Of a stretch of DNA of 64,000 nucleotides, positions 1 to 64,000 are shown piece by piece. The notes beneath the pieces were generated by a model. It was not told the origin of the DNA. It worked only from the letters and a program-made list of their open reading frames with translations, and did not search any database. Where the stretch lies: NCBI RefSeq assembly GCF_036588685.1, contig NC_086378.1, positions 85,188,001 through 85,252,000 of the forward strand, given 5' to 3'. Numbering within the stretch: position 1 is the first letter of the stretch; each line of letters begins with the position of its first letter. Source of the stretch: Mytilus trossulus. Lineage: Eukaryota. The translations under genes and the position numbers were made by a program.

Positions 1-361
1 CCTTTTTAAACAGAAATTGAATGATAAAAGTATTTTAACGCTTTATAACTTAATACTGACATGTTTCACTTTTATGAAGTTGAGTTTGTGAAAGGACATC
101 TTCCTCAAAAACAAAACAACTTAGTTAAAAACTAAGACCAATACCTGATGATATGGGATTAATTTGAAATGTCCAGTGGCAAAATAATTTTGTGAAATTA
201 GATATCTATTTTAATGCATAGAAACACACTTTAACAATTTACACAGGCTCAACAAGAAATCAGTCTATACAAAACTCATACCAATCAAGGAGAAAAGATT
301 AAAAGTAAGAATAACAGGTGTATATCTGGTGTAGAATCATTGTCGTAAGGAAACCTTCGAA

Positions 362-3300
362 CTATGCAACATAATAACAGTAGTACACTTCAGTGGTATC
401 TGTTTTCTTTGGATGAGTTCCACCATCACTGCTGTTGTTCCTGTCATCTTCATCGTCCGTCTTCACAGATTCCTGACGGACAGTCATTCCACGTACACGC
501 TGGCACGACGAGGTGTACTGGTACAAATAAAAAGGCTCTCTGGTTGGTAGATTAATGTAACTGTAGGCCGAGCCATCAGACCTATTAAAATTTGATAATG
601 TAGAAATCATGTATTGATCATAAATCTAACCTTCTTTAAATTTCTAGGAATATCATTAGTTAAAAGTGACCACGTGGAAAACATGTATATTTCAAAAGGG
701 ATTTGTAGGCGTGGTATATTTTAATACACGGCTAGTAGAGGTGTTATGTTCCTTTATTAAAAAACACGGCGTCGGAGAATTATAGAAACATTTAAACTGC
801 TTAACACATAACGACACTAACGACGAAAAATTATAAAAAATACAGAAAAGGCTTATCAGTTGTTGCTATTGGCATTTTACTTTTTATATGGAAGACTTGA
901 TCCCTTTTGTAAGCCATAAGTAAACAATGCCTCATGTTAAAATAGTTTATAAGATATATTCGTTACACATTATCAAAGTGACCCAAAACGATATATATCG
1001 TTTTAGGGCACGAGAAAACTGTGTAATTAATAATATCTCTACTCATGTTCAAGTGTTTTAAATGTGACATATATCTGAACATTAAACTGTTTGCCTGCTT
1101 TTTGCTGCTAAACAAATACAAGTATTTTGAAATCGTGTATTATCCATAAAGATGATATTTTTCTTTTTAATACGTTTTCCCATTAAATCTTCTCAAGAAC
1201 TACTTGATTGTAATAAAGATATTTAAATGGTATCTGCTAATATTTGTGACGAAGCTGTATATGTTTAGATGAAGCTATGTGTAGTAGTTTCTAAAAAATC
1301 AAATAGTCCGCTTTACATATTTCTCATTATGCGTCGTTTTAATGTAATTTTATCCGAATTTGAAGCGTACAGGTAACGTAATAGCCTCCACTTTGTAAGT
1401 TTTCATTTGTATGACGTCACGTTTAGCCATGACTTCTTTTTACCAAAATCATTCATGAATTTTCGCGGAATTTTTTTTTATTTGACAAATTTAGACATTT
1501 TTTCAAGATTTGTCGTATTTTTTCTTTTTGTAATGCATTAGAATCGGAATAACAGTACTGTAGTTGAAGAGTTGCCACCATCAATTTCGATTTCGCTACG
1601 CGTCGCCAGTTAAACTGCATTTGCGACAGTCAAATCTACAATTGACAGTGGCAATTCTTCAACTACAGTACTGTTATTCCTTAAATATAATGGTATATTC
1701 TAATTATGAAAATGAAGACTGGAACTGATTTCAAAGTGGTTTTTTAATAACACTGTATAATTGGTTCCCATCAAATAAGCCTAAGACAAAATTTGAACTA
1801 TGCAAACAGTTATCAAAGGTACCAAGATTGTAATTTAATACTTCAGATGCGTGTTTCGTCTACAAAAGACTTATTAGTGACACTCAGATCAAAATAGTTA
1901 TTAGCCAAACCAGTACAAAGTTGAAGAGCCTTGATGACCCTAAAGTGTCAGCGTCCATGAACCATAATGTGAGTAATGAACTCTATTTAAATGAGACTTG
2001 CAAATGGTCATAAATCTGCATACGGAATATCATTAACTAAGTCAAAGTGCGACAAAATAAATGAGCTTAAGTTAAAAACATAACTTATTAAATAGTTTTC
2101 AAAAGTACAAGGATTCTAATTTTGTACGACAGTTTCGTGTACATAAGACTCATCAGTGACACTCATATCAAAACATTTATAAAACCAAACAAGTACAAAG
2201 TTGAAGAGCAATGAGAATCCAAAATTCAAAAACGTTGTACCAAATACGAATAAGTTCATCTATGCCTGGGTAAAAAAAAAACACTTTTTTTCGAACAATT
2301 CAAAGTTTGGACAACAGGAAATTTATCATAATGACCACATTATTGATTTTCATGTCAATGCCAAAATGTTGACTCCTGGACTGATGATACCCTCTGGGAC
2401 GGAACATACACCAGCAATGGCATCGACCCAGGAGTGTAAATAGTTATATTTTTTTGGTACAAGGATTATAATCTAGTACACCAGACGTTGACGAAAAAAT
2501 GACATACCTGCAACAGTACTCTATTTTTGTGTTCCTGTCGTAGACTCCATATGGAAGAACACCACCATGTGAGTTAGCATTTGCATTATCCTCGTCGTCC
2601 CAATAGATATTGCCAGTGGAAAATCCTATGAGTAGATATTTGATTTAAACGGTCATTATTTATTATACTGTGGATACATTATCATCGTACTTCTTTTACA
2701 TTTCTTAGAATATAATTGTTTAAAAGCAACCGCGTGGAGACAATAAACTTAAGATAAGTAGGCGGAGCTTCAATCAACGGACAGCAGTTGTAATACGTCC
2801 CTTTATAAAGACAACATAGTGTTTAGGGAAAACCTAAAAAGTTTCAACGAACGAAGAAATTTATGTGAACGATTGAAAAAAAATTCATGAAACACATTTA
2901 ACGGTAACAAGTTGTTAATGTTGGCATCTGATTTAGATACACCAATGAAAGTAGGGTTTTAATACTAGTTGTATTGAAGACTTGATCTTTTTTTATAGGT
3001 CACTAGTCTAAGAACCATATGCTAAGCCAATCGATTAGATGAATTCGGTACAAAGTGTGCTACTGACTTAATATAACACCATATTGAATTTACGCAAACC
3101 TCTTTCGCCAAAACAAAACAGATTTCGCCACTTCATTATTTTTTTCGCCAAGTAAATATTTTTCGTGTTTAAAATGTACCTTTTTGTTAACCCCCCTCCC
3201 ACACTCCCTTAAAAAAGATGACTTTGTTTATGATTATTCTGTCAAACTTATTTTAGAGTCTACATTTTAATGAATAAACACAAATATTTACTTTAAAACA

Positions 3301-5879
3301 AAAGACTTTTTTTAATCAAAAGGGTAAAATATGCATTGTATTTTAAACAACTTTTCTAAATTAACGAGGGGGACACTATACTTGGATTAATAAAGAAGAT
3401 ATAAGTCCTGAAATATAACAAAATTAATGGAAATGTTTTGATATGATCAAAACAGTATAGTTCGTAGGGAAAGTTTCTTTATAAGAAAAATACTGATGTG
3501 CCCTTTTGTACTAAGTGTATTTTACAACAGACCAAAAGCTTTCATCAAATGACATTGATCCCTCATAGCATGTGTAGTCATTACATCTGTTTAATAGATT
3601 TCGTCATAACGACAGTTTTCTTTTCGTGACCATCGAAAATTAAAAAAAAATGGGACGTAAAATCATGCTTGAAACAAGTGTGTCATTCAAACGTCTTTAA
3701 AGTAGTCTCCCTTGTCAATTACCTATATTAAAGTCAGAGGATAATTCAAGTTTTAAATCGGAGATTTTTCTTGCTTTTGAATATTTTTCGTTACAACAAC
3801 AGCTTTCTTTTCTAAATTATCTTTAATAGGGGAGGTGACGTCAAAAGTTTGCTTCAAACACGTGCGTCGCAACGTGATAAACAAACTCTGTATGTGACAT
3901 TAAGTAGAAGCCATTTAACCATATCATTTTGTCAAACAATTCAATCAACACCTTTATTAAATAGTCCTTTGTAGTCGATAGCTATAAAATGCAATCAGCT
4001 GATTTTTTTGTCTAACTCTTAATGAGGTCGAGGTAAATTCCGAATGTTGTCTAATCGGATGAAGTCCGAGAAACTCGAAAAAAGTAAAAAAACAAGATGG
4101 AGGAAAATAAATCGTTATATATATTAATTTCGCCAAATTCTTACACAAATGACGAATTTTTATCGGTATAATTATTATGTTTTCGCAAATTGCTAAAATG
4201 GCGACCGCCAGTGGAAACCCTGGGTCCAATGCAAGGACCCTATAAGTAAATCAATATTAACGCCAAAATATGCAATCTTTAATGACCTAACAACAGTATC
4301 ATAACTATATCCTTTCTTAATAAATTTATTTAAGGTTTTGTTAGCTTCTGAGTTGATAACTGACATGTTTGTGCTTTATTAAGAGTGCTGTTTGTTTGAT
4401 AATATTTAGTTAAAACTTAAGTGACAAAAACATGGATATGATGTTTGGAAATCAAAACTGTAGACAAACCTGAAGGACATGAACTCCCATATCTGGCAAT
4501 ACAATAATTTCCACTTGGCCAGGATCCTGATCCGCTGTAGGATGTTTTTGTACAGTAATACAACTTTGTATTTCTACCAAAAGTACCTAGACGTACATAA
4601 AGAAAAGTAAATGCTGGTTTTATTATTAAATACTTATCCATTTATCAATCTAATTAAACATATCAAAATCGGCATCTGGTTTTTTTTCTCCGTTTTTCCG
4701 TTTGTCTATTAATTAATGATTTCTTTAGATTTAGATATTCATTCTAAACAAGTCAAGTTACACGCTTGCGATTATTTTTTTATTTGATTGTTTCATTTCG
4801 CTAAATGCTTTTTCTTTGACTTAATTTTCTAATTCATGCAAAACAAAATCCGATACGACTGAATCATTTGTACTAAGATTGAATGTTCAATTTTGGCTCA
4901 GAAATCCAGTTATTTCACGGCGACAAATATCGTTAGAGACTTATACTTGGGTGTCCGATAATTCCATGTCGTGTTATCATACTGGTTATTAATAATTATT
5001 CGATAGATTAAAAATAATTTTTTGTGTTGATATGATTTTGAATATATGTGCTCACTCAAAGATTTTGTATCTCATGATTAACTTGCAAAACGGACTTTTT
5101 AGACGCTTTACATCATTATTTAAAATATGCAAAAGTTGACCAAAATACTAATAAATACATTACCTTGCAAATTATGGTAATACAGCATCCAAAATTTATA
5201 CTGTCATCTTTACATATGTTTCAAACGTTTCGGGTTTTATTAATGCGTCAAATCTTTTATCAGTATCATTAATAACAAATGAAGTGTGCTTACCAAAGAA
5301 GTGATGGCTAATACTTGGGGTTACAGAATTGACATTATTGCTATCTTCATTGTCCTGGTACCTCCATCCTTCGGCCCATCCTGATGGGCATCCAGATTTT
5401 GGTTTTGGAAGCGAGTACCTTCCACTAGGCCAACTAACTTAAATTATAAAATAGATGTTTTAATGCATAGTTGTACAACTTTAGTAAATAGTTCGTCTGA
5501 ATTATTCCTTACAAGTACCATCCTCTGATGCAGAATCTGAAAAAAATATACTTAACGCAGTTAAAATTTATCAAATTGGCTAACTGAAACTCTTTTTTAA
5601 GAATATAAAAATTGCATTTTATAATGGGTAGACTGTAAATTACAACGAACCTATATGATTTAAAAGTAGAAGTTATGAAATTATTTAACTTTGTGTAGAC
5701 TTTAGATATGCTTCAAAAAGATTTGATTTATAATGATTCACCAGGGTAAATGTTATCAAGTCAGATTGTAATCTGTATTTAACAATGAATCGCACCTAAT
5801 ATAAATTTGAACAAAAAGGACAAAACATTCCTGCACAAGCAGATGCAATCATCAAAAACAGAATAAACATGTTTTCCAT
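362..5879 (-). CDS. Secreted ApeC-domain (apextrin-like) protein, copy 1, 215 aa if spliced like its paralogues
   Basis: Coding exons 5879-5831, 5437-5294, 4586-4470, 2625-2508 and 581-362 join in frame (648 nt). Signal peptide MENMFILFLMIASACA, then WPSGRYSLPKPKSGCP, WPSGNYCI, YCCR, three DxED motifs (DNED, DDED, DDED) and 8 Cys, typical of the ApeC domain. The first coding-exon donor reads GAATGT rather than GT. Confidence 0.85.
2090..2487 (-). mobile_element. Hammerhead-bearing ~350 bp repeat (retrozyme-like), degenerate copy
   Basis: Terminal direct redundancy (aaatagtt...ggtac..ggattataat at ~2090 and ~2438). Minus strand reads CTGATGAGTCTTATGTACACGAAA. A partial preceding copy lies at ~1805-1945. 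Confidence 0.7.
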
Positions 5880-6167
5880 CTTGATCTGTTCTCAACTTAA
5901 ATAAAAGAAGTCGTAAAAATATATTTATCACATAGTTCACTATTTATGTAGTATACATACATTTAATACTGGAATCTATTGACAAAAAGAAAGTCAGAAA
6001 AACTGCGTGTTAAAATTATTTTTTAACAAGATATATTGAAGCTTTGAATTAAAAAAAATTGTAATTGTTAAAGATTCGTACAAAATATGATTCACAAATA
6101 TTTACACCTCTTCAACTGCATAACTAAAACAAACGAAACAGTCTCATTAAAATATAAAGATACATAC

Positions 6168-6345
6168 CTTAAGCGACCTGAACTTCAACAATTGACAGAC
6201 TGATTATACTTAAAAGAAAATTGTCATTAAATAATAAGTTTTGACCAATAGAATATCAAAGGAAATTAAAAATGCTGCGTCAATCTACAGTGAAAGTACA
6301 AGGACATTTTTGATTTCTTTTGACCTTGTTTGTACTGCGCAGAAT
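6168..6345 (-). promoter_or_regulatory. Putative core promoter and non-coding first exon of ApeC copy 1 (homologues at ~16489-16660 and ~30839-31010)
   Basis: Minus-strand donor AAG|GTATGT at ~6168, TCAGT initiator-like motif at ~6200, TATTTAA ~30 bp upstream, and CCAAT, ATCAAAGG and CAAGGACA blocks shared by all three paralogues. Confidence 0.5.
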
Positions 6346-9300
6346 AGTACTAAAACTTACAATATGATTATAATATGTATTATTCATAAAAAAACACGCA
6401 GAAATTGATACAGAGTAACAAACTTATCCTAAGTGATGATCATGGTTTAAAAAAGTAAGAAAATAAGCAGGTGTAATCAAAAACAAAAATCGGGGATTGA
6501 CATAACCTAGACCAAGCATAAAACATGATACCAACAAAAACTGATATATTGTGCCTATAGTTTGTTTTCCATTGTATCCACGTAAATACGTAATTCATAT
6601 GTTTTTTTTAAGAGGGTTAAAGAAGTGTCAACAACTTATGACAATTGTTTTAATACAGTCAAACCCATTAAAATCTGGGGATAGTAAGATTAAACAAACA
6701 TATGTCCCCAGTACACGGATGCCCCACTCGCAATATCATTTTCTATGTTGTAAAGACCTTGAAATTGAGATGAGAACTCTAATTTGACATTGAAACTAGA
6801 AAGATCATATCGTAGGGACCATGTGCACTAAGTTGCAAGTTGATTAGACTTCATCTTCATCTATAACTACCTTGACAAAATTCTTAAACCTGAAGCGGGA
6901 CAGACAGACGAACAAACGGACGCAAAGACCAGAAAACATAATGCCCCTCTACTATCGCAGGTGGGGCATCCAAATAGTTTCAAGTGCGTGTATTAAACCT
7001 ATCACACTTTATTGTTTACTGTAGCATTCTTACATCCTGTTATTTATAGTACCTGGAAATTTCAAAGCATATTTTTTCGTTCCATTTCATACGTCAATTA
7101 ATGCGCTATTCAAATTACAGATAACAATAGACTATCGCTGTTTGAATCACGAGTTAAAGTACAAATCAAACCCGGTTCAATCCAATGTGTACATGTAGCT
7201 ATATTTTCTGATAATGTTTAATATGATAAAAAAAGGTAAGCAATGTAGATGATTATACAATCTTACGTATAAATTCTTTTGAATTATTTACATTGCAAGA
7301 AATTGCTCTACATAAGATGCAAAACCATTGTGGACAAGTATGATCTTGAAGCTTTTACCTTAAAACATTCTGTATACGACACAAACACTCACTTAATTAA
7401 ACAAATATTAACAAATAGAAAAACGATGAATCATTAAAACAGTAATTACACATTCTATTAGTTATACTAGTTCGAGAAGGAAATATGCAGTTTTCTCAAG
7501 AAAAACAAATCAATATTAGAATTTTAGAAATATAACACTGAAATGACAACATTATATGACAGGACAACGGTACAAATAAATGCAAGAGCATTTAGGACAT
7601 ACATGTAGAAATAGAAAAAATAACAAGTTCAACTATAGTACATTTCTATAAGGAAATAGTTATCAAATGTGCCAGGCTTATAATTGTATACACCAGACGT
7701 GCGTTTCGTCTACATAAGACTCATCTCAAATCGTGGTTCTATGGCGTGAAACTAATTTTTATGCAAGCATTATGGTGTGTTTACAAAAGTTTGTCTGATA
7801 CCTGATATCTTTAAACAAAAAAGGGAAAGAAATTGTTTTGGCTGAAGAACCCTTATTTGGAAGGTATACAAATGTATGTATTTGAAATAACCTGGGTTTT
7901 TTTACTTTCTGTGTGTAACTTACTTAGCATCTGCATATATTATTGACTATATTATTTATTGTGACTTTTTTTTTAACGCATCATGTAAATGAACGAAATT
8001 TGATGAGATTGTTATTAAAGTGAGAGGGTTAGCGCTATAGAACCAGGTTAAATCCACCATTTTCTACATTTGAAAATGCCTGTACCAAATCAGGAATATG
8101 ACGTTCTTGTCCGTTCGTTTTTTATGCGTTTTGTTATTTGATTTTGCCATGTAATTATGATTTTTCTAAATTGATTTTCCTCTGAGTTCTATTTTTGTGT
8201 ATATCGAAGTGGATATACAAGGTGTTATCAACTAGTCTTTCCCTGTCTGAATAAGATTAACTTGCATTAAAACCATTTGTTCTAAATATTTCTTATACTG
8301 TAATCGAACTTATTTTCGGGGACGCGGCTTTTTATATTCGAGGTGTTCTATTTATTTCGAGGTATTTATATAGGAGAAGATCGAAGTTGAACATATTCGC
8401 GACGATATGCATTTTCACGAAAGTCTCGTAAATTAGTTGATTAACAGTATATTTTTGTCAAATCATTTTTAGTTTATTTATAAATGAAACGCACAATTCT
8501 TTTTCACAACAGAAAATAAATGAGAAACAAAAATAAGGACAATTGTTTACAAAATATAAGCATATCGGTTTAAAAATTGAATGAACGTAAAGTAAATTCC
8601 GAAAGTAGTGGTATTATTTTACCTTATCTGATAAAGAAGTGAACTAATCGGTATCATTTGATAGGCCAGCTAATTGTTATGGTATAATTAAGATATGTTG
8701 TATATAAATCATTTGTGGACAAAATATCGCCAAAAAAACTACGTCAAAAATTATGACTCGAATAAAAGGCATAGACGATATTATTCACCAAATTTCTATA
8801 TTTGTTATATGACAGACTGATATGTTCATAAATATAAATATTGTTTACAAAAATATTTGAAATACTAAGGCTTTCGACCCCAGGAATAGAGCACCTTGGC
8901 TGAATTCGGCAAAACTTAAAGGAAGTTTTGGTCCAAAAATTCCTACAAGACAATGCTCTTCAACTTCGTATTCTATATAACCTAAAACATGTTTTTGATT
9001 CGAGCATCACTGATAAGTTTTTTATAGACAAAACGCGCATCTAGCAAATATAAAATTTTAATCCTGGTATCTATAATGAGTTATTTACCTTGTTTCTCAC
9101 TTTTGATACGGAAAACATCAATTGATGACGACAAGGTCATAACGTATTGCTTATACAGAATTCTAGCATCCTGTAATAACACTACGTTATAAAATTTTTG
9201 TCGTTCTTTTGTACAACATCAATAAAATGCGCTATTGAAAAAAAACCTTGAGTATTTAGATACCACTACGCAAAATAAAAGCTACACACGTACTGATAAT

Positions 9301-12300
9301 TCATGAAGAATGGGTTCTGTTCCGTGCTATCAAACTATGACCTTTATTGGGAATACAATTTCAAAAATATATATTAAAATTTTTTCATTGGTATTCATCA
9401 AGATAATAACTTTTAACAAAACTTGGAATTTTTCGAAAGTCTAACAATTTTCTACCCCAGAAATAGATGATAATCTTAACTGTATTTGACAAACTTTTCG
9501 GAAATGTTGGTCCTTTATGCTCTTCTATTTTATACTTTATTTGGCCCTTTGAATTTGTTTATTCGAGCGTCACTTTCAGACTAAAAAGCGAGACTGGCAA
9601 ACACAAAGAATCCTGGTATCTTTTTGGACACGTCTAGAATCTTTTTCTGCATTTTATTCTGGTCAAGAAATTAAAAACAAATTACAGAAATCCAAGATAA
9701 ATTTAAACGTGGGAAGTCCTTTAAAACTGTCAATATAAAATTATCAACCCATGGAACGACTGAATTTGATTGCTTGAACATTACACATTCATCATAAACA
9801 ATCATAGTTTTCACGCCATTTTAAATCTTATATTAAAACAACTAAACTTACTACTTAGTTCTGTTATATCAGTTGTTTGTCTTTTTGTTAGTTCATTTTG
9901 TGCTTCGTGCCCATCAGGTTATTTGTTGGATGTTGTGTTTAACATGAATCATAGGTAAAAAAAAATCCTACACGAGGAAAAACTTCTATAAGAAATAAGT
10001 TGACAACTATGACCGTGATGACATGTTCCTAATTATTTATACTATTTTGCTGATAATGTTTGGTATTTTTTCTGTCTACTATGGTTCTTGCATGAATACT
10101 TGGATATAAAAAAAAGAAGATGTGGTATGATTGCTAATAAGACAACTCTCCTTAAGAGACTTAAATGACAAAGAAATATATGAATGAACGAAAAACAAAT
10201 ATGCAACACATAAATAAACGATAACCACTTAATTACAGACTCCTAACTTGGGACAGGCACATACAAGAAGAATGAGGCGGGGTTAAACATGTTAGCAGGA
10301 ACCTATTTGAAACTTATCTGAAAGGTAAAACCTTCTTTCAGAGGTCAATTGACGATTTCGGTCGTATATAGTTATGTCTTAATAGATTTATTTCTACTGA
10401 CAAATATTTAAAAGAAATTAAATGTCTCCATATATAATTGTTTTGTTTGCCAAAAAAGGATAAAAAGTTATCAAAGGTACCAGGCTTATAATTTGGTACA
10501 AAAAACGCGCGTTTATTTCAACATAAGACTCAATATCATCATTCAATGTTAATAACTACTATACGTGGTCAATTGATTGTTAATGCAATGTTCCAATTCA
10601 TTTATTTTTAGATCTCACGATTGATTTCACGATACTAACCGACCACTTTGGCTATGAATTGACATTTCAATGGCAATAACTCTAAACTGGAATGTACGAA
10701 TTTGTTAAAGAATTCCAGGGGAAAAAAAACTTATTATTATGTTCGTCATTTTATTTTTTCTCTTACTATTTCTGATATTTATGTTATCGAAACCTCTACC
10801 TGAAGGCGTTTAACCTGGTCGGCTTCGCTCAAACTACAACTGTTTTACAGAAAACTCCAATGAAATGCTTCGCTAAGCGCAGCCTGAGACGACCGCAGTG
10901 GTCAAACATTGAAACTGAAATCAAAACATTAAAGAAATAAGATAAAGATTTGTTAATAATATAGCAGCATTGTTTGGGGGTAAATTCTATTCAATAATAA
11001 CATCTTTCTAGTTGCGAGATCATTAGGTTTCATCAGCCGTGAGCGTCCTTAAATTGTAAGAAAAAGATAAAATCACATAACTACTGAACTCCGATGAAAA
11101 TTAAAAACGAAAAGTCCTCCAGTACTGAAACCCTTCTATCCTTTATGGGTAGACTTTACATAGATAAATTAAGTCGTTTAAGAAAAGCAAAAAAAGTATG
11201 TTAAATTTGATGTATGCCTTTTTGTGCTTCTTTGTTACATTTATTGTTTTTATAGTGATATTAAGATGATTACACAATATTGACTGCTGTACCCCTATTT
11301 TTGACATTTTTACTCTTTGAGTATGTTTGTTTTGTTCATACATCGTTGACAATGTAATGGAATTTGACGCGACTGTCATACAAGTGATGGATTTAGCTAG
11401 CTATAAAACCAGGTTTAATCCAACATTTTCTACATTACAAAATGCCTGTACCACGTTAAAATATGACAGTTGTTATCCATTCACTTGATGTGTTTACACT
11501 TTTGATTTTGCCTTTTGCCTTTTGATTTTCCTTTCTGAAATTTCCTCGGAGTTCAGTATTTTTGTGTTTTTACTTTTTCAAATGGCAAAATCAAAAGCTT
11601 AAAAGTTATCAAAGGTACCAAGAATATAATTTAACATGCCAGAATTCATAGAACTCATTACTGACGCTTAGATCAAAATTGCTATTAAACCAAACAAGTA
11701 CAAAGTTGAAGAGCATTGAGCACTCAAATTCCAAAAAAATGGTGCCAAATACAGCCAAGGTAATCTGTGCCTTGGATAAGAAACTCTTTAGTTTTTCGTA
11801 AAAAATCCAATTTTTGTAAACAGGAAATTTTTGAAACTGACCAGGATTATTAAAGTACAAGATCATTGAGGACTCAATAAAACAATGGATAACAACTCTC
11901 ATATTCCCGACTTGGAACAGGCACAATACATTTATGATAAACAAAACTTAAAGATGGCAAACATATTTAAATCAAAGACTTGGTAAAGTCATAGCGAATT
12001 CTTTTTTTCTTGTAGATTTTTCAAAATTTAAAGACTGAAAGAAGGACAATCAAGTAATTTAAATATATTTACAGCAGGAAAAACTACTACCAAACAAGAA
12101 AAAGGAAAGACAGCAGACAAACTAAGAAAAACAACAAATACAAATTAATTTTGATTCAATCACAGATTGTTACAAATGCATTTAAAGGGCAGGGAAATGG
12201 AAAGAAATTGACCTAATATGATCATTTGAAAATATTCTACTGTTGTCTATCAATGATGTTATGTATAGTTTCTTTGTTGTTGGTTGTTCACTTTTCTGAA

Positions 12301-12689
12301 CGTAAATATGTTCTTTACAACCAGAAAAGAAACAGTTCAACCATTTAAAACTCCTGAAGGTCAGGCACTGACATTGAATCGTAATATCATTGTTTCAATT
12401 TCTTTACATCATACAAACAACTTTTCACAGGTTGATCAGTTATAGTGCACCATTTTTAGTACAGAAAGGCTGAACAAATGATAATGATTGATGACCGATA
12501 AACTTTCAGTGGCAAAATAATTGCAAGAAATTAAATATCTATTTTTAATGCATAAAAATATACTTTAACAAATAACTCAACAAGTCTAACACGAAATCAG
12601 TCTATAATGTACTCCAACAAATCAAACAGGAAAAGATCCACTGTGGTGAACATAGTTGTCTGACGGATTCCTTCAAAGAAGGCGAATTA

Positions 12690-15600
12690 CTATTTAGAGT
12701 AATGCCAGTAGTGAACTACGGTTGAGTCAGTTTTCTTTGGATGAGTTCCACCATCACTACTGTTGTTCCTATCATCTTCGTCATCCATCTTCACAGATTC
12801 TTCAGTGACATTCCATCCGCGGACACGCTGGAATCTCGATGTGTACGATAAAGTGCGATGGTATAACACGTTAAAGTCCGATGGTAGAACAGGACTTGTG
12901 GTTAAGACAATGTTTTTTGTGTTGCTGAGTCTTTTTAGATTTCGTTAAAGCGTCACAAAACATGAACAGAAAATAACTTATTAATTAATGGCATACCTGC
13001 AACAGTAGAATATGTTTGTGTCCCTGTCGTATTCTCCGTCTGGCGAAACATCCCCTAATGAGTTAGCATTTGCATTATCCTCGTCGTCCCAGTAGATAAA
13101 GCTTTTGAAAATCCTATAAAAAGACAAGTTATTTAAACGGTAAAGTTTGGTGATCATTTCAAGGAAAAATACAAATCTCTGTTTGCTTAATAGATGTACG
13201 TAATGACTTAGACAATCGATTCAAAGACGAATACATGTATCAGTCACACAAATACTATACTTACAAACCCCATTAGAAAAGGAAAGATTTCATTTACACA
13301 TTAAACAGTTTAGGAACCGTTGCAGTTCCACAAATGACAAATTTAGTCAAACATTTTGATTGATAAATTTTAATGGCTAAGTAAAAAGAAACAAACTTAA
13401 AACGCCGAAACTAGATTGAACAATAGCTATAACTAGTTTTTCATGGTATTTTGACTCCAAAATCGCACACGTCGGTCGTCTTTGCATCCTTTTTCGTAGA
13501 AGATTTGCAACATTATTTTGTTTCAAATGTATATCATAATTAGATTAACGAAGTAAGCTTTATGAAACAACTAACGATTAGATATAGAACTATTTACCTC
13601 GGGTATTTTGCATTTTACTACGAGTAAACGGAAATATTGTTAAACATGTGCTTGAGTTTATATTAAATGGTCGAACAGATTCCTTATTGTGTCGATAGTA
13701 AAACATGACAACACTAAGATCAAAATGAGCGGTGTGATATAAATTTGGAGGAAAGATAGAATGTCTTATCATATTATAAAATGCGCTAAAGGGTCCTGTG
13801 ATAAGGAAAATAAAGAATTTGTATTTAAACGTACAGAGTACTGAATGAGAGTCCTATTCACCTGCTTTATGATTTATTAAGATCTAATTTGTAAACCACT
13901 AGTAATGAAATACTGACATTAGTAATGAATCTGTTATATTCGTAAGGATACTCGCTCCTGTTGTCATTTAATTTTTGTCAGATATTCGTTATCCTCTGGT
14001 TTTATGAATTAACACGTGTTATAAATTACAAATCCCCGCTAAACCATTTTTTTTCAAGTCTTTATAACTTAAGGGGGCTCACGGGTCTAAATCTTTTTTT
14101 TTTAATTTAATATAGGAATTCTCTATATTTTTCTATAAACGAACTTTATCTTATTCTTAATAGAAAAATGAAATAAAAAAAGGGGGTCACCGTTCATTTA
14201 CGCTCACCATCTGCCTTCGAAAGTAGCATACATTTTTGTTAATGTCCTTTTTTTCTGTTGAACTAATAGGAGAAATATCGCTAATATCGAAATAAAACTA
14301 AATTACAGAAATCGCTTAAATTTTACAATTATTTAGTTTATGTACAGCTTATACGAAAACAACAATAAAAAATATAGGTCACCGATGAGTTAAAAAAGAT
14401 ATTTTAATTTTAATGCCAAAAAATGGATTTTTTGCACCAAAGGGAGATAATTTGGAGCTTTTTCAGTATTATCAACATTTTAAAAGTCATCTTGGGCCAA
14501 CACGAATTATTTTTTTGGAATGATTTTTGGATCATATGATAAAGTAACAACTACTTAAGGTAGTAAATAAAATTTGTAGCGAAAAATCGAAGTTTTTTTT
14601 TTCTCGGAAAATCTTATACCCGCCAGCCTCCTTAAGTTTAAAAGTACATATTTCAAAACCCTATGAAATTGACAAGTTTCAGAGAATAATTAACGACCAA
14701 ACTTGCAATAGCTTAAAACTCGAAAACAAACACTCGCTCCCTTTATTTGTATAAAGTCAATTTCTAACACTTTTTAAAAAAAAAGCTTGTTATTTTGAAA
14801 CATAGTAGCGAACATCCTTAATGACAAGGAAACACAAAAAGGGGAGGTAAACATTGCAGTTGAAAATAAAGACTAAACTAAAGTGACAGAATTAAATAAA
14901 ATAAATATAAAAGTATGTGCTATAAAACCTGCAGACAAACCTGAAGGACAGGATCCACCTTTCCTGGCAATACAATAATTTCCACGTGGCCAGGATCCGG
15001 ATCCACTGGAGTTTAGTTTTGTACAGTAGTAAAACTTTGTGTTTCTATTAAAGGTACCTAAAAGAATATAAAGGAAAGTATTTTTAAGCATTATAACCGT
15101 TTATTTTGTATTGTATTTGCTTTGGATATTCTATTTTCCCCCCTTGTCTGTAACTTAATTATTGCATGGTTGCTATTGATTTAAATGTCCCTTCGGCATG
15201 AGTCATTTTACACGCTCGTGACAATTTTTTTAACGTTTATTCCTTGCTTTCTTTTTTGTTATCTATTTAACAATTTCATGAGGGGAACTTACCACTAGGA
15301 GTTGATGATTTAGATTTAGATAGATTGGACAAATTTGAGTGATCACTCCAGTCAAGTTTGTGTCGAAAAATAACGTTAGAGACTTTTTCTCCCATATTTA
15401 GGTGTATAATATTTTCATGTAAAGCAATTATGCTGATTATTAATTCATTATGATTATATTGTTATCTGTAGAATTATTGTGTTATAATGTCGCTTCCGAA
15501 AAATGATTCGGACGCATATTATTTATAAAGTGTTCTCTTTTCAGGTTTTATTTAAGCGTCATTTGTTTTTATTATAATACCAAATGTAGCTTGCTTACCA

Positions 15601-16195
15601 AAGAAGTGATGGCCATTACCTGGAGTAACAGAATTGATATCATTGCTATCTTCATTGCCCTGGTACCTCCATCCATCAGGCCATCCCGATAGACATCCTG
15701 ATTTTGGTTTCGGAAACGAATACCTTCCACCAGGCCAACTTACTAAATTTAGAAAATAGATGTTTTAATGCACAGTTGTACAACTTTAATAAATAGTTCG
15801 TCTAATTCCTTCCTTAAAAATAACATTAACCAATGTGAAATCTGAAAATGTACTTATCGCAATTTAAACTAATAAATCAATAAAATTGATTGATTAAAAA
15901 CTTTTTCTTAGAATACAAAAATTACATTTTTTAATCGATAAACTATAAATTACAACGAACCAATATGATTAAACAGCAGAATTTATCAAATCATTTCGCT
16001 TCACGTAGACTTCAGATATATTTCAAAATATATTAAAATGTAATGATTCACTAAGATAAACGATAGGAAGGCAGATAATAATCTGTGTTTAACAATGTTA
16101 CAATGAATAGTACCTCACATGAATTTGAAAATAGTTCAAAACTTACCTGCACAAGCAGATGCAATCATCAACAACAGAATAAACATGTTTTCCAT
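12690..16195 (-). pseudogene. ApeC/apextrin-like copy 2, pseudogene
   Basis: Exons 16195-16147, 15742-15599 and 15057-14941 are intact. Exon 13113-12997 is 117 nt (118 in the paralogues), giving a frameshift and early TAG. The last exon has lost its acceptor and first ~20 codons (homology only ~12846-12690). Substitutions CQR>FQR, YCY>YWH and DNED>GNED. Confidence 0.88.
14073..14631. mobile_element. Non-autonomous TIR DNA transposon (Kolobok-like MITE)
   Basis: TTAA on both sides. Imperfect TIRs GGGGGCTCACGGGTCTAA / GGAGGCTGGCGGGTATAA starting with purines. Confidence 0.7.
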
Positions 16196-17343
16196 CTTGA
16201 TCTGTTCTCAACTTGAACAAAGAAGCTGCCAAAAATATATTTTATCATATAGTTCACTATTTATGTAGTATAAACACATTTAAGACTGGAGTCTATTGAC
16301 AAAAAAGATCAGAAAAAGTACGTGTTAAAACGATTTTGTCAGACACATGAAATATTAAGTTTTAAATTAGAAATAAATTGTAATTGTTAAATAAAAATAC
16401 AAAATATGAATAACAAACATTTACACCTATTCGACTGCATAACTCAAACAAACGTATCAGTCTCATTAAAATAAAAAAAGATACATACGTTAAGTGATCT
16501 GAACTTCAACAATTGACAGACTGATTACTAGTATACTTTGAAAATAAATGCCATTAAATAATTAGTCTTGACCAATAAAATATCAAAGGCAATTAACCTT
16601 GCTGCGTCAATTTTCAGTTAAAGCACAAGGACAAGTTTTGATTTCTTATTACCTTGCTAGTACTACACCGAAATAGTACTAGTACGGAAAATATCAAGGT
16701 CATAACGTGGCGGATACAGAAGTTCAGCATCCTGTAATAATCACTACATGGACAAGGTACAACTGTTATTGTCGTTATCTTGTAAACATCAATAAATATG
16801 CGCTATTGAAAAATACGGCTTTGGGCATTTTGATACATGCATGCAACCAAATTAAAAGCTAGACATGTATCTATAATGTTTTGAAGGGTTCTATTCCGAT
16901 TACTTTTTTCGGGATAAACATTCTATAATATATATGTAAAACATTTACATGGATATGGTCAGAATTTAAATTTTAACAAATTTTGTATTTTTCGAAATAC
17001 TTTTGATTTTCTATCCCATGATTACATTAATTGTATTTGACAAAATCTTTTGGAAAAGTTGGTCCTCACTGTTCTTTCACTTTTTACTTAATTTCGCCTT
17101 ATAAATTTGTTTATTCAAGCGTCATTTTCATAGACAAAACACGAGTCAGTCTCGCATACACAAATTTGAATCCTGATATCTATTTTCACACAGAGAACCT
17201 TTGTCTGCATTTTAATCTGCTCAAGAAAGTAAAACAAAAATATCGAAATCAAAAGTAAATTCAAATATGTGAAGTCATTAAAACTGGCAAAAACAAACGT
17301 TATCAATCCATGGAACGACTGACTTTGTTAACTTTAACATTAA

Positions 17344-17728
17344 GGTCATGGAACAGTAAGTGTGCTACATTGACCTATAATGATCTAATTTGTTATAAAT
17401 TGTTATTTGAATAAAGAGCTGTCGCTTTGGCAGTCAAAACACATCTTCCTTTTTTTATATATGTCGCAGATTTCGCTTAAACTTTTCATACAACCTTGCT
17501 TCGGTACACTACAACAGAAAATCGAAATTAATAATGCATTTATCTCTTTAATTATTTGAAATATTGCAGAGATATTTTCTTCTAATATGAGTGAATATTT
17601 GTATAGAAAGCACATAAAATCGGCATAAAAACCTATAAAATCTGTTTTAAAATCGCCACATCTCCAATTCTATCCATAGATTTTCTTAAAAAACTATATT
17701 TTGTTGACACATAAACTTTTGTTTTAAA
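17344..17728. mobile_element. Single arm of the TTAA foldback MITE family seen complete at 49338-50138
   Basis: TTAA|GGTCATGGAACAGTAAG start. 17459-17728 aligns by eye with 49360-49625. Interrupted by a short fragment of another repeat. Confidence 0.7.
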
Positions 17729-17729
17729 A

Positions 17730-19504
17730 TAATTGATGCCAGCTATACTTTATTGTAGTTTTAACATGGGTAGACATTATATACGTGATTATTTTTGCCT
17801 GAGCTATAGGTGGACAATTTACATCTCCTGATTCCTCAAACATACCCACCTCTTGACGGTTTTCATGGGAATCAACGCCATGGTGAATTTCATTTGCCTC
17901 ATTATATATCATTTTATAATAAGTATGGTCCCTGTCATCTTTGAACTTTCCAAAAGATGACTTTGTCAAACTAGTTAACCCTTCCTGGCCTCGTCTTTAA
18001 AAACTTTACATTAAGTCCCAGAATACTTGTTTTGTTTGTTTTGTAGTGTTACTGGTGAATCTGTGTTAAAACGCTACTGGCATATAACAGCTGTATGTCT
18101 CCTTCAGCTACAAATGCTTTTTTGTGCATTGTAACATCTTTGCCGTCTCTCATAAGGGTTTTTATCATTTCTGTTATAATAATTTGATGTCGTGAATGCA
18201 TTATCTTTCATTAAATTAACATTACGGTTGTATGATGGAGATGTGAGATGACGGGATATTGCTGCACGTATTCCAACTATTGCTGATTTAAAGTAATCTG
18301 TCCCTTTTTTTTTGTGCAGGCATGGATAGAAAAAGCATAATCTGCCGTTTAATGTGGAGCTTGCAAGTTCCTCAAACTTGTCATTTTATTGGTTTTTCGT
18401 GAACCATTATTTTATTAAGTTTAAGTAGTTATTCACTTAAATGTATGCTAATTTGGAAATGTATATGTCACAATATGATGTTTTAAGGTCTTTTTTCTTA
18501 ATTTTTTTGGTTGACTAGTTTGTGTCAGAATAGTCTTGTCGCAGTACATTATATATGTACGTTGCACGAAATGCAAACATTTTTTGCTAATGAATTTTGT
18601 TTTTCTCATGATGAGTAAAATTAAAACTGAGTGACAATCTTGTTGCATTTATAAATGGATTGAAAATGGATTGGTGGTATATTGGTAATTACGCCTATTT
18701 TTTTTTTCTTTATAGGAGATGGGGTTCGATTCCTAGCAAGGGTCAATCCTTTTTATCGTAAATATGAAACAGTTTTGTCATTTCAGTACAACAGTAATAA
18801 TAGCCTATACTTTATTTTATATTTTATCGTCAGATCGTATGTTTCAATGAAATTATTATATACATGCCTTTTCAACAGGAATGGGGTAGGTACAATGCAG
18901 TTATATAGCAGGAAAAATCATAAAAACAGATAAATATATACAATGATAGTTAATTGTTGTGATGTGAGTCAGTTTATTTACCTCTGAAAAGGCGCACTCC
19001 CCAATCAGTTTGTGGCTTAGTTGTCTCTTCCACTCTGGCATGAGCCAACATATCTATGTGCTCTCTGCTTGGCATTTCTTTGAACCTTTGTTTTTTTAGG
19101 GGTGATTCTGGTTCTAAAGCTGGTTCTGGTTCTAAAGCTAGTTCTAGTTATATAGCTTGTTCTGGTTCTAAAGCTTGTTCTGGCTCTAACATTAGTTGTG
19201 ATTCTTCCAAAGGTTCAAATACTCCTTCAGCAAAAGTTGCTGATGAAAGTCCTTTATCAGATTGTGAGCTTTTGAGCTCAAACTGGTATATTGTGACATC
19301 AGTTAGCCGAGAAAACATTGATGTAACCGATGCATCACATATCTCATGACTGAAGACTCTTTTTGTTTGTCCTGATGAGATATTCTTGATAACTTACTGC
19401 ACAACAGAATGTTGCTGTTTGTAGTGGTCAATAATTTTGAAGTTTTGTCCTTTATGTTCTACATTAAGTCTAATTTTTAAGGGGGTCGTTCTTGCATACT
19501 CCAT
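17730..19504 (-). mobile_element. Decayed Crypton-type (DUF3504 tyrosine recombinase) transposon gene with one intron
   Basis: Manual minus-strand translation: ATG at 19504 ... RFKEMP...TTKPQTDWGVRLFR|gtaaat (18982); then WF...FEELASSTLNGRLCFFY..KKKGTDYFKSAIVGIRAAISRHLTSPSYNR, RDGKDVTMHK, VFWDLM*SF*RRGQEGLTSLTKSSF and MFEESGDVNCP. Multiple stops and frameshifts. Confidence 0.8.
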
Positions 19505-20930
19505 TCTATTTTGTTTGTAAACAAGCAGACGATATATGAAACATGTTTTTCCGAGGGAGGGGTTTTAAAATTAGAACAGCCAACATGAACGTTGGGGTGT
19601 CTAGGTCTAGTATGTCAATTTCGAATTGTAACACATTGTTGTCATTGTAAAAGTATTAGTTACAAAATGTGTATCATTTTAGCGTTTGAAAGTGCTTTAA
19701 GTTAATGAAATACATTAAATAAATACCAATTTCGTTGATAAAAATCATTTTTCTGCCGAAGTCAATATACGCATGTGCAAACTACTTTTATTGGATAATA
19801 GAGCATGGTTTTGTTTACAAAGCTAAAGAAGCACGTCATATTTAAATTGTTGTCTAATAATCAATTTGATACCTCTTTTTTCTTTTTCTCTTTCCCAAAA
19901 CAAATGGCAAAATCATAAGTTCAAACACATCAAACGAAAGGATAACAACTGTCACATTCCTGACTTGGTACAGGCATTTTCTTATGTAGAAAATGGTGGA
20001 TTGGACCTGGTTTTATAGCTAGCGAAACATCTCACTTTTATGACAGTCGCAACAAATTCCATCATATTGTCAACGATTCGTGAACAAAACAAACAGACTT
20101 ATAGGTAATAGGCACCGGCTGCGGTTACATGGAAATGTAACAATAATAAAAATAGTATTGTTACACTGGAGACTAAATTCCGGAACATATGGCTAGGTAC
20201 AGACTTAATTAATTACGAATGTAACAATAATTATTGAACCTATCGTAACGGTTACATTGCGTTAGTATTACATGACATAGTTTGTTGAAAAACAAGTCCT
20301 ATCTTAAAGAAAAACTTTGTTCTTTGTTAAGAATTGGTCCAAATTCTAATTATGAATTTACTATTGTGACGTCATTTGAAAAGACAACCAAGCCTAATTA
20401 TGTCATTTATAAAGAACACAACTTTCTTCAATCTTTGAAGAGGAAGAATTAATTTCGTAAGATGTCGTCTTAAAATCATAACAGAAACAGATTCTACAAC
20501 TATATCTTGGGTATAACGGAATTTTTAACAACCAACATTCAAAAGTTAAATTCTAATTATTAAAAGTTTTACTTCTCAACCATCTCAAGTAAAGAACTAT
20601 TTCAACAACATTGATGCAGAGGTCAAATTTGTATGTAAAAGGCAGAAAAGTAAAATTTAATGATTCTTTTGCAGGAGGACAAAGATATACTGAACCATTC
20701 CGAATTCCAGCCTTTTTTCTATAGGTTTTATCATTTTTGAAAACTGTTAGGCATAGAGTCAAATATTTTTTGTACTCAATTATAGATAATCATAAATGCA
20801 TTTAAAAGACAGGGAAAATGAAGGAAATTGACTTATATACAATCATTTCTATATTTTCTAGTATAGTCCACCATCGATTTCATGTATGACTGTCGCATAA
20901 AATTTCATTAAATCGACAACAATGCGTGAG

Positions 20931-22147
20931 GAAAACAAACAGCCATAATAGGTTAAAACGTCAATCGTAGGGGTACAGCAGTCAACAGCAAAACAAACAG
21001 CCATACTAGGTTAAAACGTCAATCGTAGGGGTACAGCAGTCAACAGCAAAACAAACAGCCATACTAGGTTAAAACGTCAATCGTAGGGGTACAGCAGTCA
21101 ACAGCAAAACAAACAGCCATACTAGGTTAAAACGTCAATCGTAGGGGTACAGCAGTCAACAGCAAAACAAACAGCTATACTAGGTTAAAACGTCAATCGT
21201 AGGGGTACAGCAGTCAACAGCAAAACAAACAGCCATACTAGGTTAAAACGTCAATCGTAGGGGTACAGCAGTCAACAGCAAAACAAACAGCCATACTAGG
21301 TTAAAACGTCAATCGTAGGGGTACAGCAGTCAACAGCAAAACAAACAGCCATACTAGGTTAAAACGTCAATCGTAGGGGTACAGCAGTCAACAGCAAAAC
21401 AAACAGCCATACTAGGTTAAAACGTCAATCGTAGGGGTACAGCAGTCAACAGCAAAACAAACAGCCATACTAGGTTAAAACGTCAATCGTAGGGGTACAG
21501 CAGTCAACAGCAAAACAAACAGCCATACTAGGTTAAAACGTCAATCGTAGGGGTACAGCAGTCAACAACAAAACAAACAGCCATACTAGGTTAAAACGTC
21601 AATCGTAGGGGTACAGCAGTCAACAGCAAAACAAACAGCCATACTAGGTTAAAACGTCAATCGTAGGGGTACAGCAGTCAACAGCAAAACAAACAGCCAT
21701 ACTAGGTCAAAACGTCAATCGTAGGGGTACAGCAGTCAACAGCAAAACAAACAGCCATACTAGGTTAAAACGTCAATCGTAGGGGTACAGCAGTCAACAG
21801 CAAAACAAACAGCCATACTAGGTTAAAACGTCAATCGTAGGGGTACAGCAGTCAACAGCAAAACAAACAGCCATACTAGGTTAAAACGTCAATCGTAGGG
21901 GTACAGCAGTCAACAGCAAAACAAACAGCCATACTAGGTTAAAACGTCAATCGTAGGGGTACAGCAGTCAACAGCAAAACAAACAGCCATACTAGGTTAA
22001 AACGTCAATCTTAGGGTTACAGCAGTCAACAGCAAAACAAACAGCCATACTAGGTTAAAACGTCAATCGTAGGGGTACAGCAGTCAACAGCAAAACAAAC
22101 AGCCATACTAGGTTAAAACGTCAATCTTAGGGTTACAGCAGTCAACA
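20931..22147 (+). repeat. Tandem array of ~21 x 58 bp (minisatellite/nascent satellite)
   Basis: Unit CAAAACAAACAGCCATACTAGGTTAAAACGTCAATCGTAGGGGTACAGCAGTCAACAG, nearly identical copies, no spacers. Confidence 0.97.
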
Positions 22148-22937
22148 TTTTAATATAATATTAATCACTGTAAAAAATAAATAAATGCTACAACAAAATA
22201 TCCCCAAAAGAAAATGGCATGAAAAAAAAACTGGCTTGAAAAAGAAAAATCGTTTATATCATGTGCCTCTTTTTTTCATTCAAATTGATAGCTTATCATC
22301 TTAATACAGATTTTAAGAGCAATAAACAAAATATACGAAAGTTAAATTTTCACGTTCACGCCAATTTTTTATATGACGTTATCACTCTTCTTACAGATAG
22401 ATATTCCCCATTTCCATCCTGATTTTTATCTATTTTTCCCAGTTTGATAATGACAGAACAAAGTTTAGATCAAAACAAAAGATACAACTTTTATTGCGAT
22501 GGTTGTTCACTTTTCTGTGCGTAACTATGTTCCATACAAATAGAGGAGAAACAGTTTAAGCGTTTAAAACTCTTAAAGGTCAGGCATCGAGATTGAATCT
22601 CAATATCATTGTTTCAACTTCTTTATATCAGACTCATAACTTTTCACAAGTTAATCATTTGCACTGCACCATTTTAGTAAGACTAAAAACAATTTGAATG
22701 ATTGATGACCGCTAAACTGCCAGTGGCAAAATAATAGCAAGAAATTTAATATTTATATATTTTTTAATGCACAGAAACATACTAAAACAAATTTCTCAAC
22801 AAGTCCAACAAGAAATCAACCTATAAAGTACTAATACTTAAACCAATCAAAGAAGTAAAGATTGAATGTAAGAATAAAAAGTGTCATTCTGTTGACGGAT
22901 CGTTGTCTGAAGGATTCCAATAAAGTATGTGTTACTA

Positions 22938-25900
22938 CTAAGAATAATAACAGTAGTGAACTATGGTTGTGTCAGTTTTCTTTGGATGATGTCCACCATC
23001 ACTGCTGTTGTTTCTGTCATCTTCGTCGTCCATCTTGATTGTTTCCTCTACGACATTCATTCCACGTACACGTTGGCATGTTGATGTGTACTTGTACAAA
23101 TAAAAAGGCTGGTATGTTGGTCGGGTCATACTAATGTAGGCAGATCTATCAGACCTATTTAAAATAATGTAGAAACCATGTACTGATCATTTATCTTACC
23201 TTTCTAGGAATATTAATGGTTAGATAGAAGTGTTACATTTCTTTATTAAAAACACAGACAGCGTCGGTTGGTTGGGTTAAATCAGAACAATTCACCCGAC
23301 CATCAGATGTGCACATTAATTACGAACAATTGAAAACAAAGGAAGAAAAGGCTAACCAGTTGTTATTTTGGGAATTTTACGTTGATATTGAAGACTTGAT
23401 CACTGTTGTAAGCCATATGTCAAAATGTCATACGTTAAGATGGTCGGTTAGATAAATTCGTTGCACATCATGTTAGTGACCCAATACGATATATATCATT
23501 TAGGTCACTAGGAAACTGTGTAATTAATAATATATTTAATCATGTTCAAATTTGACATATATCTGAACATGAACCTGTGTACCTGCTTTCCGTTGCTAAA
23601 CAAATACCAGTATTTTGAAATCGTGTTATATCCATAAAGATGTCAATTTCTTTTTAATATGTTTTTCCCATTAACTCTTCTTATATGTGCGTAATTGTAA
23701 GATGATTACATGGAATATATTAATATTTGTAATATAACTGTTTATATATAAAAAAAAAAAAGAAGGTGTGGTATGATTGCCAATGAGACAACTATCCACA
23801 AAAGACAAAAATGACAAAGACATTAACAACTATAGGTCACCGTACGGCCTTCAACAATCAATGAGCAAAGTTCAAAGCCCATGAAGCTACAGGTAGCAGT
23901 TGTTTGAAAATCAGAAGGTACGCATTGCATTTTTCGCTTAATGCGTCCAAAAAATGTTAAACAATAAATCTTAATAGTGTTGTAAAACACACTATTAGAA
24001 AAAAGACCTGCAAGTTTATTTTTTCTTGCGCAAGTTGACTGTTAAAAAGAGGAAATTATCTTTATTCAGTAATCAATATTAAAACATTGATAAATATTAT
24101 AGTATTAACGCGAATTAACGTTATTAGGCCTTGTATCTTAAAACAGGTGATAAACACGTTTAACATGTACAAATATTATCCATTGTCAACAAAATCTTAG
24201 ATTTCCAAAATCTTTAAGATATGTTGACAGGATACTCTGGAAGGGACAAAGTCGATGTTCTCAGATCAGGTTTCATGAAAATCAGGAAAGAATATTCAAA
24301 ATACGATGCTTAACCATTTTTGAATATATTTACAAACAATATAGTTGTATATTCTGGAACTCATTTCAATGTTGTTTTTTTTTAAAATTACACTCAAATA
24401 GTATGAACGTCAAAGCTTGATATATTAAAGGGAGTTCTCAGTTTCAAAACACTGGTTTATATTGATAAGAGATAAATAGAGGAAATAAAAGAGCAAAATA
24501 GATATATAGGTCACTGTGCTTATTTTCTAGATATTAGCCATTGACATTTTTGAGGGAAAATATTCTCTTTTGACTTTTCATAGCTTTATCATTGACAAGT
24601 TTAAGTTCTCAAAAACTATTTAAACATAATTAAAATTTTATAAGACTTTTACCGATGGCTAATCAATATAAAGGTGAACGATTAATAAATAGAAAAATGG
24701 GGGTTAATGGGCTAATTTTTATAAGGCATTCAAATGGTTAAAACCAGAGGATGCCAGAAATCACAAAACATGACAAGAGAGCTACCTAAATATGTGTATA
24801 AAATTAACAACAAATAAATAAAAAAAAACAAGCACATACTATTAGATATGTCTCATTTTTGCTGTAGTAATTTTGTTGGTATACTGTAAACGTAATAACA
24901 CAAACTGTCAATAGTTAGGCATGTTCAATAAGCAAAACATCCATTAACCCGTACCGAGTGTACAGGGCCGAACATATTCGATATCATCTGTCAAACGGTT
25001 ATTCCAAAACGGTCAACTAACTCGTGATGGCGTCCGTAAAATTTACTAAGGGATGGTGTCAACGTCACTATTTGGAATTCTTGGTAAAATAGCTTACTCG
25101 TGAGCAGCAATCCTCTATCAAAGAAATCATGATAGGAAATACAAGCCCAGGAATGTCATATCATTTTGGAATATATATGTAAATATATGTATCTTGAAAC
25201 TTTGATTAATTCCATGTGGAGAACTGTTTTGAACTGTGCAAGTAAAAGTATGAATAAGCCAGGAGAGGAGTTATGTTCATATTTGCTTTTAAGGATATAT
25301 ATTGAATTTTCCATGATTTATATTTCTTGCCAGATGAAATAATTTTGCTTTTGAACACAGAGGATGGTCTTAAAGATATAACCAACACAAGAATCGAGAT
25401 AAAGTTTAAGACTTCAAAATGGACAATAACAAGATTCCTTTTATAGCGATGACTTTACATCTAGTGTTTGTTTATTAAAAGCAAGCTTCAAATGGATATT
25501 CATGTTATATTCTTCAATCCATAGAGCATATTATGTGTGGTACATATAAAACAGATGGTGAAGAAGATTATGGAACATGTTGTGTTTTAATTTTTGTTCA
25601 AACAGAGACATGTTTCTGGTTCAAATGAACAAGAAATCTAAACAAAGAAATCTTACACATCTAAATGTATAGAAAAGCTAAGGATTGACAATTAGAACAA
25701 AAATTTTGAGTATTTGGTGTAATTTTCTCATAGAAAAAAAGAAAAGGGAATAAAAAAACATAATGGTAGCTGTTCAAAAAAAATCTGAAAAAGGGACATT
25801 ACCTGGCCTCACGGTCATAAAACTTTCAAGCATGATTTTTGTACTCAGACTCGAAAATCAACCAATCAAATTGCTGGATTTCATGTTTCGAGCATGCTTT

Positions 25901-28900
25901 TTGTGCTTAGAGCACTGAGCAAAGTTTTATGCCTTCAAGGCCTGGTAAAAACATATCTTGATCGAACCAGTTCGAGGTTGCTAATTCTCTTTTTTTTAAA
26001 GATGTTTTTGCTGAACACTTTATTCTCAGGCGGGTCATAAAATCTGATTTGATATTTGAAGGAAAATGTTTTCTAAAATTTGGATATTGTCAATGTGGTA
26101 AAAACAGATGTGAAGCATATTACTTTAATATATTGTGTTAAACACTTTGATATATGATGCTTAACATTTTGAAAAAGAAAAACATATCATTTTGATATTT
26201 TGTTCTTAGCATTCTACAATTTATGTTTATATATTGTAATGCTGTTTCAATATGATTTCATAGCATAAATAAAACTATGACTTCATTTCAGTTATTATGT
26301 ATAATCCCTGTCGTTATTTCTAGTGATAATACATATTCCCTGAAAATTTTACTGATTATATATAATTCCTAAACTGGCCAGTGATTCTACATAATCCCTG
26401 AAAATTTCAGGGATTCTACATAAGCACTGCTTATACAAATTCACTGTAACATATATACCCGGTTAAAATAAAATTCATGATGAAACCCACAATAAATCAT
26501 GTAGTTAAAGTGTGATTGAGCCCCTGTATATAGCAACACCCAAGTTACACCGAATGGTGGTGCGCCTGACAGAGACGGAATTAACAGATTAGGTAACAGG
26601 TAACAGGTAGGACTCAAATCTATAGTGGGTTCCAAATATATGGTAGATTCCTAATCTATGGTAAATGTGACTTTACAAACGCCAAACAAATCAAATCTAT
26701 TGCCGATTTTTGTTTTCTCCAAATCTATGGCAGATCTTTTTCATAACGGCACAGTTGAATAACGCCATATTACATTGTCGCAGCCGCTAATGATAGGGTA
26801 TTTCCCTCTACAACAATTTGCTGGTGGTTTAAAGGAAGTTGTTACTTTATCAGAAAAAGGGACAAAATGTGCTGTACCAGCCAAAGCCCTCAATGAAAAG
26901 GGACACCGCGGTTTTCAGTATCAGAGATATAGGAAAAGAAGTTTTTTATAATTATTAAGCAAAGTTCAAAAAGTGAAATATCAAATAACCAGATACCAAT
27001 TTGATTTAATTTGTCATCAAACAAAAAATTTATTAACAATGAAATAATATTATGTAGAAGTTCAAACTGTTCTATTTTATCTATCATTTTTTTTAAAACC
27101 TGCCTTCTTACTAGTTAGTTTGATGAATGGGTTTAACAGGTACCATTCACAGAATAAAAATGTTTATTTTTACGAGGCGCATCATCTCAATCTTTTAGTC
27201 TGGATGTAAGTTATATGAATTCATCATTTACGAAATGTTTTGGTTAACCATTATGGAATGTTTATTCACAAATGTTTATAGACATGCTCCCGTCGGCGGA
27301 TATTTCCACTTATTAGAGACCAGTCATTGGTTGTATATTTGCTGTATTGTTTTCCTTTTTGCACAAAATTTGCGGTAGATTTGAAACAACAAATTCCACC
27401 ACAGATTAGGAAATTACAAAACCTGCCATAGATTAGGATTGTTCAAATCTGTCTTAGATTTGGGATGGCAGGACGTCATATTTACCACAGATATCTATCT
27501 GCAATAGATTTGAGTCCTACATATATACTCAGTATGCCGGCGCTGCTGGAATGTTGCTACATAGAATTGGAAAGTTCACAAAAGTGTCAGAGTCCACGAA
27601 CCATGATGAGGGGGCTGGGTTGTATAATATCTATGGAAATGAGATTTTCAAACCCTCATACATCTGCATAAAAATATCATTAACTATGCCATAGTGCGAC
27701 AAAATAAATGAGCAGAATATAAACTATTTAAAAATGACATACCTGCAACAATACTGTATTTTTGTGTTCCTGTTGTATTCTCCATCAGGAAGAACTCCAC
27801 CATGTGAGTTGGCATTAGCGTTATCCTCGTCGTCCCAGTAGATAAAGCCGGTGGAAAATCCTATGAACAGATATTTGATATGAACGGCAATGCTTGATTA
27901 TAATGTGGATTCATTATTTTCGTACCTCCTTTAAATTTCTAGGAATATGATTTTTTAAAAGCAACCTCGTGGAGAACATGACAATAAGGGAAGTATTCGG
28001 AGCTTCCATACAGGGTCAGAAGAGGTGTTACGTTCCTTTATTAAAAGAACACGGTGTTAAGGGAAAGTGTTCAACGGATTAAACAATTGTCGGTGAACGA
28101 TTAAAATAAACTCATAAAACACATTTGAAGCTAACAAGGTATTAATGTCGGCATTTCATTTTGGATAGACAATACATGTTTGTAATACTAACAGTATTGA
28201 AAACTGTATCACTTTGATAGGCCACTAGTCTAAATACCATATGCTAAAACAGTCGGTTAGATTAATTCGTTACATTGTTGCTAGTGACTTTATATGATAC
28301 ATATGGTACTAGTAAAGTCCATTAGGGGACCCAGGTTTCGCTCGGACCCCATATGGAATTAACTGACCCTACATATATCGTATCAGGTCGCAAGCACACT
28401 ATAGAGTTATAATATTCGTTGGATAACAATTTTCGTGGATTTCGTGGAATTAGGTAATAGCGAATTGAAATGTTCAACAAATTACAAATAATCTACAGGA
28501 ATGTATGCAAACAACGAAATAAATATACACAAAAAAATCCGTCATAAACTAAAATCATATAGATGGCTTAGAAAAATGAAAAGGAAAAGGTAATATGGCA
28601 GTTGGAAATATTAAGTTAAAAGAAGTGACAAAACAAATTTGGAAATATAAATGTTTGGGAATCGAAACTAGACATACCTGAAGGACATGAACCACCATAT
28701 CGTGCAATACAATAATTTCCGCGCGGCCAGGATCCTGATCCACTGGAGGTTGTTTTTGTACAATAATACATCCTTGTATTTGTATTAAAAGTACCTGGAA
28801 GTAAATAAGGAGTAAATGCTTTTTTTATACATTAATACGTATTCATATATTCAATCTATTAAACAGTGTATTATCGGCTTCTGACTATTTATTTTCTAAT

Positions 28901-30579
28901 CTTTTGTGTTAATTAATTATCACATGGTCGATAATAATTTTTCCCCTGTTGGATGTTTTTGTACAGTGATACATCATAGTATTTCTATCAAAAGTACCTT
29001 GAAGTGCACAAAGAAAAGTAGGTTTTATCTGTCTATAATACCACATATTCAATTTGATAAAGACTTTATATTTTATATAAGCATGTTATTCATATAGTAC
29101 TTCCAAATGACATTTATTTGGTCCGTTTTTTTCTTCATTTAATTTATTTTTCTTTGGTTTGTCTTGTGAAGTTTGTATAATTCTGATCCGGTGAGAACAT
29201 TCCTTTAGAAGTAGATGATTTATACTTAGATAGATCGAACCTTCTCGAGTAAGAACTCCAGTCAATTTTTAGTCGAAAAATATCGTCAAAGAATGTTACT
29301 TCTAGATTTGAAAGTCCGACATTCCCTTGCGTTGCAATGTGTTTTTGAAAAGATTCTCCGTAAGTGCAAATAGTATGCAAAAGCTGCCAAAAAAACCCAT
29401 AGAGAAACATATCGCATTGCTACGAATACAAATTTTTAAACAAAGATTATTTTGATATCTTCAAGATTTATTGTGTTGTTAGATTGCTTCAGAAAAGCGC
29501 CCTTAACGCAAGAAATTTATAAATTGTTGTTTTAACTATTTCTTTGACGTATACTACGAACATTTTCGTATTGCATAAGAGACGTTATGTTTATTAGATT
29601 CAAACAACCGATTTAGTATGCTTACCGTTAAAGTGATGGCCCGGATTTGGAGTAACAGCGTTGATATTATGGGTATCTTCATTATCCTGGTACCTCCATC
29701 CTTCAGCCCATCCGAATGGGCACCCTGCTTTTGGTTTCGGAATTGAATATCTTCCAGCCGGCCAATTAACTACTATAAGTAGTAAGTGTATTTTAGTGCA
29801 TTGTTTCAAAACGTACGTTACTATTGCGTCAATTAGATAATATGGATTCCTTAAACTAAAACATTATCTGAAATGAAATCTTATACTATACTTACTTAAG
29901 TTCAAATTTATTCTATCAATTGATAATAAATCTTAACCTATTTTTTAGAATATAAAATTGGCATTTTATAATGTGTAAAAAAAGTTATCAAAGATACCAG
30001 GATTATAATTTAATACGCCAGACGCTCGTTTTGTCTACATAAGACTCATCGGTGGCGCTCAGAACAGATAGTTATAAAACCAATCAAGTACAAAGTAGAA
30101 GAGCATTGATGACCAAGAATTGCAAAACGTTGTGCCAAATAAGGCTAAGGTCATCTTTTCCTGGGATGAGAAAATTCTTAGTTTTTCGAAAAATTAATAG
30201 TTTGGTAAACAGGAAATTTATACAAATGACCATATAATTAATATTCATATTCACCGAAGTGCTAACTACTGGGCTGGTGATACCCTAGGGTAACACTAAA
30301 CGTTACCAGCAGTGGCACCGACCCAGTGGTGTTAAAAGGTAAACAACATGTTACAACAAAACAATAAGAAGTAAACAGTAGGATTTCAGGGATCATTTTG
30401 GTTTATATAGCCTTAATTTTTAAGATTAGTTTCGAAATATCTGAAAAACTCATAATTCACACCAAGAATACCAAGGCAAATTATTATCAATGAATAGTAC
30501 CCATAAACTCTAACAAAGAACGAATCTTACCTGCGGAAGCAGATGCAAATATCAAAAACAGAATAAACATGTTCTCCAT
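22938..30579 (-). CDS. Secreted ApeC-domain (apextrin-like) protein, copy 3, 214 aa, intact
   Basis: Exons 30579-30531, 29769-29626, 28794-28678, 27860-27743 and 23154-22938 are all GT-AG and in frame (645 nt). Signal peptide, three DxED motifs and 8 Cys are retained. Confidence 0.92.
24950..25178 (-). mobile_element. Penelope-like retroelement 3' fragment (continues at ~27521-27650)
   Basis: Homologous to 57880-58120 and to the reverse complement of 31640-31730 (KFYGRHHELVDR). The continuation CTGCTGGAATGTTGCTACATAG resumes at ~27540. Confidence 0.65.
26607..27520. mobile_element. Non-autonomous TIR element
   Basis: 17-bp inverted termini GTAGGACTCAAATCTAT / ATAGATTTGAGTCCTAC, with further imperfect subterminal inverted repeats. 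Confidence 0.7.
29981..30335 (-). mobile_element. Hammerhead-bearing ~350 bp repeat (retrozyme-like), mutated ribozyme
   Basis: Same family as 55885-56278. Minus strand reads CCGATGAGTCTTATGTAGACAAAACGAGCGTC, with core mutations. Confidence 0.72.
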
Positions 30580-31511
30580 CTAGATCTTTTCTCCACTCGC
30601 AAATCAAAGAAGCTGTCAAAATTAAATGTTTTTTTATGATATAGTTCACTATTTGTGTAGTGTAAACGCATTTCAGATTTGCTTATTGAAAAAGAAATCA
30701 GAAAAAGTAAGTGATTTTGAAAATCTTAAAATGAATTGTAATTGTTAAAGATAAGTACAAAGTATGATAAAGAAATATGTACACCTCTGTCTAGCTAATA
30801 CAAGGATAGCAGTCTTACTTAAATATAAAAACACGTACCACTGGTGATCTGATCTTCAAGAGTTGAAAGACTGGATTTACTCGAAAGAAAAACATTCCAC
30901 TAAATAACAAGTTTTGACCAATAGAATATCAAAGGAAATTAAACATACTGCGCCAATCTGCAGCGAAATTACAAGGACAACTTATTTTGTTTCTTATAAC
31001 CTTGTGTGTACTGCGCAAAACTAATTTTAATACACAATATAAATACGGTAAGTATTAGTCATAAATATAAATATAAAATGTATGGATAAAAAGTAACAAG
31101 TTTTATCCATAGTGTCAATCATGATTTTGAAATAGTAAGAATACATAAAAAATCTGCAAGGGCATACATCAACAAGTCATAGATAAAAACACGAGGCCAC
31201 CATATCACAAAAAAAATGAATCAAAAAATGAGGCCAAACTTTGGAAAAAATGTCAGATAACTAGAAATGTCTGCTATCTTTATTTTTGACCCAGGTTATT
31301 AAAATGTCCTCATCTCATCAATTAAAAGAGTGGGGATAAGATTTTCTAAATAGCTGAAAGAATTTTCACAGATAACCAAAAGTGTACAGATGGCTTTCAT
31401 CATATCATAGACTAGCAATAATGTTTAAATAAAGGCAACAGTAGTATACCGCTGTTCAAAACTCATAAATCCATGGACAAAAAACAAAATCGGTGAAACA
31501 AACTAAAACAC

Positions 31512-32030
31512 AATCTGCTTACCCTTCCGGAGCACCTGAGATCACACCTAGTTTTTGGTGGGGTAAGTGTTGTTTATTCTTTAGTTTTCTATGTTGTGTC
31601 ATATGTACTATTGTTTTTCTGTTTGTCTTTGTCATTTTTAGTAAATTTTACGGACGCCATCACGAGTTGGTTGACCGTTATGGAATAACCGTTTCAAAAA
31701 TGATATCGGATATGTTCCTTACGTCGTAACTACAATCCCCTTCCCTTTCATGAATGTGACCTATCGAATTACACTATTTACCGGATGTGTTATCACATAA
31801 GCAACACGATGCGTGCCACATGTGGAGAAGGATCTGCTTACCCTTCCGGAGCACCTGAGATCACCCCTAGTTTTTGGTGGGTTCGTGTTGTTTTTTCTTT
31901 AGTTTTCTATGTTGTGTCATGTGTAATATTGTTTGTCTTTTTGTCTTTTTCATTTTAAGCCATGGCGTTGTCAGTTTGTTTTAGATTTATGAGTTGGACT
32001 GTCCCTTTGGTATCTTTCGTTCCTCTTTTA
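31512..32030 (+). mobile_element. Penelope-like element 3' end in partial tandem (pseudo-LTR-like) arrangement
   Basis: ATCTGCTTACCCTTCCGGAGCACCTGAGATCAC... repeated at ~31513 and ~31832, flanking the coding tail SKFYGRHHELVDRYGITVSKMISDMF*. Confidence 0.65.
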
Positions 32031-33364
32031 GACGATATTATTCACAAAATTCCCCTACTTGTTATATAAATCGTTTCACCTTACTTCTTACTTTTAATAC
32101 GGAAAATAGAAAATATCAATTTAATGACAAGGTCAGATAACGTTTTGCTTATGCAAAATTCTAGCATCCTGTAATAAACACTACATGGAAAGTTAACAAC
32201 TTATTTGTCGTTCTATCAATAAATATGCGCTATTGCAACGATTTGGCCTTGAGCATTTTGATGCGTACATGTAAAACAAAAGCTATACACTGACTGATAA
32301 TTTATGAAGATAATATAAGGTTCTGTTCCGTGCTTTCAAACAATGATTTTATTTCGGAATACATATTAAAATATATAGGCGTTTTTCAATAAAAACGTAC
32401 TTTCTTTGTTGAAGGCCGTACGGTGACCTATAGTTGTAAATGTCTGTGTCATTTTGGTCTTTTGTGGATAGTTGTCTCATTGGCAATCATGCCACATCTT
32501 CTTTTTTTATATTTCTTGCCCCAGCCACTTAAAAAAGTTTGTTCGATTTTTGCAAGTAAATTTTTTTTAAGTCAGTACATTGAATTATATTTATCATTTT
32601 TAAGCAAAAAAAACCCCGTTTTTTTTAGAGGGATTGATAAAATATTGATTCCTGAATGGTCCAAAACAACCAAAATGGCATGTCCCTGGGCCGCCTGTTC
32701 AACACTCATATCGTAAAAAATGTAGAAATAAATGCTTTTTTCACTTAATATAAGTTCTTTAATAATTCAAAAGTATGTTTAGAGCCAACATATTTTAATA
32801 AACAGCTTTTAACATAGGATTTTTAATTCATGTCAGAAAGTGTGTCCCTGACAAAATGATCATTAAAATTTTCGAATGAACAGTTTTATAAAATCAATGT
32901 AATTTTTGTTTGCAAGAGATATAAACATTAGGGTCTTACAAAAGAAGAGATGCTTTTCTAACGGCAATTGAATTGTTGGTAAGAAAATTGAGCACATCAA
33001 ATGGACCAGAGGGATACCGTATTTTTGTTAATGTCCACTACGAAACGGGTCAAATCTCCTTCAGTATCTGGTTTTTAAGTTATGAAAAAATATCAATGTA
33101 CAGCTTAATAATGATTTGACGGATACAGTCAGTCTTGTTACTAATGCAACATAGGAATTTGTGAGGGAAAAATAACATGTCCCCTGCGAAACGGTCACCT
33201 ACGAAACAAGTATGGGAGAAATACATTTCGTAGTGCACGTGGACACTACCACTTACCATGCAGTCTTTTTTTTTTACACTTTTTCAAATATATTCGTGCA
33301 AAACAAATAACAAGGGTTAGTTTCATGTATTTTTTTTTTTATTAACATAGCTAGAATAGGGTTG

Positions 33365-33642
33365 ATGCATGTCCCAAGTCAGGAGCCTGTAATTCAGTGG
33401 TTGTCGTTTGTTTATTTGTTACATATTTGTTTTTCAATCATTTTGTTTTACATAAAAAAGGCCGTTAGTTTTCTCTTTTGAATTGTTTTACATTGTCTTA
33501 TCGGGGTCTTTTATAGCTGACTATGGGGTATGGCTTTGCTCATTGTTGAAGGTCGTACGGTGACCTATAGTTGTTAATGTTTGTGTCATTTTGGTCCTGT
33601 GTGGATAGTTGTCTCATTGGCAATCACATCATTTTTTTTATA
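33365..33642 (-). repeat. Abundant dispersed repeat family (AAGAAGATGTGGTATGATTGCCAATGAGACAAC...)
   Basis: Further copies at ~10110, 23755, 32405, 35200, 41240, 48920 and 53560. Confidence 0.75.
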
Positions 33643-35548
33643 TTGATGTCAACTACGAAGTTTTTAGTCCACTACAAAACGGTTTTGTAAACTACGAAAC
33701 GCATCAAAATGTCAACTATGTAACATGAGTTGTATCTTTATATGTGAAGTAGTGTCTAATCTTTATCGATAAAAAATGGTTCTTCAATTCAGAAAAAATG
33801 AGATTTTTCTAGTATATAAAGTAAACAAACTGGAATGTCTGTAGAAAACATTTAGAATTGCAAAAATATGTGTGTTTAGAAGCAGTTTCGTAGAGGACAA
33901 AAGTTTTAACTGTCCGGAAATGTTGGTCCTCGAAGCTCTCCATTATTAATTGGCCTTTTAAATTTGTCTATTCGAGTATCTATTTTCGCCAATTTAGAAC
34001 CTTTTTACTGCATTTTAAACCTGTACAAGTAAACAAAAAATCCGAAATACAAGGTAAATTCAAATGTGGTAAGACCACTAAAACTGACAAAATCAGACGT
34101 TTTCAACCCATGGAACGACTGGATTTGATATCTTTAACATAATGCAAACATCATTAACCATCACAATTTTGTTTTGTTTTGAAATCCTAAAATAGGTAAA
34201 ATAAAAGTCATTCACAGAGAATAACTCCTATAAGTAATAGAATGACCATTTAGACCAGGACTTATTCATTAGCTTATTTTGCTGAAAATGTTTGATATTT
34301 ATGGTTCCTTTATGTGTACTGTGATTTCTGCATCAATGGGTAAAAACTTTTCTGAAAGGCAAAACCCTCATTCAGGGGTCAATTGACGATTTCGGACATT
34401 CAAACTTATGTCTTCCTTTCTAATAAATATCTTTTAAAAAAAAAAAAATCTCTGCATATATATACTGCGATGTCCACAATTGGTTAAAATCATCATTCAA
34501 ATGCAATAATTCCTATATGTGGTCAATTGTTAATGTAATGCTCTTTTATAGCCAGATCTTATTATCAGTTTTACTGTTCAATTCTCAGTTTCATTTATGG
34601 TTTCAAGATAATTACCAGCCACTTCGGCCATGAATAGACATTTCAAGGGCAATAACTCTAAACGGGATTGTTGGATTTTTCTGAGATTCCAGAGGAAATA
34701 AACCTTCTAGTTTTGCTCTTACTGTTTCTGTTATTGAGGTATCGACCTCTGCCTGAAGGAGTTTTTATCTGGTTGGTTTTGCTCAAGCAACAACTATTTT
34801 AGAGATATACTCCAAAAATTGTATTTTGCCATGGTCTTTTTTCTTTACCAACAGTTGCAATGTTTGATGATGGATCAAATTTATAAGGTAATTTCTGTTA
34901 AACTAAATTCCCTATAAAATATTCAGGTAGTGTGGTAACATCTGTCCTTGTAGTTTTAAAGCTGTATTTTGAATAGTTTATGATCTATTCTTGTTACAGA
35001 CACACACTTCATAATTCTATTCAGCTGTTTTTATTTACTGTCTTAATTGTCCTAATAAGTTTTAGTTATTTGTCCTTATTCGTTGATCGACGGTCACCAA
35101 GTAATGGAAAAATTCTAGCATGGTCTTAAAACCTAGAACTCATCACACATTTGAATTTGGACAAAAAGTCGATGATCAGCTGATGGTACAAGCATTTTAT
35201 AGATTGTGACCTTTGGTTAATTTCTGTGTCATTTGGTCTCATGTGGAGAGTTTTCGCATGGCCAATTATACCACATCTTCTTTTTTATTATCAATAAAAG
35301 GTGTTTAATATCTGGTTGCTAATATGGTTTCGTCAAATTGCTTCACATAAAAGGGAAGTCATCAGATAATTGGACAATTTATACCCTGAATTGGGGTATA
35401 CCAAACTCCTTTTCACCACACCTATATGGGGTCTTTTTAAAATTCAATTCAAGATAACTCTTCATCCTTTTTTTTTTATAGATGGTTAATTTTAAGAATC
35501 AACAAAATTCAGCATTTCATGAGATTTCTTTAATCAACATACAATGTA

Positions 35549-38500
35549 TTATAAATTCCATCTATTTTCTACCCCAAGTTCCTTGCTTGCTGCCTCTCCT
35601 ATTTGTTTGTGTATTATATTTGCCTCTTCTTTTGACAGGGACTTACTCATGTCTCTATATACTATCTCATAACAATGTGAATGTCTCTTCATCTTTGGAT
35701 GATAAAAATTGTCAGTGAGACGGACTTGTTCTACTACATCACCCCCCACATTCCGCACCAAATCGTAAAAATCATTCTCACTATATCCATCTGTTATCCA
35801 GAAAGACATGTTGTATATTCTCTGTGGATAGCTGCTGACTTCCTGAAATACAAAAATTCAATACTATATAATATAAAAAAGAAGATGTGGTATGATTGCC
35901 AAAGAGACATAAGCATGTTTAATAAGATTTAAAATGAACTTCAGAGTGTATAGGTTATACTTCAATGAAACTGGTTCTAAACAGTGATGAAAAAAGGAAC
36001 AGTAAAAGGTATGTAAAAGGTAACCTGCATGATGCTTGTATAATATGAAATATTGGATTCATATTGTGAATGAAATTGAACCTTCAAAGATTATTTGATT
36101 GGAGGCCATAAATCTATTCTATGGTCAAACCTAACCAGCTGCTAACAATGTATTTAAATTTTTAAACTTATACTATCGATTTATTCCAGTCAAACTTTAA
36201 AGAAAACCATATATTAAAAGAACTAAAACATTCTCTTACAATAATATTTACAGAAATTTGGTGGCTAGTTTAGAAAGTAATTCTGGGAATAGGCAATAAA
36301 TAAAGGACTTACAGAAAATTTAAATATTTTTTTATGTTTGAACTTTGAACCATATTTAACAATAAATTTATAAAATGACATACAAATAACAACAAGATTT
36401 AGATTTTGAAATTGAAAGAGGGATGTATATTGGTATAAAAGCTGAAGCAAAAGTGTAAGCTATATAAGAACATGATCAAAGTTGAACTACAAAGTCCTGT
36501 TCTTCAAGATATATGATCTCAACATCTGTCTTATTCAAATTCTAAATTTTAAATATTTTTTCAAAATTACATGTATCTGATAAAATGAATTTTGTTTGTA
36601 TTCTTTCAGCTGAAGATTTGTTTATTACTTAAAACTTTCTTAATTCTTGCACTCACTTTTTGAAGAACCTTCCAGAAAATATCAATGTAGTTTGAAAAAA
36701 TAGAAAAATATAAAAAATTTGATCATGAGTTGTCTCCCATTGGCCTAGGTCTATAAATTGATTAAGAAATATATTTACTCCAGGTCAAAGTGGCTTCCAA
36801 ATGACTTCATGTTTTGTCAATAAAATTGTTTATAATTTGTCCATTTGTTTGAATGTGTATTCATGTTTTTGTTTAAATGAACTATAAATGATTCTTATCA
36901 AATAATCAACTGTGCTTTATTTTGTTCTTCATTTGATGGTATAGCTCAAATTTTGGTCACCATGATTAATTAATAGAATAGCTTGTATCTTGTATCACTA
37001 ATTTTCAATGGCTTATAAGTGCATTGAAATTTAAATTAATAGTTGAAATTATTTTCAATTAATACTTAACAAAATGTTTTGAAAACTGTGTAAAATTAAA
37101 AAAAAAAATGTCTCCTTAAAACTTGAATTTATAGATCTGGAAAATAGTTCATCCTCGTTATGACCTGAGATTTTCTTTTTCAATGCAGATCATGACTTCT
37201 ATTTCATTTATAGGTTAACAAATATAAATAAGGCGCCAAAATTAAAACCATAAGTTACCTTATATTTAATTGGTGTACTAGGATCCTTTACAGCAAACTG
37301 TGACATAAATCCAGTGTCATTGTATCTCCAAAACTGTCTTATGTCTGGAATACTGTATAGTCTCATTGCTAAACGTTCTAATCCTAAACCAAAGGCCCAT
37401 CCTATCTGATCTCCTGCACCAGCTAAAATAGACAGTAATAACAGATAATAACACAAACAAGAAATTCAGCAATTTTTGCTTTTCAAAAGGTCATTTCTCT
37501 AGCATGGTGAAAGTGACACTGCCAACATTTTAACTTGACTTGTGTTTTGTGGCAATAAGCACTATGTAAAAGTTTCATATCATTTGATTGAGGCAAACTA
37601 AGAATTCAGCAAATTTTCCATTTGTAAGGACATGTGTCAAAGGAGGCATAACCTTAAAACCATAAAATTGATGCCACAAAAAAATCAAACTTAAATTGTG
37701 TTTTGTGCAAATTGGCATTGTGTATAAGTTTCATAACATTTGGTTTAGGCAAACTAAAATTGTAGAATGGAAACCAATTTTGGAATGGACAGACAGACAG
37801 ACGAAAAATTAATGTCCCCTGGCCCAAGACCACAATTAATGACCCTGCTTTTCATTGTTCACGAATATAGTTCCTTTTAATTAGAGTGTATTTTTCCTTA
37901 TTTTTTTTTTCTTTCCCTTCCTCACTCATGTCTTAGATTTTTTTGGGTGGAAATGAAAGAAGAGAGGTGAAATAATGAGTGATTAGGCCAAGTGCAAAAA
38001 GGTGATATTTACAGTTTTTGGAATATCTCTTGACTTGTCCATAGGGGTATGGATGTGTATTGGCTAAATTTGTAAATGTGATTGCTTCAATCTTTCTGAA
38101 TTTTGGATATATATATGGACTAGTACTATACATTACACACACAAAAAAATTGACAAAAGTGCATGGTGCAATGTTTTTAATGATACAAAAGGTTCTAAAG
38201 AACTAATAGAGAAATTAATTGTGGTCTGTGGCCTAAGAGGCCCAAGACCACAATTAATGACCCTGCTTTTCGTTGTTCACGAATATAGTTCCTTTTAATT
38301 AGAGTGTATGTTTCCTTATTTTTTTTCTTTCCCTCCCTCACTCATTTCTTAGATTTTTTTGGGTGGAAATGAAAGAAGAGATTAATTTTTTGGATGTTGT
38401 ATTTAAACTGATTTTGATATGGAATGAGTGATTAGGCCAAGTGCAAAAAGGTGATATTTGCAGTTTTCGGAACATCTCTTGACTTGTCCATAGGGGTATG

Positions 38501-41142
38501 GATGTATATTGGCTAAATTTGTAAAAGTGATTGATTCAATCTTTCTGAATTTTGGATATATATCTGGACTAGTACTATACATTACACACACAAAAAATTT
38601 GACAAAAGTGAATAGTGCAATTTTTTTAATGATACAAAACGTTCTAAATAACTGATAGAGGAATTAATTGTGGTCTGTGGCCCCTACACTAAATCAAGGG
38701 CATAAAAAAAGCTGCTCAGGTAATTTAAACATTGAGGTATTTCTGCTGTGAATCTTTACTAAAGTATTCCGTCATTTTTATTATTTCTTGATTTTAACAA
38801 ATACATTGTGTGAATAAACGTTTAAAATCATAGCAAGGGAGATAATTCATTCTTCTTAGAGCATATGTCATTCCTATCTTATAATTATAGGTCCTTTGTA
38901 TGCCATTTCAAACAAAATTTCTAAAATTGGGGTAAAGGAACATTTTGGTAGAATTTGAATCAGTAAAACAGTAATAACGCAATGTCCCAAACTTTTCCAA
39001 ACTGTTTTCCATTTTTTTTTATGTGAGTTCATATATAGCTGCCAGGCAAATCCTATTATGTTCAGGCAAAGTTTTTTTTATCTACCTTGAGAAGACTATA
39101 TATACCTGCAGTTAGAAGTTCTTGCTCCATGATGCCACAACCCAACACCTCTAACCATTCTCCTTGAAATTTAATCTCTAGTTCCCAGGAGGGATGGGTA
39201 AATGGGAAATAAGCATCAACCCATTGTGTTTCTACATCTACAATATACATTATAATAATTAAATCAAATCATAATTCATAAGTATCAATAAGTGATACTA
39301 TATAATGTCTCATCTTTAAATGATAACTGATATTCTGTATTGTGGTTCATTTCTTCAGAAAGAACTAGTGCTTTGAAAATATTATTATTTGTATTTATAT
39401 TTCATACCTGCCAACTTTTCAAAATGCCCATGGGGGTTTTGCATGCGACATGGCTGTCATAGTCCTAAAATACCTTTTAAGAAGCCTTCAAATACATTTC
39501 AATGTTGTTTTTGGCTTCTTCATACTTTTATAAGCCTAATGTCATTGTAAAATTAATTGTTATGTTTAAAATTGTGGACACAATTGCTCTTTCAAAATTT
39601 CAATTTGGAAACCTCCATGGGGGCCTCTAATAGTGACAGTTGGCAGGTATGATATTTTCAAAAAATTCAAAAAATGCATATGATGCTTACAGGGAAATAA
39701 TAACATGAATAATGATATGATAAATATGATAAACGTAAGTGTGATGATGATATATCACTGTTGGCTGGAAATGATAAGGTACTTTATAATATCTCATTTT
39801 AGCAAAAATGTTAAGATTTATCTGCTTATCCTATATTACGGAATTAAAAGTAATTGCAAATGTAATGTCCATTTTGTATGCAGATCAAAGCATAATACAA
39901 TGTATTGCAACTCTTTCCATATGACTATACACAAACCTTTTCCAAACAACTCAAAAGCCAGATTTTCTAAAGTAGATTTTAGTTCATGTTCCAGGATCAT
40001 CACAGCTTCTTTCGTGTGCAATGGCTGTTTGGTTTCAGTTTTTTCACCATTTTCAAATATCTGGTAATCCCCAGTGATGTTCATTTTAGAAAAAAGCTAC
40101 AATAAAATTGTTCAATTTAAAAAAGGATGATATGAGTTAATAAACATGATAAAATCATGTTGTGACCCTTTATTAAGTGCAAAAATCATTTGCTGGACAC
40201 ATATATATCTTTTTTAACCTAAAAACAAAAGTTGTCACCTGTCAAACACAGGCAAAAGTAAATGTATTTCCAAGGTCAAGTTTAAGGGAATATTTTTTTC
40301 AATCCTTTTTCTTTTGTTACGGGATGTGACGTACTATGATAATTTGGTATTACCATGATTACCTCTAAATCTAAGCAAATGAACCTTCCAGTTTTAGCAG
40401 CTAACTATGATTTGTGTAGCAACATTGACATGTTAATATATTTTTTATTTGTTTTTATTGATACAATGACTCATGCTTACCCTGAACCTAAATGTCTTCA
40501 AAGTCAAATATTTTTCTCAAAATGGGATCATTATAAAAAGGTGAGAATATTTAGAAATTTATTTCTGCTTACCTCCTGGCCCCTATAGAGTCTTACTCCT
40601 TCTGCCTGGTGGAATATTGGATAATGACTTGAATCAATAGCATCCCTCCTATACACATCACCAAATACAAGGAAGGCGTTCAGTCCAGTTCTTATTAAAT
40701 CACTTTGATGTGATGATGTATGGGCACGTAACATGTACTCAGAATTCAGATAAAAACTCTCAGACAGTTTCCTACTGACATGATCCTCAGGCACTAATAA
40801 ACTATCAAAATTCTGATGTAACGTTACAACTGGGCTGATACTGTCATATACAGAAAACACAGGATTTTTCTGTCGATTTATAAAATTCTTGTAAAAGTAA
40901 TCAACTATTTGTTTTTTCAATAAATTTAAAGGATGATGTTTCATATTATGTAAACCAATTCCAATTTTTGGTATTAAGCTTGATCGAATATTTGTAACAT
41001 GATCAGTTTTATATGTCTTCCCTAACAATTCAATTGTACCATTTGTCTCTGATAACTTAGGACTTGTACAATAACAACATCTGATCAGCTGATATCTTCT
41101 CAATGATTGTTTCAATGTGGCATGTAAGACAGGACAAATCAT
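35549..41142 (-). CDS. FARS2: Phenylalanine--tRNA ligase, mitochondrial (439 aa)
   Basis: Exons 41142-40573, 40096-39937, 39237-39106, 37422-37259 and 35842-35549, all GT-AG, 1320 nt. Motifs [61 protein letters not shown] and the C-terminal FDX-ACB domain. Confidence 0.97.
37821..38682. mobile_element. Head-to-tail dimer of a ~410-440 bp MITE in a FARS2 intron
   Basis: Copies 37821-38233 and 38239-38682, each bounded by GGCCCAAGACCACAATTAAT / ATTAATTGTGGTCTGTGGCC. Confidence 0.8.
39403..39651. mobile_element. MITE with 13-bp TIR
   Basis: CATACCTGCCAAC ... GTTGGCAGGTATG, flanked by ATATTT on both sides (6-bp TSD). Confidence 0.75.
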
Positions 41143-42390
41143 CTTGGTACCAAAAGTAACCTGAAATATAGAAGAAAAAAAATAATTCTATCATAAGATC
41201 AATAAGAAATTCCTAATTTATAGTTTTGTTTACATAGATATAAGAAAATGTGAAATGAGTGCCAATGAGACAACTCTCAATCCAAGTCACAATATGTTAA
41301 AGTAGACCATTATACTGATCAAAGTATGGTCTTTAACATAGAGTCTTGGCTTACGCTGAGCAGCAAGCAATAAAGAGCTAAACAAATGGCTAGTGTATGT
41401 ATGTATTCAGCAACTAGTTTGGCCTCATTTGCCATGTTTGCAGCTATACTTTTGTTTAAAAAAAGAAAGTATGAATATTTGACAATTACTAATGACTATT
41501 TACTTATACCAGTAATCTATTTTAAAGAAAATAATATCATGATTATTTTCATGGTATGTACTTGGTCTGTGTTCATGGTGTTAATGGCCATCACGAAATA
41601 AATATGTCTAGTTAATTTTTCAAAATTTTTCAACATGAATATATGTCACATTTAAAAATTTAAAAAAAATATAGATAGGGATGTAACATGTGTAATATCT
41701 GAAGGTTTTTGGAAAAAAGTCTATTTAACTGTGATTTTCAACAATTTTTCTAAGTCCAAAGCCCATAATTTTAGCAAAAATTAGTGGAGCAGAATGAAAC
41801 TTACACTTGATCTGTAACTCATCATGGTTAACTCATATATAGAAAATCAGCCCAATATATGAAGGCGTTTGGAAAAAAGTCTTTAAAACTGTGATTTTCA
41901 ACAATTTTCAAAGTCAAACTGTGTTGTGCAAGAATTTATTAAATATTTTGGGATGCTATGAATTAACAAAGAAGCTTAATTCATTCAAGTATGGACATCA
42001 CAATTTTTATAATAATGGCAACTAATGACATAACAATTTGAAAGATTAGTTCTTCTTCTTTCTTTTGGTACCTCATTTATAACGTTTAAAGAAAGATGAG
42101 TGTAATTACATGAGTTTAAAGATGTCTGATTGGGAATGAAAAATCTTTGTATTGTGCTACCTTTTAAAAGAGGTATTAATGAAAGTATATATTCATCATT
42201 AAACTGTAAAACACCATTTTAATGCATGCATTTAAATAAGTTGGTACGAGTTAGAGTGAGTGGTACCAGTTTGCATTGGTACAACTTTTTTTTAGTGGTA
42301 CGAGTTGACGTTGGTATGAGTTTACAATGGGACAGGATAACTATAATTCAACTTGTGTACTAGTCCAAGTAAAATTTGATATCACACTAA

Positions 42391-42683
42391 GGCAGCAACC
42401 ATTTGATTTTTTTTTTTGGGGGGGGGGGGGGCTATGGATTTTTTTGGGGAAAAAAAGGTTGTTTATGGTTTTAGGAGAAAAAAATAATTTGTTTTTTACC
42501 CTGAAAAAAAATTTGTTTGTTTCTCCCTCAGCTGCCACTATGTGTAATGCTAACATTGAAAGAAAAATTGTTTTCGACTTGTCGCCAAAAAAAATATATT
42601 GTTCTTTGCCAAAGGAGAGAAAAAAAATAGTTTGTCGAGAAAAAAAATCCATAGCCCCACCAGAAAATCAAATGGTTGCTGCC
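42391..42683. mobile_element. PIF/Harbinger (Tourist-like) MITE
   Basis: 20-bp TIR GGCAGCAACCATTTGATTTT, with a TAA target duplication on both sides. Confidence 0.82.
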
Positions 42684-43399
42684 TAAACTCCAAAACATTT
42701 AGATGAACTCAAATTAAGAATTTGACAACTTGTGTCCTTTTAAAGTTTCCTTTAAAAAAATAATCAACAGTCGCTACAAATTTCTGGAAAATAAACTTCA
42801 TCAAGAGAGCACTGTGATGGTCAAAATCAGATTTTGCATAGGTCAAAAATTATGACGTCTCAAAAGACTATTAGGCCTATACCTTTTTGCTATGACGCCT
42901 TAATTACCATGCTTACAAGTTCCACCATTGTTGTAAGGTGTCAAAGCAAAAATATATGTTGTTTGAAATATATGCAAAGATTAATACATTCACCTTGACC
43001 ATAGCCGATTAAAAATCTAATAGAGTTTGTATCATTCAAAATTATGCAGAGCGCCAGAGAGATAGGTTTATTGACAATATTGTGTTAACGTTGGAACCCC
43101 AATTTCTTTTAACCATCAATGCATTAGCATAGGGAAATAAAGTTGGAACCCCCTCTTTTATCCTGGGTTGACCCCACCCCCTTTTAAAAATGGCCGGATC
43201 CCCCTCCTGAATGGTGTGACCTGCCAAAACCATAAGGTCAGTACACAGATCTGCTATTTTCTTTCGATACAAACGTGATTGTCTGAAAATATGTCTCTAT
43301 CACAATGCAATGCTAACAATGAATTTGCGACACAAAAAAATAATCAAACATGAAACAATGTCATACTAGTAGAAATAGTTAAAGAAGCTAATATTTAAC

Positions 43400-43502
43400 T
43401 TTCGATTCCATGTTGTTTACCGAAAATGCAAGTCCTTCCGGGAGTCGACTCTAAAATTAGTCAAATATAAAGGGAGATAATAACAGACCGAAAACTAAAA
43501 AC
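43400..43502. promoter_or_regulatory. Putative compact bidirectional promoter of FARS2/LYRM4
   Basis: The FARS2 ATG exon has an acceptor at 41160, so an upstream exon is needed. A candidate minus-strand donor TCG|GTAAAC lies at 43421, ~80 bp from the LYRM4 ATG. ETS/GABP-like CCGGAAG (minus strand) at ~43435-43441. Confidence 0.5.
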
Positions 43503-46500
43503 ATGGGTTCAAGATCAAAAGCGCTTGCCTTATATAAGCAAATACTTCAAGAAAGTAAAAAGTTTACATCGTACAACTATAGGTTAGTTGTGAAATAATT
43601 TGATCCTTTGCCCCTTTTTAATCCGACATTCATTTTATTATTATCTAGATCCATTTTTTCTAGATAATTTCATCGGCTTATCTCTGATGGACAGGTCGAA
43701 TCGGCATATGGTCAATTCGGCACCGATAGAAAAGTCAAATCGTCATTAAGACAAATCAACACCTTGTCATATAGTTACCTTTTTAACAGTTTAATGTCAT
43801 TTCCCCATTTGACTAATCAATTCGATACCATTAAACAGGTCAGGAATAACCACCAATTGGTGGATTATACCTCAATAAACGTATTTACACTTTTGGTATT
43901 TAGCTGAATTTTGTCTCCAAATGACCTTAGATCGCCTCCAAATAACCTTTTGACGTCAGGCAACAATCACTTTTTTATTGTGACGTCAATTTTTTTGAAT
44001 TGTTATGTCAAAGTTTACGGGAAGGTTCCATAGATACTATATACCTTGATTTCATGAAGGCATTTGATACTGTCCCCCACAAACGACTGATTGGAAAATT
44101 AAAGAGTTACGGAATATCAGAAGAGATAATATCATGGGTAACATCATTCCTTAGTGGTAGAAAACAGCAAGTACGTGTCAACGGCAGCTACTCAGAATTC
44201 AAACAAGTAACAAGCGGCATCCCTCAAGGCAGTGTATTGGGTCCAATATTGTTTGTCATCTACATTAATGATCTACCAGAAATGCTTGACTCAGATTGCT
44301 ACATGTTTGCTGACGATACCAAAGTCTTTCGACAAATACAAACAACAGATGATAGTGATGCACTTCAAACAGACTTATCTCATCTAGAATCTTGGTCAAA
44401 TACTTGGTTGCTAAGATTTCACCCAGATAAATGTAAAGTCCTAACAACAGGGAAACAACATGATAACAACCATAAATACAACCTGTGTAATACCACACTA
44501 GAACATGTTGACAAAGAAAAAGACATAGGAGTAACCATTGATAACAAACTAAATTTCGAACAACATATGAATGAAAAAATAAATAAGGCCAATAGTATTA
44601 TGGGACTAATTAGAAGGACATTTACCTGCCTCAATGAGGAAATGTTCTTATTACTTTATAAAGCACTAGCAAGACCAAACCTCGAATATGCCAATGCTAT
44701 ATGGAGCCCATTCAAAGTTAAAGATATAACAGCACTTGAAAATGTTCAAAGGCGAGCAACAAAATTGATACCAACATTGAAAGATCTAGAGTACGAACAA
44801 CGGTTGAAGAAGCTTAAATTACCAACACTTAAATACAGACGAATGAGAGGTGATATGATAGAAGCTTACAAATTAACATCGGGAATATATGACGAAGCGT
44901 TACCTAACCTACTCACATATAACACCACTTCTGCTACTAGAGGACACAACAAAAAACTGACTATCCAAAGATGCAACAAAAACATAAGATCCAACTTCTT
45001 CACACAACGAATTGCACCAATATGGAACAGCTTACCCAGCAGCGTTGTAAATGCACCAACTATTCAGACATTTGAAAGCCGCCTAGATAAATATTGGACA
45101 AATAGTGAAATGAAATATAACTATAGAGCAAAAGCTGACACAGGAACCGGAACCGAAACAAGTCAGCAAATAACTGAAGATCTGAGCATAGTGGAGTGAT
45201 CCAGCGCTCAGTTACAGACTATGTAAGACTATGTAAGACTATGTAAGGGAACCTGTGTGATTCTACATAATGGCGGACAAATTTGCATACAAGTGTAAAT
45301 ACATCTATTTACGTATAATCCACCGATTGACATATAATGGTATAGACCAATTGGTGTATAATTCTTTGTTTTTCAAAACAAATTATTCCACCAAAATGAA
45401 GCATTGTCTTCTTAAAACCATATTATGGTATGAAAACTTGTCAAACTTTCCTAGTTTAGTATAGTAACATAACATATTGCATTTAATCAATAATTGTATT
45501 TGAAGTTTCTTCTATTGTTATCTTGTCAATTCTTGACTGGCAAATTTACCTGTAATTACCTTTCAATGGACATCATTACTGTCTGCAGTCATGTGATCAT
45601 GAGTACAACTCCACAGGTGAATGGGACTCTTTATTAATACTTAACTTTCATTATCAAAAGTCAATTATGGTCAATAGTACAAATGTCTCAACAAAAGAAT
45701 TGTTGTAAACATGCATTCTCAAGAGATGCAGCAGGCTTTGACAAAACAGAAACTTTCGGAGGACTCAATCAGGGTCATGAAATAGGTTGCAGATTGCAAA
45801 AGCATGCTCCTATCTCACATCAGCATTTAATTACAAAAAGTAGCATTATACATCAATTGGTCTATACAAATATACCTCAATTGGTGGATTATACGTCAAT
45901 TGAGGTATAATACACCAATTGGTGGTTATTCCTGACCTGTTAAAAGATTAATATAATTTGTGTTACGAAAATCGTTACCAACCATGTTACCATGATTAAT
46001 ATTGTGTTACGAAAATCGTTACCAACCATGTTACCATCATTGAGAATAGGAAATTATGCCCTAACAGTCAGTCATTAAACAGTCATTTTCAGATAATTTA
46101 AGCGTCAACTTGGCTAAAGTTTCACTGTCATTGGTCAAAATAGTTATATTGTAATTTGATTTTAGGTAACCACAATTCTCAGATCTGCAGTGACATCACA
46201 AGATGTAACTGACCAATCAATGATTAGCATTAGTGGAAGATGCTGTGGAACCGTAGCTCTTAATTAATAGATGGTCCGCGAATAGTAAAAAAATAACATA
46301 AGGACCTAAAATCTACGGTTCCACAGCTAGGAAGATGTTAGTCCAAATAATTATGACGTATTGAAAGGCTATTTTTTTCTTTGACACTTATATTTTTTTA
46401 TAAGAAAAAAAATATGATAGCCTTTCAAGACGTCATAATTATTTGGACTGGGCAGATGTATACTACAATGTATACCAGCTATAAATCATGCCCAAATTCT

Positions 46501-48435
46501 TCAAGGACTAGGAATATTTCTTTGATGGCCTTATGATTGCTAATGTAGGCAGTTATTGCATGAATTGACTGTTGTGATGCTGACTGGCCTGACACAGCAT
46601 TATTACTTATAAACATGATAAACGTAACGACTATTTCACTGCATAATTGTTATCCTTGTAAATACATTCAAATCGATATTTTTGTTGAGAAAGGACCGAG
46701 GATACATAGTCATTACATGTACATGTATGTAAATTATTGGGGGTCTCATATCCCGGATCCTGCTTACTGTTTTGTATCCTGTGCATGCTTACACTATGTA
46801 CGTAAGCAATTTTCATTTTTTTGTAATTTCCTGGGTCCTGCCAGACTTCATTTCCCGTTTTTACGGCACAATAATTTGTATTTCACATGTAAAGCTTACT
46901 AAAAATCTGCAATCCCACTTAATGCTTTGACCCAAATGAAACCCACATTATTTTGCATGGGATATTAATTTTTTTGAGGATTTAAAGTATTATGAATTTA
47001 AATGTTTGAAACTAAGTACAAATCTTGTACAGGTATATATGCAAACTTTGAAACTATGACAGCAGATGTTCATGAAAACTTTTTTCTTTTTTCTTGGTCA
47101 GTTCATATAAATTGGGAATCCATAGTAAATCTGACTATAGAAACACATGCATTTTGCTTATGACAACTGTTGTATGCATATTTAGAACATGTTAATTAAT
47201 ATGAATCTTTTATGTATTAAAATGGAAAGTGGTTTGGGATTTAAAATGCAAGTTTATGAGAATATTAAACTGTCTATTTTAAGATTTGTCTCCAACATGT
47301 CCAATGACACAGACATATTTAAAATTTATGCGCAAAATAAGAGTTTATCCTTATTTGAAAAAAAACATTTAATTTTCTGCTGTGTTGGCTTAGCCGCTTA
47401 GAAAATGGATAATGGTCAAGATTATGTTTTTTAAAATAATGTGCAAATAATGCAGACTTAAGGATAATGTGATTGATAAATATTTGGTTGAATTTGAAAT
47501 ATAGCAAAAATTAATGAAACGTTTAAACTATGTATTAAAATTTTTCATAAGAAATTGAAGTTTTATTTTTGCTGTTTCAGAAATTATGCTATTAGAAAAA
47601 CACGAGAGGAATTTAGACAAAACAAAGAAGTTACAGATCCACAAAAGTTAAAAGATTTATTTAAAAAAGCCAAAGATAATCTAGAGATTGTACAGAGACA
47701 GGTAATATCTACTATTTATTTTCACTCTGTTCAACAGAAAATAAATCATTTATGTCATTGTATGTACTCTTCATGCTCTTGGCTTCTTATTTTCTGACGA
47801 CACCCTAATTCCAACCATGAAAAAGAATATGTTTGTCTCAAATTTTTCCAAGAAATTATTTCTGTATTATTAAGACAAACACCATTATAGAGACTATGTG
47901 TCAGGTGTAGTGACCATCTTCAAAATTTATTATACACATAAAATGCTACAGGACAAATGTTTGCAATAGTCCTGTACTCACCACAAGTAGCATCAGTTCA
48001 ATCAAGTAACATACAATCTACAAAAGAAAAGCACATAATTGAAATATGAACACTGCATATCAAATGCACATACTGTTATACTGAAGATTAATCTTCTATA
48101 CACAAATATATACTACTTGTTAGAAGGCATCAAACCTAGTTGATAACTTTTCTCGTGCAGGCATGACTTTAAATACTAACAGATTTTATAATATGTGGTA
48201 TGAGTGCTAACGTGACATCCAAGTCTTAACATACCTTCTTACTCTATTGTGATTACAATAAGCCAGCTTCCAATACTCTTAAATCTTGAACATTTTGTTA
48301 ACAGGTACTGGAAGGACAAATGTATGATGGAGGCCATATTGTTTTTAACCTTGAACATTTTATTTACAGGTATTGGTAGGACAAATGTATGATGGGGGCC
48401 ATCTTGTGATAGAAAATCAACCAAAGACTTCATAG
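43503..48435 (+). CDS. LYRM4: LYR motif-containing protein 4 (ISD11), mitochondrial Fe-S cluster assembly, 88 aa
   Basis: Exons 43503-43582, 47581-47701 and 48370-48435 give MGSRSKALALYKQILQESKKFTSYNYRNYAIRKTREEFRQNKEVTDPQKLKDLFKKAKDNLEIVQRQVLVGQMYDGGHLVIENQPKTS*, matching the ISD11 pattern. GT-AG junctions are in phase. Confidence 0.95.
43836..45939. mobile_element. TIR element hosting nested insertions in LYRM4 intron 1
   Basis: ~40-bp TIR CAGGTCAGGAATAACCACCAATTGGTG..., with TTAAA on both flanks. Confidence 0.78.
44000..45246 (+). mobile_element. 5'-truncated CR1-type LINE (reverse transcriptase C-terminal part)
   Basis: Uninterrupted ORF 44000-45199 with YLDFMKAFDTVPH, SGIPQGSVLGPILF, FADDTK, LENVQRRATK and RRMRGDMIE. 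Short 3' UTR ending in (AGACTATGTA)x3. Confidence 0.93.
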
Positions 48436-49337
48436 TGTTTAATAGTTAAAGAGAGATTATGTTGCTTCATTATAAATGAGAAAGTAACTCCAGTGTTTCT
48501 GTGTTCCTCAAGATATAACACCATGATGTGATAAAAGACTCTCTGATCATTAAACATGTTGTAAATCACTTATAAACAGATTTAAACAGGTGAATACCAA
48601 TCATATGTGTTTAATTTCAGTCTTCAAGGTAGAACATTGAAACATATCTGTTTTAAATGACGATCTTGAATAATATGAATTATGTTTGTTTGTTTCAATT
48701 AAAGTGTTACATGTGATATATATATTTTTTTTAATTTGACACTCATTCACCAGTTAGTTCAATTCAATTCTGTATTTCTTTAAACAATACAGTTGAAAAT
48801 CTGGAACCCAATCAAAAAGTGGGGTTGATCTCAGATGTCCTGGAAGGGTGAGCAGATCCTGCTCCACATGTGGAAAAAGCTACAGCATATACATACTGAA
48901 CATATATCTTTAGATATCAGAAGATGTGGTATGGGTGCATAAGAGACAAATCTCCATCAAAGCCATAATTTGTAAAAGTAAATCATTGTAGCTCAAAATA
49001 CTGTGTTAATACAGACACTTGGCTCACACTTAACAGCAATAAAGGGCAAAAAAAAAAATGACTAGTTCAAAACCATTAAAACAGGAAAACTTAAGGTCTA
49101 ATCAATATGCAATAATACAAGAAAAAAATCCATTTGTTTGCCCTAAAAAAATCCACATGTTTACAATTATATTTACATGTTTTTATGAATATCTTATCGC
49201 AGACTTTCCTTATTCACAATAAAAATAAAAAAAAACAACACTTATTTTGGCAAATAATGTTTTAAAATATGCCAATTGATAGTCATTAACTAACATACTG
49301 CTCAAACTAAAGGTAGCACAAGAAAACATGTTTTTAA

Positions 49338-50138
49338 GGTAAAGGAACAGTAAATGGGCTATGTCGCAGATTTTGCTACAAAATTGCATACAACCTTGGC
49401 TCGTTGAACTACAACTGAAAATCGAAAAATAATACATTTATCTCTTTTATTTGCTGAAAAGTTGCAGATTGATTTCTCTTAATATGGGTGAACATTGTAT
49501 AGAAAGCACATAAAATCGGCGAAAAACCTTCTAAAATTTGTCTTAAAATCGCCAAATCTCTAATTCTACTCCATAGATTTTTCTTAAAAAACTATATATT
49601 GTTGACACATAAATTTCTGTTTTAATGATATAAAATAATCATAAGGTCACCGACTTCGTTTTTTATCTAATAATCAATTTGTTACCTTATTGGTAGTGAA
49701 AAACGTCAAAAATCAACGTTTTACGGCCTGCAACGCGATAACGTTACGATTATTTCGACGTTTTGTTGGATTTTTTCACAAAGAACGCAACGTTGAATGA
49801 TGTATACTGTAAAAACGAAGTCGGTGACCCTATCTTTATTTTGCATCATTATAACGGAAATTTATGTATCAACAACATACAGTTTTTTAAGAAAAATCTA
49901 TGGAGTAGAATAAGAGATTTGGCGATTTTAAGACAAATTTTATAAGGGTTTTCGCCGATTGTATGTGCTTTCTATACAAATGTTCATCCATTTTGTAAGA
50001 ATTCAATCAGTAATATTTCAAATGATAATTGAGATAAATGCATTATTATTTCGATTTTCAGTTGAAGTTCATCGAGCCAGAGCTGTATGCCAAATTTTAC
50101 TGAAATCGAAGACATAGCCCATTTACTGTAACTTGACC
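49338..50138. mobile_element. Foldback Kolobok-like MITE (801 bp, ~350-bp inverted arms)
   Basis: TTAA|GGTAAAGGAACAGTAAATGGGCTATGTC ... GACATAGCCCATTTACTGTAACTTGACC|TTAA. The arms are complementary along most of their length. Confidence 0.87.
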
Positions 50139-50386
50139 TTAACAGTAAATTTATAGAAAATGAAACATTGGAATGTATAACAAGTTCATCATTCAAATGT
50201 TGACAAACTTTATTTTAAATGTTTTATTTATTCAACAGTTCTTTTCTCAATGCTTTTTAAATTCGAACTTTATATATATGATTATGTAGCCTTTTAAAAA
50301 AAAGTAGTCTAGCTTCACCTATTAGTCTTTTGAAGACGCAATGCACGTCTGGCGTAAATATAAAATTTCAATCCATATATCTTTAT

Positions 50387-51140
50387 TCCCATATGCAGGT
50401 GAAGTTGGTATATGGTATATTGGTACTAAGGTGGGGCAGTTTCTACATTAAAATAGTCTAGTTTGCATATATTTTGCTGCTGAGATGACTGTTTATGTCA
50501 AATTAGAGGTATAGGTCTAAAATGAGGCAGAGGAAGCTGTGTCTGCTGTTTACTTTATTCCATGTTCTGGAGGATATATCAAAATCATCCAATCAGAAAA
50601 GTTAATGTTAATGGAAAGTACATCATCAATATATCTGAAAGTGAAATTAAATGACATGGCTTCTTTGATCTTCTTGTTTTTGATAAGTGTCTGAAGGAAC
50701 TCTGATTCATATGAAAATAAAAATAGGTCGGCAAAGAGAGGTACACAGTTCGTTCCCATTGGAATGCTGACAATTTGATGAACAAGTTTACCTCCAAATT
50801 CAACAATTATGTTGTCAATAAGAAACTTCATACTGATCACTTCAGTTCCTCTGTGTAGCATGTTTTACTTTTTCGTTCATTATTAACAAAACAGGCAGTA
50901 TGGTATCCCAAAATAATAAATTTTAAGTGTACTCTACTGTTTTATGTTGAAAAGCATTGTGGATTATTTCTTTTAGACAAGTTTTCAATTTCCCATGGGA
51001 AATGGTGGTATACAGAGTTGGAAAATCAAAGGTTTAGAAGATCGAGATTAAAAATTATCGATAAGTTCTTTAGATTTTTTTTTAATTCACATATGCTTGA
51101 TACCACGTGTGAAAACAGTTTCACAGTATTTCTTAAAATC
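50387..51140 (-). mobile_element. Degenerate Penelope-like reverse transcriptase
   Basis: FLIDNI, IPMGTNCVPLFADLFLFSYE and FRYIDDVLS motifs, FDFxTLYTTI upstream, frameshifts present. Confidence 0.82.
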
Positions 51141-51349
51141 CTCAGGTGAATGTTATAGCCTGCTTATACGTTGTTGTCTGAAAGTGTTGACATCCGAATC
51201 AAAAAATCATAATAGTTTCTTGTTTGACTGTACCTGTTTGATACGTGTTGCGGTTCTAAGAGATATATACTCTTTTTTCAGAGTCTTAATCACAAATATC
51301 GTTGATATTGTTTTCACGCTCTGGTCTGGAATATGAAGCACAAGGGGTT

Positions 51350-52360
51350 CTGGATGCGCATCTGCAATCCTATGTTTTAGACCAGCTGAGACCGGTATAC
51401 AACTGCAAGATCATCAGTACCACGTTCTAATAGCCACCTTGCAACTTTTTTTATTAGTTCTTATCAAAATTGGTTGTCCCTATAGATAAAAATGAAGGTG
51501 GTGAAGGACACCAACGACAGCCAATAATTCTTTATGAGTCGCACAGTAACTATGCTCATGTTTTGTCATGGCTATGATAATGTAAGAAATAAGTCTTTCT
51601 TGCCCATCCTTTGTCTTAAGATGTTGATAAAACTTCTTTCAGTCGAGTTGAAGCTTCTTCACAGTGTGGAGTCCAGTTGAAAGCAGCTTATTGTTTCAAA
51701 AAGTTAATACAGTTGGGGCCAAAAAGGGCTCTTACCGGAAATACTCCTTTAGGAACGCACCTTCTATAAAAGGCATATGGTCCTAGGTAATTACGCATTT
51801 GTTTCTTGTTCTTGGTCCTGGACCATTTTTGGACAGCTTCCGTCTTCTCTGGATCTGTTTGAATTCTATTTTCAGAGACCATGTGAATTTTTTTCTCTCA
51901 AAAAAGAAGAACTTTGATGGTTTCAATGTCAATCCTAATAATCTTTCGAACACATGCTCAAGCCTTTCGGTTGGTTATTAAACTGTAGAAGCAGGGACAA
52001 CACTATCATCCAGATATAATATGCTTTCATCTCCTTTCACTGTAACAACACGTTTAACACAATCTAGTAATCTTTGAAGACTATCATTACTATAAATTGG
52101 TATAATCCTTAACCAGTTGCAAATTCTGTCTTTTCTTCATCAGCTCCCAAAACCCCTTATTGAATTCAATACATACATCAAGGCAGTCATCTATTCATAG
52201 GATTATATATGCTATTTACTATGTCATTATTTCATTTACATTACGAGAATCGACACAAAACGAATTTTGCCTTGTCCTCCTTTCCTGGCAGTTAAAACAA
52301 CAGGTGGAGACCAGCTACTGGTAGTGGATGCCATTCCTTCTAACTTTAACATTATTTGGA
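51350..52360 (-). mobile_element. Degenerate Gypsy/Ty3 LTR-retrotransposon pol fragment
   Basis: SSWSPPVVL-like motif, YLDD, and IQTDPEKTEAVQKW...KNKKQMRNYLG...FYRR. Many stops. Confidence 0.7.
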
Positions 52361-55154
52361 TCTCACTTTTGTCGCGGAAAACTAGACATTGGGAAAAGGA
52401 TCCGGCTGTGGCGGCGTTAGCTAACTTTTAAAAATCTTCATATTTTAGAAGGGGGAAGACCTGGATTCTTAATAATTCGTATAGGGATGCCTCTAGTTAG
52501 GAAGTCTTCGTCTGTTACATGCCCATTGTCCTTGACCACATATTCATGGCTACTCAAAAACGAGTTGTATTTTTTGATAATATTTATTTCTATCTTATTA
52601 TGAGTAAAAGGATAACTATATTGGGTATGTGCATACTTTGCCAGGTCCTCATGCCAGTTTTCACTTTACCTCGACATCATTGTATGGATCAGTGAAAAGG
52701 GTTAAGTTTTGATGGTGAAGTCCATATTACAGATACTATAAGCAGAATATGTTGTTGTATGGAATGATTGTAAGGTATACATGTCCAACTGGCAGCTGTC
52801 ATCCGAACTTGACCTCATTTTTATGGATCAGTGGTTATAGTTTTTTTTTGTGTTTTGGTCTGTTTTCCTCTACTGTATGCAATATGTTTACTGCATTTGG
52901 TGTATGGAATGATTGTTAGTAAACATTTTGTATTTGGCCGAAAAATGGAAAGGGATTAATAAAAGTTGCAAACATTATTTCCCAATCCACTATAAAGAAA
53001 TATGTTTAGACTAATGATTGTAAGGTGTACATGTCAGCTGGCTGGTGTCATCTGGCGTTGACCTCATTTTCATGGTTCAGTAGTCAAAGAACAGTTTTTG
53101 AAATTTTGTCGTTTTTCTAACACTATATGCAATAGGTCAACTATATTGGAAATATATTATGATGTGCATGTCAATCTCGCATGTTTTATTTGACCGTGAC
53201 CCAATTTTCACGGTTAATTGCTCATTGTTAAGTATTTGTGTTTTAGTCTGTTTTTTTTTTAAAACTTTATCAATAGGTCAACTATATTTGTTGTATGCAA
53301 TAATTTTAAGCTTTACATGTTTGCCTGCGATGGTTCATCTGACCTTGACCTTATTTTAATGGTTCGTTGACTAATGCTTAGTTTTCTTAGTTAAGTCTGT
53401 TTCTTTGAAACTATAAGCAATATATAGGTCAAATATATTTAGTGTAATGAATAATTTTAAGGTGGTCGTGTATTTATTGTTTGCTTTACATGACCTTGAT
53501 GTCATTTTTTGGACCATGTAAAGCTCATGTGATACTTGTAATAACGCTTTATATTAGATTAAAAAAAAGAAGATGTGGTATGATTGCAACTGAAACTACT
53601 CTCCATAAGAGACCAAAATGACACAGCAATTAACAACTATAGGTCATCATACGGCATTAAGACTACCAACATAATATCATTAATTCTTATAAGAGGCGAG
53701 ACATTTCAGCCCTCTTATTTTTAAATCTGCCTCTTGCCAAAAGAAAGTTTTCTAGAAGCTATAATATTTTCTGTTGGTCATATAGTATATAGTTATGCAA
53801 AGGATCGAGACTTATACATTTCAAATAGATGTTCCAAATACGTCTCGGGTAATCCAGCTTTGTCTGGGATAAGAACAACTTTAGTATTTCGAAAAATTTA
53901 TATTTTGCAAACAGTCAATCAGTAGACAAACACATGATACATAACAGGAGAAAAGATATCCTTAACGATACAAATCACAATTATACTGAACCATATGTGT
54001 ATTTGATCATTTATGTTTCTTTTTTAATATTCGGAATTCCAAAAAATAAAAAAAATGTTGACAACCTGCTGAAAAAACCTAACCAATCGGTTAATAGTTA
54101 TGTATTATGCTATGTATTATTTTGTACTTAATTATTTGTCTATTTTCCGTTTGGTGTTTTAAGCGATTAATTGTCTTAGTCGTTTATCTCGCCCTTTATC
54201 TTGTTTACCTGATGCTTTTTGTTATCTATTATCATGTGTTTCTTTGTCTAACATGTTCTCCTATTTATTTGTATTGTAGTCCTGTTACATTATGTTGTCA
54301 TTTCAATGTTATATTTAACATTGCCATTAAAGTGCGAGGTTTGGCATGCCAGAAAACCAGGTTCAACCCACCATTTGTTCCTTTAAAAATGTCCTGTACC
54401 AAGTCAGGAAGATGGCCATTGTTATATTATTGTTCGTTTCTTTGTGTGTTACATTTTAACGTTGCGTCGTTTGTTTTCTCTTATTTTCTAGTGTATATTC
54501 ACAATGCGATAAGACGTGTCACGGTACTTGTCTATCCCAAATTCATGTATTTTGTTTTGATGTTATATTTGTTATTCTCATGGGAATTTGTCTGATGCTT
54601 GGTCCGTTTCTGTGTGTGTTACGTTTCGGTGTTGTGTCGTTGTTCTTCTCTTATATTTAATGCGTTTCCCTCAGTTTTAGTTTGTAACCCGGATTTGTTT
54701 TTTGTCCATGGATTTTTTGAACAGCGGTATACTACTGTTGCCTTTATTTGAGATATTGAGAAAAGTTTGATAGTGTCTCTACTATAAAATGTAAAAATAA
54801 TACCGCACTTCCAGGAAATTCAAAGCTGAGAGTTCTTGAAAAAATGTCAACATCAAAAACTTAAGCTAATGACCAGTCTAGATGTTCATTATCAAAAATC
54901 CAAACAACAGAATGAATTACATATATTCAATAGTTTTTTTAACATATATTAAATTGAAACATGCCCTTGATTACAACACACGATTATTATACACAATTAC
55001 ATCCAAAGATTTACATCAGCTAAATATCATATTTACAACATGAATATTTTGTACTTGGTTGCGTATCGGAAATTTGATGTTGTTAAATTATTACACCTTT
55101 TGATTACAACATCTTTAAGGAATTAAATGTTATATTTTTGACATTAAGCGTTGG

Positions 55155-55162
55155 TATAAATA
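55155..55162 (+). promoter_or_regulatory. TATA box of the foot-protein-like gene
   Basis: TATAAATA 50 bp upstream of an ATG in strong Kozak context (CACCATGG). Confidence 0.7.
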
Positions 55163-55204
55163 TGCAACTCCTATTGTGTTTCTGTACAAGGTATTTCATT
55201 CACC

Positions 55205-58200
55205 ATGGAAGGACAACACTTGTATCTTTCTCTCCTGTGCCTCGTCGCTGTGTACACTTTTGGTATGTGTTTTTGTTATTCTCATTACATCTTTTCCATC
55301 ATTTTAACGTCATTTGATTTTTTTAAATGTTGCAGTGTACCCTATAACATGTCAGGTTTCTTTTTTACAAATTAAAAGACTGATATGTTAGATGTGTGCC
55401 TTCATCATTATAAGTTTATATGTTTTTTTGTTATCCTTTATTCTATTTTCTTAACAGAAAGAGTCAGATATATTTAGACTTTCTTTGGAATCATAAAAGC
55501 AAGATAATTGTGTAGAAGTTTGTGTGTATACAAATATACAAGTGATATGTATAAAATCAAACATTTGTAAAAAGTAAATTTAGAAGAAAACCGAATATGC
55601 AAGTTCTATTTGTCTACATTTTTAACTTATGTATGTTTGTTTTTGTCCAGACATTGTTTTCAATAAATTGTAATTGTAAACGACTGTCATACAACTGAGC
55701 TATAAAACCAAATAGCTATAAAACCATGTTCCTACATAAAAAATGCCTGTACTAAGTCTAAAATATGACAGCTGTTATCTTTTCGTTTTATTTTGCTATT
55801 TGATTAAAGTCTCCTTTTGATTTTTCGTCGGCGTTCGGCATTTTTGTGATTTTTCTTTTTACCGAATGGATTGAAGCTAACGTTTATGTAGACGACCCGC
55901 GTCTGGCGTACTAAATTATAATCCTGGTACCTTTGATAACTATTAAAACCACTGAGTCGATGCCACTGCTGGTGGACATTTCGTCCCCGAGGTTATCATC
56001 CAGCCCAGTAGTCAACACTTCGGTGTGGTCATTTTTATAAATTTCCTGTTTACAAAACATTGAATTTTTCGAAAAACTAAGGATTTTCTTATCCCAGGCA
56101 TAGATTACCTTAGCCGTATTTGGCACAACTTTTTGGAATTTTGCATCCTTAATGCCCTTTAACTTTGAACTTGTTTGAGTTTATAACTATTTTGATTTGA
56201 GCGTCACTGATGAGTCTTATGTAGACGAAACGCGCGTCTGGCGTGCTAAATTATAATCCTGGTACCTTTGATAACTTTTATCTTGCAAATAGCAGTATAG
56301 AAATACATGTTAAATAAGTGATCTCTAGTTGTTAATTTCCTTGTCATTGTGGTGTCTTGGAGGAGATTTGTCTTATTGGAAATGATATTACATCTTCAAT
56401 TTTTATTAAGTTGCAATGATGTTTTTAAGGACATAAACAGTTGACATTGGTTTGGGATAAAAAGCTAAATAAATGACTTTTTCTGAATAACGAAATTGAT
56501 AAATACTGATATGCATCATTTTTCTTTCTCGATTAAATCGACTTTTTGAAATTACTTGTTCATAAATTAGATCTCGTCAATGTATGTTTAAGTCTCGGCA
56601 ACCAATGTTAAAGTCTCGTCGAACGATGTTTACGTCAACCAACGTTACAAACATGAGATTGGAGCAAATATTCAGTTGATCTTCAGAGAACATGTACATT
56701 TAGAACAATAATAACGGGATTTAAGTTAATAAAAACGCGTTTTAGTAGATAAACTTGTAATAGTTAACCTTTTAAAAGAAATCAATTATATTTTTTTTCA
56801 GCCTCAGCAAATCCGTATAATGTAGCTTCTGCACGTAAGTAATTCTTCTTTTGTCAATTTAAATTGATTTTCAGGTTTGAATTGTGTATTAAGTGAAAAC
56901 AAATTATGCTAAAAAAGAGAGTAAAACAATTGTATACTTCTATAATCACATATCTAATGATAATTAAATTGAGAATGAAAATGGGGAATGTGTCAAAGAG
57001 ACAACAATCCGACTATAGACAACACAACAGCAGAAGGTCACCAACAGGTCTTCAATGTAGCGAGAAATTGGAGCTAGCCCCGAAACAAATATATACTACT
57101 ATATAGTAGTTCAGTGATAATGAACGCCATACTAATTTCCAAACTGTACACAAGAAACTACCATTAAAATAGTACAAGACTTACAAAGGCCAGAGGCTCC
57201 TAACTTGGGACAGACGCAAAAAAGCGACGGGGTTAAACATGTTTATGAGATCTAAACCCTCCCCTATACCTCTATCCAATGTTGAAAAATAAACGCATTT
57301 TAAACGAAGTTATTTATCATTCTAATTGATATCATAGGTGTGACAAGAATTGACTCTAAAATGGACATAAACCGATTGTTTTTGGATGACAGACGTTCAT
57401 GTGTTGCAACGTCTCGAGTAATGTGTCACAGATTAAAATAAACGGTAATTCAAAGACATCATTTCCTGTGATACAATGTCGAAATCATTTTAAAGTGAGG
57501 ATGTTTTTTTTTACCGCTGATGCACATTTGTCATACTGCGTCTGGATTTTGAATCAGTGTTTGGTCGTTTTTTGATTTTATACGGCCTCAACATTTACTA
57601 TAAAAGAAGGGCGAAAGATACCAGAGGGCCAGTCAAACTCATAGATCTAAAATAACCTGACAACGCCATGACTAAAACATAAAAGACAAACAGAAAAATA
57701 AAAGTACACAAAACGCAACATAAAACACGAAAGACTAAACAAAACGAACCCCTCCAACAACTGAAGGTGCATTGATCTCTAGTGCTCCGGAAGGGTAAGT
57801 AGATCCTGTCCCACATATGGCACTCGTCGTGTTGCTTATGTTATTACAAACTGGGTAAATAGTCTAACTCGGTAGATTCGTGGCGAAAAGGGAAGCGGAT
57901 AAAAGTCACTACATAAGAAACATATTCGATATCATCCGTGAAACAGTTATTCCATAACGATCAACCAGCTCGTGATGGCGTCCGTTAAACAAACAAAGGG
58001 ATAATTTCAATTTCACCATTTGAAACTTTTGGTTTGAAAGCTCCCTTGTGAGCAGCAAGCCTCTATCAAGAAATCATGATAGGAAATACAGTCCCTGGAA
58101 TATCGTATCAATTGGAAAATATATACTCTGTATTCAGGCACTGCCGGAGTATTTCTACATACAAATGGAAAGTAATAATTGGGAAGCTGATATCATCTCG

Positions 58201-61200
58201 TTTGTCATTTTTTTTTATCAAAATGTGCTTCTGTTGTATTGACCCTTTAATGGTGTACTGTAACTTAAGGCTCAAGTGAACTCGACATGTTGTGGTACTA
58301 CAATTTTGTTTTACATTGATGTTTGCTGCTGTTATGTGTACGTTAACAAATGAACAACATTTCTCTTTTTTGTTTTGTTTTTTTCGATACACGAAAAAGC
58401 AAACAAATTGTTTCAAAAATATGTAATCAAAAGGGTTATTATGTCCAATAAATTAAATAATATATAGATACACATATCGTTTTTTTTTTAAACAATAATC
58501 TGCCAAACGTCCTGTGAACAATTTTGTTGAACTAAATGATATATCATTACAGGTGCTAGTGCTACAGCCTACAACCCAGGAAAATACAATCCAGGAAATA
58601 ACTACAACCCATCAAAATATGGTAGGTAACATTTGATTATTTGACGTATTATGTGTGGCAGAAAAAAAAATCATCAGGAGTATTGTTAGATAATATCAAT
58701 TGTAAAAGAAAGAAATATCAGCTGGGAATACGGCAGGTTTTTTCTCTCTTATTCTGTTCATAAATAAGGTTTATTATTTTCTCCCTGTTTTTATGGGCTT
58801 CCCTATATTGGATTTTGCATTTTATTTTATTGTGTTAGCAGTATATCAGTATGGTGAACTGTACTGAAACAACTACTGTTAAGTTTACCATGAATATTTG
58901 TTTATTTGTTTATTTGTATGTTTATAGTTAAATAAACACATTTAGATGAATTTGATGTTGACATAGAAATTGCAAACTTCTATTATGTTGACATTTGTAA
59001 AAACAAAAAGGGGCGAAAGATACCAGACATCCGATTGTAGCTCTGGTATCTTTCGCCCCTATTTTACAAATGTTAATATGAGAGTTGTTCGCAATCTCTA
59101 TGACAACATCAAATAGATGTCAAACTCATAGATCGAAAATAACCTGACACAACCATGTGTGAGTTCGTGGTCAAGTGGTTTAGACCGAAGCCTACAGTAC
59201 TGAAGGTCCCGAGTTCGATTCTCATTTGGGGTGCTCAAAATATCAGTACAATGGTAATTTTCACCCTCTCACACACATCTCTGTCTCCTACTTTGACCTG
59301 GAGATCAATCTTCTGATATCTCTCTGGTTTGTCGGTTTCCACCAAGTACCTCGGCTTCCACCATAAGAACAGACTTCCAGGTGTCCTTCGCGCTCCCTTG
59401 GGCGATGTTGGTTGGGGATTGTTCTGGTGGTGGGATAATATTGTAAAGAACTCATTTCCATTAATCCTTATGAAATGTACCTGGATCCGCTGTACCCTTG
59501 CAGTCAATCAAGGGGTGCGTCTAAACAGGCGGAATCTCAAAGTACATACATAGCTAAGTATTTTAAGAGTGTCTGCGATGCTTCATAAAGTATATCGCCT
59601 GTTGATTTACAAATTACTGTTTCCTTATCTAAATCATTTTTAAAACTACCAAGAAAAAAAATTCATATAAAACATTGAGAACTTATGATAAAGAAATGTT
59701 AGTCCAATTGTTCTGTGATACATAATGTATTTACAATTAACTCAGGAACACTTGATACATTAATTTGTTATCAAAGGTACAGGTATTTTAATTTAGTACG
59801 CCAGACGCGCTTTCTGTCTACCTTTCATAATCATTAAAAAAAAAGACCTTTTTGAATGTGACTTATAAACTCCTCCCAAACCGATGAAGCAGAAGTAGCC
59901 GACAGTAAGAATTAGTGATTATCAATTCTCCATCATCACCACTTTATTTTATACTGATCTATTTTGAATTGCAGCCATTCGGAAATTATAAGTTGTCGTA
60001 TGTATCATAAACTAAGAGTAAGAGAATTTACAATAATATGAATTATCTGGGTAATATCAATCTACATTAGAAAATGCCTGTACCAAGTTAGGAATATGAC
60101 AGTTGTTATCCATTCGTTTTCTGTGTTTGGACTTTTGATTTTGCCTATTGATTTTTGATTTTTCTTTTTGAATTTTCCTCGGAGTTTAGTATTTTTGTGT
60201 TTTTACTTTTATCAACAAATACAATACATCTGAAATTACAAATTACACATTTCATTCATATTTAAAAAAAGTATAACTTTCTAAAAGATAGACCAACATT
60301 GAAGAATTTTAGGACAAACAATTACAAAATGAAAATCATAGGGATTTTATCTATATTCTAGTCCATTGATCGGCGGAGTGAAATCTTGAAAGTTGTATTC
60401 AACATATGCATGGTTAATAAGAATAAACAATGTTTTACTATTTGATTTCAGGACCAACGTATCAACCTAAGATGAAATATGCACCTCAGTATGCACCAAA
60501 ACCAGCATACTATCCAACGTACAAACCCAAGACGACATACCCATCTAAGTATGCACCAAAACCAGCATACTATCCAACGTACAAACCTAAGACGACATAC
60601 CCATCTAAGTACGCACCAAAAACAGCATATTATCCAACGTACAAACCTAAGACGACATACCCATCTAAGTATGCACCAAAACCAGCATATTATCCAACGT
60701 ACAAACCTAAGACGACATACCCATCTAAGTACGCACCAAAACCAGCATATTATCCAACGTACAAACCTAAGACGACATACTCATCTAAGTACGCACCAAA
60801 ACCAGCGTATTATCCAACGTACAAACCTGAGGTTAAATACGCACCAAAACCAGCGTATTATCCAGAGTACAAACCTAAGATGAAATATGCGCCTAAGAAA
60901 AACATCTTAAAACTCAATCATGCCAAAACTTCTACGGCAATTTTGAAACATTCGAGCGAACAGACCAAATTACACGCATCAAAAGATTATGCACCATCCA
61001 CATATGATGACTCGTATACAAGTAAATATAACCCTAAGGGAAAGTATGTAAACTTGCACCATGTCAAAACAAAGACGGCAGTATTAAACCACGCAAGCGA
61101 ACTAACAAATTTGAAAGCTTCAAAATCTTACAATCCCTCTAAGAATACATATGCACCTTCATATGGCCATGACGACTCATATAACCCTACTTATGACACA

Positions 61201-62061
61201 AAGGGAAAATATGTAAAACTGCACCATGTTAAAACAAAGACACAGGTATTGAAACATGCCAGCGAATTAACAAATTTGAAAGCTTCAAAATCTTACAATC
61301 CATCTAAGAACGCATATGCACCTGCATATGGCCATGATGACTCGTATCAACCTAATTATGACCCAAAAGGAAAATATGTAAAACTGAACCATCTTAAAAC
61401 AAAGACACAGGTATTGAATCATGCCAGCGAACTAACTAGTTTAAAAGCATCGAAATCTTACAATCTACCTAAGAATGCATATGCACCTTCATACGGCCAT
61501 GACGACTCATATAAACCTAACTACAATAAAAAGGGAAAATATGTAAACTTGCACCATGTTAAAACAAAGACACAAGTATTGAATCATGCCAGCGAATTAA
61601 CAAATTTGAAAGCATCAAAATCTTACAATCCATCTCAAAACGCATATGCACCTGCATATGGCCATGACGACTCGTACCAACCTAACTATGACACAAAAGG
61701 AAAATATGTAAAACTGAACCAACTTAAAACAAAGACACAGGTATTGAATCATGCCAGCGAACTAACTAATTTGAAAGCATCGAAATCTTACAATCCATCT
61801 TATAAAGCATATGCACCTGCATACGGTCATGACGACTCATATAAACCTAACTATAAGAAAAAGGGAAAATATGTAAACTTGCACCATGTTAAAACAAAGA
61901 CACAGGTATTGAATCATGCCAGTGAATTAACGAATTTGAAAGCATCAAAATCGTATGCACCATCAAAAAAGGCATATCCACCAACATATAACGCCCCAAA
62001 ACTGTATGCACCACAATACAAAGCTAAATACCAACCAAACACTTACAACAAATACCAGTGA
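55205..62061 (+). CDS. Mussel foot protein-1-like (polyphenolic byssal/adhesive) secreted repetitive protein, 589 aa
   Basis: Exons 55205-55262, 56802-56834, 58553-58621 and 60452-62061 (all phase 1, GT-AG, 1770 nt). Signal peptide MEGQHLYLSLLCLVAVYTFASA resembles mfp-1 MEGIKLNLCLLC. PKPAYYPTYK/PKTTYPSKYA decapeptides resemble AKPSYPPTYK, followed by six 55-aa His-containing repeats. Confidence 0.85.
55885..56278 (+). mobile_element. Non-LTR retrozyme-like element: ~335-nt unit with terminal redundancy at the hammerhead
   Basis: TTATGTAGACGA..CGCGTCTGGCGT.CTAAATTATAATCCTGGTACCTTTGATAACT directly repeated at ~55885 and ~56217. Predicted cleavage-site Cs at 55903 and 56238. Confidence 0.82.
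56201..56244 (+). ncRNA. Minimal type I hammerhead ribozyme
   Basis: GCGTCA-CTGATGA-GTCT(TATGT)AGAC-GAAA-C(GCGC)GTC-TGGCGT: complete core, 4-bp stem II, short palindromic stem III, GUC cleavage triplet and 6-bp stem I. Confidence 0.88.
57600..58220 (-). mobile_element. Penelope-like element 3' fragment in intron 2 of the foot-protein-like gene
   Basis: DKRDDISFPII coding remnant, and the same 3' tail as 31640-32030 in reverse orientation. Confidence 0.7.
59158..59551 (+). mobile_element. tRNA-derived SINE
   Basis: Pol III A box TGGTCAAGTGG (59168) and B box GAGTTCGATTC (59211) at tRNA spacing, a GC-richer ~390-bp body, and a short TACA-repeat tail. Confidence 0.7.
60491..60885 (+). repeat. 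Coding 60-bp tandem repeat (5 full plus 2 partial units)
   Basis: Encodes YAPKPAYYPTYKPKTTYPSK. Confidence 0.95.
61036..61960 (+). repeat. Coding 165-bp tandem repeat (~6 units)
   Basis: Unit starts at 61036, 61201, 61366, 61531, 61696 and 61861. Confidence 0.95.
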
Positions 62062-62203
62062 TAATAACAGCGCTGTAAAATTTGTTCTTGTGTATAAGAC
62101 AGCTCTAATTTAATTTAGATAATCTGGATAAAGTCAGGATTTGTAAAGTAAAATGATAAATTATTTTTCTGTGTATTAAATGTGTTACAAATATTTTGTT
62201 TGA

Positions 62204-62209
62204 AATAAA
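62204..62209 (+). terminator. Polyadenylation signal of the foot-protein-like gene
   Basis: AATAAA ~140 bp after the stop codon. Confidence 0.55.
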
Positions 62210-64000
62210 GATATATCGGAATTGCAAGTTTTAATTATATCTTTGCCTTACAATGACTATTTATTTAATTTCCTTAGGCAAAATACACACATAACGTTTA
62301 TTAATAATAAACAAGACAAGAAGATAGCAAACATGCTTAACTATAAGGTATTTGTCAAAAGTCCTATTTCTAATCAACAAATTGATTCTTGTAACATCTT
62401 TTAGTGTTACCATGTTACAGCGATGTGGTAATTCTATTAAATGATCTATTTCTGTCTAATAAGTTGATTCTTTGTGTACGTTGTACGTTTGACTGTCCCT
62501 TTGGTATCTTTGGTCCCTCTTTTGTAACTTTAATAGTGTGACAGTGATGTTGTTATTCTATCAAATGAATAAAAGCAACAGTAGTATACCGCTGTTCAAA
62601 ACTCATAAATCCATGGACAAAAATCAAAATCGAGGTAACAAACTAAAACCGTGAGAAACGCATTAAATATAATAGTAGAACAACGACACAACACTAAAAT
62701 GTAACGCACACAGAAATGGACCGAGCATCAGACAAAATCCCACGAGAATAACATATATAACATCAAAACGAAATACATGCATGATCTATTTTTGTTTAAC
62801 AAGTTGTTTCTTTGTGTACGTTGTAACTTTAAAAGTGTGTCAGTGCTGTCATGATTATTCTATTAAATGATCTCTATCTGTCTAACAAGTTGATTTTTTG
62901 TGACAGTGATGTGGTTATTCACCTGAATGGTCTCACTGATACTTCTCTTATAATACAACAGCTGATTTTTTTTTGCTGATTGTTAATAGATTATACATAC
63001 AAGTGATCACTGGATGTTTGTATGTATACATTTTTCCGTTTGCACATCCTTTTTGAAAGAATTTTTGCTCAAATGTAGACAATCCTGCACTCTCCGCCAG
63101 CAGATACATTATAAAGAATTCTTGCTTATCTGACACTTATCAAACCGATGTTATTTATAGGTCTGATTAATGGAGTTTATTGACAAAACCCGACATTTCA
63201 AGTTCTCATTATCATTCTATCTGAGGTCACCTTTGCCTGAGGTAGTTTCGACCCAGAAGTCCCTCTTATTTATAAATCACCGGCTTTTAAATGGTTGGTT
63301 TTGTTTTACATGAAAATAGATAAAGTGATAAATTCTTTTTCATCTTGTCCCAGCTTGAATATCTAATATTTTATCCGATTAACACCTACACATATTTGCT
63401 TAATGACACGTATTATTGTTTTTATTTGTTTTTTGTTGATATGTAAATATCATTGAATATTTGGTTCTTCAATATTTTTGTTTAAACGAAAGTGTTTTTT
63501 AGTATCAATTTGGATTTAAAGATAATGTACTTCAAACCTAAACTTAATAATTATCCTGTATCATGGCAAGTACAGTCGTATTAGGTTGATTTGTGTTGTA
63601 TACGATCAAGGCGTCGCCCAGGGCCAAAACAGTTGGTCGAGACTCATGAAAACTTTACGATAACTCCAATGAAAACACCTAGTATACAAAACCTAAATTA
63701 ATCAATGACTTAAACATTAAACTGATAGAGGACTAGTACGACTCTATTTATAATCATACTAGTTCAAATATGAACTAACTAGAATGATCTCGAATATCAT
63801 ATTAACCATTTGTGGATGCTTTTAATTTCTAAGCAAGAACTTCCAGACAATTTTAAATCTTGGTCTATTTCTGAAATAATTCTAACATACTTTAAGCCTG
63901 TATGCCAACATTCCCCATGTGAAATTATAAAATTGTTTTGTATAAACATTGAACGACAAAATTGAGATGACTAATAGTTAGATAATAGTCATTGATAAGC

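Follow-up and report, generated by a model that had tools for sequence, protein, structure and literature searches.

The window analysed here, a stretch of 64,000 nucleotides from Mytilus trossulus, carries a gene for a repeat-rich protein related to mfp-1 (55205-62061). Its reading frame begins with ATG at 55205, ends with a stop codon at 62059-62061 and codes for a product of 589 amino acids. The gene consists of four GT-AG bounded exons (58, 33, 69 and 1610 nt), all in phase 1 and in one frame (Table 1). Two micro-exons had been proposed in a sequence-only reading of this DNA, and they are found as the internal exons of 33 and 69 nt. A 20-nt micro-exon at 55336-55355 was considered and rejected, since it would shift the frame and is covered by 0 contigs. 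Taking 22 residues as the signal peptide, as assumed from hydrophobicity and mfp-1 homology, the mature chain has 567 residues, 64.7 kDa and pI 9.8. It is rich in Lys (16.6%), Tyr (15.0%) and Pro (11.1%), with 4.1% His, and it contains no Cys past residue 22, as the sequence-only reading had stated.

Table 1. Features of the gene and its upstream region (window positions)
Feature	Position	Strand	Basis
Proximal promoter and 5' leader, homologous to those of mfp-1	55024..55204	+	alignment, shuffles
22-nt TATA-containing motif	55137-55158	+	
TATA box	55155-55160	+	
Exon 1, coding part (58 nt, phase 1, most of signal peptide)	55205..55262	+	donor visible in contigs; length and phase as in mfp-1 exon 1
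Exon 2 (33 nt)	56802..56834	+	donor seen as junction 56834-58553, in two of four runs
Exon 3 (69 nt), Asn/Tyr/Pro-rich	58553..58621	+	acceptor context common to mfp-1 exon 3
Exon 4 (1610 nt through stop codon), carries all repeats	60452..62061	+	
11 alternating Tyr/Lys/Pro decapeptides, in mfp-1 decapeptide register	60496..60825	+	
Degenerate first repeat, core 51% identical to reference repeat, short spacer	60895..61035	+	
Five full 55-aa repeats, each a conserved core and a spacer with two Tyr-x-x-x-Tyr motifs	61036..61860	+	
Conserved cores of the five full repeats	61042-61131, 61207-61296, 61372-61461, 61537-61626, 61702-61791	+	
Last core (61867-61956) and C-terminal mfp-1-like Tyr/Lys/Pro tail	61861..62058	+	
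Candidate polyadenylation signal	62204..62209	+	

Elsewhere in the window, the minus strand at 335-30000 carries several genes or gene fragments in tandem that have apextrin C-terminal (ApeC) domains (Pfam PF16977 in all three exons tested). Exons of a mitochondrial-type phenylalanyl-tRNA synthetase (PF01409, PF03147; 35549-41187, minus strand) form a head-to-head pair with a LYR-motif gene (PF05347; 47498-47797, plus strand). Further, a LINE-type reverse transcriptase fragment (PF00078) is located at 43946-45199, and a 58-nt unit is repeated 21 times in tandem at 20932-22147, with copies 98% alike.

Search with a single repeat retrieved 22 matches, all of them within three open frames on contig C6: the focal gene and two paralogs, P2 and P3, both on the minus strand and within 50 kb of it. 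P2 (C6:85260229-85266700, ATG at 85266623) is intact and codes for 593 aa. In P3 (ATG at 85296292), an element of 10,629 nt (C6:85283376-85294004) interrupts exon 3; it has perfect terminal inverted repeats of 24 nt and is accompanied by a TA target duplication. As no open frame of at least 120 aa is found inside, the element is probably non-autonomous. Neither a further copy nor another foot-protein-like frame was detected across 391 kb around the cluster. Repeats are 86-94% identical, both within and between the three genes, and the 3' UTR of the focal gene is kept in both paralogs. The promoter and first exon of P2, however, are only 66-68% identical to those of the focal gene and P3. The signal exon and promoter of P2 are about as distant from the focal gene as those of mfp-1, but the last exon is ~94% identical, which is a sign of gene conversion. 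The cluster thus appears to go back to an old duplication, after which exon 4 was homogenised.

Canonical mfp-1 of this genome is located on a separate contig, C4 (48820376-48837664), where its marker stretch measures 168 nt, a length of the Mytilus trossulus type. All 27 matches to the pattern of the canonical decapeptide array fall on C4, with 0 in the control. The focal gene is therefore not mfp-1 itself: it occupies another locus and has no canonical array. An uninterrupted frame of 289 aa lies 20 kb downstream of mfp-1 (C4:48857307-48858173); it resembles what we take to be an rRNA methyltransferase and may be a retrocopy.

The mfp-1 link claimed in the sequence-only reading is right, and stronger than it first appeared, since promoter, exon plan and decapeptide register are all common to both genes. 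Coding exons of mfp-1 measure 58, 48, 48 nt and long, all in phase 1, against 58, 33, 69 nt and long in the focal gene. The mfp-1-like signal and N-terminus noticed from the sequence correspond to a homologous signal exon of identical length and phase. Alignment of the non-coding stretch from -150 to -1 with that of mfp-1 scores 101, as compared to a maximum of 49 in shuffles (reached in 0 of 1000), and from -260 to +58 the focal gene is 73% identical to mfp-1 and 68% to P2. The 22-nt motif occurs in exact form at three genome sites only, in mfp-1, the focal gene and P3; three two-mismatch matches and two control matches were also obtained. Since this pattern was drawn from two of the three genes, the search shows specificity, not independence. 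Six two-mismatch matches of the promoter and exon-3 patterns were inspected and are not further paralogs. The main decapeptide agrees with the majority mfp-1 unit of the genome in 21 of 30 nucleotides and 6 of 10 residues, both Tyr positions being retained, and with 7 of 10 residues of the published mfp-1 consensus, including Tyr at 5 and 9 (PMC9999432; here and below, papers are cited for the parts of their text that were available). The alternate unit matches the majority unit in 16 of 30 nucleotides. Taken on sequence comparison, it is practically certain that the focal gene is a paralog of mfp-1.

Beyond -150, similarity to the mfp-1 promoter is weak (reached by 7 of 500 shuffles), and none is left in the 3' UTR (224 of 300 shuffles reach it); regulation may therefore have diverged. 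After such divergence, the protein could be byssal and still serve at another place than mfp-1, such as plaque scaffold, stem or root, or larval and post-larval byssus, which we consider rather unlikely. The fading upstream similarity, the different contig and the replacement of two-thirds of the chain would all suit this possibility, and plaque vesicles are known to contain proteins that carry His (PMC13022425). On the contrary, the proximal promoter is about 67-73% identical to that of mfp-1 across ~240 nt, which favours cell-type control shared with mfp-1, and His is low for a plaque scaffold protein.

Transcript contigs were taken from 7 of 24 listed runs, whose RNA type was guessed and whose sequence shares were all <=0.15. 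Read depth was left unused as expression measure in the focal gene because its introns contain interspersed repeats. Pieces of exon 4 are present in contigs of 4 of 4 runs, representing four organisms, with between 2 differences in 296 nt and 34 in 408 nt. The closest contig, from run X1, differs from the focal gene at 2 of 296 nt, from P2 at 17, and from P3 at 8 plus a 15-nt gap. In contigs of two of the four runs (X1, organism A; X2, organism B), introns 2 and 3 are spliced out. Organism B has contigs with a P3-like 5' end that are spliced through exon 3. In three of four runs, the match to exon 1 ends exactly at 55262 and continues into exon-2 sequence; run X3 has no contig on exon 1. These exon 1-exon 2 contigs display six extra bases and five differences typical of P3. 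Intron 1 is thus demonstrated for a P3-like gene, and we infer it for the focal gene. The exon 2 acceptor was placed from its AG and by comparison with P2. All spliced contigs come from runs of several studies with tissue unlabelled, and DOPA-type proteins are known outside the foot. Both points would be compatible with an mfp-1 duplicate redeployed to the quinone-tanned periostracum or ligament at the mantle edge. Conservation of the mfp-1 promoter and of the decapeptides speaks against such a non-byssal role, which we regard as quite improbable.

Further, we examined the organization of exon 4. Alternating decapeptides, 55-aa repeats and a hybrid architecture uniting them in one chain had all been described from the sequence, and all are borne out. 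The 11 divergent decapeptides make up ~19% of the mature chain, and two looser ones follow them up to 60894. Tandem Repeats Finder (TRF) reports a period of 165 nt (55 aa) in 5.8 copies, with a score of 1336. In total, the protein has seven cores, each of 29-30 aa. Tyr-x-x-x-Tyr motifs number 16 in repeats and tail, as compared to 4.9 in shuffles (0 of 2000 shuffles reach it). Since the last repeat has simple mfp-1-type units at the corresponding spacer positions, the Tyr spacers are likely to derive from mfp-1 decapeptides, each 55-mer representing a new core placed between two eroded decapeptides. An internal sub-repeat of 9-10 residues in the core is not apparent in the DNA (self-match 22-32%).

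The core is under purifying selection. For 16 full repeats of the three paralogs, degenerate and last repeats excluded, the core has a pN/pS of 0.13 and the spacer one of 0.39; the pairs compared are non-independent, and conversion homogenises the repeats. Of the core histidines, His22 is kept in 20 of 20 repeat rows, His12 in 19 and His11 in 17; a spacer His is present in 14 of 20. The gene is a real, intact and transcribed mfp-1 paralog that carries a new conserved repeat module. In terms of hydropathy, no block is less hydrophilic than the core (GRAVY -0.63, against -1.44 and -1.92 for the Tyr blocks). In a charge-hydropathy comparison, every block falls into the disordered range, with the core just past the boundary.

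The term "His blocks", applied to these repeats in the sequence-only reading, is too strong. His accounts for 23 of 567 residues overall and for 6.6% of the repeat region, with three per core and at most three in any 20 residues; the 9-23 mol% of the mfp-4/mfp-12 class is not reached. Likewise, the alternating polar/non-polar segment does not stand out: in four windows, 15-83% of 5000 shuffles reach the observed two-residue alternation. The helical moment of the core is not significant either. It was also suggested that the cores form beta-sheets or cross-beta stacks joined by His-metal links. In the N-terminal half of the core, Chou-Fasman propensity is indeed higher for beta (1.11-1.18) than for helix (0.94-1.04), and seven near-identical cores would suit in-register stacking. 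However, the clearest periodicity is of three residues and lies in the C-terminal half (p 0.0025-0.04, in a window picked post hoc), and together with the alternation test it gives beta-sheet assembly no support. AlphaFold2 yields no confident fold, with pLDDT of 34.5 from single sequence and 30.2 from a 16-row alignment. Both low-confidence models contain a helix in each core, placing helix and not strand in its C-terminal half, a signal too weak for fold assignment. Beta-sheet cores are thus improbable, and the His-rich/beta-sheet description is best abandoned or kept as a hypothesis only.

Comparison with mfp-1 extends to the protein level. Besides the signal exon, the four-exon phase-1 plan, the proximal promoter and the decapeptide register, both share a basic chain without Cys (for mature mfp-1, PMC7018715), Tyr-x-x-x-Tyr motifs and a similar C-terminal tail. 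In contrast, the focal protein has 0 exact canonical decapeptides, while mfp-1 of the same genome has 17. Decapeptides cover about one fifth of the focal chain, whereas mfp-1 is mostly a long canonical array, and the seven conserved cores are absent from mfp-1. The two proteins also differ in His (4.1% and 0.4%), Pro (11% and 21%) and length (589 and 914 aa).

Other byssal proteins resemble the focal one in single respects. Mefp-12/mcfp-12 are likewise secreted and basic, with conserved His in a possibly helical segment, and a pH/Zn trigger as in mefp-12 is conceivable by functional analogy. Mefp-12, however, contains Zn-finger-like domains and 9.1% His, and a helix of 129 aa with ~18% His is predicted for it with confidence; none of these features is seen in the focal protein, and the available text reports no mfp-1 decapeptides for mefp-12 (PMC13022425). 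Mfp-4 also has tandem repeats with His and aliphatic residues, but its composition (23% His, 2.2% Tyr) and an acidic block at the C-terminus (PMC7018726) set it apart from the focal protein, which has 4% His, 15% Tyr and no such block. The engineered HRfp-1 joins 12 mfp-1 decapeptides to mfp-4 His domains (PMC12817120), which recalls the dozen or so DOPA decapeptides and His-bearing segments of the focal protein. Unlike the natural protein, in which cores are interleaved with Tyr spacers, HRfp-1 is artificial and much richer in His.

We also considered that byssus transcriptomes or proteomes may already list the protein by a different name, which would be compatible with all other readings. 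Protein homolog search with exon 4 and two repeats gave no match. A control with the non-repetitive part of mfp-1 gave none either, so that these blanks are uninformative on novelty. Exact-sequence look-up of the focal protein found no match, and a protein atlas contained the exon-4 frame itself, possibly from the same genome, with no usable matches. In a profile search of 1.84 billion representatives, two matches at E<=0.001 were repeat-rich, microbial or phage-like and spanned 16-30 positions; they were taken as chance. Pfam matches (LHH, M1E1E6-like) and PDB matches to designed SAKe propellers were set aside, as no single stretch passed, and 90 pattern matches in a metagenome scan left 0 confirmed. 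Named foot proteins were compared through their descriptions in PMC7018726, which treats Mcfp10-18 only briefly; by length, composition and motifs, none of Mcfp1-18, Mefp1-2, Mgfp1/3 and Mufp2/3/6 fits as described there. The available text of the papers covered (among them PMC7018726, PMC9999432, PMC5549309, PMC12607631, PMC13198611, PMC7971044, PMC11667028 and PMC12817120) describes no such mfp-1 paralog. Full-text search had no match for four of five motifs and only unrelated titles for the fifth, and motif search in the supplements of PMC11667028, PMC12607631 and PMC7018726 found nothing relevant. On the other side, DeMartini 2017, Qin 2016 and Rivard 2025 lie outside this comparison and could list the protein, and PMC11667028 lists a partial "fp-1" transcript, the second of that name, for which there are two foot peptides. 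On balance, an existing name seems unlikely, yet a serious possibility. Automated genome annotations probably carry the gene under a generic mfp-1-like name.

Judged from sequence features, a role in foot or byssus is probable, and the anchoring threads likely contain the protein as an additional building block that is apparently uncharacterised so far. Somewhat better than even, in our estimate, is a multiblock secreted foot protein in which DOPA/Lys linkers alternate with less hydrophilic, His-bearing stickers and which acts as a co-component of the cuticle. The cuticle in particular, with the cuticle gland as its source, is a plausible site that we place just short of even. The protein would be secreted from the foot together with mfp-1, and Tyr of its decapeptides and spacers would be converted to DOPA, as in mfp-1, which could bind Fe/V or form quinone crosslinks. 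The seven less hydrophilic cores might act as stickers that associate on the shift from acidic vesicle to seawater pH, aided by His deprotonation and possibly by Zn/Cu binding. In this manner, the protein would tune phase separation and coating stiffness rather than form the bulk of the coating.

Such a mechanism has precedents. The single less hydrophilic N-terminal block of mfp-1 has been proposed to drive microphase separation in granules (PMC7018715), and pH/Zn-dependent His assembly was shown for mefp-12 (PMC13022425). Seven blocks with pH-sensitive His, as compared to one block in mfp-1, favour a cuticle co-component that adds association sites. A His-metal contribution is tentative: one His is invariant in 20 of 20 repeats and His content is 10-fold above mfp-1, but it is well below the 9.1% of mefp-12 and the 23% of Mcfp4. 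A bolder view, which we hold to be unlikely, is that the three-gene cluster represents a second mfp-1 branch of natural DOPA+His multiblock proteins, in which the 30-residue module serves as pH/metal-switched sticker organising cuticle granules. The module would then have been inserted between mfp-1 decapeptides and subsequently amplified, and a second network of crosslinks, based on His, would exist in the cuticle alongside DOPA-Fe/V.

The cuticle of the byssus serves as a model for coatings that are both hard and extensible, and models of it comprise mfp-1 together with Cys-rich mfp-16 to -19 (PMC7018715). To these models, a paralog family that has the mfp-1 promoter together with a new conserved module would contribute a further component. 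It would show how a repeat protein acquires a new block, by insertion between decapeptides and later amplification, and would provide a natural counterpart to engineered DOPA/His hybrids.
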